A stretch of 64,000 nt of DNA. Origin: Gemmatimonadota bacterium (lineage in GTDB: Bacteria; JBHIER01; G020348925). How positions within the stretch are numbered: position 1 is the first letter of the stretch; each line of letters starts with the position of its first letter. The DNA lies in contig CP070758.1 of the NCBI GenBank assembly GCA_020348925.1, positions 248,001-312,000 of the forward strand. Direction: 5' to 3'. The notes under the pieces are model-generated. The model was not told the origin of the DNA and searched no databases. It was given only the letters and a program-made list of their open reading frames with translations. The translations under genes and the position numbers were made by a program. Shown here one piece after another: positions 1 to 64,000 of the stretch.

Positions 1-81
1 GAGCCGACATCAGGGTCTCGGGGACGAACCGCCCCCCGAAAGGACCGAAATGGCCCTTCTCATCCGGGCGTGTGGATTGTT

Positions 82-534
82 TCACTTGTCAGTCCCCTGT
101 TGTTTCAAATGTCCCTGCAGGGCCTGCAAACCCAACAGGTAACTGTCAGTTCCGAATCCGGATATCTGCCCCAGCGCCACCGGAGCAATGAGGGATACGT
201 GGCGGAATTCCTCCCGGGCATGAATGTTCGAAAGGTGCACCTCAACGGCAGGTACGCCCACGGCCGCCACGGCGTCACGGATGGCCACGCTGGTGTGCGT
301 GTAGGCCGCCGGATTGATGAGGATGCCATCGGCCCAATCGGCCGCCTCACCGATGGCATCGACAAGAGCCCCTTCGTGGTTGGACTGGACGATCTTGACT
401 TTCACGCCCTCTTGTTCAGCCCAATCCTGAACGGCCGCATTGATCTCTTCGAGAGTTTTTTCACCGTAAACAGCCATCTCTCTCCGGCCCAAAAGATTGA
501 GGTTCGGGCCGTGAATTAACAGAATTCGCATCAT
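82..534 (-). CDS. aroQ: Type II 3-dehydroquinate dehydratase
   Basis: [12 protein letters not shown]...[18 protein letters not shown] and [14 protein letters not shown] motifs; ATGA overlap with the aroB stop. Confidence 0.97.
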
Positions 535-1616
535 AGGGAACGCTCCTTCAAAGTTTTTCGTATCACGTCATCCGGCACTGTGTCGGTTATCATCACTTGC
601 CCGATCTCCCTGGGCAGCACAAACCGAACCTTGCCGTCGCGTACTTTTTTATCGTGACGGAGAAACTCGATAACAGCATCCGCGCTCACGTTCCTGATCC
701 GCGTGGGCAGATGTGCTCTCTCGATGAGGTTGCTGAGCCTCTCCGAGGTTTTGACCGACGTGACGTTCAGTCGCACTCCAATATCCGTCGCACAGATCAT
801 CCCCAAGGCCACAGCCTCACCGTGCCGGTACCGGGAATAATTTGTAGCCGTCTCTATGGCATGGCCGATGGTATGACCGAAATTCAACAGCGCTCGCTGC
901 CCCTCATCCCTTTCATCCTTGGTCACAATAGAGGCTTTGATCTCGCACGAACGTTTCACGACAGTGTGCAGTCCATTCGCCTCAAGGTTCAAGAGTGAAT
1001 CAAGATGCGTTTCGATGTATTCGAAAAGAGAGGCATCCTTGATGACACCGTACTTGATCACCTCCGCCAAGCCGGCCCTCATCTCTCTCTCAGGCAGTGT
1101 GTCTAAAACACTGAGACTGATGATGACACATCTGGGTTGATAAAAACTGCCGATCATGTTCTTCCCTCGCGGGTGATCCACAGCCACCTTCCCCCCGACG
1201 CTGGCATCCACCTGGGCCAACAACGTCGTTGGCACCTGCACAAAAGGGATACCCCGTTTGAATGTCGCCGCCACGAAACCGGCCAGATCACCGAGCACAC
1301 CTCCCCCCAGAGCGACGATTGTCGAGCTTCGATCAATTCTGTTATCCATAAGAGAATCATACAGCGTATTCGCATATTCCAGAGTCTTGTACTCCTCGCC
1401 GTCCGGAACGACTCTGGAGGATACTCCGTACCCTTCCCCATGAAATCCCTCAAGGACATCCTCCAGATACATGCTTCCCACCGTGGGATTTGTAAAGACC
1501 ATGACCCTCCCGGTAATACCATTTTTTTTCAAAAGTTCACCGACCCGGCCAAGGATGTCTCCCCCGATATAGATGGGGTAGCTCCTGTCGCCCAGTTCAA
1601 CCTGTACGTGGTCCAT
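531..1616 (-). CDS. aroB: 3-dehydroquinate synthase
   Basis: [29 protein letters not shown] and [12 protein letters not shown] motifs. Start placed at MDHVQVELG (1616), which has AGGAG upstream. Confidence 0.97.
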
Positions 1617-2124
1617 GGCATGACTCCTGGAGGTAACGGATGATTTTCCCCGCGACGTCTTCAACATCAAGATCGGACGTGTCAATTTCGCAGTGGGCTT
1701 GGGTGTAAAAGGGTCTTCTCTCATTCAGCAGATGCTCGATCCGTATTTTCCGGTCCCCGGTCTCAAGCAACGGTCGATGATGTGTATCCCTGGTCCTTTC
1801 CAGGATCACATCAGGCCTCGCGAAAAGGTGAATCATGCACCCCAACTTCTTCAGAGTCGCCACGTTTCGGCTATCCAGAACAACACCTCCACCTGTAGCA
1901 ACGACGAGGCCACGACGGTTCGAGATTTGGGACACGATGCCCCTCTCGACCTCCCTGAAAAAGCGCTCACCGAATCGTTCGAAGATCTCGTTCACGGACA
2001 ATTTCAACTTCTCCTCGATCAAGGAATCGAGATCCACAAAAATCATATTCAATCGTTCGGCCAGTCTCCTGCCCACTACTGTCTTTCCTGTTCCCATAAA
2101 ACCCACCAAGACAATGTTCATCAT
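1597..2124 (-). CDS. aroK: Shikimate kinase
   Basis: Walker [25 protein letters not shown] and RPLL motifs. Confidence 0.96.
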
Positions 2125-3284
2125 GACGATGAGAACTCCCTGACCTGTTTCATATATCCATCGAAATTTCGTTTCATCTCATTCATACTGTCTCCGCCGA
2201 ACTTCTCGCACAGCGCCCCCGCGATTTCGAAGGCAACGACGGCTTCGCCGATGACGCCCATGGCCGGAACGGCGCATACGTCGGCGCGCTCCTTGTGGGC
2301 CTCGAAGGGGTCCTTGGTCCTGACGTCCACGGAGCGAAGCGGTCTCCCCAGTGTGGGGATCGGTTTCATGGCCACGCTTGTGACGATATCCTCTCCGTTG
2401 GACACCCCCCCCTCTATACCACCTGCCCTGTTGGTCAACCGGGTAAAGGTCTCGCCGTTGTGTCCGATTTCATCGTGCACCTGTGAGCCAGGCAAGGAGG
2501 CTGCCTCAAAACCAAGTCCAATCTCGACGCCCTTCACGGCCGGGATGGACACGAGGGCAAAGGCGAGCCTCGCGTCCAGCTTCCGGTCCCAGTGCGCGTA
2601 ACTGCCCAAACCCGGTGGACAACCCCGCACTCTGATCTCACAGACGCCGCCGAGGGTGTCGCCCTGGGCCAGGGCGCTATCGATGGCCGCAATCATTCTC
2701 GCTTCCGCTTCTCTGTCCGCGCACCTGAGCGGTGAGCCTTCGGCCTGTTCTCCGATGTCCGCAAAAGAGAGATTTCCACTCTCGACGGCAATTGAACCGA
2801 TTCGTACGACATGGCTGATGACGTCGATTCGAAATTCCTTCAAGAGTTTCTTCGCCACCGCCCCTACGGCCACACGGGCCGCAGTCTCTCGCGCACTGGC
2901 GCGCTCCAAAACATTCCGGATATCCGTGTGGTGATACTTCACTGCCCCTGCCAGGTCGGCGTGTCCCGGCCTCGGCCGCGTTTCAGACGGTCGTTCCCCT
3001 GATACCTGCTCCACGGACATCCTTTCCCGCCAGTTCTCCCAGTCCCTGTTGCGGATCAAAAGTGTGACGGGACTTCCGATGGTTTTCCCGAAACGGACGC
3101 CGGACAGGATCTCAATCCGGTCGGACTCGATCTTCATACGACCGCCGCGTCCGTATCCGACCTGTCGACGCTTGAGTTCATTATCGATGTCTTCGCGAGT
3201 GAGTCCCAGACCAGAGGGGATACCCTCAAGTATTGCCGTGAGATTTTGACCATGCGATTCGCCGGCTGTAAGGTACCGTAACAT
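2121..3284 (-). CDS. aroC: Chorismate synthase
   Basis: [22 protein letters not shown] and MKPIPT motifs. Start MLRYLT follows GAGGAG. Confidence 0.98.
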
Positions 3285-3335
3285 AACTGTCTCCTCATTC
3301 ATACCAAAATATCGCAACCAAGTCCTACCGCAAGC

Positions 3336-4163
3336 TTATTTTTTCGCCACATTGAAAAGTGCTCGTCTCATTATTTCCAGCGGTGCTTTCTCCCCGGTCC
3401 AGAGTTCAAAGGCCAACACACCTTGGTGGAGCAACATGCTCATTCCATTTCCGATCCTCGCCCCCTTCTCTCTGACAGCCGTAATGAATGGCGTTTCCTT
3501 TTGGTTATAAACAATATCATAGATAAGCTGTTTCTCCGAGACCAATAATGGATTTAAATCCATAGGAGTTGATGTCGTGTTCACCACGAGCTGCGCCTCA
3601 CATATTTCACTTTCAACCTGGAGATCATTCCAGGGCAAGGGACATGCTCCAACGCTCCGGGCCAATATCTCTGCTTTTTCAAAGGTCCTGTTTACGAGGG
3701 TCAATCGCTCCGGATTCTCTCGGTTCAGAGCCCAGCAAATCGCTCGGCCGGCGCCTCCTGCTCCCATAACGACGATTCTTTTACCGCGTGGATCAAATCC
3801 GTAATCATCCTTCAGAGATTTTACAAACCCTGTACCATCGGTGTTATATCCGACCAGGATCTCCTCTCTGTTGACCACAGTATTGACCGCCCCGATCTCT
3901 TTAACCTCATTGCTGACCTCGTCCAAGAGGTCCAGAGCTCCTGTCTTATGAGGATGGGTCAGGTTCACCCCGAGGAGGTTGAGGGCACGAATTCCTCCGA
4001 TGGCACCTTCGAGATTATGCCGTGCCACCTCAAAGGGAAGGTACATCATGTTCAGACCCAAGGCACGAAAGGCGGCGTTGTGCATGCGCGGTGAAAGGGT
4101 GTGCGCAACAGGATCGCCAAAGATACCGAGTATCTTAGTTGTCCCCGTCACATTGACGGACAT
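3336..4163 (-). CDS. aroE: Shikimate dehydrogenase
   Basis: HTLSPRMHN, NLTHPHK, IGAVNT, GYNTDG, GAGGAG and DIVY motifs. Confidence 0.95.
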   Translation of the reverse strand: MSVNVTGTTKILGIFGDPVAHTLSPRMHNAAFRALGLNMMYLPFEVARHNLEGAIGGIRALNLLGVNLTHPHKTGALDLLDEVSNEVKEIGAVNTVVNREEILVGYNTDGTGFVKSLKDDYGFDPRGKRIVVMGAGGAGRAICWALNRENPERLTLVNRTFEKAEILARSVGACPLPWNDLQVESEICEAQLVVNTTSTPMDLNPLLVSEKQLIYDIVYNQKETPFITAVREKGARIGNGMSMLLHQGVLAFELWTGEKAPLEIMRRALFNVAKK

Positions 4164-4740
4164 TTCGAATAAACTCCTCAATTTTGTGATGATCCTTCTT
4201 CCCCGGAGACCGTTCTACTCCTGTTGATATATCAACGGCGTACGGTCGAATTCTTCTGATGGCCTCTCCCACATTTTCAGGAGTGAGCCCGCCGGCAAGA
4301 ATGATCGGGTCCTCAATTTCTCTCACCAGATCCCAATTGAACCGCTTACCGGTTCCACCACCGCTCGATGAGTCCAGGAGGTATGCATCGACATGGTAAC
4401 GGGCGATCTCATCAATTATCGATCGATCCTTCACCCTGAAAGCTTTGATAACTCCCTTGTCAAAACCGCGACAATACTCAGGAGACTCGTTCCCGTGAAA
4501 CTGAAGGGCGTCGAGGCGGCATGACAGGGCGATCTCCCAAACCTGCTCCGCAGGCGCATCGACGAACACACCCACCGTGGTGACGAATGGTGGAATCTCG
4601 AAGATGATCTTTTTGGCATCGGCCGGTTCGATCTTTCTCGGACTGTCGGCGAAGACAAAGCCCAAAGCATCAACTCCGCATTGAACCGCCGCCAAGGCAT
4701 CCTTTAGATTCGTGATCCCGCAGATCTTGACCCGTGTCAT
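4135..4740 (-). CDS. trpF: Phosphoribosylanthranilate isomerase
   Basis: VKICGIT, LQFHGNE, GGTG, LAGGLTPENV and VDISTGVE motifs. Confidence 0.97.
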   Translation of the reverse strand: MTRVKICGITNLKDALAAVQCGVDALGFVFADSPRKIEPADAKKIIFEIPPFVTTVGVFVDAPAEQVWEIALSCRLDALQFHGNESPEYCRGFDKGVIKAFRVKDRSIIDEIARYHVDAYLLDSSSGGGTGKRFNWDLVREIEDPIILAGGLTPENVGEAIRRIRPYAVDISTGVERSPGKKDHHKIEEFIRNVRQCDGDN

Positions 4741-5501
4741 CTTCCCCGAAGCTCCCTGAGCTTGGCACCGATATCAGATGCATCCATCAGAGACTCTCCA
4801 ATCAAGACCGCATCGAACGCCGCCGCCTCCAACATGAGGATATCCTCTCGTTCCTTGAGCCCGCTTTCGCTGACAGTAATGATACCCGCAGGGATCAAAC
4901 TCTTAAGCCGAAGCGACGTCGTCATGTCAACCGTCAAAGTGGAAAGATTCCGGTTGTTTATCCCGATGACCTGAGCTTTTGTCCTCAGGACTTTTTCAAG
5001 GTCATCTTCGCTGTGAACCTCCACGAGACATGAGAGACCCACTTCCTCTGCGAGATTTAAAAAGTCGTTGATCTCCGTTCGATCCAGGATGGAAGCGATG
5101 AGTAAAATCGCATCGGCCCCCAGGGCCCTCGACTCATAAATCTGAATCGGATCGATAAGAAACTCTTTGCGCAGGACTGGCAGATCGGTCACTCCTTTCA
5201 CGAGAGCCACGAATTCATCCCTCCCGCCGAAATACTTCCGGTCAGTCAGCACCGAAATGGCGGCGGCACCATTTTTTTCGTAAATTGTGGCTATTTGAGT
5301 CGGGTCAGCCCCGCCTCGTATTTCTCCACTCGAAGGAGAGCATCGTTTGATTTCGGTGATCATTGAGATACCCTCACCTCTCAGAGAACTCGCAAAATCC
5401 CTGGTTGGAGGAAGTCCATTCAGGTCATACCTCTGGCCCTGAGTCCTCTTCCTGGCCACCTCGTCTCTCTTGTGTGCAACAATCTCATCCAGAATCGTCA
5501 T
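4737..5501 (-). CDS. trpC: Indole-3-glycerol phosphate synthase
   Basis: EIKRCSPSSG, ISVLTD, LRKEF, GINNRNL and SESG motifs. Start MTILDEIV. Confidence 0.96.
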   Translation of the reverse strand: MTILDEIVAHKRDEVARKRTQGQRYDLNGLPPTRDFASSLRGEGISMITEIKRCSPSSGEIRGGADPTQIATIYEKNGAAAISVLTDRKYFGGRDEFVALVKGVTDLPVLRKEFLIDPIQIYESRALGADAILLIASILDRTEINDFLNLAEEVGLSCLVEVHSEDDLEKVLRTKAQVIGINNRNLSTLTVDMTTSLRLKSLIPAGIITVSESGLKEREDILMLEAAAFDAVLIGESLMDASDIGAKLRELRGR

Positions 5502-5698
5502 TTTTATAATCCAGATTTCGAGGGAGAGCAAAACTCAGTTGGGTCGTCATTTCTTTTCAAAATGTGCTGCCAATTGTATAGTAATTTTTTTTGACATTAC
5601 CAACGTCTTTGCTGAAATGAATCGGATCTCTGCCTGTAATCCCACACCGTCCGATCTCGCCGTCGGCTCATAAGGACACGTGCCCTCCCAATCCTGTA

Positions 5699-5932
5699 TC
5701 AGGGAATCTCCACCGCAAAACAGGTTAAGGTACGAGTAATGCCATCCATTGTGTGGAGTTTTTCAGTGACCACATTTCGAATTGCCTCCGGATCAGCAGT
5801 TTCTATTATCGCGATGGCATCGTACATGCCGGTCAGCGAGTCGGCTACTTGCACCTCCTGCATCCGGCGAAGTTCCTTGACGACGCTGTTTACCTTACCT
5901 GCCCCTATCTCAATCAACACATAGGCCTTCAT
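5699..5932 (-). CDS. Stand-alone Lrp/AsnC ligand-binding (RAM) domain protein
   Basis: 77 aa, KAYVLIE...LTGMYDAIAIIE...GITRTLT pattern, no HTH; AGGAGG RBS. Confidence 0.85.
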   Translation of the reverse strand: MKAYVLIEIGAGKVNSVVKELRRMQEVQVADSLTGMYDAIAIIETADPEAIRNVVTEKLHTMDGITRTLTCFAVEIP

Positions 5933-5961
5933 CGCATGCACCTCCTTGTATTCGAGCTCTT

Positions 5962-6972
5962 TTAAGAATTCGTAATGACCATGAGTCTTTCCATTTTCTC
6001 AAGAGCGGCTCCGGCATCCAGGGACTTCTCCGCCAATGATATCCCCTCTTCGATACTTTGTGCCACTCCCCCAACAGCAATAGCCGCCCCCGCGTTCAAC
6101 AGGACGACATCCCTTTTCGGTCCACGCTCACCCTGGAGGATGCGCCTGGCTATCTCAACATTCTCCTCGGTATCGCCTCCTCTCAGTTGATCCAAGGACG
6201 TCCTTGAAATCCCGAAATCCTCCGGCTGAATGTAATAACTCTTTATGCCTCCAGGTGCAACCTCCGAGACTTTCGTTCTTGATGTCGTCGTAATTTCATC
6301 GAGCCCGTCCTCTCCGTGAACGACATAGGCGTGGTTGCAGCCCAGTCTGCTCAAAACGTCAGCCATCGGTTCCGTCAGGGCCTCGGCATAGACACCCAAC
6401 AACTGAGCGTTGGCCATTGCCGGATTGGTCAAAGGTCCCAATATATTGAACACGGTCCGAATACCCATCTCCCGTCTGGGACCGATGGCGTATTTCATCG
6501 CCCCATGAAGTAACGGTGCGAACAGAAAGCCCATGCCGACGTCATCGATACATTGGGCAACCACATCCGGAGGTACTTCAATATTGATTCCCAGACCCTT
6601 TAAGACATCAGCGCTGCCGCACCTGCTCGACACCGATCGGTTACCGTGTTTGGCCACTTTGACGCCTGCACCGGCGGCTACGAAGGCGCTCACCGTTGAA
6701 ATATTGAACGTCCCGCTGGCGTCGCCTCCGGTCCCGCACGTGTCAACTATGGGCCCGGTATGACTTTGAATATGGATCGCTTTGTCTCTCATCACCCTGG
6801 CGAAGCCCGTGATCTCCTCCACCGTTTCGCCCTTCAGTCTGAGGGCGGTCAGAAAAGAGGCGATCTGGGCATCCGTCGCCCTTCCTGACATGATCTCTCC
6901 CATGACGGAAGCAGCCTCTCTCTCCGTGAGGTCCGAACCCTCAACGACTTTACCTATAGTTTCCTGAATCAT
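5962..6972 (-). CDS. trpD: Anthranilate phosphoribosyltransferase
   Basis: DTCGTGGD, FNIST, KHGNRSVSSRCGSAD and GLDE motifs. Confidence 0.98.
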   Translation of the reverse strand: MIQETIGKVVEGSDLTEREAASVMGEIMSGRATDAQIASFLTALRLKGETVEEITGFARVMRDKAIHIQSHTGPIVDTCGTGGDASGTFNISTVSAFVAAGAGVKVAKHGNRSVSSRCGSADVLKGLGINIEVPPDVVAQCIDDVGMGFLFAPLLHGAMKYAIGPRREMGIRTVFNILGPLTNPAMANAQLLGVYAEALTEPMADVLSRLGCNHAYVVHGEDGLDEITTTSRTKVSEVAPGGIKSYYIQPEDFGISRTSLDQLRGGDTEENVEIARRILQGERGPKRDVVLLNAGAAIAVGGVAQSIEEGISLAEKSLDAGAALEKMERLMVITNS

Positions 6973-7041
6973 CCCTACCACTCCTTATTTCAATGAGAAC
7001 GTATTCACTCGTTTTTTCACTTCATCAGTATTGTCGACTTC

Positions 7042-7605
7042 TCATTTTTCGATAAAATTTTTCAGTAGATTCTTCCCCGTTGCGGTCAGAATCGACTCAG
7101 GATGGAATTGAACACCCTCGACCCTGTAAACCTTATGTCGAATGCCCATAATAATTCCGTCATCTGTCCACGCACTGATCTCAAAACAATCCGGCAACGA
7201 TGCTTTCTCCACTATGAGTGAATGATATCTCGTGGCCGTGAAGGGATTCTCGATGTTTTCATAAATGGTTCGGCCATCGTGGTGAATTGAGGACGTCTTC
7301 CCGTGCATAACACCATCCGCTCGCACAACTCTTCCACCAAAGGCCTGCGCTATGGACTGGTGTCCGAGGCATACACCCAAAATGGGGATCTTTCCGGAAA
7401 AGTACTTCACCGCCTCCACTGAGATCCCGGCCTCGTCTGGAGTACACGGGCCAGGCGAGATAACAATTCGATCTGGATTCGCCCTGTCAATTTCTTCAGG
7501 ACAAATCCTGTCGTTGCGGCGAACAACCACATCGATCCCCAGCTCGCCGAGGTATTGGACGAGGTTGTAAGTAAAAGAGTCGTAATTGTCAATCATGAAG
7601 ATCAT
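7042..7605 (-). CDS. trpG: Anthranilate synthase component II (glutamine amidotransferase)
   Basis: IDNYDSFTYNL, SPGPC, GVCLGHQ and QFHPES motifs; lies in the trp operon. Confidence 0.95.
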   Translation of the reverse strand: MIFMIDNYDSFTYNLVQYLGELGIDVVVRRNDRICPEEIDRANPDRIVISPGPCTPDEAGISVEAVKYFSGKIPILGVCLGHQSIAQAFGGRVVRADGVMHGKTSSIHHDGRTIYENIENPFTATRYHSLIVEKASLPDCFEISAWTDDGIIMGIRHKVYRVEGVQFHPESILTATGKNLLKNFIEK

Positions 7606-8728
7606 CGGGTACCCTGTCTTTCTCAAAGGATCTATTGACGTTCTCGACCTCGGTGAAATATTTTTCCCCTCGCTTCATTATATCGACGAACCGATCACGA
7701 TCCTTTGCCAGAACCGTTTCTGTGATTTCACTCATGGCCGCACGCAGCTGTTTATAAAGCTCTGGTGTATAAGCGTTCGTATTCTGAATTTCATAATACA
7801 GAAAAGGATTCTCAGTAATTACGGAGACAGTGGTGGCACTCTGGTGGACGAATGTTGTGCTCGCCACTTCCGAAAATGCCTTGTACGGGATGCCGCTATT
7901 CGAAAGGGTGTGGGCAAAGATAATATTCAAAATGTGCGAAAGCCCCAGTACGTAGGAAGCCAGAACGTCATGTCGTTCCAGGGGAAGCTCCACCAACGAA
8001 GCGGACGTCTCCTGAAAGAGTGCTCTGACTTCGGAGAAGGATTCCTCGTCCCCACACTCACACAGGCAGATGACTTTGTCAGAAAGCATCCGAGCCTCAG
8101 GCCCGAAGAGGGGATGAATACTGGCGACACGTAGCTGAGCTTTTCGGGCTTTCCGAATCGTTTCGAGAAGGCCGCTTTTGAGGCTGGCAATGTCGCACAT
8201 GATGCCCGCAGGTCTCAATTGCATGAGCTCTTCGTACACTCCGGGTGTCTCATCGAGCGGTGTTGCCAGCAAAATGAGTGAGGCATCGCGAACGCCGTCT
8301 TGCAACGTCTCAAAAGACGGAAACTGTGGCAGGAAACCCGCTTTATCGTAAATAGAGACGAAGTGGCCTTGATTGTGAAAGAATCGAGCAAACCACCTTC
8401 CCATTCTCCCCCTCCCCCCTACGATAAATATCCGTCCCAGGTCACCGTCGTACGTTGCGTCCCGGAGCCCCTCCTGAAACGCGCACGATTCCCGAATGAG
8501 ATGCTGCATAATCTTTCTCACCAGTTCATGAGGAAGACGAAGTCTTCGAGCCGCACGATGAGCCCGGTCGATCACATCCCTTTCGACACTCCAGTCTCGA
8601 ATGGGGATACCCATCTTTCCTTTTTCCTCTCCAACCTTTACGGCCAGTTCAAGCCTTTGAGCGATGAGCTCAAGCAGCTTCGTGTCGACTTCTTCAATCT
8701 CGGTGCGCAGTCTGTCCAACGTCTTCAT
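7589..8728 (-). CDS. tyrA: Bifunctional chorismate mutase / prephenate dehydrogenase
   Basis: N-terminal AroQ-type chorismate mutase (LRTEIEEVD...R...K...IRD..VE), then GGRGRMG Rossmann motif, DIASLK, HPLFGP and HD...LSH. Confidence 0.88.
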   Translation of the reverse strand: MKTLDRLRTEIEEVDTKLLELIAQRLELAVKVGEEKGKMGIPIRDWSVERDVIDRAHRAARRLRLPHELVRKIMQHLIRESCAFQEGLRDATYDGDLGRIFIVGGRGRMGRWFARFFHNQGHFVSIYDKAGFLPQFPSFETLQDGVRDASLILLATPLDETPGVYEELMQLRPAGIMCDIASLKSGLLETIRKARKAQLRVASIHPLFGPEARMLSDKVICLCECGDEESFSEVRALFQETSASLVELPLERHDVLASYVLGLSHILNIIFAHTLSNSGIPYKAFSEVASTTFVHQSATTVSVITENPFLYYEIQNTNAYTPELYKQLRAAMSEITETVLAKDRDRFVDIMKRGEKYFTEVENVNRSFEKDRVPDDLHD

Positions 8729-8769
8729 AGAGAGATCTCTTTCACACTCGGCCCGCACGGGTTCCTATG

Positions 8770-10230
8770 TTATATGCAATCAGCGTTCGCAGTTTCCACT
8801 GCCCGGAACAGAGCCTGTGCCTTTTGAATTGTCTCACAATACTCACGCTCCGGAACCGAATCAGCGACGATACCTGCACCCGTTTGGATATAGGCCATAT
8901 GATCCTTTATTACGATGGTCCGAATCGCGATACACATATCAAGGTTTCCGGTAAAACTCACGTAACCCACAGCTCCGGCATAGATCCCACGCCGCGCCGG
9001 CTCCAGTTCGTCAATGATCTCCATTGCCCGGACCTTCGGTGCACCGGAGACGGTACCGGCGGGAAATGTCGCCCGGAGCACATCGAAGGCGTCTTTGTCT
9101 TGGTTCAATTTCCCGACAACATTCGAAACGAGATGTATGACGTGTGAGTATTTCTCCACCTCCAAGAGTTCGGTAACCTTCACACTCCCATAGTCGCACA
9201 CCCGGCCAATATCGTTTCTACCAAGATCAACAAGCATAATATGCTCCGCTTTCTCTTTATCATCGTTTTTGAGTTCCTGTATCAATGTCTCATCTTCCTT
9301 TTGAGAATTTCCCCTGGGTCGTGTCCCGGCCAACGGCCTCGTCTCGACGAGGCCTTCTTCTACTCTCACCAACATTTCCGGGGATGAGCCAATAATGCGA
9401 ATTCGATTGAAATTGAGGTAATACATATAAGGTGATGGATTCGTCCTGCGGAGCGCGCGGAAGATCCGCAAGGGATCGAATTCGATCGGGACACTGAATC
9501 TCTGGGAGAGGACGACCTGAAACACATCTCCGGCGAATATATATTCTCTGGCTCTCTCCACCATTTTTTGAAATTGTTCGCGAGTGAGGTTCGACTCAAG
9601 GCCTGATGATTTTTCACCCCGTACGCGTCGTTTTTTCTCAGGGAACCCTTCGTGTTTAAGACGTTCAACTGTTTTCTCAACAGTCTTTAAAGCCAACAGG
9701 CCCCCTTCATACTTCTCACGCGTCCCATTGGAGATTATAGTAAGAGATTGTACCTGATGGTCAAAAACTACGACAATCCTTGGAAAGACGAGGATGCAGT
9801 CCGGGACGTCCACATCATCTGGATTACTATCTGGAAGCGCTTCAAAAAATCTGACCACATCATAACCAAAATACCCCACACCGCCACAGGCGAATTTCAC
9901 AACATCGATCGTTGCTTGCATTTGAAAACGGCTCATGAGATTTTTCAGAATCTCAATCGGATCCCCCTCCTCCTGCACCGTCCTCTCACCGTTCGAGACG
10001 GTGACAGTATCTCCCTTGCTCTGAAAAGAGAGAAACGGATCAAAGCCCAATATGGAATAGCGTGCAATTTTTTCCTCACCCTCCAGGCTTTCCAGGAGAA
10101 AGGAATATATTTTATCCGCACACAGAGCCTCATAGAGGTCAACGGGTGCGATACCATCAATTGATGTGCGCCGAACGACAGGAATTATTTCACCCCCTAT
10201 ATTCAACGCTTCAAGATCATGCCGTGTCAT
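8770..10230 (-). CDS. trpE: Anthranilate synthase component I
   Basis: LLES and NPSPYM Trp-feedback motifs, GDVFQVVLSQR, EHIMLVDLGRND, FPAGTVSGAPK and GAGIVADS. Confidence 0.97.
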   Translation of the reverse strand: MTRHDLEALNIGGEIIPVVRRTSIDGIAPVDLYEALCADKIYSFLLESLEGEEKIARYSILGFDPFLSFQSKGDTVTVSNGERTVQEEGDPIEILKNLMSRFQMQATIDVVKFACGGVGYFGYDVVRFFEALPDSNPDDVDVPDCILVFPRIVVVFDHQVQSLTIISNGTREKYEGGLLALKTVEKTVERLKHEGFPEKKRRVRGEKSSGLESNLTREQFQKMVERAREYIFAGDVFQVVLSQRFSVPIEFDPLRIFRALRRTNPSPYMYYLNFNRIRIIGSSPEMLVRVEEGLVETRPLAGTRPRGNSQKEDETLIQELKNDDKEKAEHIMLVDLGRNDIGRVCDYGSVKVTELLEVEKYSHVIHLVSNVVGKLNQDKDAFDVLRATFPAGTVSGAPKVRAMEIIDELEPARRGIYAGAVGYVSFTGNLDMCIAIRTIVIKDHMAYIQTGAGIVADSVPEREYCETIQKAQALFRAVETANADCI

Positions 10231-10260
10231 ACAGCTTTCTCTCCATTGCAACAGGAGTCA

Positions 10261-10294
10261 CAAAAAAACCCACAACCGAAATCGGATGCGGGTT
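10261..10294 (-). terminator. Attenuator terminator hairpin upstream of trpE
   Basis: Minus strand reads AACCCGCATCCGA-TT-TCGGTTGTGGGTT-TTTTT, between the leader ORF and the trpE start. Confidence 0.85.
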
Positions 10295-10323
10295 CTATTA
10301 TTTTCTCTAATGAAACCAAAATT

Positions 10324-10479
10324 TTAAATCATAAATCCCAATCCTTTCCCGGTTGGTTGTGATCGGCTGTAGTAACGCCAAGCACGCCAGCCCCAGATGC
10401 ACCAAACCCCCTTGCCCCGAGAGCGCCAATCATTTTTGTGTTCCACAACCTGATAATACAACCGAACCGAAAAAGACAT
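10324..10479 (-). CDS. Trp/Tyr-rich attenuator leader peptide (TrpL-like), 51 aa
   Basis: Hand translation MSFSVRLYYQVVEHKNDWRSRGKGVWCIWGWRAWRYYSRSQPTGKGLGFMI*; AAAGGA RBS; lies between promoter and terminator. Confidence 0.85.
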   Translation of the reverse strand: MSFSVRLYYQVVEHKNDWRSRGKGVWCIWGWRAWRYYSRSQPTGKGLGFMI

Positions 10480-10542
10480 TGTTTTCCTTTCTCATACTCA
10501 GTTTTTTATTCAAGATGCATCTCCCGATTCATCTTTCCATTA

Positions 10543-10571
10543 ATTCTAAAAGATTTCAATCCGTTTGTCAA
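10543..10571 (-). promoter_or_regulatory. Sigma70-type promoter of the aromatic operon
   Basis: TTGACA-17 nt-TAGAAT on the minus strand, about 65 nt upstream of the leader ATG. Confidence 0.8.
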
Positions 10572-10831
10572 GTAAAAAATGAAAAATTGATGACTGTGGC
10601 AAGCACGGGGTATCCACCCGCGTTTGCTTCTGGGATGAGATGATCCAGCATGCGTGGAGGTAAATTTTACGTTTTTTTCTTCCTTCCGCCGTCTTTTCTG
10701 AGCGAAAGATATCAACCGGACTTATCCTGCCCGGCCGCCGATTCTTCCGATTGCTGTTGAAATAGAGTTGATGCCCATACGATTTTGCGAACAAGTGATC
10801 ACGCCTCCGATCACGGATATCACTTTTTTCA

Positions 10832-10861
10832 TTGACAACGTCATATGTTTCGGGTTATGTT
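10832..10861 (+). promoter_or_regulatory. Candidate sigma70 promoter for the GT2 gene
   Basis: TTGACA-18 nt-TATGTT upstream of a GAGGAG RBS. Confidence 0.5.
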
Positions 10862-10906
10862 ATGACAGAAATTTTTTCACCAGAAACAAACGAGGAGCAT
10901 TACTCT

Positions 10907-11617
10907 ATGAAGTTATCGATCATTATGCCAATTTTCAACGAAGAAAAGACGTTGCTGACGATATTGGATCGTGTCAAAGACGTCCCACTCGAGAAAGAGA
11001 TTATTATAGTCGATGACTGCTCTACTGACGGGACACGGGATCTACTGAAAAAGATCGACTCAGAGAATATCTTGATCTCTTATCACGACACAAATGAGGG
11101 AAAAGGGGCCGCCGTCCGGTCAGGTCTCCAGCACGTTACCGGGGATATCATCATTATCCAGGATGGGGATCTCGAGTATGATCCGGCTGATTTTCCGAAA
11201 TTGGTTCAGCCCATTCTCGACGAAAAAACGGATGTGGTATACGGATCCAGGGCGTTAGCCAAAAGTCCCATCTCATATCGGCGGTACAATTTGGGAGCAA
11301 AGTTCATCACATGGGTGGCGAACCTATTATACGGCCTCAATCTTACTGATCTCTGGACCTGCTATAAGGTGATAAAAAAGGATGTGATAGTCAGTCTCGA
11401 TTTGAAGTGCCAAAGGTTTGAATTCTGCCCCGAGGTCACGGCCAAACTTTCAAGAATGGGCCACTCCATTCTCGAGCTCCCAATCTCATACCACCCCCGA
11501 CCCTTCGAAGAGGGAAAAAAGATACGCTGGCACGACGGTCTCGTCGGGATATGGACGCTCCTCCGATATCGATTTTGGAAGGGACCAGAACGTGAAATGA
11601 AGAGGGCTTCGTCCTGA
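10907..11617 (+). CDS. Family 2 glycosyltransferase (DPM1/polyprenol-phosphate type)
   Basis: KLSIIMPIFNEE, VDDCSTDGT, NEGKGAA, IQDGDLEYDP and VYGSR motifs. Confidence 0.92.
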   Translation: MKLSIIMPIFNEEKTLLTILDRVKDVPLEKEIIIVDDCSTDGTRDLLKKIDSENILISYHDTNEGKGAAVRSGLQHVTGDIIIIQDGDLEYDPADFPKLVQPILDEKTDVVYGSRALAKSPISYRRYNLGAKFITWVANLLYGLNLTDLWTCYKVIKKDVIVSLDLKCQRFEFCPEVTAKLSRMGHSILELPISYHPRPFEEGKKIRWHDGLVGIWTLLRYRFWKGPEREMKRASS

Positions 11618-11796
11618 AGTTCGTGAATTCGTTAACGCCTTTGCCCTTTTCCCCAAAATGTGTTCGTGCGGAAGAATCCGATTATTGGCAGCCGTCACGA
11701 ATCGTTCGACGCCGCTGATCCTGTCGCGAGCTTTGCCGACGGGGCAATCGTCGTCAAGCAATCATCTTATATTTGCCGGTCAGTGCGAGCGACCGC

Positions 11797-13194
11797 TTAA
11801 TCAAAAATTTTTCCGGGATTCAGGATAGTTTTGGGATCAAAGGCCCTCTTGAGCCGCTTCATCAACTCCACCTGAGTCTCACCCAGAGCTTTGGGCAAAT
11901 ACTTCTTTTTTGTGAAACCGATACCATGCTCCCCAGTAATCATACCATTGAAGCCCAGAACAACATCAAAGATCTCCTCAAGGATTTGAGGCAGTATCCC
12001 TCGCCATTGATCGTAATCGGCGTCTCTTTTCAAAATCTCAATGTGTACATTGCCGTCTCCGACATGACCGAAGCAGACGGCCTCGAAACCATGATGCTTC
12101 GTAATTCTCTTCACCTCCGTAATAAGGGGTGGAATGGCCATGCGCGGGACAACCACATCCTCGCCGCACAGAATAGGACTCAATGCTTTAAGAGCCTCTA
12201 AAATCGATCGCCGCACCTCCCACAACCTCCGTTGAGCCGGACTGTTCTCCGCGACGAATACATCATAGGCTCCGTTCTTGAGGAAAATCTCACCGATGGT
12301 CTCATAATCCTGTTCCAATTCTGCCTCCCTGTGACCATCGATCTCGATGAGCAGTTGAGCCTCAGCATCGTGAAAGGGGATATCCTTGTTCAAGTATCGC
12401 TCCGTGTGTTGAATGGCATCTCTCTCCATAAACTCGATAGCCGTGGGCACAATTCGGTTTCGTATGATCTCAGAGACCGTTCGGGCAGCCGCCTCGAGAG
12501 AGTGGAAGGGTATGAGGAGATCGACTTTCCTTTTCGGAAGTGGTAACAATTGCAGCACAATTTTTGTAACAATGCCCAAGGTCCCCTCCGATCCCACGAG
12601 AAGGCCGATGAGATCGTAACCGGTGACATCCTTGACCAATTTCCCGCCACAAGTAATAATCTCACCCGTTGGTAAGACGACCTCCAGTCCGCGCACGTAA
12701 TCACCCGTTACCCCATATTTCACCGCCCTCGGGCCACCGGCCCCTTCGGCAATATTACCTCCGATGCTGCAGCTGTCCAAGCTGGCCGGATCGGGAGGGT
12801 AGAAGAATCCCAATGTCTCCACAGCCTCCTGCAACTTTCCCGTAATCACAGCCGGTTCGGTGGTCACCATGAGGTTATCCTCATCGATCTCAAAGATTCT
12901 CGCCATCCGCTCCATGGACATGAGAATCCCCCCGCAGACTGGGAGGGCGCCACCACTCAAACCCGTTCCCGCCCCCCGGGGCGTGACCGGAATCCTCTCC
13001 TCACTGGCAACCTTCATCACGTCGGCTATTTCTTCAGTGCTGCTCGGCTTCACCACGACTTCCGGAAGAAACTTGAGATCCGGCGTCTCATCAAAGGCAT
13101 ACTCAGCCCGATCGTCCTCGCTGATGATGACGTTGCTCTTACCGACAATATCCGTCAACCTCTTCAGGATGTTTTCATCAACTTCAGTGTACAT
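11797..13194 (-). CDS. FAD-linked 2-hydroxyacid oxidase/dehydrogenase (GlcD-like)
   Basis: PRGAGTGLSGG, PPDPAS, GSEGTLG, GHVGDGNVH, GEHGIG and LNPGK motifs. Confidence 0.9.
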   Translation of the reverse strand: MYTEVDENILKRLTDIVGKSNVIISEDDRAEYAFDETPDLKFLPEVVVKPSSTEEIADVMKVASEERIPVTPRGAGTGLSGGALPVCGGILMSMERMARIFEIDEDNLMVTTEPAVITGKLQEAVETLGFFYPPDPASLDSCSIGGNIAEGAGGPRAVKYGVTGDYVRGLEVVLPTGEIITCGGKLVKDVTGYDLIGLLVGSEGTLGIVTKIVLQLLPLPKRKVDLLIPFHSLEAAARTVSEIIRNRIVPTAIEFMERDAIQHTERYLNKDIPFHDAEAQLLIEIDGHREAELEQDYETIGEIFLKNGAYDVFVAENSPAQRRLWEVRRSILEALKALSPILCGEDVVVPRMAIPPLITEVKRITKHHGFEAVCFGHVGDGNVHIEILKRDADYDQWRGILPQILEEIFDVVLGFNGMITGEHGIGFTKKKYLPKALGETQVELMKRLKRAFDPKTILNPGKIFD

Positions 13195-13448
13195 GCATCA
13201 CGTCCTGAAAAAAATCCTGGTGAAGCTTCGCTTTCCCCGTCACAGCACGAGCAAGCCAGCGATCCGTAAAGGCAGGAGAAAAATCCGAAACTCGAATTTC
13301 AAAGCAGCCCGGTTTAATATCAACATAAAAATGGTACCTGAATTTAAAGAACTTGAGCGTTCAAAGAGGCTCGCACCTCATCTCTCCTTCCCGGATTTGA
13401 AAATATTTCAATGTACCCGGATTTTATGAACTTTCCCCCAGAGACGGT

Positions 13449-13973
13449 TCATTGAAACAGTTTTACCACGAAAGGACACTGAGGGAATACGTGGGCTGCC
13501 GGACTCTTATCCAAGGTAGCACCGAAAATAAAAAGATGGTATATGGTTAAAAGAATATAGAGAAATATAATAAAAAGAACTGCCTTCTTAACACCGCGTG
13601 CGTGGCGGTAGAAGACAAGCATGAGCAAGCAGGCAAAAGTGAGTGCCAATTTAAAGACAATATACTTTCGAGATCCAAGTTGTATGGCGTAATCCATAAT
13701 GGGGTTCAGCTCGATTGCCGTGCCGTGAACGATGTGATAGATGGTTGCCACGCCATCAAAAGCACACAGCACCAGGATAATGACAAGAGCAAAAAAGAGC
13801 CGATCACTGTATTTGTCGAAGAAACGGGTATCATCCGTCTTGCGTCGCCCACTTCGCCTTTTTCCCTTCAAAGCCCATTTGAGACTGAACGGGTTCGTCC
13901 GTCTCTGTCGCCGGTCCTTGCCCGAGCGTCGTTCTTGAATATTGCTGGTCATCTCATCAGTTCTGGTTTCCAC
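13449..13973 (-). CDS. Membrane protein, DUF5658-like, with Arg-rich N-terminus
   Basis: ERRSGKDRR N-terminus, D..AT...GTAIELNPIM motif and three hydrophobic segments. Confidence 0.65.
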   Translation of the reverse strand: METRTDEMTSNIQERRSGKDRRQRRTNPFSLKWALKGKRRSGRRKTDDTRFFDKYSDRLFFALVIILVLCAFDGVATIYHIVHGTAIELNPIMDYAIQLGSRKYIVFKLALTFACLLMLVFYRHARGVKKAVLFIIFLYILLTIYHLFIFGATLDKSPAAHVFPQCPFVVKLFQ

Positions 13974-14171
13974 CTATACAAGTACCTGTCTCATATCCTG
14001 GGATTGCAGTTTCTTTTCAAAAGAAAAATTGTCTTGTATGTCTTCATCAAATTCTTCTTTCGCTTTGCCTCACATGTACGGCGACTGTGGAGGACATGTA
14101 TGTCGATAGGACACAATATACTCTCAAGTCGGAGCAAGTACCACTTTTCCAGTATCGGAACGGGAGAAACC

Positions 14172-15839
14172 TCACCTGCATTCCCCATTTTCAGACGCAT
14201 TCCGCTTCCCCTTGGCCGTTATGGGTTGCCACAGGGCGTAGGAATCTTTTACGATGTCGCATTTGCCGGAATAAACACACGTTGTGTTGGCATTGTAAGT
14301 CCAGCCCAGGTATTCGGAATCGCCTCCACCGCGGGTTGTGACGAAGAGCATGTTGCTCAGTATCCCAAAATGGGAGGCCCGACTTGCAGGCGTCTGTTGA
14401 TCACCGCGACTGGGATCAACGGGAATCCAGCCGTAATTCGGCAAATATACTTCAACCCAACGATGGTAGACGTTATCCACGCAGGTGTCGTCACCGCGGA
14501 CGGCGACCCCCGCCTGGTAACGCGCCGGGAGCCCGGCTGCCCGGCACAGGGCGATGTACAGGAAGGCGTATTCCGAGCACGACCCCGTGCCGCGCTCGAG
14601 GATCGTCGGGGCAATATCCCATCCTCCGGCCAACTCGTACTCGACCTTTCCGATCTCATACTCAAAGAGTTTGCGGGCGATCCAATAGGGATTTGTTTCA
14701 CCTCCGGCGACCTGCCCGGCTGTCTCTCGAATAACAGGCTCGTTTATGAAGTAGCGAGATCCCTCGGTCAGGTATCTCTTTTTCAGATCCCGAGGGATTT
14801 CGTCCAGAGAACCCACTCTCTCCGGCAGTACGTAGTGGCGAAGATCGCCAATTCTCGCAGCGACCGAGTATCTCGCTCCCACCACCTCCCCCGGCTCGAC
14901 ATCCTCAAAGACATAGGCGGCAACCTTCTGTCCCCAACGATCCGTCTTGAAATTATCCACGTTCGGCACATATTGAATGTCACTCATCAGCTCCTGATGT
15001 TTCAAAGCTTCTTCAGGGACCGCCAGATAGACTTGCACCTTTTCAATCGGATCCGGCCCCAGGTTTCTTATCGTTTGGGTAAACTCGATGGTTGCCTCGC
15101 GGAAGTTTCGAACCGAATACGTATCACCATTGTGAACTTCGAGTTTATACATCCTGTCCGAGGCGAAATCCACGTTCCATAAATACCGGCCGTCCCAGGT
15201 CAAACCGCATGAATACGACCCCGGGGCGTATAAGGACACGACAACGATCCCCTCGTCGGAAGTGACCATGTAGATCTCGTCTCTGATTCGATCGGAAATC
15301 CATATGTACTTTCCATCAAAACAGGCTCCCTGAGAATTTTTTTCAGGAGCATCGAAGGACGCAATCGTCGTCCCGTCGTCAGGATTGAGTTTATAAATTC
15401 TATCCTCTTTATCGTCAACCAACAGTAAATACCGGCCGTCGAATCCCACATCCCGTGGTGAAGGCCCGGGGGTTGTATATGATGTCTCTACCTTTCCTGT
15501 TTGCGGGTCCATCACGTAGACAATTCCCGCCTGATATTCGTTAACGAAGGTTTGAATGTCAGAAACATACAGTCTCCCATTACCCCAGGCCAGGCCTTGG
15601 GGTCTGAAACCTGGCGCAGGTATCGATTGCACCACTTCACCGGATCCTGGATTGATCTTGTATAATCGTGCTTCCTTCCAGTCCGCCAGCCAAAGAAACT
15701 GTCCATCCCAGGCCAGCCCTGACGGACACCCGGCCGGTGTGGGAAAGGACAGAATCACATCCCCCGGGATGGCACCCAGATTTCCTGCACAGCCCAGGAA
15801 CATGATCGCAATAATGACAGACAATTTCCTTTTCATCAT
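14172..15839 (-). CDS. Secreted transglutaminase-like protein with N-terminal beta-propeller
   Basis: Signal peptide; repeated GLxWDGxxLW blades; GSCSEY / HRW / PVD Cys-His-Asp triad. Confidence 0.85.
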   Translation of the reverse strand: MMKRKLSVIIAIMFLGCAGNLGAIPGDVILSFPTPAGCPSGLAWDGQFLWLADWKEARLYKINPGSGEVVQSIPAPGFRPQGLAWGNGRLYVSDIQTFVNEYQAGIVYVMDPQTGKVETSYTTPGPSPRDVGFDGRYLLLVDDKEDRIYKLNPDDGTTIASFDAPEKNSQGACFDGKYIWISDRIRDEIYMVTSDEGIVVVSLYAPGSYSCGLTWDGRYLWNVDFASDRMYKLEVHNGDTYSVRNFREATIEFTQTIRNLGPDPIEKVQVYLAVPEEALKHQELMSDIQYVPNVDNFKTDRWGQKVAAYVFEDVEPGEVVGARYSVAARIGDLRHYVLPERVGSLDEIPRDLKKRYLTEGSRYFINEPVIRETAGQVAGGETNPYWIARKLFEYEIGKVEYELAGGWDIAPTILERGTGSCSEYAFLYIALCRAAGLPARYQAGVAVRGDDTCVDNVYHRWVEVYLPNYGWIPVDPSRGDQQTPASRASHFGILSNMLFVTTRGGGDSEYLGWTYNANTTCVYSGKCDIVKDSYALWQPITAKGKRNASENGECR

Positions 15840-15885
15840 CTTTTCTCCTTGAGATTGGAGTTATCCGTTCCGTCCAAACTCCCTT

Positions 15886-15914
15886 ACAATATATCCTGAA
15901 ACATTACCTGTCAA
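15886..15914 (-). promoter_or_regulatory. Candidate sigma70 promoter of the transglutaminase gene
   Basis: TTGACA-17 nt-TATTGT on the minus strand. Confidence 0.6.
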
Positions 15915-15937
15915 TACGAAAAATTATAACCGTTAAA

Positions 15938-15971
15938 AAAAATTGCTGAACAGAGATGTTCAGCAATTTTT
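15938..15971. terminator. Perfect 15-bp inverted repeat, likely bidirectional terminator
   Basis: AAAAATTGCTGAACA-GAGA-TGTTCAGCAATTTTT. Confidence 0.6.
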
Positions 15972-15998
15972 GATGTCACCTCTTTCGAAAGAATCTCA

Positions 15999-16380
15999 TC
16001 TAAATTATTCATAAAATAGCAGTTTCTTTTTCTAAATCTTTGTCATATATAATTTTCATGAAATTTAACCATATACTTCCGAAGGAAACTGGCATGGGCA
16101 AAAATACACAAATCACCCTCCCTTTTGCACGCAGTTCCAGTAAAAAAGTGATCCCTGATTTTGATGGTGGAAGCCTGACGAGCGATGCGGACGTGATGCT
16201 TCTGCGCGAGGTGGAGAAAGGTATTGGTCTGATCAAGCGTTTGACAGATGTTCTCAAAGATGACCGCCTTGTCACCGTTTCCAATCCAACCATTTCCGTC
16301 TCTTTTCACACAGCGCCGCTTTTGTGCTTCACCACACCCTGGCAGAAAAAGGTCCCAAAGGCACACAGTGGGTTCAGGCT
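15999..16380 (+). mobile_element. IS1380-family transposase remnant (truncated)
   Basis: FDGGSLTSDADVMLLREVEKGIGLIKRLTDVLKDDR matches the IS1380 transposase N-terminus, then similarity is lost; boundaries approximate. Confidence 0.75.
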
Positions 16381-16536
16381 CAGTTTAACACCCTTCAAAA
16401 ACGTTTTCTGAAAATAGGAGCCTGAGTCTGTGAACGGCTGACACGAATCAAACTCCACTTTCCTATCGCCTTTCACCTCAAAGACGTTTTTCCACCATCT
16501 CTTCAACCTCGAGGCTGCCTTTCCCTAACGAAAAAA

Positions 16537-16636
16537 NNNNNNNNNNNNNNNNNNNNNNNNNNNNNNNNNNNNNNNNNNNNNNNNNNNNNNNNNNNNNNNN
16601 NNNNNNNNNNNNNNNNNNNNNNNNNNNNNNNNNNNN
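16537..16636. other. Assembly gap (100 N)
   Basis: Run of N. Confidence 1.
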
Positions 16637-17236
16637 ACCTCGGAGCAGGACGTGGCCGGAGTGTTGCTGCGGTTCCGGTATGATGGGGATGTTCTGGAGG
16701 CGGGTGCGCCTGAGGTGACGGAGCGTTCGGCGGGGATGGATGTCGTGTCTCAGGTGCTTGGTGAAGAGTTGGTGGTCTTTGTGTCGAGTCTGAGCGGTGA
16801 GGTGATAGAGGCCGGCAGTGGGCCGGTGGTGCGTGTTTTGTTCGAGGTGATGGATCGGGTGGAGGATGGGATCGAGGTGGAAGTGGTGGAGCCGGTGGTT
16901 TTCACTGCGGATGAGCGGATCAGCTTCGGGCACGGGAGTATGTTTGTGATCAAGGCGGGAGCGATCATACCCAAGGAGTACAGCCTGGCGCAGAACTATC
17001 CCAATCCTTTCAATCCTGTGACGAGTATTGAATTCGGTCTGCCCGAGGATGCCAGGGTGAACGTAACGGTTTATAATATACTGGGACAGGTGGTGACCGA
17101 GCTGGTGAATGACGATTTGAAGGCGGGTTACCACAGAGTCCGGTGGGACGGTGAGCAGGCGGCCAGCGGCATCTACTTTTACAGGATCCGGGCGAACGAT
17201 TTCACCCAGACGAGGCGGATGGTGTTGATGAAGTAG
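16637..17236 (+). CDS. 3' fragment of a secreted protein: cohesin-like domain plus FlgD-Ig/T9SS-type C-terminal domain
   Basis: VAGVLLRFRYDGDVL...IEAGSGPVVRVLFEV is cohesin-like; ends LAQNYPNPFNP...RRMVLMK; 5' end lost in the gap. Confidence 0.75.
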   Translation, partial: TSEQDVAGVLLRFRYDGDVLEAGAPEVTERSAGMDVVSQVLGEELVVFVSSLSGEVIEAGSGPVVRVLFEVMDRVEDGIEVEVVEPVVFTADERISFGHGSMFVIKAGAIIPKEYSLAQNYPNPFNPVTSIEFGLPEDARVNVTVYNILGQVVTELVNDDLKAGYHRVRWDGEQAASGIYFYRIRANDFTQTRRMVLMK

Positions 17237-17267
17237 AAAAATCAAAAAATTGATAAGTCGAAAAGTA

Positions 17268-17309
17268 AAAACCTCCCGGAGAATTGAGATCTCCGGGAGG
17301 TTTTCTTTT
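17268..17309 (+). terminator. Rho-independent terminator
   Basis: AAAACCTCCCGGAGA...TCTCCGGGAGGTTTT followed by CTTTT. Confidence 0.85.
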
Positions 17310-17506
17310 GCGTATTCTTGAACCCAAAGCTTCACATCTCTTTGTCATTTCGAGCCCCGGATGACGTTCGGGATACAGCGTGAATATTAAGCATAAATTT
17401 GATTTGATTTTGAAGAAAAAGGATTTACCTTTTGATGAACGTATACCCGTACTTCATATTTGGTTCCACGTGTGTGAATAACTGATAAGAAAAACAGGGG
17501 GATGAG

Positions 17507-19144
17507 ATGAAACGTGTAGTAGGTGTTGTTTTTGTTCTTTTATGCGGTGTGGCTTCAGTGTATGCAGTTGAAAAGAGGCCGCTGGGAGTGGATGATATCT
17601 TTCGATCCGGCCGCGTGACCGATCCACAGGTGTCGCCAAATGGAAAATGGATTGCCTATACCGTATCATATGATATTAAGGAGACGAACGAGACCGACAG
17701 TGATATCTGGATAATACCCACCGAGGGCGGAGAGCCTCGTCAACTGACCAACAGCCCTGAGGAGGATCGCTCACCCAGGTGGTCGCCGGACGGAGGGCAG
17801 ATCGCCTTTCTTTCGGAAAGAGACGGAACATCGCAGATCTGGTTGATCGCAGCCGGAGGGGGAGAGGCACGAAAACTGACATCGCTCTCCACTGGATTGT
17901 CCTCTCCCGTGTGGTCGCCGGACGGGAAATACCTCCTGGCCGAATCCCGTGTTTATCCCGATCTTACCACCGATGAAGAGAATGAACGGCGGAATGACGA
18001 AAAGGAGGAGAGTCTCTGCAAAGCCCGGGTTATCGATGAGCTCCTGTACCGTCACTGGGATACCTGGCAGGATGACAAACGGAAGCACGTCTTCTTGGTG
18101 GACGCAAAAAATGGGACATGCCGGGATGTGACCCCGGGCGATTACGATTCGCCTCCAATTTCCCTGGGAAGCTCGCACGATTACGCTTTTTCTCCGGAGG
18201 GTGAGGAGATCTGTTTTGTCAGGAACACCGATCCTGTGGTGACCATCAGTACGAACAACGATCTCTTTATCATCCCGATGGAGAGTGGCAATCCGACCAG
18301 AGTGACGACGAGCCGAGCGTGTGACAATGGTCCGCGATACTCACCGGACGGACGGTACATCGCCTATCGCGGCATGAGTCGACCGGGTTTTGAGTCGGAT
18401 CGATACAGACTCATGCTCTGGGATCGTAAGACGGGAAACCATATCAATCTCACCGAGGATTTCGACCGCTCGATAAGAGATCTTGTTTGGTCGCCGAACA
18501 GCAAGAAAATGTATTTCACCTGTCGGGACGAAGGGCGGTGCAACATCTATTCGGTGGATATTCGAACCAAAGCCGTTGAACAGCTTACTGATGAGGGATA
18601 TTCTCAGAGTCTGACCGTCACACCGGATGGTCGTCATCTCATCTTCGTCCGCTCCTCTTGCCTTTATCCGGATGAGGTGCATCGATTGCCCGTTGCAGGT
18701 GGGGATGCTGTCCAGCTCACATTCACAAACGAGAAGGTTCTGGCTCAGATTGTGATGCAGCCTCTTGAGGAATTCTGGTTTGAGGGTGCCGAGGGTACTC
18801 AGGTTCACGGGTTTCTTTTGAAGCCACCATTTTTCGATCCCGGGGAAAGATATCCGGTTATCTGTGTCATTCACGGTGGACCCCAGGGCATGTGGGGAGA
18901 CCGATTTATGACGCGGTGGTTTACCTTTGAACTGGTATCGGCTCCCGGATACGTCTCGGTTTTCATCAATCCTCGAGGCAGCCAGGGGTATGGTCAGCAA
19001 TTCGTCGATGAGGTGAGCACCGACTACGGCAACCGCTGCTATGTCGATGTGATGAAGGGCATGGATTTTGTGTGTCAGGAGTACGCCTTCGTTGATTCCT
19101 CCAAAAAAGCGGTCATGGGCGGGTCCTTCGGTGGGTATATGGTC
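17507..19144 (+). CDS. S9 family peptidase (acylaminoacyl/dipeptidyl peptidase), 3'-truncated by gap
   Basis: Signal peptide, WSPDG (PD40) repeats, IHGGPQ, NPRGS and the GGSFGG nucleophile motif. Confidence 0.92.
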
Positions 19145-19244
19145 NNNNNNNNNNNNNNNNNNNNNNNNNNNNNNNNNNNNNNNNNNNNNNNNNNNNNNNN
19201 NNNNNNNNNNNNNNNNNNNNNNNNNNNNNNNNNNNNNNNNNNNN
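19145..19244. other. Assembly gap (100 N)
   Basis: Run of N. Confidence 1.
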
Positions 19245-20930
19245 CCCTCTGGAAGAGAACCTTCCTCTACAGATAGAAAATCGATAGCGGTGCTGCCATT
19301 TAAGAACATGGTTCCCGATCCAGAAAATGAATGGTTCAGCGATGGAATCACGGAAGACGTCATTACCCATCTCTCCAAAATCGGTGACCTTAAGATTATC
19401 TCCCGTACTTCAGTAATGCTGTATAAAGACAGCAAGTAGAGTCTTCGAGAGATCGGGAAAGAGCTGGGTGTTTCCACAATTCTTGAAGGGAGCGTACGTC
19501 GGGCTGATAACCGAGTTCGCATTGTTGGCCAGTTGGTGGACGCGCGGACTGAGGAGCATATTTGGGCGGAAACTTACGATCGAGATCTGAGTGATATCTT
19601 CGCCATCCAGAGTGATGTAGCCCAACAGATTGCTAGAGCTTTAGAAGCAAAACTGTCTACTGAAGAGAAAGAACGAATTGAACTAAAGCCTACTGATAAT
19701 CCTAGAGCCTACGATTACTATCTACAAGGTCGGGAATATGCACATAGGAGTTATGAAAATAAGGATTTTGAAATTGCGATAGAGTTATTTGAAAAGGCAG
19801 TTGGGGCAGATTCGAATTTCGCGGAGGCATACGCAAGGCTGGCAAGGCTACATGGTATGATGTACTGGATTGGATATGACCGATCTCCAGAACGCTTAGC
19901 CAGGGCAAAAGAGGCGGTTGATAAGGCTCTGAATTTAAAACCTGATGATCCACTTGTGCGATGGGCAAATGGTTACTACTATTACCATGGGTTCCGGGAT
20001 TATGCAAGAGCTTTAGATGAGTTTTCTTTTGCACAGCGAAAAGAACCCGGCAATGCAGAGTATAACGCAAGTATTGCCTATATTCAGCGGCGCCTGGGCA
20101 AATTTGAGGATGCATTGCAAAACCTGAAAATCGCGTTCCAATATGATCCCCGATCAAACGTAATAGCGCATGAAGTGGGCTATACTTACTTATCTCTTCG
20201 CATGTACACAGAAGCGGAAGACTATTTTGACCGTGGTATTTCACTTGCAACGGACATAGCAAACAATTACATTGACAAGGCACGGACATACATGTACAAA
20301 ACGGGTAGTACAGAAAGTGCCAGACCAGTTCTGGATGAAGCGTCAAAGCGAATTAAGTCTGATTTTCTTCTCTGGAATTTAGCTTATTTTACCATTTATG
20401 ATGGGCACTATCAGGAGGCCCTCGATATACTCGCATCCATCCAGGAAGAAGTATTGGAGCACCAGATCACTTATACACCGAAAGATGCAATCAGAGGTTT
20501 CATCTACGAGCTAATGGGACAACCGGATCAAGCTCGCACTCACTATAATAAAGCACGGACATTACTGGAGAAGAAGGTAAGTGAATGGCCTGATGATCCC
20601 AGGATTCACACTGAGTTGGGCAAAGTTTACGCCCATCTCGGTCTTAAGGATGATGCAATTCGTGAAGGACAGACAGCGGTTGACCTGGTACCTGTTTCAC
20701 GAGATGCATTGATAGGACCTGGCTATTTAGCTTACCTGGCTGAAATTTACACGATAGTGGGGGACTATGATACTACCATAGACAAACTTGAGTACTTATT
20801 GGAGATCCCCGCCGCTGGGTATTTAGGTGCTCACATTGGCCACCTGAAAGTAGACCCGATATGGGATCCCCTTCGAGAGCACCCAAGGTTTCAACAGTTG
20901 TTAGAGAAATATTTAAAATCAGAATCATGA
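19245..20930 (+). pseudogene. TolB-like ('SIAVLPF') plus TPR protein fragment with one in-frame TAG
   Basis: SIAVLPFKN...[13 protein letters not shown]...[23 protein letters not shown]...WAETYDR, then TPRs ending DPIWDPLREHPRF; TAG at 19437-19439 with the frame continuing. Confidence 0.8.
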
Positions 20931-20977
20931 TCGGTGAAACCATATCTAATTACAAAATCCTCAAAAAGCTTAGTTAA
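20927..20977 (+). pseudogene. Remnant of a Ser/Thr kinase N-terminus
   Basis: MIGETISNYKILKKLS*, ATGA-coupled to the upstream stop; near-identical to MIGETISHYKILEKLG starting at 45871. Confidence 0.75.
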
Positions 20978-21690
20978 TGTGAACCTTGATTTCTGTTATA
21001 TTTGGGGAAATCCAACAGTATTGTTTAAAATCCAACAGTGCAGGTTATCTTTGAAAATCTTCACTTTTCAACTTTTTTATGAAGCAGATTTAAGATAAAG
21101 CTAATAAATTGTAAGTTATTATATTTCAATGGTATTTTATCATTAACCTTGCATTTACTTTCGAAACTCTTTTTCAAAGTGAACGTTGGGGTGAGAGAAG
21201 AATATGGCCTCTTTGGGGAAAGCAGTCAAGCACAAGTTTCAGGAGAGTAATGAATCGCTGTGCCAAAATAAAAGTGAACGGTTGAAACATTAACATCTAT
21301 TGAGGATTTTTATTTCAGCTTACGACTTTTTTCTCAGCGGATTTTTATCCTTCGTAGATCGTTTGACCATTGGCGGCTGCTGCGGCACCACACCAAAGCG
21401 TAGCGAATCATCAGTCCGGAAGATTCATAACTGCCTGAGCGTGAAGAAACGTCCGTCTGAGGGTTGATTTTCAAACAGAGCCTGCGCGTCTCAAAATGAT
21501 TGAAAATTTATCATCTCCGGTAATCTATATTGACAATCGTTGTCTTCTCAGCGCTTGAGTTCTTGGACATTCTCTTTCGTCAAATGTTTAAACCTGAATC
21601 CCTGATCTCTCGGCGTACTCCGAACGACCGGCTTTATGATTGATCGTTTGGCCATGAACGAAGATAGCAATCGCACTGAGCTGGTGAAGG

Positions 21691-21885
21691 TCATCTCTCT
21701 GGGACATTTTGCCGGAGCCAGAGATAGATGGCGAGACCGACGAATGTCGAGCAAAAAACGATCAGTCCCCATCGGACCGGATTCATTCCCCGGGCGAAAG
21801 CGTCTCGGGCTACCCAGCGCGCTAAAAGGAGCTCCACGACGACAGCAAGAATTACAAGCAAAACTTTCACCACTGTCTCACTCAT
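21691..21885 (-). CDS. Small two-TM membrane protein (PLDc_N-like)
   Basis: WVARDAFARGM...WGLIV...GLAIYLWLR pattern. Confidence 0.65.
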   Translation of the reverse strand: MSETVVKVLLVILAVVVELLLARWVARDAFARGMNPVRWGLIVFCSTFVGLAIYLWLRQNVPER

Positions 21886-21979
21886 GAGTCCAACCTTTTA
21901 CTGTATCGATTCCGCGAAAACATTTTTCCGTCTCCTTTTACCTTTGTCGTCTCAAATTTACTTCCACGCTTTCGCCAAG

Positions 21980-23578
21980 TCAGGGTACACACGTACCGGT
22001 TCCCAGGATGACGTTGACTGTTCCCAGGACATCCAGAACATTGATCACACCGTCGCCGTTACAGTCGGACCGCCAGAGATCGTCTTGTTCTATAGGTTGA
22101 GTACCTAAAATGTGGTTGACCGTCTCGAGCACATCCAGGAGATCGATGGCCCCATCGCCGTTGACGTCGCCTCGTCTCATTTCACAAACGTCACCGATTC
22201 CGTCGCTGTCAGCGTCGGCCTGGTCCGGATTGAAATGGCTCGGGCAATTGTCATACCCGGAGATGATCCCGTCAAGATCGGGATCACGCGCAAACTCGAA
22301 GAGCTCTACCGCGATTATTCCATGACCGTTGGTACCGTCTCCGTTGGTCAGGTAGATGACCCCGGAATTTTCGGTCGGGCTGAAATACATTAATGTCGTT
22401 ACCCCATAGATGCCGCCTTCATGTCCCCACATCCAACCGCTGCCGGTGTCAAACCCATACCAGCCCAAACCCCAGTCTACTCCTGGAAGTACGGCGATGC
22501 CGGGATATTGCACGGTCGTCATCATCTCCACAGTCGTGCTGTCCAGTACCCGAACGTCGTCGATCCTGCCTTTTTGCATGAAAGCAATGAGATGCCGGGC
22601 CAACTGAAGGGAGCTCGTCCTGAGCTGCCCCGCAGGATAGACGGGAAAACCGAATTGCCCGTAGGAGAAATACGCATCACCGTCCCAGCCTGTCGGCATG
22701 GCAATGTGATCGATATCCAACTCTGACAGAAACCATGACGTTTCGTTCATACCCAAGGGCGTGAATATGGAATCCTGGCAATACTGTTCAAAGGATAAGT
22801 CACTGATCTCCTCAACTAATAAACCGGCCAGTGTATACGCGATGTTGCTGTATTCCCCGCCACCTCCAGGAGGATACAGTTTGTAATTGGCCTGGCTGTA
22901 GTGGACTCCGCCAGGAACGAGCCAATCCTGAAGAAACTCGTTCAAGGGTATCGGTGAATCAGCACCCCACGTCAGCATGGAGGGAAACCAGAGCCAGTCG
23001 TTGCGGGCAATGCTTGAGGTGTGGGCCAAAATCATGCGAAAGGTTATGGCGGCATCGGGATGATAGGGATTGACGACATCAAATGGGAGATAGTCGTTCA
23101 CATCATCGTCCAAGTCGAAGAGACCTTTCTCCCAAAGCTGCATCAGAGCTGTCGCGACAAAGGTCTTCGAGATCGATCCCAGCATAAAGAGCGTCGCATC
23201 GGAGACCTCGACATTATTTTCAACATGAGCATATCCGTAGGCCCTATTCCAGACAATGCGGCCGTCCTTGACAACACAAGCGGCCATGCCGGGAATGTGA
23301 TATTCGTCCATGGTGACAACGATGACGGAGTCCAGACGGGCCGTATCGAGGGCTGAGGAGCCCTCGGGAGTATCAATAGTTCCCCGGTATTCTAAAAATG
23401 TCGGCTCGAAAGGAATGGTGCGGGGTTGGCTCGTGCTCGGCGTTGCCGGTGTGGTCCGGGCGACACCGGAATCCCACGCTTCTTCGCCCGAACCAATACC
23501 CGTACCTGGAACGAGAAAAATAAGTGTGGCAAAAACAACAGCTCCGACCAGTTTCCTGCGCTTGCGAATATGATACAT
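21980..23578 (-). CDS. Secreted serine hydrolase (beta-lactamase/PBP family) with TSP3 repeat and C-terminal dockerin-like domain
   Basis: SISK (SxxK), YSN and HEG motifs; DNCP..NPDQADADSDGIGDVC; GDVNGDG..D / DCNGDG..NVLD duplicated motif. Confidence 0.9.
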   Translation of the reverse strand: MYHIRKRRKLVGAVVFATLIFLVPGTGIGSGEEAWDSGVARTTPATPSTSQPRTIPFEPTFLEYRGTIDTPEGSSALDTARLDSVIVVTMDEYHIPGMAACVVKDGRIVWNRAYGYAHVENNVEVSDATLFMLGSISKTFVATALMQLWEKGLFDLDDDVNDYLPFDVVNPYHPDAAITFRMILAHTSSIARNDWLWFPSMLTWGADSPIPLNEFLQDWLVPGGVHYSQANYKLYPPGGGGEYSNIAYTLAGLLVEEISDLSFEQYCQDSIFTPLGMNETSWFLSELDIDHIAMPTGWDGDAYFSYGQFGFPVYPAGQLRTSSLQLARHLIAFMQKGRIDDVRVLDSTTVEMMTTVQYPGIAVLPGVDWGLGWYGFDTGSGWMWGHEGGIYGVTTLMYFSPTENSGVIYLTNGDGTNGHGIIAVELFEFARDPDLDGIISGYDNCPSHFNPDQADADSDGIGDVCEMRRGDVNGDGAIDLLDVLETVNHILGTQPIEQDDLWRSDCNGDGVINVLDVLGTVNVILGTGTCVP

Positions 23579-23666
23579 TCCATCTCCCCCAGCTGGTAAG
23601 AAAGAGTACCCGTTTTTGTTCTGCTTCGACATCCTCGGATATGTTCTGAGTCAATTTTCCCTTCGT

Positions 23667-26189
23667 CTACTTGAGCAAGACCATACGCTTTGTAACTTTG
23701 AAACCGTCGGTCGAGAGCTGGTAGAAGTAAATGCCACTGGGTGCGTTTTCACCGTTCCACCGAAGGGTGTGGTATCCTGCCTCCAATTGAGAATTTAATA
23801 AAACCTCAATCGCTTGTCCTAATACATTATACACCGTAATCGTTACCCTGGCGGGTGCAGGTAAACCGAAGGTTATCTGTGTTTCAGGGTTGAAGGGGTT
23901 CGGATAATTTTGGGCAAGGCTGTAGGCAGCAGGTATCTTCATCTCAGCTTTGACGAGAGCCATAAACATGTCAAAATTTTTGGCCGAAAGATAAGGTTCC
24001 AGAGACTCACAGAACCGTACAACCTCAGTTGTGATCGTTGGCCTGGAGGTCGCCGGGACACACTCCCCAAGGCCCAAAACAACATTGACAATACCCAAGG
24101 CATCCAGAATGTCCACGCTCCTGTCACTATTACAGTCGGCCCTGACGAGAGGGGCGCCGGCCAGTGGATCTGTGCCCAATATGTGGTTGACCACTGCCAG
24201 CACATCGAGCACGTTGATCCCACCCTCACAGTTGATATTGCCTCGGTCCATCTCCGTTTGATCCGGGTTATATACATCAGGGCAGTTGTCCTCGTTACAC
24301 GTATTGGCCGAATAGCCCGGATCACCAAACCCGTCACTGTCTGAGTCCGTACAAAAGTCGCAGGCATCACCGATGCCATCAGCGTCACCGTCCTTCTGAT
24401 CGGAATTCGAAACATCCTGGCAATTGTCGCAGATGTCCCCCACACCGTCGTTATCCGTATCTTCCTGCCCTAAGTTGCTTGTAGTGGGACAGTTGTCGCA
24501 CGTGTCACCGCGTCCATCGCCATCGAAATCCTCCTGCTCAGGATTGCTTGTGTCCGTACAATTGTCACAGGCATCGCCAAGGCCGTCGCCCTCCGAATCG
24601 ACCTGGGTAGGGTTTGGTTCAAACCGGCAATTGTCCTGACTATCAACGATCCCGTCTCCGTCGGAATCCGTGAAATCCCCCTCGGTGATTGTCAGGAACT
24701 GATTCGCACTGACGTTCGTGACGATCTCGACGAGACCGCTGGGCCACTCGATTTTCAGCGAGTCAATTCGTGATGCATCGCCCAGACCGAAATGGGCATT
24801 CATGCTGTGTTGGGTCGTGTAGCCCGTGGCTGATGAAATGTGACGGAGCTGCCGGACCGGAGCGCCGCCGATGGTCGCTTTGACGCGGAGTTTGGTTCCA
24901 ATGGCTGAAGCGTTCGAGATGGTTCCGACGCACTTGATGATGATCCAGTTGTTGCCGCTCTGATCGTTGCGGTACAGGGCGTTGTTCTCGTTTTGGTTTC
25001 GTGATTTGGCAACAAACAGATCGAGATCACCGTCCCGGTCGTAATCTCCCCACACACCTCCCCAGGACCAGCCGATATCGGTGACAATATCCCCTTCGTC
25101 GATTCTGGTGAAGGTTCGATCCCCGTTGTTTTCGTACAGGAAGTTTCTGGACGGTGATGCGTAGTCCCCCACCGTCGTGGTCAGAAACAGGTCGAGGTCG
25201 CCGTCATTGTCGAAATCAGCCCAACTGCTGCCGAAGGTCCAACCCGCGTCGTTCACAATAGCGCCGTCCGTAACTTTCGTAAAAGTGCCGTCCCCGTTGT
25301 TATCATACAGGAAATTGCTGAAGCTGCCGTAACTGTTCGCCACAAAGAGATCGAAATCACCATCGTTGTCGTAATCACCCCAACTGCCGCAGGTCGAAAA
25401 ACCTCCGTCATTGACAATGTCGCCCTGCGTGATCTTCGTGAATGTGCCGTCGCCGTTATTGTTGTAGAGATTGTTGTTTTGAGGAGCAGCACCGAAGACG
25501 TTGGCCACAAACAGATCCATATCCCCATCACCGTCGTAATCCGCCCAGGCGAGACCGTGAGAATTGGCAACGTCGGTTACGATTGCGCCTTGTGTGATCT
25601 TGATGAATTCTCCACCGTCGTTTCGGTAGAGCTGGTTCAAGGCCGAATACGGCGGATTGGCATGCTCGTTTGTGACGAAAAGATCAAGATCGCCGTCGTT
25701 GTCGATATCCGCCCAACTGCAGTTCGTGGAATGTCCAGGATCGCTGATGAGGGTGCCACTGATCACCTTGGTGAAGGTCCCGTGACCGTCGTTCGTGTAC
25801 AGACAGTTCGTCTGGTTGGACCATCGTGTCACATAGAGGTCCACATCGCCGTCGTTATCGTAATCGCCCCAACAATGTCCGTAGGATGTTCCGAAGTCAT
25901 TGACAATGATGTCACCGGTGATCGTCGTAAACGTACCAGTGCCGTTGTTACGGTACAGAAAGTTATACTGATTCGAGCCATTGCCTACATAGATATCCAA
26001 ATAGCCGTCATTGTCGTAATCCACCCAGCTCGCACTATAGGAATCTCCCCCATCGTTCACCACGGCACCCACATTGATGCGAGTAAACTGCTGAGCTGTC
26101 GAATGAACTGTCATGAGAAGAAAAAACACGAGGACATACCTCGGCACATGGAATACACTCCGTCGTACTTCCCCCGACATCTTTTTCAT
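23667..26189 (-). CDS. Secreted FG-GAP/ASPIC-UnbV protein with TSP3 repeats, dockerin-like domain and FlgD/T9SS-type CTD
   Basis: Seven WxDYDNDGDxDL repeats, AIGTK...HFGLG...IEWPSG, DNC...DGxGDACD repeats, NYPNPFNP...KRMVLLK. Confidence 0.9.
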   Translation of the reverse strand: MKKMSGEVRRSVFHVPRYVLVFFLLMTVHSTAQQFTRINVGAVVNDGGDSYSASWVDYDNDGYLDIYVGNGSNQYNFLYRNNGTGTFTTITGDIIVNDFGTSYGHCWGDYDNDGDVDLYVTRWSNQTNCLYTNDGHGTFTKVISGTLISDPGHSTNCSWADIDNDGDLDLFVTNEHANPPYSALNQLYRNDGGEFIKITQGAIVTDVANSHGLAWADYDGDGDMDLFVANVFGAAPQNNNLYNNNGDGTFTKITQGDIVNDGGFSTCGSWGDYDNDGDFDLFVANSYGSFSNFLYDNNGDGTFTKVTDGAIVNDAGWTFGSSWADFDNDGDLDLFLTTTVGDYASPSRNFLYENNGDRTFTRIDEGDIVTDIGWSWGGVWGDYDRDGDLDLFVAKSRNQNENNALYRNDQSGNNWIIIKCVGTISNASAIGTKLRVKATIGGAPVRQLRHISSATGYTTQHSMNAHFGLGDASRIDSLKIEWPSGLVEIVTNVSANQFLTITEGDFTDSDGDGIVDSQDNCRFEPNPTQVDSEGDGLGDACDNCTDTSNPEQEDFDGDGRGDTCDNCPTTSNLGQEDTDNDGVGDICDNCQDVSNSDQKDGDADGIGDACDFCTDSDSDGFGDPGYSANTCNEDNCPDVYNPDQTEMDRGNINCEGGINVLDVLAVVNHILGTDPLAGAPLVRADCNSDRSVDILDALGIVNVVLGLGECVPATSRPTITTEVVRFCESLEPYLSAKNFDMFMALVKAEMKIPAAYSLAQNYPNPFNPETQITFGLPAPARVTITVYNVLGQAIEVLLNSQLEAGYHTLRWNGENAPSGIYFYQLSTDGFKVTKRMVLLK

Positions 26190-26689
26190 GTCTCTATCCT
26201 CCTTGTGTTTTGTGGTTGACGGCCGGCCAACTGTGATGCAAGGTTCCTCAAGTTGACTGTCTCATGAACACCACGCGCATTGTCCCAGACCATCGACTCT
26301 TGGACAGGCAAGCTTGTCCAGGAGCGAAGCAAAAAGGAGACACTCTGATCCATAGAGATGCGATCTTCTTTGTCAATAGCATTCAGATCCTTTCATGAAC
26401 TTCTTTCCTTTTCTCAATGCATCGCCTAACTATCCGGCAAATACAGGAACGCTCCTGAGATACCAAAGGATATGAATGCACATTAGTAGGTTCTTTTCCG
26501 TGAAAGGTTTCTGCAGAAAGTGAATTTCGTTGTGGAATGCAAAATATTCTTGTGAAATTCAATATTTCAAGAGGATTCAGGTATCGACGGTTCTATTCGA
26601 TCGATATGCCGGTATGCGGGATGTGCATTTGGAGTGGTGCTGGGTGGGATGAATATTTTATCTTGGTGCGTAGAAACGATCCACGACAC

Positions 26690-27391
26690 TTAGACATTGA
26701 GAAGGTCGTGGAGTTCTTTGTACGTCTGGCGGCTCAAAGGTAAAGAGTCCCCACTCCTTGTTATGATTTTATACTTACCACCGCCTGCGTGCCGATAGGA
26801 ATAAACCTGGGAGAGATCAACAAAACAGGAACGATGGATACGCTTGAAACGCGGTGGTAAAATCTGCCCTAATCTGTCCATTGTTTTATTCAATAATTCT
26901 GTTTTACCGTTTTTAAGATGGGCTTCGACGTAATTTCCAGCACTTTTAAAATAGTCAATATCATCTATGAGGATAATTTTGTGTTGATTTCCAATGCGGG
27001 CGGAAAAATATCGTGTTGCGATGTCCCTGTTTTTCCTGCGATCAAAATAGCGTTCAAATGCTATCCGAAGGCGTTCTTCGTCAAATGGTTTTGGAATAAA
27101 GTCGAGAACACCATGGTGAAATGCTTCGATAGCCTGCTCTGTATGCGCAGAAATAATAATCGTATGAAACGGACCGGAGACCGCTGATTTTAAAAGTTCA
27201 AACCCATTTTCTCCATTCAGATTCAGATCGAGTAAGCACAAATCGATCTGAGATTCAATGAGATATGCTTTCGCTTGTTCCAATGTATGGAGAGTACGTA
27301 TCGATTGAATTTTGTCCCCCAGGATACTGCGACATAATCTTACGATATAGTCGGCAATCGGTTTTTCGTCCTCAATAATTAGTATTCGCAT
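26690..27391 (-). CDS. LytTR family response regulator
   Basis: IEDE, LLDLNL and KP receiver motifs; FKRIHRSCFV LytTR motif. Confidence 0.92.
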   Translation of the reverse strand: MRILIIEDEKPIADYIVRLCRSILGDKIQSIRTLHTLEQAKAYLIESQIDLCLLDLNLNGENGFELLKSAVSGPFHTIIISAHTEQAIEAFHHGVLDFIPKPFDEERLRIAFERYFDRRKNRDIATRYFSARIGNQHKIILIDDIDYFKSAGNYVEAHLKNGKTELLNKTMDRLGQILPPRFKRIHRSCFVDLSQVYSYRHAGGGKYKIITRSGDSLPLSRQTYKELHDLLNV

Positions 27392-27405
27392 ACCACACAG
27401 CCTTT

Positions 27406-29184
27406 TCATTTTGAAATTACGATGATAACTTCCCAGTTGCCATCTTTGAAACCGTATCTTATTTGACACTTGTGGGGATAACTTTCCTGCAGCCGTGCCC
27501 GAACGTACTTCATTCCCATTCCTTCATCGATCTGCTCTGCCGATTTTTCCTTAAGTTTTTTCAGTCTTGAACCATCATTTTGTAAGGTATATTGAATTTT
27601 CTTTTTATTTTTCTCACAGATCAAAGTGAAGGAACCATTTTCTCCAGGCTCATATGCGTGGGTTAATGCATTCTCTATGAGGGTATGGAAAATCATTGGG
27701 GGAACAGCCTCCTCCTGGCATAGATTGCGTGTCGTTAACGTGTACGTGGCATCTTTTCGAAATCCCATGAGTCTCAGGTGGGACTCACATAATGCAATTT
27801 CACGCTGTAGAGGTATCTCTTTCTTGGATGAGATCTCGTGAATGACACGGAATTCATTTGCGAGAGAATGAATGAGCAGTGCAGCTTTCTTAGGATTTTC
27901 ACTCAACCAAGACACGATTGATAACAACGTGTTCATAATAAAATGTGGTTGAATATGCCTTTTTAAAAGTTCGGTCTCCATCCGCGCAGTTTTCATTATG
28001 GCTTCTTCATGGAGCTGATCCTGCTTCCTTATCTTCTTGCTGATCGCGAAGATGATGCAAAAAAGAAAGAGAAGTTCTCCTGCGACCAGATACGTGCCAG
28101 GAAAGATGTTCTGGAGGAACGCGATGTCCGAAAAAGAGAAAATCGATACGCCTAACATCGAAAGTATACTCTCGGAGGGATAGTACCTTGTGGCATATAA
28201 TAATAAAGCCAGAGAGTACAGTGTCGACAATGCGATGAGATTGGATCCGAGTACAAAGCGAATCACAAGGGTCACAATAATGCTTGAGCAGACGTGTACA
28301 TGTTTGTATGGAATATCAAAGTGTAGTATAAAAAATATATTCAAGGTACTATAGAGAAGCACTTTCCCAATATGAAAGAGCAGGAGTAGAATGTCGAAGG
28401 ATTGCGTGTTCATATCAATTTCATATTGAAGGATTCCGTAAGCGGTGTAACAAAGGTTGAGAAAACAAAAAACAGCAAAGAGCAGGTATGATCGCTTATG
28501 GCTGCCTAAGTAAAGTGCCAAAGTGAAGAGGGAGGCGAGCAGAAAAAGGCCGCCTTCCCAATAAAGTAAATTGCTGTGTGTGTGGATGTTCGACTGAATA
28601 CCAGAAAAATAGCCGAATTGAGTCGAGAATATACGATAGGTTTGACCCTTGAAGTGGCGTGATAAGCGAATGGCGAGCAGGTGTCTGCCGGGAGTTGTAA
28701 ACTCTCTCTTCAGCTTTACGATCTTTCGGATTCCACCGGGTATTTCCTGGGATGGATCTTGGGAGACATGCCCGTTGTGGTCCAGAAGCTCTCCGTCCCA
28801 ATAGACTTCATACGAAATTCCCAGAAGACGAAAATAGAGTGCCAATACATCGTAATCATCCTGTTCGCCGAACAGAAAAATCGGAGCTCGATACCAGCGG
28901 ATGCCGTCGGTCTTGTCTTGAACACCTGGACTGTAGGGAAGCTTCATCCACAGGGAATCATTGTAGTTTAATTGTGCCCATTCGGGGTGATCGCCAAAGT
29001 GGTATCTCCATCCCCGCACATTTTTAACCTCATTTGAATGTAAATCAAAAGAAAACGCTTCGTATGGTTCCTGATCAGTGGTAGCAGAGTTTGAAATGGA
29101 GTAGGAAAGCGATACTCCAATACTGAGCTGGAGAAGAAACAGCACTATGATTGTCGCTTGCGGACTTTTCACTTTTTCACTCAT
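27406..29184 (-). CDS. LytS-family sensor histidine kinase with extracellular sugar-binding-like domain and multi-TM region
   Basis: IQPHFIMNTL, VPPMIFHTLIENALTH and GMGM motifs; about seven hydrophobic segments. Confidence 0.88.
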   Translation of the reverse strand: MSEKVKSPQATIIVLFLLQLSIGVSLSYSISNSATTDQEPYEAFSFDLHSNEVKNVRGWRYHFGDHPEWAQLNYNDSLWMKLPYSPGVQDKTDGIRWYRAPIFLFGEQDDYDVLALYFRLLGISYEVYWDGELLDHNGHVSQDPSQEIPGGIRKIVKLKREFTTPGRHLLAIRLSRHFKGQTYRIFSTQFGYFSGIQSNIHTHSNLLYWEGGLFLLASLFTLALYLGSHKRSYLLFAVFCFLNLCYTAYGILQYEIDMNTQSFDILLLLFHIGKVLLYSTLNIFFILHFDIPYKHVHVCSSIIVTLVIRFVLGSNLIALSTLYSLALLLYATRYYPSESILSMLGVSIFSFSDIAFLQNIFPGTYLVAGELLFLFCIIFAISKKIRKQDQLHEEAIMKTARMETELLKRHIQPHFIMNTLLSIVSWLSENPKKAALLIHSLANEFRVIHEISSKKEIPLQREIALCESHLRLMGFRKDATYTLTTRNLCQEEAVPPMIFHTLIENALTHAYEPGENGSFTLICEKNKKKIQYTLQNDGSRLKKLKEKSAEQIDEGMGMKYVRARLQESYPHKCQIRYGFKDGNWEVIIVISK

Positions 29185-29762
29185 GTTTGAAATTCAACTG
29201 TTTTTATTTTTTTATTCGAAAGAAATTCATGTGTCATGACTGTAAGGAAGGTGTATATGCCCCGGTTGTTGAGAGATATAATGTTCGAAAACGTTTTCTC
29301 GTACATGTTGATGTCAATGCATACATGCTTATGTCTTAAGCGTAAGACAAGGACAACATGTTCTATGTTTCACAATCATTTTGTATCATCTGGATATGAG
29401 AGTGATGCGTATATGGAACGAACGGAAAAGTTGCTGCTCACGTGAAAAAAATTCATTCGCTATGAAACCTGGATTGTTCATACAATTCAGGCATACTCAG
29501 CGTAACATAGACATATGAATAAAGTTGAAATAAGCCCCGGCCTTGGACATTGTATCGCGGCTCTTCCCCAATGAGAGAAACTGTTATTCCGGGTTTCTTC
29601 CGGAATCTCCCGAACAGAGAATCCGTTACACTATTCGAGGTCGGAAAGACAGTTTATGAATAAATCAGATGAAACTTAATTGTTGTTTGAATAAAATGAA
29701 TCATTATATATTCACATTTACAATGAACGCGTCGAGAACTGTGAGATGTGATGTGAGATCGA

Positions 29763-29968
29763 GAAGAATTTACTGTCCATAACGGTCTTGAGAACAGAGC
29801 GAAACATTACGAATGGAATTGGCGGAACAGATAGGGGTGAATTTTCAAACGGTCGATTATCTTGAAAAAGAGGAGTCCAACCCGAGCCCGGATGATGCTT
29901 TTAAAACAGGTGAATATTATGGCCTGCCGATCGGACACATCTTTCAAGGTAATCGTGAGAGCTTCTGA
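29763..29968 (+). pseudogene. Frameshifted XRE-family HTH regulator remnant
   Basis: VLRTERNIT / frameshift / ELAEQIGVNFQTVDYLEKEESNPSPDDAFKTGEYYGLPIGHIF. Confidence 0.7.
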
Positions 29969-30486
29969 GTGAAGAGATCATCGAATTACGAGGAGAAATG
30001 GGGAGTAATGCCTGGGATATCATATTGCGTGAAAACTACGGAGATAGGGGGTGGGAGTGAACGGCTTCAGCCGGATCAGTGCTGCGCCGCTTCTTTTCTT
30101 GGGGGGATCGCTCGGATGGTCCATCGCAGGTGTTCTTGCTCCTGTTCGTGAATGGACACCAAAATCCTGACCTTGAGCCGCAGACGTCTAATTCTACTGT
30201 TCATCTGAGGCTTGTCCTTTGTTTGCGGGCATGATACCCCTTTCGTCGTTTCGGTTATGGTCACGTCCCCAGACGGTTATCGGTTTGTGATATGCGAACA
30301 ACAAGATCTTGAACGTCAAGCGACGGGGGCTTCGGAATCCTATCGCCAGATGTTCCCGTTGATCTTCTACGGTCGGCTTGCATCCGGATCACGCCACTGC
30401 CGCCTTTCAGGGGGGTAGTATCAGTTTCCTCAAAAAAGAATGCTTGTTGAAGCAGTCAAGGTCGTTTTCAGAGAAAGGAGCACACC

Positions 30487-30701
30487 ATGGTGAAATACGA
30501 GGGAGATCGACGCTCATTGGCAGGCTCTATCGACCAGAGCCTGTTGAGACCGGAGGCGACGAGAGGGCAGATCGAGTCGATGTGCCGCGAGGCGGATCAC
30601 TACGGCTTCGCCGCGGTTTTTGTCAATTCGTATTATGTAACATTGTGCTCGAATCTCTTGGCAGGGTCGAGGGTGCGGGTGGGAACCGTGACCGGATTTC
30701 C
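30487..30701 (+). CDS. deoC: Deoxyribose-phosphate aldolase, 5' fragment
   Basis: IDQSLLRPEAT...CREA..YGFAAVFVN...VGTVTGF; AAGGAG RBS; cut by the gap. Confidence 0.85.
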
Positions 30702-30801
30702 NNNNNNNNNNNNNNNNNNNNNNNNNNNNNNNNNNNNNNNNNNNNNNNNNNNNNNNNNNNNNNNNNNNNNNNNNNNNNNNNNNNNNNNNNNNNNNNNNNN
30801 N
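30702..30801. other. Assembly gap (100 N)
   Basis: Run of N. Confidence 1.
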
Positions 30802-31477
30802 CCAAGGGTAAGGCCTCTTTCAATAACTGAGGACCATAAATGTCTTGAAGCCGAAGTTTCAAGCTCTCCGTTTTGGACCAATGAAAGAGCTCCCTCTCAT
30901 TGTGATGGAGCGTAAATCCTATCTCAGGGTGGGCTATGGCACACTGTATGATTGTCCGCGTGCTATGTCGCAGTTCCGTATACGCGCTTCGTAAAAATTT
31001 TCGTCGGGCAGGTGTGTTGTAGTACAGTTGTTTTACGGTGACCGTTGTCCCGACTGCGCGACCAATCTCCCCTACTTCTGTCACTTTTCCCCCCTGAACG
31101 ACGACCCTCGTCCCGCTGATGCTCCCTTCCTCCCTTGTAGCAAGTTCCAACTGCGAGACGGCTCCGATGCTGGGCAGCGCTTCTCCCCGAAATCCCATCG
31201 TCTGCAAGGCGTCCAAATCAATGATGTCTCGGATCTTGCTCGTTGCATGGCGGTGGAGGGCAAGAACGGCATCCTCGGCATTCATCCCTATACCGTTGTC
31301 ATCAACGGAGATGACCTGAGTGCCACCCGCTTTCATGTGGACGAAAATACGGGTGCTCTCGGCGTCCAGGGCGTTTTCCACAAGCTCTTTCACGACGGAG
31401 GCCGGTCGTTCGACGACTTCACCGGCGGCGATCTTATTCGCGAGTTCTTCTGACAACACTTGAATTCGATTGGCCAT
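30802..31477 (-). CDS. mutL: DNA mismatch repair protein MutL, 5' fragment
   Basis: IAAGEVVERPASVVKELVENALDA, HATSK, GFRGEAL and NTPARRKFL motifs. Confidence 0.96.
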
Positions 31478-31491
31478 AATGAAAAAATCAC

Positions 31492-32928
31492 CTATTGAGA
31501 GCGTTTGACCGCGAACGTCTTTCGTTCAAGAACTTCTTTTTCTCCTGCCGTATTGGGCAGAACTCTATACTCTCCACTGAAGCATGCCGTGCAGTAATCG
31601 TCGGCTCTATTCGGCACCGCCTTGAGAAGTCCCTCCAGTGAAAGATACCCAAGGGTGTCGGCTCCGATAAAATGCCGGATCTCCTCGACCGAATGGGACG
31701 AGGCTATGAGTTCCTCGCGAGTAGGGATGTCGATGCCGTAAAAACACGGGTGTGTCAAAGGCGGGGCACTCACTCGGAAATGGACCTCCCGCACCCCGGT
31801 CTGACGCAGCATGTTGACCAGCTTCATCGAAGTCGTCCCCCGCACAATCGAATCGTCCACGACCACAATCCGCTTCCCGTTGAGCACACCTCGCACAGGA
31901 TTAAATTTGATGAGCACACCCTTGTCCCTCGTGGCCTGGCTTGGATGGATAAAGGTTAGTCCCACGTAATGGTTTCGAATGAGTCCCAATTCGAAGCGGA
32001 TGCCTGACTCCTCAGAGTATCCCAGGGTGGCCGTGTTGCTCGAGTCAGGCACAGAGATGACGATGTCGGCCTCGGCCGGCTGTTCCTGGGCCAATTGGTG
32101 GCCCAACCGGCGGCGTGCTTTATCGACGTTCTCTTTGAAAATGATACTATCCGGTCGTGCGAAGTAGATGTATTCGAAAATACAGAAGGAGTTCTGTCTT
32201 CGTGCAAAGGGACGAAAGGATTGCACGCCGTCTTCATTGAGGACAATCATCTCGCCCGGTTCGACATCGCGGAGGTATTCGGCATTGATGATATCCAGTG
32301 CGCACGATTCGGAGGTCAGGACGTAGGCATCGTCCAGCTGCCCCAAGCACATCGGTCGAAATCCGTGAGGATCGCGAACACCAATGACCGCTTCCGGCGT
32401 GGCGAAGACGAGCGAGTACGCACCGCGAACGCATCCCAGAGCTTCAATAATTCGCTCAGACAGATTTTCCTTTTTCGATCTTGCCACGAGGTGAACGATG
32501 AGTTCACTGTCCGTCGTCGTCTGAAAAATGGAACCATCTCTTTCCATGACTTCCCGAAGCTGTTGCGTGTTCACCAAATTCCCATTGTGAGCGACCGCTA
32601 AGGGACCATCCTTGTAGCGAATGAGAATAGGCTGGGCGTTCACAAGCAGAGTCCCACCTGTCGTGGAATAGCGGTTGTGACCGACGGCAAGATGTCCGGG
32701 AAAGGTCTTCAGAAGCCCCTTCTTCCCAAAAACATCGGCCACAAGTCCCATCCCTCTGTGGTGGTACATCTGCTCGCCATCTGACGTCACCATACCGGTG
32801 CTCTCCTGGCCACGATGTTGGAGCGCGTACAAGCCAAGATAGGTCAGCTCGGCAGCTTGCGAGTGCCCATAAATTCCAAAGATGCCGCATGCTTCCTTGA
32901 GTCTGCCCCTGATCACAGAGTCGTTCAT
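31492..32928 (-). CDS. purF: Amidophosphoribosyltransferase
   Basis: Propeptide-ACGIFG, LQHRGQE, HNRYST, CIFEYIYFARPDS, VVVDDSIVRGTT and CTACF motifs. Confidence 0.97.
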   Translation of the reverse strand: MNDSVIRGRLKEACGIFGIYGHSQAAELTYLGLYALQHRGQESTGMVTSDGEQMYHHRGMGLVADVFGKKGLLKTFPGHLAVGHNRYSTTGGTLLVNAQPILIRYKDGPLAVAHNGNLVNTQQLREVMERDGSIFQTTTDSELIVHLVARSKKENLSERIIEALGCVRGAYSLVFATPEAVIGVRDPHGFRPMCLGQLDDAYVLTSESCALDIINAEYLRDVEPGEMIVLNEDGVQSFRPFARRQNSFCIFEYIYFARPDSIIFKENVDKARRRLGHQLAQEQPAEADIVISVPDSSNTATLGYSEESGIRFELGLIRNHYVGLTFIHPSQATRDKGVLIKFNPVRGVLNGKRIVVVDDSIVRGTTSMKLVNMLRQTGVREVHFRVSAPPLTHPCFYGIDIPTREELIASSHSVEEIRHFIGADTLGYLSLEGLLKAVPNRADDYCTACFSGEYRVLPNTAGEKEVLERKTFAVKRSQ

Positions 32929-32929
32929 T

Positions 32930-33967
32930 CTATTCCACCCGGATGTGGTTCGAGTAGATCCAGGCCCTGCCCCGTCGGAAGACTTCAACACGGTACAAGC
33001 CGGAGTCTTGGACAGGAAAGGACACCTCCGTCCCATGAAGTGTATCATTGTGCACACCGTCTTTTATCAAGCGGATATCGGCCCGTTGCGGTGTGGTGAC
33101 TTTGAGTGCTATAAAACCATCACTTGCGATTGTATCGCCCATGTCGACCCGTTGGTCCTCCCGCTCGGCCCAAAAGCGAAATCCTCTCGCGTCACCCCAT
33201 CGATAATGGGATACGAAAGCCGAAGCTTGAGTCAAGGCCCGATAGATCGCCTCTTTGCTCCGGTGGACATCGGAAGTCAGGGATTCTTCGAGCAACAGGT
33301 GCGTGCGAATCGACTTGAGCTGAACCTTATACGGAAAAATCTCGAGGATCATGGGTCCCAGCTTGTAGGGAAAAGCGTGAACATCGATACCACCGATTCC
33401 GACAACTTTCCGCTGTTGATTGAAATCGTCCCACCATTTCAACGTACGTGCTGTCGGACCTTTGAGGGCTCTTCGCGGAGAAAGAAAGCGCCACAGTTTA
33501 TTGTGCTTGGTCAACCCCTCCATCCATTCCGACATATGATTCCATACTTCGATCCCGTCAAATCCATCGACGCTCCACTCCGTCCAGGGATAGGAGGGAT
33601 GATCCGGTAAGGCAGTTCTGACTTCATCGGGATGAGCGATGAAGCCGATGCCGCCCTTCTTCTTGACCAATCTGACATAATCCTTTGCACGCAATCCCGG
33701 TTCTACAATTTCCCTCAGGTTGTACGCAAGATAATGGTTTCGATTATCGGGATCGTTGATCTCGTACCCGATGAGGACCAGAACCTTGCCGTGCCATCCT
33801 TCAAGACCATCCGCCAACGGCTGAAGGGTCATATGATCAGCGAAGAGAAGAAAGTCGAGTCCTACAGAATCGGCGATGGCGGCGATTTCAGGGATCGATT
33901 TGGAGCCGTCGGAATAATCTGAATGAATGTGAATGGCCCCGATGTACTCAATAGATCTTTCAGCCAA
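32930..33967 (-). CDS. PHP-domain metallohydrolase
   Basis: HIHSDYSDG, ADH, AHP, IEVWN and GGIDVH motifs; probable TTG start. Confidence 0.85.
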   Translation of the reverse strand: MAERSIEYIGAIHIHSDYSDGSKSIPEIAAIADSVGLDFLLFADHMTLQPLADGLEGWHGKVLVLIGYEINDPDNRNHYLAYNLREIVEPGLRAKDYVRLVKKKGGIGFIAHPDEVRTALPDHPSYPWTEWSVDGFDGIEVWNHMSEWMEGLTKHNKLWRFLSPRRALKGPTARTLKWWDDFNQQRKVVGIGGIDVHAFPYKLGPMILEIFPYKVQLKSIRTHLLLEESLTSDVHRSKEAIYRALTQASAFVSHYRWGDARGFRFWAEREDQRVDMGDTIASDGFIALKVTTPQRADIRLIKDGVHNDTLHGTEVSFPVQDSGLYRVEVFRRGRAWIYSNHIRVE

Positions 33968-34194
33968 ATTTTGAATCCCCCAAAGAGGTTTCTCCAATGA
34001 AAAGATTACATGGCACAATTCATACAGTGAACTGTACTCCCTGTGGTCGCTCAGTGCTCCATGGAGTTCGACCGACCCTCCGGCGCTTCGCGATCCTTCG
34101 CCTCCTCGGATCGCTCCGCTGTCACCCGTGAAGCGGGCTCCGCCCTGAATCCCTCCTGCCCTTCGGAAATTTGCAGCATTTTCGAAAGGTCAGG

Positions 34195-34740
34195 TTACAA
34201 ACCCAATTGATCGTCGATCTCCTGCATCGCTTTGAGGCTGATACCGATGAAGGTTTCAACGTCCAGTTCTATCCGGTTACAGGTCTTGATCTGATCTCTG
34301 TTGGCTCCGGCGGCAAACCGTTTCTCCTTGAAGCGATTCGCGACAAACTCGGTATCGACGTTTCGCAGCTTCTTCGATGGATGCATGAGTGCGGCCGCAA
34401 CAATGAGCCCGGTTAAAGGATCAACGGCGTAGAGGGCTTTATCCATCCGTGATTCCGCCGGCACGTGGCCCGGATGGGCTTTGATGGCCTGAACCACCCG
34501 GTCATCGACATCGTACTCGCTCAGTATGTCTGCTGTCAGCAGCCCGTGCCTGGGAAAATCATCCACCGTCTGGTCATAATCCAAATCGTGCAGCAAACCC
34601 GCGAGGCCCCACAACTCTATATCCTCGTCGAAATGCTCGGCCAATCTCCGCATGACGGCTTCGGTAGCAAGCATGTGCTTTATAAGGTTCTTGTTTGAGA
34701 CCTTCGATTTCACCAGATCCAGTGCTTCATCTCGTGTCAT
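34195..34740 (-). CDS. HD (HDIG)-domain phosphohydrolase
   Basis: KHMLATE, GLLHDLD, AH and DPLTGLI motifs. Confidence 0.9.
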   Translation of the reverse strand: MTRDEALDLVKSKVSNKNLIKHMLATEAVMRRLAEHFDEDIELWGLAGLLHDLDYDQTVDDFPRHGLLTADILSEYDVDDRVVQAIKAHPGHVPAESRMDKALYAVDPLTGLIVAAALMHPSKKLRNVDTEFVANRFKEKRFAAGANRDQIKTCNRIELDVETFIGISLKAMQEIDDQLGL

Positions 34741-34964
34741 GTCAACCCCCTTGTGTGAATGAAGCCAAAATTTAATCTGCCCACGTGAAAAAGTCAAGGT
34801 TCAATTGAACCGGTCTTGACCTATCGTTTTTCCTTGCATTTTAGGCCCGATCATGCTATGTTATCTAACTGTAAACCTGAAAACGGCAGAGACTTCCAAA
34901 ACGGGACAGGTGATGTTTGGGTCTTTCGTTTCAGGCGTCATCATGGAAAAAAAGGAGGCGTAGC

Positions 34965-36647
34965 ATGGTGCACAAGCTCTTACAAGAGGCTTGGATCTTC
35001 AGTCTCATCCTTCTTCTCGCCGGTTGTGCCTCGAAAGAGGAGAAAGCGCTGAGAACCTTCATCCAAAAACATGTTGATCAGGTAAACCCTCTTTTGAAGG
35101 AGAGGAACCTCACCTACTGGGAAGCGTCCGCATCAGGAGAACAGAAGGCCTATGAGCGGTATGCCGAGCTGGACCTGGAATTGAGAACGCTCTACAGCAA
35201 CCGGGAAGATTTCGCCCAACTCAAAGAGTGGAAGGAGGCCGGAGCCATCAAAGATCCCATCCTGGAGCGTCAAATGACACTCTTGTACAACAACTACCTG
35301 GAAAATCAGATCGACAGCACGTTGATGCGCCACATGGTTGAAATCAGCACGGCTGTTGAGGAGAAGTTCAACACCTTTCGCGGGACAATCGATGATGAGG
35401 AGGTTTCGACAAAAGAGATCTACGAAATTTTGCGAACCGAAACAAGCTGGATTCAAAGGAAAAAGGCATGGGAGGCGAGCAAGCAGGTCGGTCGTTTCGT
35501 AGCACCTGAGCTCATCAGATTGGTGAAACTTCGCAATACGGCGGCCCGGCAACTGGGGTATGATAACTATTACACCATGGCCCTCACATTGGCGGAACAG
35601 GACGAGGGGAACCTGATCGATCTTTTTCAGAAACTGGCCGAGACAACCGAGGAATCGTTCCGCCGATTGAAGGCCGAAGTGGACAGCATTCTGGCTCCCC
35701 GGTACGGACTTCATCCGGAGATGATGCGGCCCTGGGGGTACAACGATCCCTTCTTTCAGGAGGTCCCCAAAATTGGAGAAGTGAGTCTCGATCAATTTTA
35801 TAAAAATGAAGACGTCAAAGAACTGGCGATTCGATATTTCACAAGCATTGGACTCGATGTCAACGATATTATGGAGCGAAGCGATCTGTACGAACGGGAG
35901 GGAAAATATCCCCACGCTTACTGTATCGACATCGATCGGGAGGGTGATATCCGAATTATGGCCAATCTGGTCAACGATGAATATGAGATGGATGCCATGC
36001 TTCATGAGCTGGGGCACGGCGTCTACGACAAATACATCGATCACACCCTCCCCTTTCTTCTCCGTGAACCCGCTCATGCCTTCACCACTGAGGCCATTGC
36101 CCTGCTCTGCGGTCGTTTGGCCCATAATGCACACTGGCTCAGTGCCATAAACCTCATTACACCAGAAGAGCGCGATCGTATCCAGCCGACGATTGCAAAG
36201 AGCCAGCGGATCGGTCAGCTGGTCTTCGCTCGCTGGTGTCAGGTTATGTTCAATTTTGAGCGTGCTCTGTACACGGACCCTGATCAGGATCTCAATACCC
36301 TGTGGTGGGATCTCGTGGAAAAGTATCAGTTTGTGACACGACCTGAGGACAGGGATGCACCCGATTGGGCGGCGAAAATCCATTTTACATCATCACCTGT
36401 CTATTACCACAATTATATGCTCGGCGAATTGGTGGCTTCCCAGTTTCAAAACTATATTGCCCAAAACGTCCTGAAGTCCCAAGATCCAATTGCCAACACC
36501 TTTTATAACCGTCCTGAAGTCGGTGCCTACATGAAAACGCACATCTTCCATCCGGGCAAACGGTACGATTGGAATGGTCTGCTGGAATACGCGACAAAGG
36601 AACCATTGAACCCGGTTCATTTTGCACAGCAATTCATTACGCCTTGA
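34965..36647 (+). CDS. Lipoprotein zinc metallopeptidase, M2/M3-like
   Basis: LAGC lipobox, HELGH, TEAIA and PDWAAKIH...PVYYHNY motifs; AGGAGG RBS. Confidence 0.88.
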   Translation: MVHKLLQEAWIFSLILLLAGCASKEEKALRTFIQKHVDQVNPLLKERNLTYWEASASGEQKAYERYAELDLELRTLYSNREDFAQLKEWKEAGAIKDPILERQMTLLYNNYLENQIDSTLMRHMVEISTAVEEKFNTFRGTIDDEEVSTKEIYEILRTETSWIQRKKAWEASKQVGRFVAPELIRLVKLRNTAARQLGYDNYYTMALTLAEQDEGNLIDLFQKLAETTEESFRRLKAEVDSILAPRYGLHPEMMRPWGYNDPFFQEVPKIGEVSLDQFYKNEDVKELAIRYFTSIGLDVNDIMERSDLYEREGKYPHAYCIDIDREGDIRIMANLVNDEYEMDAMLHELGHGVYDKYIDHTLPFLLREPAHAFTTEAIALLCGRLAHNAHWLSAINLITPEERDRIQPTIAKSQRIGQLVFARWCQVMFNFERALYTDPDQDLNTLWWDLVEKYQFVTRPEDRDAPDWAAKIHFTSSPVYYHNYMLGELVASQFQNYIAQNVLKSQDPIANTFYNRPEVGAYMKTHIFHPGKRYDWNGLLEYATKEPLNPVHFAQQFITP

Positions 36648-36687
36648 TATACATAAAATACTTTTTCTCGAAACGCAGCCTGCTTGA

Positions 36688-37518
36688 ATGCCGGAACTTC
36701 CTGAAATGGTCGTCATCGCCGAACAGATGGCGAAAATGCTGAATGGAAAAGTTTTTCAAACCCTCTTCATATTTCAGCCGAAATGCCTGAACAGACCTGA
36801 GGCGGACTTCCAAAAGATACTTCCCGGGAAAAAGATCAATAAAGTTGCACCTTACGGAAAATGGGTCGCCATGCACCTCTCCGATAAGGTTCGGCTGCTT
36901 GTCAGTCTGGGGATGGGTGGGGAACTCCGCTCCCTGAAAAAAAACCAGTCTCCTCCCGAGAAGGCCCGCGTGGTTGTGAGATTTACCGACGGCACTGGAT
37001 TCTTTATTGCGTTATGGTGGTTTGGGTATGTCCACCTCATTTTGGATGGTGAGCAACACCCCATGACCGATACCCTCGGACCGGATCCCCTCGAGCTATC
37101 GTCACCGGAATTCCGCAGTCTGTTCGCAGGGCGACGAGGGGCAGTCAAATCTTTTCTGTTGAATCAAAAACGTGTGCGAGGTATCGGGAACTTCTATATA
37201 CAGGAGATTCTTTTCAAAGCGCACCTCCATCCCCTCCACCCCATCCCTTCTCTTTCGACGTCCGCTTTAAATCGACTTCACAAGGCCATCCGAGATGTCT
37301 TTCGAGAATCAATTCAATTGGGATCAAGTTCTTACGAACTCGATTTTTTTGGAAAGAAAGGAAAATACGGTCTGAATCGAATGTCGTTCGCGTATCAAGA
37401 CGGAGCACCCTGCCCCAAATGCGGCGCACAAACCAGGAAGATCAAGACCGGCTCCACAGCTCAGTATATTTGTTCCAAATGTCAGGTGTTGCCCAAAACG
37501 ATGACGACGAAAAAGTGA
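36688..37518 (+). CDS. Fpg/Nei family DNA glycosylase
   Basis: PELPE N-terminus, H2TH LLNQ...GIGNFY, CPKC...CSKCQ zinc finger. Confidence 0.9.
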   Translation: MPELPEMVVIAEQMAKMLNGKVFQTLFIFQPKCLNRPEADFQKILPGKKINKVAPYGKWVAMHLSDKVRLLVSLGMGGELRSLKKNQSPPEKARVVVRFTDGTGFFIALWWFGYVHLILDGEQHPMTDTLGPDPLELSSPEFRSLFAGRRGAVKSFLLNQKRVRGIGNFYIQEILFKAHLHPLHPIPSLSTSALNRLHKAIRDVFRESIQLGSSSYELDFFGKKGKYGLNRMSFAYQDGAPCPKCGAQTRKIKTGSTAQYICSKCQVLPKTMTTKK

Positions 37519-37690
37519 AATCAGATCATGATGAAGAGAGTAAGGTGATACGGTTCTTACAGAAACATCACAAATTTTGAAAGAAAAGGTAACATTTCTG
37601 TAGCATCCTGTGGATTTTGGCCTTATCTTTGAATTTCTGCTTTTGACGATGAACAGGCATTTTTAATCATTCAAAACAAAGGAGTTGCAC

Positions 37691-39853
37691 GTGGCTGAGG
37701 GAAAAAAGAAAACCGGTGTCTTGAGATCTTTTTCGCGGCTCTACTGGATCGTCGTCATGTTCGAGTTCTTCGAGCGCGGTGCCTACTACGGCATGATGAG
37801 CTTTCTCTCCGTCTACCTGACGAATATTCTCAACTTCGAGAAGGAGGCCGTGGGAACCATCAAAGGCACCATCCAGCCGCTTCTCTATTTCCTTCCAATT
37901 CTTGCCGGTGCCCTGGCCGATCGTTACGGGTATCGCAAAATTCTCATGATTGCTTTCGCTCTTTTGGGCGGAGGATATTTTCTCACGAGTCAGATGACGT
38001 CGTACACCGCCGTTTTTATTGCCTTGGTCATCATGGGGTTCGGTGCTGGAGCTTTCAAGCCAATTATTAGCAGCAGCATAGCCCGGACCACCGACGAGAC
38101 GAATTCAACCCTCGGTTTTGGGATTTATTACTGGTCCATCAACCTGGGAGCCTTTCTCTTCCCCCTCATCCTGGTCCCCCTTCTGAAAAATAACGTCGGC
38201 TGGGAATGGGTCATCATCGCCTCGGCCATTTGTACCGGAGCTATGCTCATTCCGACAATAACCATGTACAAGGATCCTCCCATGCCGCAGGAGGTCGAGG
38301 CCCGCAAGGAGTTCAATCTTATTCAGACCTTGGCCGATGCCTTTGAAATCATTTACTCGCCGGTTATTTTGGTCTATCGGGCCTGTCAGAAACAGCGGGG
38401 GACCGCTCTGGCCACACTCATCGTCATGGTCGGATTTACTGTTTTTGCTCTTTCCCAGTATATGGCCCCTCGCACCGCAGCCGTGGCAGTACCTGGCACC
38501 ACGTTCAAGGTGGATGGTGCTCTTCTCGAGGTGCGTGTCGAGCGGAACATGACCACAAAACAACCGTTCCAAATCTCAACGCCTGAGGAAAGCGGCGTCG
38601 CCCCTATCCTGATCGTGCATCGGCCTGATAACATGACGGGATTTCTTGACGCTCTGATGGACTCGCTCGGAATGTCAGGTCTACCGGAGACTGTCGAGGC
38701 TTCACAAGTATCGGCTCTGGTGCGGAAAGCCATTCGACCCATCCAATTACATATGACCGAATCGAAAACGGCAGGTCCGTATGCGATCCAACCAGTTGTG
38801 GAACGTGGTGTTGAGATTCGGGTGGCGAATCCAGACGATTATGACCGTTTCCGCAACGATATAATCGCAGAACTCCGCACAATACCGGAGTTGGCCACGG
38901 TCTCAGGCGCTGTTGTCGACGATCTCTTCGAGCGCGGTTCACGACGGCCCTTTTTACTGATTTTTGTGGCCCTCTTGCTGTTAACCGCTTTTGCCATTTT
39001 GAAGCTTGAGCCGCTTTTCAAGGCTGCACCGCGCTCGACGCAGTCTCTGTACATTATGGTCACTTTAGGTATTGCCGCATTACTCATATGGCTGCTGCCA
39101 GGTCTTTCCCTTTTTACGCGGATATTAACGTCGGTTATTTTCGTGACCGTACTCTCCATATATCAAATGGACCTCAAAGAGATGGGTCGTTTCCGCAACC
39201 ACTGGAGATTTTTGTTCCTCGTTTTTCTCTACTCCGGATTCTGGGTTCTCTATTTCCAGATGTTCGATTCCGTGCTGTGGTATGTCAATGCCTATGTTGA
39301 CGCCACGCCGTTGAACAGTTTCGTCAACAGTATCCCGGCCATTTTCGGAGTTCAGACCAACTGGTTCTTTGATGTGGAACATGTCACGGTCATTAATGCC
39401 GGCACCATTATTGTGCTCATGCTTCTCATCTCCAATATCGTCAACCGGACAAAAGCGCTGCCCACCATGATGGTCGGCATTGGTCTTGGAACCGTAGGCA
39501 TGGCGATCCTGGCCATCAACACGAACATCTGGGTCTTCATGATCGGCATCACGGTGTTTTCAATCGGAGAGATGACGACCCATCCGAAATTCATCAGTTA
39601 CGTCGGGCTCACCGCTCCCAAGGACCGGGTGGCAACGTACATGGGTTACATCTTCCTGTATGGTGTTATTGGGTCGAGTATCGGTGCACCTGTGGGGGCC
39701 AAACTCTACGTCCAGTTCGTCGACAACATGAATCAACCGCGAACGCTCTGGATCATCTTCAGCTGCATCGGCGTCTTCACCATCTTAGCCCTCCTGCTCT
39801 ACAACAAATTCCTCGCCCCGAAGGAGCAGCCCACACCCACCCCCGCGGAGTGA
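37691..39853 (+). CDS. MFS transporter (POT/PTR-like) with large central insertion
   Basis: EFFERGAYYG (ExxER), GALADRYG, YWSINLG and IGEM motifs; GTG start after AAGGAG. Confidence 0.85.
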   Translation: MAEGKKKTGVLRSFSRLYWIVVMFEFFERGAYYGMMSFLSVYLTNILNFEKEAVGTIKGTIQPLLYFLPILAGALADRYGYRKILMIAFALLGGGYFLTSQMTSYTAVFIALVIMGFGAGAFKPIISSSIARTTDETNSTLGFGIYYWSINLGAFLFPLILVPLLKNNVGWEWVIIASAICTGAMLIPTITMYKDPPMPQEVEARKEFNLIQTLADAFEIIYSPVILVYRACQKQRGTALATLIVMVGFTVFALSQYMAPRTAAVAVPGTTFKVDGALLEVRVERNMTTKQPFQISTPEESGVAPILIVHRPDNMTGFLDALMDSLGMSGLPETVEASQVSALVRKAIRPIQLHMTESKTAGPYAIQPVVERGVEIRVANPDDYDRFRNDIIAELRTIPELATVSGAVVDDLFERGSRRPFLLIFVALLLLTAFAILKLEPLFKAAPRSTQSLYIMVTLGIAALLIWLLPGLSLFTRILTSVIFVTVLSIYQMDLKEMGRFRNHWRFLFLVFLYSGFWVLYFQMFDSVLWYVNAYVDATPLNSFVNSIPAIFGVQTNWFFDVEHVTVINAGTIIVLMLLISNIVNRTKALPTMMVGIGLGTVGMAILAINTNIWVFMIGITVFSIGEMTTHPKFISYVGLTAPKDRVATYMGYIFLYGVIGSSIGAPVGAKLYVQFVDNMNQPRTLWIIFSCIGVFTILALLLYNKFLAPKEQPTPTPAE

Positions 39854-40035
39854 TGTTTCGAAAAAAAGAGGTCCTGACAGAGTGATCACTGCAGGCTAAC
39901 TCGAATGAAAAATGGAGTCGAAACTTTTCATCGCACTGCTCTGCACTAATTCCAAGAGACCGTATATCACCCGCAAGGAACAGTGTGATGTGATATGAGC
40001 TTCCTTTTGCTCAACGCTCCTGTTTTCTTCTCCCC

Positions 40036-41400
40036 TTATCCGTTTCCAGATGGTCTTTCCAATCTATATGTTTTCATTTTGCGATGAATGTTTGTGCGGT
40101 CCAATTTAAGTTCTTTTGCTGTCTTGATCACATTCCATTCGTTCGCCACAAGTTTACTGAGTAAGAACTGGCGTTCGAACTCTTGTTTCGCCCGATCCCA
40201 GGGTGTATCGAGGGACAATTCAAAACTTGGTTTCACTTGTTGTAAGGCCCTTACATGTTCCTCTGCAATATGATCCGACTCGGTAAGAATGACCAAGCGC
40301 TCAACAAAACTCTTCAATTCACGCACGTTACCAGACCAGGAATATTGCATAAGAGCTGAAAAAGCACTCTGTGACAGTCGCTTCATCCTTATGTTGTTTT
40401 CTTCACAGATCCCCTGAAGAAAGAAAGCAACCAGATCCTCGATATCTTCCTTGCGTTCTCTCAACGGGGGCACATGAATGGAGACGACATTTAAGCGATA
40501 AAAAAGGTCCGCTCGAAAGTTACCCTTTTCAATGAGAACCTTAAGTTCCTTGTTTGTCGCTGCAAGTACGCGAACGTCCACATTTTTCGGAGATGGATCC
40601 CCAATTCGCTGAATCTCTCCCTCTTCAATAGCTCGAAGTACCTTGGCTTGTGTCGTCGGAGCCATGTCTCCAATTTCATCCAAGAAAAGCGTACTCCCAT
40701 TGGCATGCTCAAATTTGCCAATCTGATCGGAGATTGCACCGGTGAAGGAACCCTTCTTGTGACCGAACAACTCTGATTCGATTAACTCATGAGGTATGGC
40801 AGCACAATTCACCATAACAAAGGGTCCACTCACCCGGGGACTCACATTGTGAATGGCTCTGGCTACTAATTCTTTTCCGGTACCGCTTTCGCCAGTAATG
40901 AGGACTCGCGAGTTGGTCGGAGCTATCTTTTCGATGAGGTCGTATACCTCTCTCATTGCCCCGCTCGTTCCGATCATACGATAGCGTTCTCGGATATTCT
41001 TGATCAAGCTTTTCTTTTCCCTTTCCGTCCGTTCTTGGGCGAGAGCGTTTCTGATCGTAATAAGAATGCGCTGGGCTTCCAGAGGCTTCTCGATAAAATC
41101 GTAGGCACCGAGTTTTATAGCCTCCACAGCCGTCTTGATTGTTCCGTGCCCAGAAATAATGATAACAGGTAAATCCGGCTTCAACTCCATTGAACGCCGC
41201 AGGACGTCTATTCCGTCTAAACCCGGAAGTTTTAAATCAAGAAACACGAGTTGAATGTTTTTGTTTTCAATTTCCTCGATCGCCCCATGGCCGTCTTTAG
41301 CCTGAAAAACTTGGTATCCTTCCAATTCGAGAATATCCTGAAGAATATTTCGAATCTTTGCTTCATCATCGACTACGAGTATGGTTGTTTTGTCTTTCAT
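40036..41400 (-). CDS. NtrC/NtrX-family response regulator (receiver-AAA+-HTH)
   Basis: VVDDE, GESGTGKE, ESELFGHKKGSFTGA, LFLDEIG and FRADLFYRL motifs. Confidence 0.93.
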   Translation of the reverse strand: MKDKTTILVVDDEAKIRNILQDILELEGYQVFQAKDGHGAIEEIENKNIQLVFLDLKLPGLDGIDVLRRSMELKPDLPVIIISGHGTIKTAVEAIKLGAYDFIEKPLEAQRILITIRNALAQERTEREKKSLIKNIRERYRMIGTSGAMREVYDLIEKIAPTNSRVLITGESGTGKELVARAIHNVSPRVSGPFVMVNCAAIPHELIESELFGHKKGSFTGAISDQIGKFEHANGSTLFLDEIGDMAPTTQAKVLRAIEEGEIQRIGDPSPKNVDVRVLAATNKELKVLIEKGNFRADLFYRLNVVSIHVPPLRERKEDIEDLVAFFLQGICEENNIRMKRLSQSAFSALMQYSWSGNVRELKSFVERLVILTESDHIAEEHVRALQQVKPSFELSLDTPWDRAKQEFERQFLLSKLVANEWNVIKTAKELKLDRTNIHRKMKTYRLERPSGNG

Positions 41401-41446
41401 CCCATTTCCTGATACGCTGAACACTCTGGATAACTGTAATTAAGCA

Positions 41447-43951
41447 TCACACAGGCAGTTCAACGCTGACTGTTGTTCCAATGCCTTCACGGCTTTTGAT
41501 TTCAATGGTTCCACGATGATCATCAACAATCTTCTTTACAATGGCTAAACCCAATCCGGTACCTCCTTCTGTCAGCGAGAAGAAAGGTTCAAAGAGTTTG
41601 TCCACATTCTCCTGGTTGATACCGATGCCCGTATCAGCGATCTCGATGACCACGCAATTTTGAACTTGACCAACACCGTCTTCCGGCAACTTCTGAACAA
41701 AATGCGTCGAGATTGTCAACGTCCCACCATCAGGCATGGCGTTGACGCCGTTGTCCAAAAGGTTCGTCAGTACTGTCTGGATCTGTTCTTCATCGGCAAA
41801 GGAATCAGAAACGTCTTCAGCGTAAACTGATTTCAAGTTTACATTATCCGGAATACCCTGAATATATTTACCTAAAGTTTTTTTTGCAACCTCATTGATA
41901 TTTGTTGGTTGTAAATTAGGTGGTTTCAAACTGGCGAATTTCATAAATCCGTCAGAGATAGTACGCAATCTGGTAACTTCTTCTAAAATGGATTCGGCGT
42001 ATTTGTCATAGATCGAAATTTCTTCTTTGGCCTTCCTCTGATATTCCATCTGCAAACGCTGAAGTGTCAGCATTACTGTTGACAGAAGATTTTTAATTTC
42101 ATGAGCCAATCGCTGGGCCATCGCCGCCCATTCGATGGCTCGTTTTGACTGAACGAATTTTGTAATGTCCTCGATCGTAATGAACTTTCCTCGATCACGA
42201 TTCCTTTTGTCAACAAGAGACGTAATGCTGATTAAAACATCTTTGACATCATCACCGCAAGTTAGTCGAAGTTCTTGCGATCCCCCCCCGAATCGCTTTT
42301 TTGACTTTTCAATGAATTTCAGAATTTCTTGTTGTCCAACATGTTGCAAAACTTCTTGATAATTTTGGCCTTTGATATTCAGCATGTGCAATCCTAAAAT
42401 CTCTCTTGCCCTCTTCGTAACGAACGTAATAGTATCTTTCCTGTCAATTAAAAATAATCCTGTTGAAATCCCATCAAAAAACCTGTCTTGATCATATTGG
42501 AACGGATTGAATGCCATTCGTCTTGACACCGTGAAAATGATGATCGCAAAAAAGACACAACCGACAATAAATCCCCCAAGGAGATAATTCCAGGGAATTG
42601 GTGGTAACAATACCTTTTTAAGAGACAATTGATATAAAAAATTCCTTGTAAGTAATAAAATTTTCTTCGTCTGTCCATAACCAGTACGCATCGAAGCAAG
42701 TTGCCAGGTATCGTCGAATTTGGCCATAAGTTTCAACTCCGGATTCAAGACAAGAGTTCTATTATCCGCAGTAGAAATGAATATCTCTTCCTTTAAATCT
42801 GAATTTATATCGTCTATCAACAACACCGAAGTGTCCAACGGATAATTAAAGGCATGTATAATTTCAAGTTCCGGACTGAATTGTAAAACTCCAGAATCAG
42901 TTGTTGTTGCAATCAATTCCATTTTCCTATCATCGTTCAGATCGGACACATGCAAACTCGTGAAATGGGTGAACAGATGATAGGCCCTTTCGATGTGACC
43001 ATTACTGCCTGTCCTGATCTTAATATCATTGGGTTTTCTGACATTCGCCGATTCGCTGTATGACGCCGTTACCACCTCAGTTAGACTATCACCGTCAATA
43101 TCCCCAACTGCCACACAACAGTAAGACGATTCAGCGCCCGTTCGAACACGCCACAAAAGTTCACCATGGAGATTTAAAACGAATATGTAACTCAAACTGT
43201 CCACCGTTCCATTATCTTTATTTCCGTTGTTACACCCTGCACTGGAGCATATTATCTCCGGAACGCGATCACCGTCCACATCTGTTAAAAGGATTTCAAG
43301 CGGACAGGGTCCCATTCTAAATTCCCATAACGTTTCTCCCTTCGTAACATCGAAAACATAGATGCCTCTTGGTCTCTCGTCATACCCCGTAGTAACACGT
43401 GTTATAATATCCTTAAAACCATCATTATTCACATCATAACCTGTAACGAGATAGATATTACCATCCCAAAAACCTGAGCCATCAAGATCGCTTCCCTCAA
43501 CCGCCTTGAAAAATTGAATGCTGTCCTCCTCGGAACTGAGAACTTTTAAGTAAATGCAATTTGTATCCTTTTCTGCGATTATAATTTCTAAATCACCAGT
43601 CAGGTTTAAATTTACCGCGAGTATCGATTGAATTACTCGCGTTGTGGTATACACCCAGCGATTGCGCTGACGTTCTTCGTCATAATATTCGAGTGTGTAT
43701 TTATTATAATCCCACATGCGAGATAATAAAAACTCGTCTCTCATATCGTTATCTATATCATTGACATAAATACCAATTCCTTCCGTTATCACTCCCTTCG
43801 TTGTCGCTTCCCTTGTCCGATAGCGATCCAATTCTTTGAAGGAATATGGTAGATTCTCCAAATCCATGTTTTCGTCAATCGCTTTCACATTCCAACAACA
43901 GAAAATAAAACTCAACAGTATGAAAAATAACCATCTGATGGACAATTTCAC
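41447..43951 (-). CDS. Sensor histidine kinase with FG-GAP-like extracellular domain and PAS domain (NtrY-like kinase core)
   Basis: DxDxDG repeats, single TM, AQRLAHEIKN, NLLDNG, DTGIG and GTGLGL motifs. Confidence 0.88.
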   Translation of the reverse strand: MKLSIRWLFFILLSFIFCCWNVKAIDENMDLENLPYSFKELDRYRTREATTKGVITEGIGIYVNDIDNDMRDEFLLSRMWDYNKYTLEYYDEERQRNRWVYTTTRVIQSILAVNLNLTGDLEIIIAEKDTNCIYLKVLSSEEDSIQFFKAVEGSDLDGSGFWDGNIYLVTGYDVNNDGFKDIITRVTTGYDERPRGIYVFDVTKGETLWEFRMGPCPLEILLTDVDGDRVPEIICSSAGCNNGNKDNGTVDSLSYIFVLNLHGELLWRVRTGAESSYCCVAVGDIDGDSLTEVVTASYSESANVRKPNDIKIRTGSNGHIERAYHLFTHFTSLHVSDLNDDRKMELIATTTDSGVLQFSPELEIIHAFNYPLDTSVLLIDDINSDLKEEIFISTADNRTLVLNPELKLMAKFDDTWQLASMRTGYGQTKKILLLTRNFLYQLSLKKVLLPPIPWNYLLGGFIVGCVFFAIIIFTVSRRMAFNPFQYDQDRFFDGISTGLFLIDRKDTITFVTKRAREILGLHMLNIKGQNYQEVLQHVGQQEILKFIEKSKKRFGGGSQELRLTCGDDVKDVLISITSLVDKRNRDRGKFITIEDITKFVQSKRAIEWAAMAQRLAHEIKNLLSTVMLTLQRLQMEYQRKAKEEISIYDKYAESILEEVTRLRTISDGFMKFASLKPPNLQPTNINEVAKKTLGKYIQGIPDNVNLKSVYAEDVSDSFADEEQIQTVLTNLLDNGVNAMPDGGTLTISTHFVQKLPEDGVGQVQNCVVIEIADTGIGINQENVDKLFEPFFSLTEGGTGLGLAIVKKIVDDHRGTIEIKSREGIGTTVSVELPV

Positions 43952-44046
43952 AATTTTACCTCAGTCGAAATTTTTTCTTAATGGAATTTTCGTTTACTAA
44001 ATGTAAATATTAACCCAACAATTGCGAGAAACAACAAAATTTTTAG

Positions 44047-44086
44047 AAAAATGCCACTGAGGTTACCATTCCTCAATGGCATTTTT
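44047..44086. terminator. Bidirectional terminator hairpin
   Basis: AAAAATGCCACTGAGG...CCTCAATGGCATTTTT. Confidence 0.75.
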
Positions 44087-44104
44087 TCCATTTACGATCA
44101 GGAA

Positions 44105-44840
44105 TTATTTCATAAGAATCATACTCTTGGTGGTCATAAAGTTGTCAGTGGCGATCTGATAGAAGTAAACTCCGCTGGGAAAATCTATTGCCACCCAGCT
44201 AACACTGTAAAAACCAGCTTCCAACTGTTCATCAATCAAAACCTTGACCACCTGTCCCAACACATTGTACAATTTAAGAGTCACCTTGGTGTTCTCAGGC
44301 AATCCAAAATCGATGTTCGTCTCAGGATTGAATGGATTCGGATAGTTGTCCAGCAAAATATACTCCTCTGGTACAATACCTTCCTTTACAGCCAGTACCA
44401 CAGGAAAACGCGGAGGACGCGTTACCTCCATAATCACATCGTCGCTGTGGACTGTATTTCCGTCATCTCCAGTTACGGTCAATATATAGTTTCCTACTGG
44501 TGTTCGACGCGTTACTTCCACCACGAGACTTGTTGTCACGAATCCGTGAGGTGGCACCGTAATGGCATCAGTGGGATCAAAGTAATACCTTCGCGTTCCA
44601 ACTGGCATGCCGGTTACACTTAAAAGTACTGTTCCGCTGTAACCACTAATAGAACTGACTGTCACATCGTACCTCACTGTTCCAATGAAATACATAAACC
44701 ATTGTACAGTATCTCTATCCGGAACAACAGACAGGGAGAAATCTGTGAAGAGAGGTCCATTTCCTTCAAAGACATCCAGAGTTTTTCCGCCCACAATGGT
44801 CTCATGAGTATCGTCGTTATCCGCATCTCCTACAGAAAGA
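44105..44840 (-). CDS. 3' fragment of a secreted protein with Ig-like domain and FlgD/T9SS-type CTD
   Basis: Ends LLDNYPNPFNPETNIDFGLP...TKSMILMK; 5' end lost in the gap. Confidence 0.8.
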
Positions 44841-44940
44841 NNNNNNNNNNNNNNNNNNNNNNNNNNNNNNNNNNNNNNNNNNNNNNNNNNNNNNNNNNNN
44901 NNNNNNNNNNNNNNNNNNNNNNNNNNNNNNNNNNNNNNNN
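44841..44940. other. Assembly gap (100 N)
   Basis: Run of N. Confidence 1.
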
Positions 44941-45871
44941 TTAGTGTCAGAATCGCTGCGGCTCCGAATATAAGACTTCTACTCGCTGACTTCCTTCGTT
45001 TCTTCCGCAGAGTCGTTGAGGACTTATTTCTCAGCGGTTTTGATAAAGTCTCGGATGAATCCCCCAATGCCATCCGCAAATCGTTGAGCATCTCCTGAAT
45101 TGATTGATATCTGTCCTCAGCATCTTTCTCCAAGGCTTGATCGAGGATGTGAATGAGTTCTGGAGGAAGATCAGACCTGTATTCAGAGACCGGATCTGGC
45201 TCTTCGTTGATAATCGAGTAAAGCATGGCTGCTTCGTGTTCTCCAGGGAAGGGTATCTTTCCTGTGAGCATTTCATAGAGCACCACACCCAGGGACCAGA
45301 TGTCAGTGCGGTGATCTACATCCCTCCCCCGTGCCTGCTCCGGTGACATGTAGGCCACGGTTCCAACAGTGGAGCCAGTGCGAGTGATCCTGTCCTGCCC
45401 TTTCAGTTTGGCCAGACCAAAGTCAAGGATCTTGGCCACGCCGTCTTCATCAATTATGATATTTGCCGGTTTGATGTCCCGATGGACAATTCCCTGCTCG
45501 TGAGCCTTGGCCAGACCCTGGGCGATCTGGGTGGTGATATCAACAGCTTCCTCCAGTTGCATTGGTCCACTCGCAATTCTTTCCTTCAGCGTCTGACCCT
45601 CGTAGCAGTCCATGGATAAAAATGTCTGACCCTCTTCGGTTTCATTAATTTCATGGATGGTGCAGATGTTATAATGCCTGAGTGCCGCCGCGGCCCGTGC
45701 TTCGTTGAGGAATCGTTCCTTGGCTACGGAATCCTTGGTTAGTTCTGGCGGGAGGAACTTAATTGCAACAGTTCGTTTGAGGGTAGTATCCTCGGCTTTG
45801 TAAACCATCCCCATACCACCTTCGCCGAGTTTTTCCAGGATTTTATAATGTGAGATTGTTTCGCCGATCAT
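44941..45871 (-). CDS. Hanks-type Ser/Thr protein kinase, 5' fragment ending in a TM segment
   Basis: GEGGMG, VAIK, HRDIKPAN, DFG, GTVAYMSPEQ and DIWSLG motifs. Confidence 0.95.
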
Positions 45872-46204
45872 GCAACCCCGTAAGGTATCGATACGTGTTG
45901 TGAAACCCAAAGATGAGAGGATTGGTACAATATTATATCAAGAGACTCTTTAGTTCTACAAAATTAAATATACGAAAGAATTGAAAGAAATCAATATCCT
46001 ATCTCGATTTGAATGATAAGACTCTGTTACAGATAAACAATCATTTTCTTCTCCTATTTGAAAATATCCATACTTTTGTTGCATGTAAGAAAAATGAGAT
46101 TATCTTTAAGATCAGGCATTCTTCTGAGATGAAAAGGAGGTATCTCTGGTATAAAAGGTCCTCGGATCGGAAAGATACAGCTCGGCGAAAGGAGGTGATT
46201 GCGA

Positions 46205-46336
46205 ATGAGAGGTGAACATCTGTTCGATCTCATCATGTTCTGGATTACGGCCTGGGCGATTTTTCACTGGGGTGCAGCAATAATAGGCCCGGTTATAGGC
46301 CCGGTTATAGGCCCTGTTATAGTAACCGGCCCATAA
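46205..46336 (+). CDS. Unannotated 43-aa hydrophobic peptide with (IGPV)x3 repeat
   Basis: AAGGAGGTGA Shine-Dalgarno; MRGEHLFDLIMFWITAWAIFHWGAAIIGPVIGPVIGPVIVTGP*; hairpin follows directly. Confidence 0.72.
   Translation: MRGEHLFDLIMFWITAWAIFHWGAAIIGPVIGPVIGPVIVTGP
46283..46321 (+). repeat. 12-bp tandem repeat ATAGGCCC(G/T)GTT x3
   Basis: Directly visible; in frame within the small ORF, with a synonymous CCG/CCT change. Confidence 0.9.
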
Positions 46337-46344
46337 CGATCTCA

Positions 46345-46391
46345 GGGGGTTCGGGTTATTATTAAACACTGAGCCCCCTTCTTCATTTTTT
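46345..46391 (+). terminator. Terminator-like hairpin after the small ORF
   Basis: GGGGGTTCGG...CTGAGCCCCC followed by TTCTTCATTTTTT. Confidence 0.65.
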
Positions 46392-46723
46392 CGATTCGTG
46401 AAAACCTTGGATGCTTCATGGAAGTTTTTCATAAATCCTATCTCCCTTCATTTTTCCTCTCAAACTCTTCAGGTCGAGAAAGCCGTGTCAATGGATTCAC
46501 AATATCCATTTCCACGAATCCCTGAACAGACGACTGACGAGTGAGTGAACCGGAAAAGGTAATGTTAAAAGCTCCCAATAATCCTTGACCTCGTAACGTT
46601 ATTTGAGCAGAATTTCTTGTCCTGCGCATCTTTGCTCATAACGAGACGTTGCTTCGGCGTGAGATCATCAATCCTTTTTTGAGGCATTAGGCTGGGATAT
46701 TTCAAACAAAGAAGGTTACACTC

Positions 46724-46942
46724 ATGTATAAAAAGATGTCATCCATTAGGATGCCGTTAAAGTATTGGGGGAGGATAATGAATTCACATATATGTCTGCC
46801 ATGGGCAAAGACACAGGATGAAAAGACAAAACGCCAGTGCCGTATTGACATTACTGCCCAAAAAATCGACCACCCCGTTTATGAACTCTACAAAAGAGCA
46901 GGCAAGAAAATCGAGATTGTTGAGGGAAAGAAGAATGGCTAA
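46724..46942 (+). pseudogene. Degenerate C-terminal remnant of a type IIG restriction-modification enzyme
   Basis: AKTQDEKTKRQCRIDITAQKIDHPVYELY...IEIVEG resembles the ID.LVYELY.LT..EI.IVE tail of such enzymes. Confidence 0.55.
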
Positions 46943-47112
46943 TACATAATTCATTAACCTTGCGGAAATTCTATAAATTTCCGCAAAGGGAGGTCGTTTT
47001 TTGCCCGAACGCTTTCGGGGAGATTCGGAGATATTCGACGGGTGAAGCGAGTGACGCCCGAAAGCTCCACTCAAGACGAAGTGGTCAGCGCTCATGCAGG
47101 GAGGCGAACAAA

Positions 47113-48963
47113 ATGAAAAGAATAATTCTCGTTCTGACTTTTTTCGCGTGCGTTTCACAGTTTTCACATGCTCAAACCTTCACTGAAGTAACAGAAGGAG
47201 GATGGGGACAGGGAATAAATGACAGTAAGCCCTTCTTCACCGACCTGGATAATGACGGGTTGCTTGATCTGATTATCGGAGAATATGATGGATCGCTCCA
47301 TCATTACGAGCAGGATGCGGGACAATCGATATCCTTCACCCTCATTTCTCGTTTTTTCAACTCTATCGATGTGGGAATTTTTGCTGCTCCTACTATTACG
47401 GACCTTGAAAGCGATGGCTTGGTGGATCTTCTGATAGGCGAACAGGACGGTAATCTGAACCACTACGAACAGGTCGCGGCGAATTCGGACAGCTTTGCCC
47501 TGGTCACGGACACATTTAATGACATAGATGTCGGTGATAAATCTGTACCCTTCTGCGTCGATGTGGACCGAGACGGCATGCTGGATCTCATAATTTCATC
47601 CCAGAATGGTACGCTTTTCCGTTATGAGCAGGACGCGTTCGGATCGACGGCCTTCACATTGGTATCTGACAACTTCAGTGACATCAGTGCAGGTTTCTTC
47701 GGCACCGTCTGCTTCACGGATCTGGACCATGACGGTCTGTTCGATATGTTCACGGGGAGAAATCCCGGTTATCTGAATCATTATGAGCAGGATTCATCAG
47801 GATCTTCCGGTTTTTCCCTTGTATCGAGTCACTTTAATGATATCGATAATGGTGGTAACTCAACGCCTACCTTCACCGATCTGGACGGCGACGGTTTTCT
47901 CGATTTGATCGTAGGCGGCATGCATGGGAATCTCTATCACTACGGGCAGGATGAGATTGAACCTGCAACATTTTCACTGTTATCAGAGAATTTACTCGGA
48001 ATATTCGATGTGGAGTACGATGCCGCTCCCTGCTTTATTGACCTGGATGAGGATGGCTTGATGAATATGATCATTGGAACTTACTGGGGTACGCTCCATC
48101 ATTACGAACAGGATGGTGTAAATTCAGAGACGTTTCTTCTGGTTACCGAGAGCTTTTGTGACATTGATGTGGGCAGAAGTCCGACCCCTGCTTTCACCGA
48201 TCTGGATAATGACGGTTTACTGGATCTTATTATCGGTGAAAGAGACGGCGACCTCCATTATTACGAACAGGAGACCGAAGGTTCGATAAATTTTACCCTG
48301 ATATCTGATAGTCTGAGTGGGATCGATGTGGGTAGTAATGCTGCACCGGCCTTCGCCGATCTGGATCAGGATGGATTCTTGGACATGCTTGTGGGTGAAA
48401 ACGATGGGAATGTGAATCATTACGAGCAGGATGCTGTCGGATCGACAACCTTCAACCTGATTTCAGAGCATTTTAACGAAATAAGTGTGACAAGCTATGC
48501 AGCACCCCATTTTACAGATTTTGATGACGACGGTCTGTTTGATTTGATTGTGGGTCAAAATAGTCATTCCCTCCATCATTACGAACAGGAGACAGCGGGC
48601 TCGGCTCTTTTCACACTCATATCGGATCGTTTTGTTGACATTATGAGGGGAGTAGAACTGAAACCTGCATGTATTGATATAGACGGAGACGGCGATCAGG
48701 ATCTTTTTGTCGGTGACGGCAAGGGCGGCCTGCACTTCTGGCGGAATATGGAACCAGGTGGAGCGGTGAGAGGTGACTGCAACGGTGACGGATCAATCAA
48801 TCTTCTGGATATCTTAAGGGCGGTCCAACACATTTTAGGAACCTCGGAGCTTCAAGGTGATGACCTGTGGGCGGCCGACTGCAACGGCGACGGTGACATC
48901 GACCTTCTTGATCTGCTCGGAATCGTTAATGTAATCCTGGGTCTTGGCGAGTGCGCGCCGTGA
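47113..48963 (+). CDS. Secreted FG-GAP/VCBS repeat protein (10 repeats) with C-terminal dockerin-like domain
   Basis: Signal peptide; ten ~53-aa PxFTDLDxDGLxDLIIG...HYEQ repeats; RGDCNGDG...ADCNGDG...LGLGECAP. Confidence 0.88.
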   Translation: MKRIILVLTFFACVSQFSHAQTFTEVTEGGWGQGINDSKPFFTDLDNDGLLDLIIGEYDGSLHHYEQDAGQSISFTLISRFFNSIDVGIFAAPTITDLESDGLVDLLIGEQDGNLNHYEQVAANSDSFALVTDTFNDIDVGDKSVPFCVDVDRDGMLDLIISSQNGTLFRYEQDAFGSTAFTLVSDNFSDISAGFFGTVCFTDLDHDGLFDMFTGRNPGYLNHYEQDSSGSSGFSLVSSHFNDIDNGGNSTPTFTDLDGDGFLDLIVGGMHGNLYHYGQDEIEPATFSLLSENLLGIFDVEYDAAPCFIDLDEDGLMNMIIGTYWGTLHHYEQDGVNSETFLLVTESFCDIDVGRSPTPAFTDLDNDGLLDLIIGERDGDLHYYEQETEGSINFTLISDSLSGIDVGSNAAPAFADLDQDGFLDMLVGENDGNVNHYEQDAVGSTTFNLISEHFNEISVTSYAAPHFTDFDDDGLFDLIVGQNSHSLHHYEQETAGSALFTLISDRFVDIMRGVELKPACIDIDGDGDQDLFVGDGKGGLHFWRNMEPGGAVRGDCNGDGSINLLDILRAVQHILGTSELQGDDLWAADCNGDGDIDLLDLLGIVNVILGLGECAP

Positions 48964-49132
48964 TGGAATAATCTGTTTAATAGTTCTATCTGCATGATGA
49001 TAAAAACATGTTTGCCTCATGCTGAACGTGACAATCAACTGTACTTTCAACGAACTTCTGTTTTCATATCTGAGAGCACAACGTTTCACTGCACATCCCC
49101 CTGCCTTGGGGTAAACGAAAGGAGGAAGACTG

Positions 49133-51103
49133 ATGTTCAAACATGTCCTGATCGTTAGTACCCTCATCTTTTTATGTGTGGCGATGGCAAGTCCTGCCCT
49201 CCCTGATATACCGCAACTCATCAGCTTCCAGGGAAAATTGTACGATGATGCAGGAAATCCGTTGACCGGCGAATATGCCCTCACATTTCGAATCTACGAT
49301 GTCGAGACAGGAGGAACGCATATATGGTCTGAAGTTTTAACTGTGGAATGCAACAACGGCTTGTACAATGCGATATTGGGGCAAACAGAGCCATTGAACC
49401 TCGCCTTTGAAGGTCAGTACTGGCTGGGCGTTCGGGTTACCGGGGACAATGAGCTGTCGCCCAGGTACCGGCTTGTAAGTGTTCCCACTGCCTTTCGTGC
49501 GGCGGTAGCCGAATCGGCAGTGAATGCAAACGCACTTGACGGAAAAAATGCGAATGATTTCGCCGATATCGAACATCAGCATGACGACCGGTACTATACC
49601 GAGACCGAGCTGAGCACGAATGACGGTGCGGTGAATGAATCGGGTGACCCGGTGAGCTGGTACAGGATCAAGGATATGCCCGCCGGATTCGCCGACGGGG
49701 ATGACAATGCGGAAGCCGGTGGGGCCGGCGGAGGGTGGGTGGACGAGGGGCTGGAGGTGCATCTTGACAGCAGTGCGGACAGAGTTGGCATGGGGACAGC
49801 GGCACCTGGGGCGAAACTGGATATCCTGACCTTCGAGGATGATCCTCTGTATGTCCGTAGAATGCTCATTGGAATGGACACTCGGCTTTTGACGGTAAAA
49901 AACGACGGCAAGGTCGGTATCGGAACTGACAGCCCTGAGGCAAAGCTCGACATAGAAAATACGAACGCAGCCTACCACGGAGGCTATTTTCATATTGAAA
50001 ATTCCAACAGCACTTTTAGCGGAGTGTATGGCGAAACGAATGGCACCGGCAGTGGCGTCACCGGCCACACTAGCGGCAGCGGTGTCGGTGTTCGCGGTTT
50101 GGCCAACGGGACTGGCCATGCCGGATACTTCGAGGTTGATAACGGTGCCAGTTATGGGGATGCCGTCAAGGCGAGGACGAATGGTTTGAACTATGCGGGA
50201 CATTTCGAAATATTAAACGCCAGCAACAGCGCCCCCTCAGTTTACGCCACAACGAACGGAACCGGAGATGCCATCCAGGCGAAGACAAACGGCTGGGACA
50301 ATGCAGGACATTTCGAAATTACCAACGCCAGCAACAGTGCCCCTGCAGTCTATGCGACGACGAATGGAATCGGAGAGGCTCTGCATGCCTCCTCTTCCAG
50401 CGATCAGACCATACTGGGGGAGAATAATGGTAATGGCGAGGCCATAACAGGCTCTACCACAGGGCAGGGTCATGCAATCCAGGGATTGACCAGCGGTTCG
50501 GGTTATGCGGTTCATGGATTGACCACCGGCTCAACGCACGCGGGTTTCTTCGAGATCGACAACTCCGGGAGTGGTTCTTCCGCCCTCATCGCCAAGACGA
50601 ACGGTACTGGACCTGCGGCATATTTTGAAGGTGTTGGGGGTGGAGACCCTCCTGCAAAACAATGGGTTCTTATAGTCAATGCCACAGGTGGGTTAAATTA
50701 TTATGCGGCAAAATTTACAGGGCAGGTTTCTGTTGACGGAAATATTGAGGCGTATACAAAATCATTCAGGATCGATCATCCCTCCGAGCCTGATCTCGAT
50801 TTGGTTCATGGCTGCCTGGAAGGGCCGGAGAGCGGCGTTTACTACCGGGGAAAGGCGCAGCTCATCGACGGAGAGTCGGTGGTGATGTTGCCAGATTATT
50901 TTGAGGCCCTGACAAGGGAGGAGGACCGTACTGTTCTCCTCACACCGATAGGTAAGGAACCCTTTACGATGAGTTGTTCGGAGGTTGCGGATGGACAATT
51001 CACGGTCTACGGGACAAAGCCGGACGGAAAATTTTTCTGGGAGGTGAAGGCCGTCAGGGCCGATGTGGACCGTCTGGAGGTTGAAGTGGCGAAACGGCCG
51101 TAA
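49133..51103 (+). CDS. Secreted tail-fibre-like / beta-helical repeat surface protein
   Basis: Signal peptide, ISFQGKL...PRYRLVSVP N-domain, VGIGT motifs, Gly/Thr/Asn-rich repeats, KSFRIDHP...LEGPE C-terminus. Confidence 0.7.
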   Translation: MFKHVLIVSTLIFLCVAMASPALPDIPQLISFQGKLYDDAGNPLTGEYALTFRIYDVETGGTHIWSEVLTVECNNGLYNAILGQTEPLNLAFEGQYWLGVRVTGDNELSPRYRLVSVPTAFRAAVAESAVNANALDGKNANDFADIEHQHDDRYYTETELSTNDGAVNESGDPVSWYRIKDMPAGFADGDDNAEAGGAGGGWVDEGLEVHLDSSADRVGMGTAAPGAKLDILTFEDDPLYVRRMLIGMDTRLLTVKNDGKVGIGTDSPEAKLDIENTNAAYHGGYFHIENSNSTFSGVYGETNGTGSGVTGHTSGSGVGVRGLANGTGHAGYFEVDNGASYGDAVKARTNGLNYAGHFEILNASNSAPSVYATTNGTGDAIQAKTNGWDNAGHFEITNASNSAPAVYATTNGIGEALHASSSSDQTILGENNGNGEAITGSTTGQGHAIQGLTSGSGYAVHGLTTGSTHAGFFEIDNSGSGSSALIAKTNGTGPAAYFEGVGGGDPPAKQWVLIVNATGGLNYYAAKFTGQVSVDGNIEAYTKSFRIDHPSEPDLDLVHGCLEGPESGVYYRGKAQLIDGESVVMLPDYFEALTREEDRTVLLTPIGKEPFTMSCSEVADGQFTVYGTKPDGKFFWEVKAVRADVDRLEVEVAKRP

Positions 51104-51264
51104 CAGCTGATGTATGAGCCCAGTTATGAACAGAGGTTTTTCGCTGTCTCGAAAAAGATGGTTCACTTGAATTGGCTACAAATAAGGTGTCAATAGTATC
51201 CGGTTACCGATTTTGATCTGCCCTTCAAGTGGTCCTGTTTGGGGAGGGAGATAATGCACTGGGT

Positions 51265-52185
51265 ATGATCGATCTGTTTCAGGAGTTCCTCACGCTTTTC
51301 AGAGGCGAATGTGCCGCTCTCGCTGCTGCGCTGTTCTGGGCGCTGGCAACCGTCATTTACGGTCGCTTCGGACGACATGTACCTTCCGGCGAACTGAACT
51401 TACTCAAAAATGTACTGGCCTCGGTCATGGTGCTCCTGACCCTTGCATCTCAAGGCACCTCGTGGCTTCGTATCGATCCCTTTGCGCTCGGAGCGCTGTT
51501 ACTGAGTGGTGCTCTGGGACTTGGCATGGGAGATACGGCGTACTTTGAATCATTGAAATGTATTGGCCCCAGACGGGCACTGCTTCTAGGTATTTTAGCC
51601 CCGCCGCTGGCCGGACTCATCGCATTGATCTTTTTGGGGGAGAGGTTACGTGTCCCTGCCTGGGCAGGCATTGGCGTGACGGTTCTGGGTGTGGCCTGGG
51701 TGGTGAGTGAGCGAACGGCAAACGGAAGAGGCACATCGGAGCGTCTTTTGCGCGGCATTCTGTTCGGGCTGATGGCAGCAGGAGCCCAAGCCACAGGTGT
51801 GGTTCTCTCCCGGGCAGCCTTGACACAGACAGCTATCAGTCCCTTGACCAGTGCCCTCCTGCGGCTGGTGGGTGGTCTCCTCTTTCTCCTCCTGTGGATC
51901 CTGCTGAAGCGTCGGCCCTTGGGGCAGTGGCGAGCCCTTGAGGAATCAAAAAGAATATGGGCCGCCGTTCTCCTTGCCACTTTTATTGGTACCTATCTCA
52001 GCATATGGTTCCAACAGACGGCCCTCAAACATACAAGCTCGGGCATTGCCCAGACGCTTTTTTCCACAAGCCCTCTCTTCGTGCTGCCCATCGTATTCTT
52101 AATGGGAGAAAAGATCAGCCCCAGGGCGATTTTTGGAGCGTGTGTCGCTTTGGCCGGCGTCGGATTGCTGCTCGGTTTTGCGTAA
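51265..52185 (+). CDS. DMT/EamA family transporter
   Basis: About ten TM segments in two repeats; GDTAYF, FLGERL and GEKIS motifs. Confidence 0.9.
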   Translation: MIDLFQEFLTLFRGECAALAAALFWALATVIYGRFGRHVPSGELNLLKNVLASVMVLLTLASQGTSWLRIDPFALGALLLSGALGLGMGDTAYFESLKCIGPRRALLLGILAPPLAGLIALIFLGERLRVPAWAGIGVTVLGVAWVVSERTANGRGTSERLLRGILFGLMAAGAQATGVVLSRAALTQTAISPLTSALLRLVGGLLFLLLWILLKRRPLGQWRALEESKRIWAAVLLATFIGTYLSIWFQQTALKHTSSGIAQTLFSTSPLFVLPIVFLMGEKISPRAIFGACVALAGVGLLLGFA

Positions 52186-52443
52186 AGTCGAGACTCGATT
52201 ATTATACTGAGACGTACATTTCAGAGAAGCGTCCGTCTATTGCTCCGCATCCAAGTATTTCATGAATGAATCAGATTAAGAATCCCTTGACTTTTTTGGC
52301 GGAGATATCCATATTGTTGAAGAGACAGGCTTCTTCAGTGTCGGTTTGACAATCTACGGCTGAGACTCTTCGATACGCTCCGCGGTTTTAGAGGTCGACA
52401 GCGGCCAGAATGTGTATGTCACGAGTCATTTGAAAGGAGTGTT

Positions 52444-54174
52444 ATGGGACGCAAATCCAAGATTGTGTGCACCATTGGTAACATCGAAAAGAAATTCGAG
52501 CAGGAGGTCAGAACAGACCTGAGCGGATCGATTCCCGACGCAGTGGAACTTGAAGAACGGATCCGGGATGAGGTGAAGAAGAACCTCTGCGAAAGGCTGA
52601 GGTCGATCATATCCGGTTTCATTGAAAATGGGATGAATGTTGCTCGACTGAATATGGCCCACTTTGATGTTGACGATGAGGATGATGATCGCTATCTCAG
52701 TACGTTGATCGAAACGATCAGAGAGCTCTCACCGGACATCGCGATCCTCGGAGATATCCAGGGTCCGAAGGTTCGAATCCACAATTTTCTCGGAGAATAC
52801 GAAGACAAGAAGGAGGTTGAACTGGAGGCAAAGGAGTCCTTTGTCATAACAACTCGGGAAAGTCTTTCGACCGGCAAAGGCGCATCCATCCAGAAACCGG
52901 ACTTTTTGGATTTCGTAGGAGATATGAGGCGTCATATCAAAGATAAGGGTCGACCCGTTGAATTTTGGCTGGCCGACGGAGAAGTCATCTTGACCGCTGA
53001 AGCCGAGGATATAAAGGAGAATGATGGTGACATTCATTGTACGGTGAAAGTACCGGGCAGAATAAAGATCCGCAAAGGAATTGCTGTCAAAAACAGTGCC
53101 ATACAACCCGGAAGATATGAGTTGAGGAAATATCCGAAGGACCAAAAAGATGTGGAGTACCTTTTGCGACAGAGGGTCGATGCGATTGCCTTATCAATGG
53201 TGAATTCAAAAAACGATGTCGAAGGGCTGCACGGGTTCATCAAGAACACCATTGGTGGTAAAGGGGGAGGGAAGGGGATCGAGGAACGATACTATGCCGG
53301 GACAACGGATTTCCCGATCATTGCGAAAATAGAGACTGAGGATGGATTTCGCAATATCGACGAGATCATCGAAACATGTTACGGAGTCATGGTGGCAAGA
53401 GGGGACTTGGCCCTTCAAACGAGGATTCAAGAAATTCCTATTCTTCAGAAGAGAATTATCGAAAAATGTGTTTTAAGGGGAAAGCCCGTTATCACTGCAA
53501 CGCAGATGCTCTCATGGATGATGTATTTCGTCGAGCCGAAGAGAGCGGAGGCTACCGATGTGGCCAACGCGATATTTGATGGGACGGATGCGTTGATGTT
53601 GTCCGAGGAGACGGCCGATCCCAAGAGTAAATATCCGGCGGAATCGATCAGGATGATGGCTGACATTGCCACGGCCACAGAACGTGAAGCGAAAGAGCGG
53701 AACAGGGTCGAGTATAAATACAAGGTGGACCAGTTGCACGAGAAAATCATGAGCAGATTGCAGGAGGGCGAAGAATCAAAATTCAGTGAGAACGAATGTG
53801 GTGATATTATTTCCCACACCGTATCCTACAATGCCTGTAAAAAAGCCTTTGAATTGGGATGTAAATCAATTATTGTTCTTACTGATACGGGAAGCACCGC
53901 ACGGATCATTTCAAGATTTAAACCTGATGCAAGCATTTTGGCCGGTGTATACAGCCAACACGTAGCACGCCTCCTCCAGTTCAGTTTCGGCGTCCAGGCA
54001 GTAAAGATTGTACGGGACGATGCTGGATATCCTTTCGAGGAGTTCCGCCAAGTCATAGATCGAGCCAAGGAGCAGGGTCTTGTTCGGACAGGTGATCGTG
54101 TGGTAACCGTCGGAAGATATCCGCGAAGGATACCCGGAACAGTAACATTATTGAATGTATTGACGGTCGAATAG
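52444..54174 (+). CDS. pyk: Pyruvate kinase (divergent, with insertions)
   Basis: KIVCTIG, MNVARLN, DIQGPK, IIAKIE, MVARGDL, ATQML, RAEATDVANA and MLSEETA motifs. Confidence 0.88.
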   Translation: MGRKSKIVCTIGNIEKKFEQEVRTDLSGSIPDAVELEERIRDEVKKNLCERLRSIISGFIENGMNVARLNMAHFDVDDEDDDRYLSTLIETIRELSPDIAILGDIQGPKVRIHNFLGEYEDKKEVELEAKESFVITTRESLSTGKGASIQKPDFLDFVGDMRRHIKDKGRPVEFWLADGEVILTAEAEDIKENDGDIHCTVKVPGRIKIRKGIAVKNSAIQPGRYELRKYPKDQKDVEYLLRQRVDAIALSMVNSKNDVEGLHGFIKNTIGGKGGGKGIEERYYAGTTDFPIIAKIETEDGFRNIDEIIETCYGVMVARGDLALQTRIQEIPILQKRIIEKCVLRGKPVITATQMLSWMMYFVEPKRAEATDVANAIFDGTDALMLSEETADPKSKYPAESIRMMADIATATEREAKERNRVEYKYKVDQLHEKIMSRLQEGEESKFSENECGDIISHTVSYNACKKAFELGCKSIIVLTDTGSTARIISRFKPDASILAGVYSQHVARLLQFSFGVQAVKIVRDDAGYPFEEFRQVIDRAKEQGLVRTGDRVVTVGRYPRRIPGTVTLLNVLTVE

Positions 54175-54238
54175 GTGTTGAGAGATATATGACTCCTACT
54201 GACGTTCAAGTTCGCTTAGCGATGAAGGAGAACGTATC

Positions 54239-54655
54239 ATGCGATTGGCAGTAGTCGATACGGAGCGGTGCGTCGGCTGCCAGCAGTCTATGTTTGCCTG
54301 TGTGAGGCGGCAGGGCGAGGCGGGATTGGCCAAAACATGCATAGCGGTGAGATCCGTGGGAGGGACTGAGAGGGGCTTCGTCGTCATCGTCTGCAGGGCC
54401 TGCGACGACCCACCCTGCGCCAAGGTGTGCCCTACCGAGGCGCTCGTTTCTAGAAAGGGCGGTGGTGTACGACTCGATTCCGAGAAATGCATCGGGTGTG
54501 GCCACTGTCAGGGGGCCTGTCCCATTGGCGCCATCTTCTGGGATGAGGAGACGAACAAACCGATGATTTGCGTCCATTGCGGTTATTGTGCTAAGTACTG
54601 TCCGCACACCGTTTTGGAATTGGAGAGAGAGGAGGCCGAACATGTTGAACGATGA
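54239..54655 (+). CDS. 4Fe-4S ferredoxin-type small subunit of AOR-family oxidoreductase
   Basis: CVGCQQSMFAC, CRACDDPPCAKVCP, CIGCGHCQGACP and CVHCGYCAKYCP motifs. Confidence 0.9.
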   Translation: MRLAVVDTERCVGCQQSMFACVRRQGEAGLAKTCIAVRSVGGTERGFVVIVCRACDDPPCAKVCPTEALVSRKGGGVRLDSEKCIGCGHCQGACPIGAIFWDEETNKPMICVHCGYCAKYCPHTVLELEREEAEHVER

Positions 54656-56408
54656 TCCTCTGGCGAATGTTCTCTACATCGATCTCTCCAAAAGAAGTTA
54701 CAGGGTTGCGCAGCGACAGGATCTTTTTGAGAAATACGTGGGCGGAGCCGGTGTGGCCGTCCAACTCCTTGAGGAGGAATGTCCTCAAGGGTGCGATCCC
54801 TATGGGCCCCACAATCCGATTATTTTCGCAGTGGGACCTTTGACCGGTCTCTTCCCCCTTGCCTCAAAAACGGTGGCCATGTTCAAATCGCCCCATACCG
54901 GCAATTTGGGCGAGAGTCATTGCGGCGGAAGGAGCGCCGTCGCCCTGCGTATGGCTGGTTATGGCGCCATCGTGATTAATGGCACCAGTGACATCCCTGT
55001 TTATGTGGCAATCCACGACGGGCGGGTCCATTTCAGAGATGCATCCGTCCTGTGGGGCATGGGCAGCAGATTTACAGTCGGCCGGATCATCAGGGAGAAC
55101 GAGCCGGGGTCCGGATTGCGGACCATCATGCGCATAGGCAGAGCGGGCGAGCAGCTCGTCTCGTATGCCAGTGTCACCACAGAGACGTATCGCCACTTCG
55201 GCAGGTTGGGTTTGGGTGCTGTTTTTGGGTGCAAGAAGCTCAAGGCGGTTCAAATTTCAGGGAAGCGTTCTCTTCCCGTAGCGGATCAAAAACAGTATCG
55301 AACCACATATGATGAGATTTACAAGACAGCGGTATCTTCCTCTGCCATGAAGAAATATCATGACCTTGGAACCCCCCAGAATGTCCTCCCCTTGAACGAT
55401 CTCGGTGCCCTTCCCACTCGGAATCTCAAGGAGGTGAGGTTCGAGGGTGTCTCGAACGTCTCTGGTGAAACGCTGGCCGAACAGTTTTTGGGCCGGCGCC
55501 TGGCGTGTTCCCATTGTCCTGTGGCTTGTATTCATGTGGCGGCCTTGCGGGAGCCCTACGAGGACGAACCGTATTTTTACAAGACCTCGATGATCAGTTA
55601 TGACTACGAACCCATCTATGCCTTAGCGACTATGCTGGGTGTTTCGGACAACCGAGGTTTTTTGGAGCTGATGGATGAGGTGGAGACGGTGGGTGTGGAT
55701 GCCATGAGCACCGGCGTGATTCTGGCCTGGGCCACGGAGGCCATGGAGAGGGGGCTCATCTCCGAAAAGGAGACACTGGACCTTGAGCTGAGCTGGGGAA
55801 ATCACAGGGCGTATGTGGAGGCGGTGCGACGGATCGTGTCGCAGCCGAACGACTTTTACAGGGCCTTGGCCCGTGGTGTCAAACATGCTGCGGATCAATA
55901 CGGCGGAGCCGACTTCGCCCTGAGCTTCGGAGGCAATGAGATGCCGGGCTATCATACAGGTCCCGGAGCCCATGTGGGAGCCCTCATCGGGGCGCGGCAC
56001 GGCCATCTGGATAATGCGGGTTACAGTCTCGACCAGAAAGCTGCCGCTACCGAACTCCCCACTCCTGAAAAACTTGTGGCTGCCCTGATGGCCGAAGAGG
56101 AGTGGCGTCAAGTTCTCTCGAGTCTCGTTGTCTGCTTCTTTGCCAGGGGCATCTATACGCAGGAGATTGTATCGGAAACACTCCGGTCGGCCGGTTTTGA
56201 ATTGTCGAAGGAGGATATGGAAAAGATCGGCATGATGATTCACAGGAATAAGTATCGGTTCAAAATCCGGGAGGGTTTTTCCCTGGATGACGTTCGGTTG
56301 CCGAAACGAATTTTTGAAACGGAGTCACCGATCGGGATGTTGGACAAAGCATACTTTCAAGATGCCCTAAGCCACTTTAAGAATATGCTTCTTGCAAGTG
56401 AGTCTTGA
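54642..56408 (+). CDS. Tungsten aldehyde:ferredoxin oxidoreductase family large subunit
   Basis: KSPHTG, GESHCGG, GRLGLGAVFGCKKLKA, CSHCPVAC, DYE, GVDAMSTG and SSLVVCFF motifs. Confidence 0.9.
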   Translation: MLNDDPLANVLYIDLSKRSYRVAQRQDLFEKYVGGAGVAVQLLEEECPQGCDPYGPHNPIIFAVGPLTGLFPLASKTVAMFKSPHTGNLGESHCGGRSAVALRMAGYGAIVINGTSDIPVYVAIHDGRVHFRDASVLWGMGSRFTVGRIIRENEPGSGLRTIMRIGRAGEQLVSYASVTTETYRHFGRLGLGAVFGCKKLKAVQISGKRSLPVADQKQYRTTYDEIYKTAVSSSAMKKYHDLGTPQNVLPLNDLGALPTRNLKEVRFEGVSNVSGETLAEQFLGRRLACSHCPVACIHVAALREPYEDEPYFYKTSMISYDYEPIYALATMLGVSDNRGFLELMDEVETVGVDAMSTGVILAWATEAMERGLISEKETLDLELSWGNHRAYVEAVRRIVSQPNDFYRALARGVKHAADQYGGADFALSFGGNEMPGYHTGPGAHVGALIGARHGHLDNAGYSLDQKAAATELPTPEKLVAALMAEEEWRQVLSSLVVCFFARGIYTQEIVSETLRSAGFELSKEDMEKIGMMIHRNKYRFKIREGFSLDDVRLPKRIFETESPIGMLDKAYFQDALSHFKNMLLASES

Positions 56409-56523
56409 CATGAATTTCGGAACAGTATTGTGCTTGAGGTCCAAGAAATATCTTTAAGAAACGGAATAACAAATTCAAGCTCGAAGGAGCCTGTATACGA
56501 TTCAGAACGGAAGCGAAAGAGAT

Positions 56524-57615
56524 ATGGGTAAAAATTTAAAACGCGTAGGTATTCTGACCGGTGGCGGTGATTGCCCGGGCCTGAACGCCGTCATTCGGGC
56601 GGTGACCAAAGCCGCCATGGGAGGCGGAATTGAGGTTGTGGGTATCGAGGATGGGTATTTGGGCCTCATTCAAAACCGAATGCGGGTTTTGAACAACGAG
56701 GACGTCAGTAACATTTTGACCACCGGTGGAACGATCCTGGGGGCGTGCAATAAATCCAATCCGGCCGCCTATAGCGTGCCGGAGGGGGAGGGGTGGGTGG
56801 TCCGCGACGTCCGTGACAAGGTTGTGGAGCATTACGAGTCCGCAGGGTTGGATGCCTTCGTCGTCATCGGGGGAGACGGCACCATGAGCAGTGCCGTGAA
56901 GCTCATCGAGCGCGGGCTGAACATCGTAGGTGTGCCAAAGACCATCGATAACGACTTGTGGGGGACGGACATCACCTTCGGGCACGATACGGCCGTTCAA
57001 ACCGCTGCCGAGGCTTTGGACAAGGTCCATACCACAGCCTCCAGCCATCATCGGGTTATGGTTGTGGAGCTTATGGGACGCTATGCAGGGTGGCTGGCCT
57101 TGAACGCCGGCCTCGCATCAGGAGCCGATGTCATCCTTATTCCCGAAATAGCCTTCGATATTGAAAGGATCTGCTCAAAGTGCGTTGAGCGAAGTAAGCA
57201 CGGGAAACGCTTCACCATTATTGTCGCCGGCGAAGGCGCCAAGCCGGCGGGAGGGGAGTTGTTCGTCGAGCGTGTGGATGACACATCTCCGGATCCGATC
57301 CGCCTGGGAGGCATTGCCCATTATGTCGCCAGGGAGGTTGAGACGCGCACAGGACTTGAGAGCAGATCGATAGTTCTGGGCCACATCCAGCGCGGAGGGA
57401 TACCTACGCCGAGAGATCGCCTTTTGGCCACCCAATTTGGCTTTCACGCTTTCGAACTCCTGCAGCAGCGTCGATTCGGAAGAGTCGTTGTGGAGAGAGA
57501 GGGCAAGATCGGCTCGACACCGATCGCCGATGTCGCCGACAAGATCCGGACCGTCCCCCTTGACCACGTTCTGATACGGTCAGCCCGAGCGGTGGGAACG
57601 TACTTCGGGGATTAG
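56524..57615 (+). CDS. pfkA: 6-phosphofructokinase (GGDGT / PKTIDND type)
   Basis: TGGGDCPGLN, GGTIL, GGDGT, PKTIDND, ELMGR and LGHIQRGG motifs. Confidence 0.95.
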   Translation: MGKNLKRVGILTGGGDCPGLNAVIRAVTKAAMGGGIEVVGIEDGYLGLIQNRMRVLNNEDVSNILTTGGTILGACNKSNPAAYSVPEGEGWVVRDVRDKVVEHYESAGLDAFVVIGGDGTMSSAVKLIERGLNIVGVPKTIDNDLWGTDITFGHDTAVQTAAEALDKVHTTASSHHRVMVVELMGRYAGWLALNAGLASGADVILIPEIAFDIERICSKCVERSKHGKRFTIIVAGEGAKPAGGELFVERVDDTSPDPIRLGGIAHYVAREVETRTGLESRSIVLGHIQRGGIPTPRDRLLATQFGFHAFELLQQRRFGRVVVEREGKIGSTPIADVADKIRTVPLDHVLIRSARAVGTYFGD

Positions 57616-57661
57616 GATCTGGAATTAGGATCGAAGATTAGGATCGAAGATTGCGATCGGG
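57610..57661 (+). repeat. 13-bp degenerate tandem repeat x4 (GATTAGGATCGAA)
   Basis: gattaggatctgg-aattaggatcgaa-gattaggatcgaa-gattgcgatcggg, starting within the pfkA stop region. Confidence 0.85.
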
Positions 57662-57724
57662 TATTGGCTTTCGACCTGAAAAGAGTCTGAAATCTTTCAA
57701 GCACAATAGGGAACAGGAGGAGAA

Positions 57725-59131
57725 ATGGAGATCAAGTTGAGTTTCCTGGGCGCTGCCCGGAACGTCACTGGATCGAGATATCTGATTGAGGCCAACGGCT
57801 CAAGAATATTGGTGGACTGCGGGCTCTATCAGGAACGAGATCTTAGAGAACGAAACTGGGATCCGTTTCGTATTCCACCCAGTACAATCGATGCTGTTCT
57901 TCTCACCCATGCCCACCTCGACCATTGCGGTTTGTTGCCGAAGCTGGTCCGGGAAGGCTTCCAAGGAAAGATATACTGTACGGCCGCCACATCTGAGATT
58001 GCTCAGATCGTGCTTCTTGACTCCGCACATTTGCAGGAAGAGGATGCGGAGTTCAAGCGAAAGAGACACGAGAGGGAGGGAAGGACAGGACCGTATCCTG
58101 TGGTTCCACTTTACACTACGGAGCAGGCCGAGGCCTCCTTTCCTCTGTTCAAAACTGTGCGATACGAGGAGCCTGTAAAAGTGGGAGACGGCATCGAAGC
58201 CAGCTTTCACGATGCCGGCCACATTCTCGGCTCATCAATGATACGAGTAAGTGTCAACAGCAATGGCCAGGAGCGGACGATCGTTTTCTCCGGAGACGTG
58301 GGTCGCTGGGATAGACCCATACTCCGCGATCCAACGATCTTCGATCAGGCCGATTACCTGCTCGTGGAGTCCACCTATGGAGACAGGGTGCACGATGACG
58401 AAGAGGATATAAACAAGCAACTTTCGGACGTTATAAGGGCTACCCGAAAGGCCGGGGGGAACATTGCCATTCCAAGCTTTGCTGTCGAACGATCTCAGGA
58501 GATTCTGTATCATTTGAACGAGCTCTTGATGAAAGATCTTATTCCGCATCTCATGGTTTTTGTCGACAGTCCCATGGCCATCAGTGTAACGGAAGTGTTC
58601 GAACACCATCCGGAATTGTTTGACGAGGACATGATGGAATTGATCCGCCGACGGGAATCCCCCTTCGACTTTGCGGGCTTAAAGATGACGAGAACCGTGA
58701 AGGAGTCTAAAGCCATAAATCATATTAAGGGAACCGTCATAGTCATAGCAGGGGCGGGAATGTGCACAGGGGGGAGGATTAAGCATCATTTGGTCAATAA
58801 TATCTCACGACCGGAAAGTACCATACTCTTTGTCGGCTATCAAGCGGTTGGAACCCTTGGAAGGCACATAGTCAATGGGGCCAAGGAGGTCAGAATATTG
58901 GGCGAAACGTACCGCGTGAACGCCAACATCATACAGATACATGGGTTCTCCGCTCATGCGGATCGGGACGATCTTTTCAAATGGGTATCGGGTTTGCGGA
59001 CTCCCCCCAGACACGTATTCGTTACTCATGGGGAACCCGAGGCGGCTGATGCCTTCGCCGATCTCATTCAGAAGAAAACGGGCTGGGACACCTCGGTGCC
59101 GACCTATCAAAGCGAGGTTGTTCTGAAGTAG
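57725..59131 (+). CDS. Metallo-beta-lactamase / beta-CASP ribonuclease
   Basis: THAHLDH, AGHILG, SGD, ESTYG, FSAHAD and VTHGE motifs. Confidence 0.92.
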   Translation: MEIKLSFLGAARNVTGSRYLIEANGSRILVDCGLYQERDLRERNWDPFRIPPSTIDAVLLTHAHLDHCGLLPKLVREGFQGKIYCTAATSEIAQIVLLDSAHLQEEDAEFKRKRHEREGRTGPYPVVPLYTTEQAEASFPLFKTVRYEEPVKVGDGIEASFHDAGHILGSSMIRVSVNSNGQERTIVFSGDVGRWDRPILRDPTIFDQADYLLVESTYGDRVHDDEEDINKQLSDVIRATRKAGGNIAIPSFAVERSQEILYHLNELLMKDLIPHLMVFVDSPMAISVTEVFEHHPELFDEDMMELIRRRESPFDFAGLKMTRTVKESKAINHIKGTVIVIAGAGMCTGGRIKHHLVNNISRPESTILFVGYQAVGTLGRHIVNGAKEVRILGETYRVNANIIQIHGFSAHADRDDLFKWVSGLRTPPRHVFVTHGEPEAADAFADLIQKKTGWDTSVPTYQSEVVLK

Positions 59132-59298
59132 TAATGAATGGTACGGAATGGCTGGAGCGAAGCATTGAAAAAGCGGATGACGCGTATTTTATTTTGAAAC
59201 TCGCTTTCTCTATTGAGGTGACGGAGTTTTGAAACCATGTATTCAAAGTATTCACTCTGAGTAATAATGCACCGGAGAATTCGGGAGGAGACTGAATA

Positions 59299-61851
59299 AT
59301 GAAGCATGCGATTCATACATTTACCGTGACACCCAAACTGCCGCAAAGATTGAGCTGTTTGAGGGATATCGCGTATAACCTCTACTGGAGCTGGAACAAC
59401 GATATCGTTGAGCTCTTTCGCCGCTTGGATGCCGATCTTTGGGATGAGACTGGGCACAATCCCGCATTAATGCTGGGTCTTATTGGGCAGGAACGACTTG
59501 AGGAAGTGGCCAGGCACGATGCTTTCCTGGCCCATATGGATCGCGTCAGGGAGAGCCTGGAAAGCTACATGAAGGCAGCCTCATGGTACGACAAACAGAG
59601 CCGGCAGAACAATTTATGTATAGCCTACTTCTCCGCGGAATACGGCATTACTGAATGTCTGCCGTTTTACTCTGGCGGCCTTGGGGTTCTTGCAGGGGAT
59701 CATCTCAAGTCCGCGAGTGATCTGGGATTGCCTCTGGTCGGCGTAGGACTCCTCTACCAGGAGGGATACTTCAATCAGTACCTCGACTCTGACGGCTGGC
59801 AACAGGAATCGTACCCTGAGAACGACTTCTATAATATGCCGATTCAGCCTGAGCGGGATAACGCGGGCAATCCGTTGAAGATAGAGGTCGAATACCCCGA
59901 GGGACCGGTTTTTTCGCAGATCTGGCGGGCACAGATGGGCAGGGTTCCCCTGTACCTCTTGGATACGAATATACCGGACAATAAAAATCCGGAGGATCGG
60001 GATATTACCGACCGATTGTACGGTGGGGATCAGGAGTATCGTATCCGTCAAGAGATTATGTTGGGCATTGGCGGATTGCGTGCTTTGGATGTCCTGGGGA
60101 TCCAGCCCACCGTGTACCATATGAACGAAGGGCACTCGGCCTTTCTTATCTTCGAGCGTATCCGCCGACTCATGCTGGAACGTAATCTTAACTTCGAGGA
60201 TGCATTTGAGATGACATTGGCCTCAAACGTATTCACAACGCATACGTCCGTACCTGCGGGTATTGATATTTTCGCTGACAAAATGTTGGATAAGTATTTT
60301 TCCAATTATTGTACGGAGTTGGGGATTTCAAAAGACGTCCTCCTCTCTCTCGGGAAGCGATCGCCTGAGAGTCATGACTTCTGTATGGCCTCCCTTGCTC
60401 TCCGATCCTCGGAATTCTCAAATGGCGTCAGTACGATACACGGTGAAATTTCAAGAAATCTGTGGAAGGCTATGTGGCCGGAGGTCCCCCAACACGAAAT
60501 TCCGATTGCCTCAAATACGAATGGAGTCCACATCAGTTCTTGGATTTCGAAAGATATGGGACCGCTGTTCAACAGATATCTGGGTCCCAAGTGGGCTGAA
60601 GATCCTCTGGATAAAGAGGTATGGGACAGGATCGATGAAATTCCCGACGTCGAACTCTGGCGCAATCATCAGCGTCGCCGGGAGCGTTTGGTCGCTTATG
60701 CGAGACAGAGTTTACGGACACGACTCGAACGGAGGGGCGCGTCTCGCTCTGAAATCGAGGGATCGAAAGAGGTGCTCAATCCCTCGGCGCTCACTATCGG
60801 ATTTGCACGACGGTTTGCCGCCTATAAGAGAGCCGATCTGATTTTGAAGAACTCAGATCGATTGGCTCGAATCTTATCGAACACGGAGCGACCGGTACAG
60901 ATTATTTTTGCGGGGAAAGCACACCCACAGGATGAAGAAGCCAAAGATATTCTGCGAAAGCTCATTCATCTGTTGCGTCAGGAGCCCTTTCGAAGCAGAA
61001 TTGTTTTTATCGAAAATTATTCGATGTCTGTGGCGAGATATATTGTTCAGGGCTCTGATTTATGGCTGAATACGCCGCGTCGTCTCAACGAGGCCTGCGG
61101 TACGAGCGGAATGAAAGCGGCAGCCAACGGTGTTATCAATATGAGTATTTTGGACGGTTGGTGGGACGAAGCGCATGGGACTGACATCGGCTGGGCCATC
61201 GGGCACCGAGAGATGTATGAAGACTTTGATTATCAGGATAAAGTGGAAAGCAACATGATCTACGAGATGCTGGAGAAGGAGATCGTTCCGACGTTTTACG
61301 AACGGGGATCTGATAATCTTCCGCGTCGATGGATTGCATTGATGAAGGCGAGTATGCGTTCCATCTGCCCCGTTTTTTACGCGAACAGAATGGTCTGTGA
61401 ATATTACCAGAGATTCTATCAGCCGTGCGCTCAGCTGGCGAACAATCTATCTGCCGGTAATTTCGCTCGGGCCAAGCGTCTGGCCCTCTGGAAATCACAC
61501 ATGCGCGAGAAGTGGCAACAGGTTATAATAAACACCGTGGAGTCGGATTCTGATCCTGTGGAAGTCGGCTCAAAGCTCCGTGTCCGGGCTGAAGTTTATC
61601 TCGGATCCTTTGAACCGAAGGATGTGTCGGTTCAGATCTATTCGGGTCGAGTCGATTCAAAGGGAGAAATTGTGTCCGGCCAGGGTATCGAAATGGAAAA
61701 CGTCGAACCCAAAGGCGGTGGTGCCTATCTCTTTCAGGGGGCAGTTCCTTGCCGAAGCAGCGGTCAACACGGATATTCGGTCCGGGTTTTGCCCAAACAC
61801 GAAGATCTCAATAATCCCTTCATCATGAATTTGATCACCTGGGTGTTCTGA
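59299..61851 (+). CDS. glgP: Alpha-glucan (glycogen/starch) phosphorylase
   Basis: YSGGLGVLAGDHLKSASD, HMNEGH, FARRFAAYKR, GKAHP and EACGTSGMK motifs. Confidence 0.96.
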   Translation: MKHAIHTFTVTPKLPQRLSCLRDIAYNLYWSWNNDIVELFRRLDADLWDETGHNPALMLGLIGQERLEEVARHDAFLAHMDRVRESLESYMKAASWYDKQSRQNNLCIAYFSAEYGITECLPFYSGGLGVLAGDHLKSASDLGLPLVGVGLLYQEGYFNQYLDSDGWQQESYPENDFYNMPIQPERDNAGNPLKIEVEYPEGPVFSQIWRAQMGRVPLYLLDTNIPDNKNPEDRDITDRLYGGDQEYRIRQEIMLGIGGLRALDVLGIQPTVYHMNEGHSAFLIFERIRRLMLERNLNFEDAFEMTLASNVFTTHTSVPAGIDIFADKMLDKYFSNYCTELGISKDVLLSLGKRSPESHDFCMASLALRSSEFSNGVSTIHGEISRNLWKAMWPEVPQHEIPIASNTNGVHISSWISKDMGPLFNRYLGPKWAEDPLDKEVWDRIDEIPDVELWRNHQRRRERLVAYARQSLRTRLERRGASRSEIEGSKEVLNPSALTIGFARRFAAYKRADLILKNSDRLARILSNTERPVQIIFAGKAHPQDEEAKDILRKLIHLLRQEPFRSRIVFIENYSMSVARYIVQGSDLWLNTPRRLNEACGTSGMKAAANGVINMSILDGWWDEAHGTDIGWAIGHREMYEDFDYQDKVESNMIYEMLEKEIVPTFYERGSDNLPRRWIALMKASMRSICPVFYANRMVCEYYQRFYQPCAQLANNLSAGNFARAKRLALWKSHMREKWQQVIINTVESDSDPVEVGSKLRVRAEVYLGSFEPKDVSVQIYSGRVDSKGEIVSGQGIEMENVEPKGGGAYLFQGAVPCRSSGQHGYSVRVLPKHEDLNNPFIMNLITWVF

Positions 61852-62631
61852 GCAATGTGGCTGATCTCCGAAAATCATGACCTGCGTGATGATCCACTCT
61901 GATCTTCCGCCTCCTCTGAATCATCAGTAATTTTTCTCTTGACAACACATATCAGGAATATATATTGAATATACTTTGAGAGGAATCCGTAGGTTTTTTT
62001 CTATGTGTTAATTTTTGAAGAGTGAAGTATAGTTATCGTCACTTTCGGCTTTTAACCCGATCAAGGAGGTAAAGTAAATGGTACCGCTCCATAAAAGGAA
62101 TTTTTTCTACCGTTAATGTCCATGTCGGCAGTACAGAGGTTTCTCCCCTGTGTGCACATATCGTATAAGCGATTTTCCCCGGGCCATAGGTTTCCTGATC
62201 AAAGTATCTCCATGCCCTGAAAAGGGGCAATGGACGCTTTGTGGTGTTGCCGACCGGGAGGACTCGCGATTTTAGAGCTTGCTGGGATGGTCTGTACGCT
62301 CGAAATTGAATGAAAGGAGGTGAATTGTACTCGTAATTTCATTTGGGGAGGAGAACACCCCTCGAGTACGTCGATTGACCGGCGGAACGAAATCATCGAC
62401 GGTAGAAGAAACCAAGACCTTTGTGATTGAAACTCAGGCGCTCTTGATCCTGGGCTCACATACTGCGAATCGACCACTGCTTTCAAAAAAAGAATCATGT
62501 TGTGAACAGAAGAAGGATTGAGGGATCTCTCCTTGTGCAAGCGTTGATCAGCGCCTAAGGTACCTTACTCTCCTCACATTTTCGTTGTCTGTTGTCCATT
62601 GACGTTTTGTCTTTGAAGGAGGAGGTATGCC

Positions 62632-63672
62632 ATGAAAAAGCAGTTCACAGTAGTCCTCGTATTCGCCCTCCTGCTGGGCCAGAGACTCTGCCTCTCGGCG
62701 GAGCTGCAGAATACGATGAACAGGACTGTCGTCATCAATGAGATTATGCAGAATCCGGCTGCTGTCTCCGATGCGAAAGGGGAGTGGTTCGAATTGTACA
62801 ATATGGGAGATGAGGATGTGGACATCAATGGTTGGAGGATCGCGGATAACGGAAGTGACGAGCATGTCATAGATGGCGGCGGTCCGCTCCTCGTCCCAGC
62901 CAAAGGGTACCTTGTTTTGGGGAAAAATGCCAATCAGGAGGATAACGGCGGTGTTTCGATTGACTACCAATATGGAGATTTTACCCTGGGCAATAGTGAT
63001 GATGAGGTCATAGTACTTGATGCGGACAGCCTTGAAGTGGACCGTGTCGAATTCGACGGGGGCCCCGCATTTCCCGATCCCGCCGGTGCCTCCATGGAAT
63101 TGAACAGTCCGGAGTTGGACAACAACGTCGGAGAGAACTGGCACACCGCTTTTACCCCTTATGGAGATGGGGACTTCGGCACCCCTGGGAACCCCAACAG
63201 TATTGGATTAACGATCAGGACGTCACAGCTTCCCGATGGGGCGGTGGGGATCGAATATAGCCGGATGATCGAAGCAGAAGGCGGTATTCAACCTTACACG
63301 TGGCAACTTGTCGCCGGAGCGTTGCCGGAGAGTCTCTCCCTCGACAGCACCGGTGTCATCTCCGGAGTCCCCGCGGTTCCCGATACTCAGGTCTTTACTG
63401 TTGAGGTGAGGGATGCTGTTGACAATGTGGCTACAAGGGAGCTGTCGTTGATCATTGTGGCCTTTCAGATCAATAGAGGCGATGTGGACAGTAATGGCGA
63501 GATCGATGTGCTGGATGTACTGGCTGTGGTCAACAGCATTCTCGGGCTTGTGGAGCTGGGATCCTTGGAACTCCAATGCGCGGACTGCAATGCTGACGGT
63601 GGGGTCGATATTCTCGACGCCCTGGGTATCGTGAACGTGATTCTGGGTCTCGGCGAATGCGAGCCGGTCTGA
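62632..63672 (+). CDS. Secreted lamin-tail-domain + Ig-like + dockerin-like protein
   Basis: VVINEIM...EWFELYN...GTPG (LTD); GGIQPYTW...GALPESLSL...GVISGVP (Ig); RGDVD...ADCNADG...LGLGECEPV. Confidence 0.88.
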   Translation: MKKQFTVVLVFALLLGQRLCLSAELQNTMNRTVVINEIMQNPAAVSDAKGEWFELYNMGDEDVDINGWRIADNGSDEHVIDGGGPLLVPAKGYLVLGKNANQEDNGGVSIDYQYGDFTLGNSDDEVIVLDADSLEVDRVEFDGGPAFPDPAGASMELNSPELDNNVGENWHTAFTPYGDGDFGTPGNPNSIGLTIRTSQLPDGAVGIEYSRMIEAEGGIQPYTWQLVAGALPESLSLDSTGVISGVPAVPDTQVFTVEVRDAVDNVATRELSLIIVAFQINRGDVDSNGEIDVLDVLAVVNSILGLVELGSLELQCADCNADGGVDILDALGIVNVILGLGECEPV

Positions 63673-63845
63673 AATCATCGTAAAGTTGTAGTTTTTTATT
63701 TTCGAGAGGAGGAATGAAACGGATCCTTATTGAGTAGCCACTCTTTTTTCGGAATGTGAGATGATTCCGGATCATGGCATGTGACGTCACTGCTTTCACA
63801 TATACGATCGTCATAAATTGAGCGGAGCGGAGATCAGCATGCCAG

Positions 63846-63881
63846 GCCGCCCCAGTTGAAATAATTGGGGCGGCTTTTTTT
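63846..63881 (+). terminator. Rho-independent terminator
   Basis: GCCGCCCCAGTT-GAAAT-AATTGGGGCGGC-TTTTTTT. Confidence 0.85.
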
Positions 63882-64000
63882 AAGCCCCGTATGAACTTTC
63901 ACCAGAAGTTCTCATTAAGCTCATGCTAAGACGGTGGATTATGTATGGCATGATGGGTCTCCACGTGAAATAATACCTTCATGATGCCAATCGAAATTCA

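Follow-up and report, generated by a model that had tools for sequence, protein, structure and literature searches.

The window, a 64,000-nt stretch of the genome designated G000, carries a run of trp, tyr and shikimate genes on its minus strand. Heading the run is trpE (8770..10230 in window coordinates, which are used throughout; TIGR00564, 578.8 bits, over the cut-off), putatively the first regulated gene. On the same strand, trpE is preceded, in order, by a sigma-70-type promoter (TTGACA-17-TAGAAT, 10543..10571), a ribosome binding site (10485..10490, with AAGGA at 10489-10485), a 51-codon ORF (10324..10479), a 30-nt spacer and a hairpin with a U7 tail. All of these elements lie where the original prediction had placed them. 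The promoter, with a consensus score of 11/12, was the top of five sites found in 9800-11200, where shuffled sequences gave a mean of 2.0 sites. Another strong promoter-like site (10/12) occurs on the plus strand at 10832-10861, at the start of a divergent glycosyltransferase ORF. The hairpin (10294-10266) and its U7 tract (10268-10262) form a predicted intrinsic terminator (10262..10294, -17.4 kcal/mol) that was identified by folding only; a simple terminator scan of the window skipped it, probably because of its internal loop.

The ORF encodes a long, TrpL-like leader peptide with Trp at residues 18, 26, 29, 31 and 34, Tyr at 8, 9, 36 and 37, and Phe at 3 and 49. We determined how far this composition could arise by chance. 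Five Trp in 50 codons has a P of about 0.001 at the genome Trp frequency, a crude figure taken from long ORFs, while the four Tyr in 50 codons are not significant alone (P = 0.10 in G000, within a range of 0.10-0.48). A six-frame search of the genome for ATG ORFs of 30-70 aa gave 20,858, of which 23 contain four Trp within nine residues, and a T6 run within 110 nt downstream follows just one of these 23, the leader described here. The leader RNA is also more stable than expected, with a fold z of -3.81 and none of 200 shuffles equally stable.

Behind trpE lie tyrA, trpG, trpD, an Lrp/AsnC ORF, trpC, trpF, aroE, aroC, aroK, aroB and aroQ (82..8728, minus strand), and the run continues past the window with trpB; trpA, aroF and aroA presumably follow there, names that we assigned by reading translations and not by a family scan. 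Pfam domains identify tyrA as a chorismate mutase fused to a prephenate dehydrogenase, which scored under the NCBIfam cut-off. The Lrp/AsnC ORF (77 aa; 5699-5932, minus strand, between trpD and trpC), absent from the ORF list, encodes a stand-alone Lrp/AsnC ligand-binding domain (PF01037, 51 bits). In G001, which together with G000 represents the phylum, trpD and trpC overlap and leave no space for such an ORF; a gap of about 250 nt without a long gene-strand ORF separates trpG from trpD in that genome (L034 4770-5015). In G000, about 200 nt with an A/T-rich stretch lie ahead of trpC (window 5501-5699, minus strand). A consensus promoter scan of this gap found no minus-strand site. The genes of the predicted super-operon are present as a run, and a single transcript across all of them is inferred, as this gap may hold an internal promoter.

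Homologous leaders

The leader has homologues in G001 (P0002), a member of the same family but another genus, and in G051, which belongs to another phylum, as well as one, P0126, that is available as protein only and is apparently cut at its C-terminus. The TrpE of G001 is 69% identical to that of G000, and its leader has 51 codons and occupies the same location. The G051 leader, also of 51 codons, was found by searching for the terminator pattern. Together with one more distant leader, from G041, these were the sequences compared. Since all of them are related, the four leaders and G041 are not independent.

Several further searches defined how widely the leader occurs. Protein searches with the leader gave two, three and three matches; one of the searches with three was a profile search of 1.84 billion representatives, and P0126 was the sole new lineage overall. 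A search of the ESM Atlas with the leader yielded no usable match. When seven genomes of the G041 phylum were searched for the terminator pattern, two matched, one of them G051, while a reversed control gave no matches; viral contigs also gave none. No homologous leader was present ahead of trpE at 25 loci of other families (of 30 loci, 27 were read). A sequence-only leader model recovered no further full-length homologue beyond its two inputs in the seven genomes of the G041 phylum, nor in five other genomes, again beyond two inputs, or in 97 loci, and otherwise gave weak partial matches, mostly at the promoter end. In a metagenome scan with the TrpE N-terminus, one of 333 candidate stretches was confirmed; it was 37% identical and lacked a related leader. 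About ten close relatives of TyrA (67-77% identity) are known as proteins. Upstream of trpE at two other loci, L020 and L023, are short ORFs that end in a Trp-Trp-Arg motif and are likely ordinary trp leaders of other lineages.

Comparison of the four leaders revealed a fixed framework around variable stretches. The length is 51 codons in all three complete sequences (G000, G001 and G051), as expected if the unusual length proposed for this leader is genuine, and the spacer between stop codon and terminator is 30, 31 and 25 nt. Met1, Phe3, Ser4, Val5, Val12, Gly24, Trp26, Cys27, Trp29, Trp31, Trp34 and Lys45 are invariant, and each leader has an additional Trp at residue 18 (10428-10426 in G000) or 21-22. 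At codons 6-22, just 1-6 of 17 residues are common to any two leaders (six pairwise comparisons). The Trp cluster at codons 26, 29, 31 and 34 (10378..10404) is the same in 4/4 leaders, and the T of TGG does not vary at these four codons in the three DNA sequences. A purine-rich Shine-Dalgarno sequence precedes the homologous ATG in both G001 and G051; the -35 box and an A/T-rich -10 are retained in G001, G051 and G041.

The two Tyr-Tyr doublets that the original prediction had singled out behaved differently. Both are present in G000, but the N-terminal one (Tyr8-Tyr9, 10453..10458) is private to that genome and missing from all three others, G001, P0126 and G051. Tyr8 is replaced by Phe in near-identical strains, as seen in P0003 and in contigs from two of four DNA runs, namely the two that cover the site; these are single, low-depth contigs from two studies, and none of the contigs from the four runs spans the whole stretch. 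The sequencing runs listed as containing this DNA included no RNA run. The second doublet (Tyr36-Tyr37, 10369..10374) lies in a region where every leader has two Tyr and is a candidate second sensor.

RNA helices and ribosome position

We characterized three helices that could exchange in the leader RNA, which we number as in classical attenuators. Segment 1, the protector strand, covers codons 2-7 (10461..10475, minus strand). Segment 2, at codons 41-48 (10337..10358), can pair either with segment 1 or with segment 3, the 5′ arm and loop of the terminator (10292-10274). In G000 the duplex energies are -27.7 kcal/mol for 1:2 and -19.3 kcal/mol for 2:3; the 2:3 duplex is predicted at -21.4 in G001, -14.7 in G051 and -16.8 kcal/mol in G041. 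The 1:2 core (codons 2-7 with 41-46) is complete (10/10 pairs) in G000, G001 and G051, and the consensus fold of these three sequences extends it to 15 pairs. As most of these pairs are invariant, they count as conservation, not covariation. Ten of 11 terminator pairs are retained in 4/4 genomes, with a G-U/G-C/A-U exchange at one pair, and the G041 terminator adds two further pair types. The RNAs of G000, G001 and G051 are each predicted to form the three helices, and promoter, terminator, antiterminator and protector helix are retained in both of the other leaders known as DNA, G001 and G051.

The three pairings proposed from the G000 sequence exist. One of them, which involves GGUUGUG (10444-10450), is private to G000, where the segment 1 pairing runs further, to about 10444; the conserved protector strand, at 10475-10461, had been overlooked. 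RNAalifold further placed two small hairpins over the sensor codons (10373..10427, minus strand, comprising 10427-10398 and 10389-10373). Both are nested within the loop closed by the protector helix, and three of their pairs are changed on both sides, a count that has low power with three sequences.

Selection on these helices can be seen where they part company with the protein. In G001 a 1-nt shift places segment 2 in another frame while its DNA is retained; therefore selection acts on the RNA. This bears on the idea that the regulator is the peptide, acting as a nascent arrest peptide or in trans, with the G-x-W-C-x-W-x-W core kept for that purpose. TnaC-like arrest peptides sense free Trp. 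Such an action would account for the invariance of Gly24 and Cys27 beside the Trp residues and for the fixed length. However, Cys27 and its neighbours lie within one of the conserved small hairpins, which could explain them as RNA, the C-terminal third is in a different frame in G001, and neither Pfam nor NCBIfam contains a match to the peptide. In addition, a biosynthetic operon has to be switched on when Trp is scarce, and codon stalling achieves this directly. We therefore consider action by the peptide very unlikely.

A second alternative is that the RNA is untranslated and controlled by a protein or ligand, or that a Gly-rich +1 frame is the one translated, so that the Trp codons would be incidental. 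The +1 frame is open for about 35-49 codons and contains an ATG in all three DNA sequences, and mismatches show a weak third-position bias (9/10/13, 12/12/14 and 10/9/11). Nevertheless, the +1 ATGs are at non-homologous positions, whereas the Trp frame retains its Shine-Dalgarno sequence, ATG and length, and we rejected the +1 frame as the translated frame. The T of TGG is a silent site in the +1 frame, yet it is unvaried at the four Trp codons in all three sequences. Searches of G000 (96% complete) returned no match to T-box models, no gene for TRAP (PF02081) and no match to TrpR. This alternative, too, is highly improbable. Instead, the conserved Trp codons and exchangeable helices support the proposed ribosome-mediated attenuation in response to Trp, and the comparison with the trpE upstream regions of relatives agrees with it: very probably, the locus is a transcription attenuator of the trp/tyr/shikimate gene run that senses charged tRNA-Trp.

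To model how translation could operate the switch, we folded the RNAs at equilibrium with the ribosome footprint masked. Folding with masked windows, the check named in the original prediction, yielded an antiterminator that is removed by a ribosome near the leader end. Antiterminator was lost when the masked ribosome stood anywhere from codon 42 (G000 and G001) or codon 46 (G041) to codon 48, and at codon 44 in G051. A ribosome at the stop codon abolished it in every single-ribosome run; the exception was G000 with an initiating ribosome also masked, which kept an antiterminator probability of 0.72.

The outcome for ribosomes in the sensor region depended on the genome, on RNA length and on what lay behind them. 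With one stalled ribosome, the antiterminator probability in G000 was 0.04-0.37 on the shorter nascent RNA versus 0.95-1.0 on the longer one, which already reached 0.95 with no ribosome; values were 0.3-1.0 in G001 (at Trp codons), 0.0 in G051 and 0.03-0.11 in G041 (at Tyr codons). When everything back to the start codon was masked, the probability rose to 0.96-1.0 in G000, G001 and G041. On a shorter RNA in which the entire 5′ end was masked, the value for G001 dropped to 0.25-0.33 at codons 26 and 31-33. On the full-length RNA, the terminator wins at equilibrium for almost all ribosome positions, and therefore read-through must be kinetic. These models make a switch from stalled ribosome to read-through plausible.

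In the mechanism we propose, when Trp and Tyr are plentiful the ribosome would reach codons 42-52 and cover segment 2, so that the terminator would form and transcription would stop near 10262-10268. A stall at Trp26-34 or Tyr36-37 would leave segment 2 free to pair with the 5′ arm and loop of the terminator, and polymerase would read into trpE. Without translation, the 1:2 helix and the terminator would both form (super-attenuation). The least certain step concerns segment 1, which lies behind the stalled ribosome and would have to be kept from re-pairing. This could occur if a ribosome stalled at the sensor codons opens the small hairpins closing the protector loop, if strand displacement starts at a GGAU-UGGG toehold, or if trailing ribosomes queue back to the start codon.

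Tyrosine codons and leaders of other operons

Integration of Trp with Tyr was part of the original prediction. Here Trp sensing is very probable, and Tyr is a probable second input, judging from the codons that follow the Trp cluster. Two Tyr occur within codons 32-37 of each leader, at 36/37 in G000 and P0126, 32/35 in G001 and 35/36 in G051, an outcome with a P of about 0.01 per leader on the assumption of no structural constraint. Such a constraint does exist in the predicted fold: in the hairpin of codons 31-36, codon 32 is tied to codons 34-35 and Trp31 to codon 36, as judged with low power from three sequences. Such pairing would raise the chance of UAY, so that at codon 36 about four choices, Tyr among them, are open in place of thirty. 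The argument for Tyr is weakened because codons 32 and 36 are constrained in this way.

The main competing explanation keeps the same mechanism with Trp as its sole input and regards the Tyr codons as by-products of this hairpin and of shared ancestry. It draws on the unremarkable Tyr content of the whole peptides, on the finding that no Tyr position is invariant across the four leaders, on the changes on both sides of the 32/35 and 31/36 pairs, and on a precedent. The aroR-aroF attenuator of C. glutamicum (Neshat et al. 2014, via PMC11802643, in the portion of that text available) contains a Tyr codon, and Tyr supply has no effect. Against it, every leader has exactly two Tyr, in three arrangements, although the hairpin would tolerate His, Gln, Arg and Cys as well; a homologous leader that is all Tyr in this block stands before a tyrA-aro operon in G041; and leaders of unrelated tyrA operons likewise follow operon content. 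We regard a Trp-only attenuator as possible, though clearly less likely than one that also responds to tRNA-Tyr. Overall, our preferred explanation is a Trp-sensing attenuator, probably with tRNA-Tyr as well, to which we give a probability of roughly 0.6.

Phe sensing is unlikely, as codons 23-37 contain no Phe in 4/4 leaders and a prephenate dehydratase (PF00800, pheA) had no match in either genome of the phylum (G000 96% and G001 87% complete). The absence of pheA fits a sensor region with Trp and Tyr but without Phe. Both genomes lack this match though their Trp, Tyr and shikimate genes are present, which possibly reflects Phe auxotrophy or another route.

We characterized the G041 leader, which has 52 codons and is Tyr-rich (8393-8612 of L035), further. 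It lies ahead of tyrA-aroE-aroC-aroK-aroB-aroQ-aroF-aroA, behind the same promoter, with segment 1 at codons 2-8 and a near-identical terminator 32 nt past the stop codon. Its sensor block reads G-Y-Y-Y-I-Y-G-Y-R, compared to G-V-W-C-I-W-G-W-R in G000. Alignment of the whole G041 and G000 leaders gave a z of 7.8, with none of 500 shuffles as good, while ten control upstream regions, some of which may lack a promoter, reached at most 1.1. For the G041 ORF alone, z was 2.2 (15 of 500 shuffles as good), and 0.9 against G001. The G041 genome, for which completeness is not given, contained no trpE match and no trpB over the cut-off. From this one distant case, and on the strength of sequence comparison, we infer a single attenuator family whose sensor codons would follow the operon.

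A survey of tyrA loci provided a broader view. Genomes were scanned with a TyrA alignment; 251 loci were confirmed and 80 of them kept, and 600 nt upstream were read for 48 of the 80, omitting the contig of G001 itself, loci with near-zero upstream sequence and most of the distant ones; the display showed aromatic-cluster ORFs only, which were judged by eye. At 15 loci tyrA was accompanied by trp or aro genes, and 11 of these had an aromatic-rich short ORF upstream; three of the remaining four had only 150-301 nt of upstream sequence. Six of the 11 leaders, among them that of G041, stand before tyrA-aro genes; they are rich in Tyr and contain 0-1 Trp (two come from a single assembly, and several are truncated at contig ends). 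Two others, each with three Trp and one Tyr, lie ahead of a trpB-like gene and tyrA, and the remaining three, before trp genes and tyrA, have both Trp and Tyr. Short leaders that are Tyr-rich or rich in both Trp and Tyr, and that are unrelated to the G000 leader, were noted at L049, L053, L060, L061, L064, L058, L062, L036, L047 and L055, upstream of the first operon gene and mostly with U-tailed hairpins after them. Roughly 100 nt ahead of tyrA at L067 and L070, a frame ending in Tyr-Tyr-stop is followed by a G/C-rich hairpin and a U-rich tail. It may represent a leader, or else the end of a longer gene that serves as a leader.

The G051 leader appears to be a transplanted copy. Over codons 1-34 it matches the G001 leader at 72 of 102 nt, and the G000 leader matches that of G001 at 70 of 102 nt. 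A housekeeping protein flanking the G051 leader shares 54% identity with its G000 and G001 counterparts versus 74% with that of G049, a genome of its own phylum. After the terminator, a ribosome binding site and a GTG start like that of G001 trpE occur and then break off, leaving a trpE-like stump. Beyond this stump, the region (L120 5650-6815, leader and terminator included) continues with a frameshifted his fragment, which contains PRA-CH and PRA-PH domains preceded by what we take to be the end of HisA, and then with a differently ordered trp/tyr/aro/pheA operon. Proteins encoded in that operon share 65-81% identity with their counterparts at locus L036, and 34-66% with those in G001 and G041. 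The simplest reading of these sequences is horizontal transfer of the promoter and attenuator, with the operon behind them replaced; an alternative is that the arrangement is an assembly chimera. As the G051 leader has four His codons, we considered that it might sense His; His32 could also be explained by the hairpin.

Comparison with known attenuators

If the Tyr input is real, the G000 leader would be a ribosome-operated attenuator that integrates Trp and Tyr across both branches and the shikimate trunk, and the pair from G000 and G041 would exemplify an attenuator that changes its ligand through codon swaps, seen before and after. The remote protector strand raises the question of whether the number of ribosomes, besides their position, sets an RNA switch. 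More tentatively, these leaders could represent an undescribed family of long attenuators, in which a chassis of ~51 codons carries the protector at the ORF start and sensors in nested hairpins, Trp and Tyr codons are rewritten per operon (Trp and Tyr here, Tyr only in G041), the unit was transferred across phyla and joined to a foreign operon (G051), and a ribosome queue is needed. With all of these elements taken jointly, this broader account is doubtful.

At the level of RNA families, Rfam gave no matches at the gathering score in the window. Trp_leader was absent among the eight matches with E up to 10, and the best weak match was His_leader (25.9 bits, cut-off 49), with Thr_leader at 16.9 (cut-off 55). 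Comparative surveys do include mixed aromatic leaders. No tested case of a Trp+Tyr attenuator was found in the literature searched, a scope that did not extend to large comparative surveys.

Attenuators that read several amino acids have been established in E. coli, where thrL is multivalent. In common with the ilvL, ivbL and thrL leaders, the G000 leader would be a single leader with control codons for several end products of a branched pathway. Those leaders read other amino acids, have no sequence relation to it and are shorter, at about 21-32 residues. Within the text available of PMC3783181, ilvL and ivbL are described as multivalent leaders of branched pathways. The accessible parts of PMC1262725, PMC8632094, PMC13434334 and PMC4833913 do not describe a Trp+Tyr leader of this kind. 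The P. aeruginosa leaders trpL1 and trpL2 resemble it in that Trp codons are interspersed with other residues (W10/W12 and W18/W20; PMC13434334, as excerpted), and Acholeplasma uORFC-13-1, before aroF, is likewise an attenuator candidate on a shikimate gene (PMC8632094, as excerpted). In contrast, trpL1 and trpL2 have two Trp codons each and uORFC-13-1 has Phe codons, and for none of these do the same excerpts report reading of Tyr. C. glutamicum aroR is similarly a leader with mixed aromatic codons ahead of common-pathway genes, but with Phe-Tyr-Phe and not Trp plus Tyr, and it is reported to respond to Phe, not Tyr (PMC11802643, in the part available).

The closest functional parallel is trpL of E. 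coli, and the class of mechanism is itself textbook. According to the available part of PMC1183508, trpL also comprises a leader ORF with Trp codons, 1:2, 2:3 and 3:4 helices, and an intrinsic terminator before trpE; its peptide has 14 residues, with Trp at 10-11, and its RNA is 141 nt. The G000 leader differs in having 51 versus 14 residues, an attenuated RNA of about 275 versus 141 nt, and 4-6 Trp versus two. Its operon also contains tyrA and shikimate genes. Moreover, its control codons lie 20-30 codons downstream of segment 1, not inside it: segment 1 is at codons 2-7 and the control codons are at 26-37, a geometry that is not of the trpL type. The G000 leader very probably represents a familiar, textbook mechanism, here with an unusual length.
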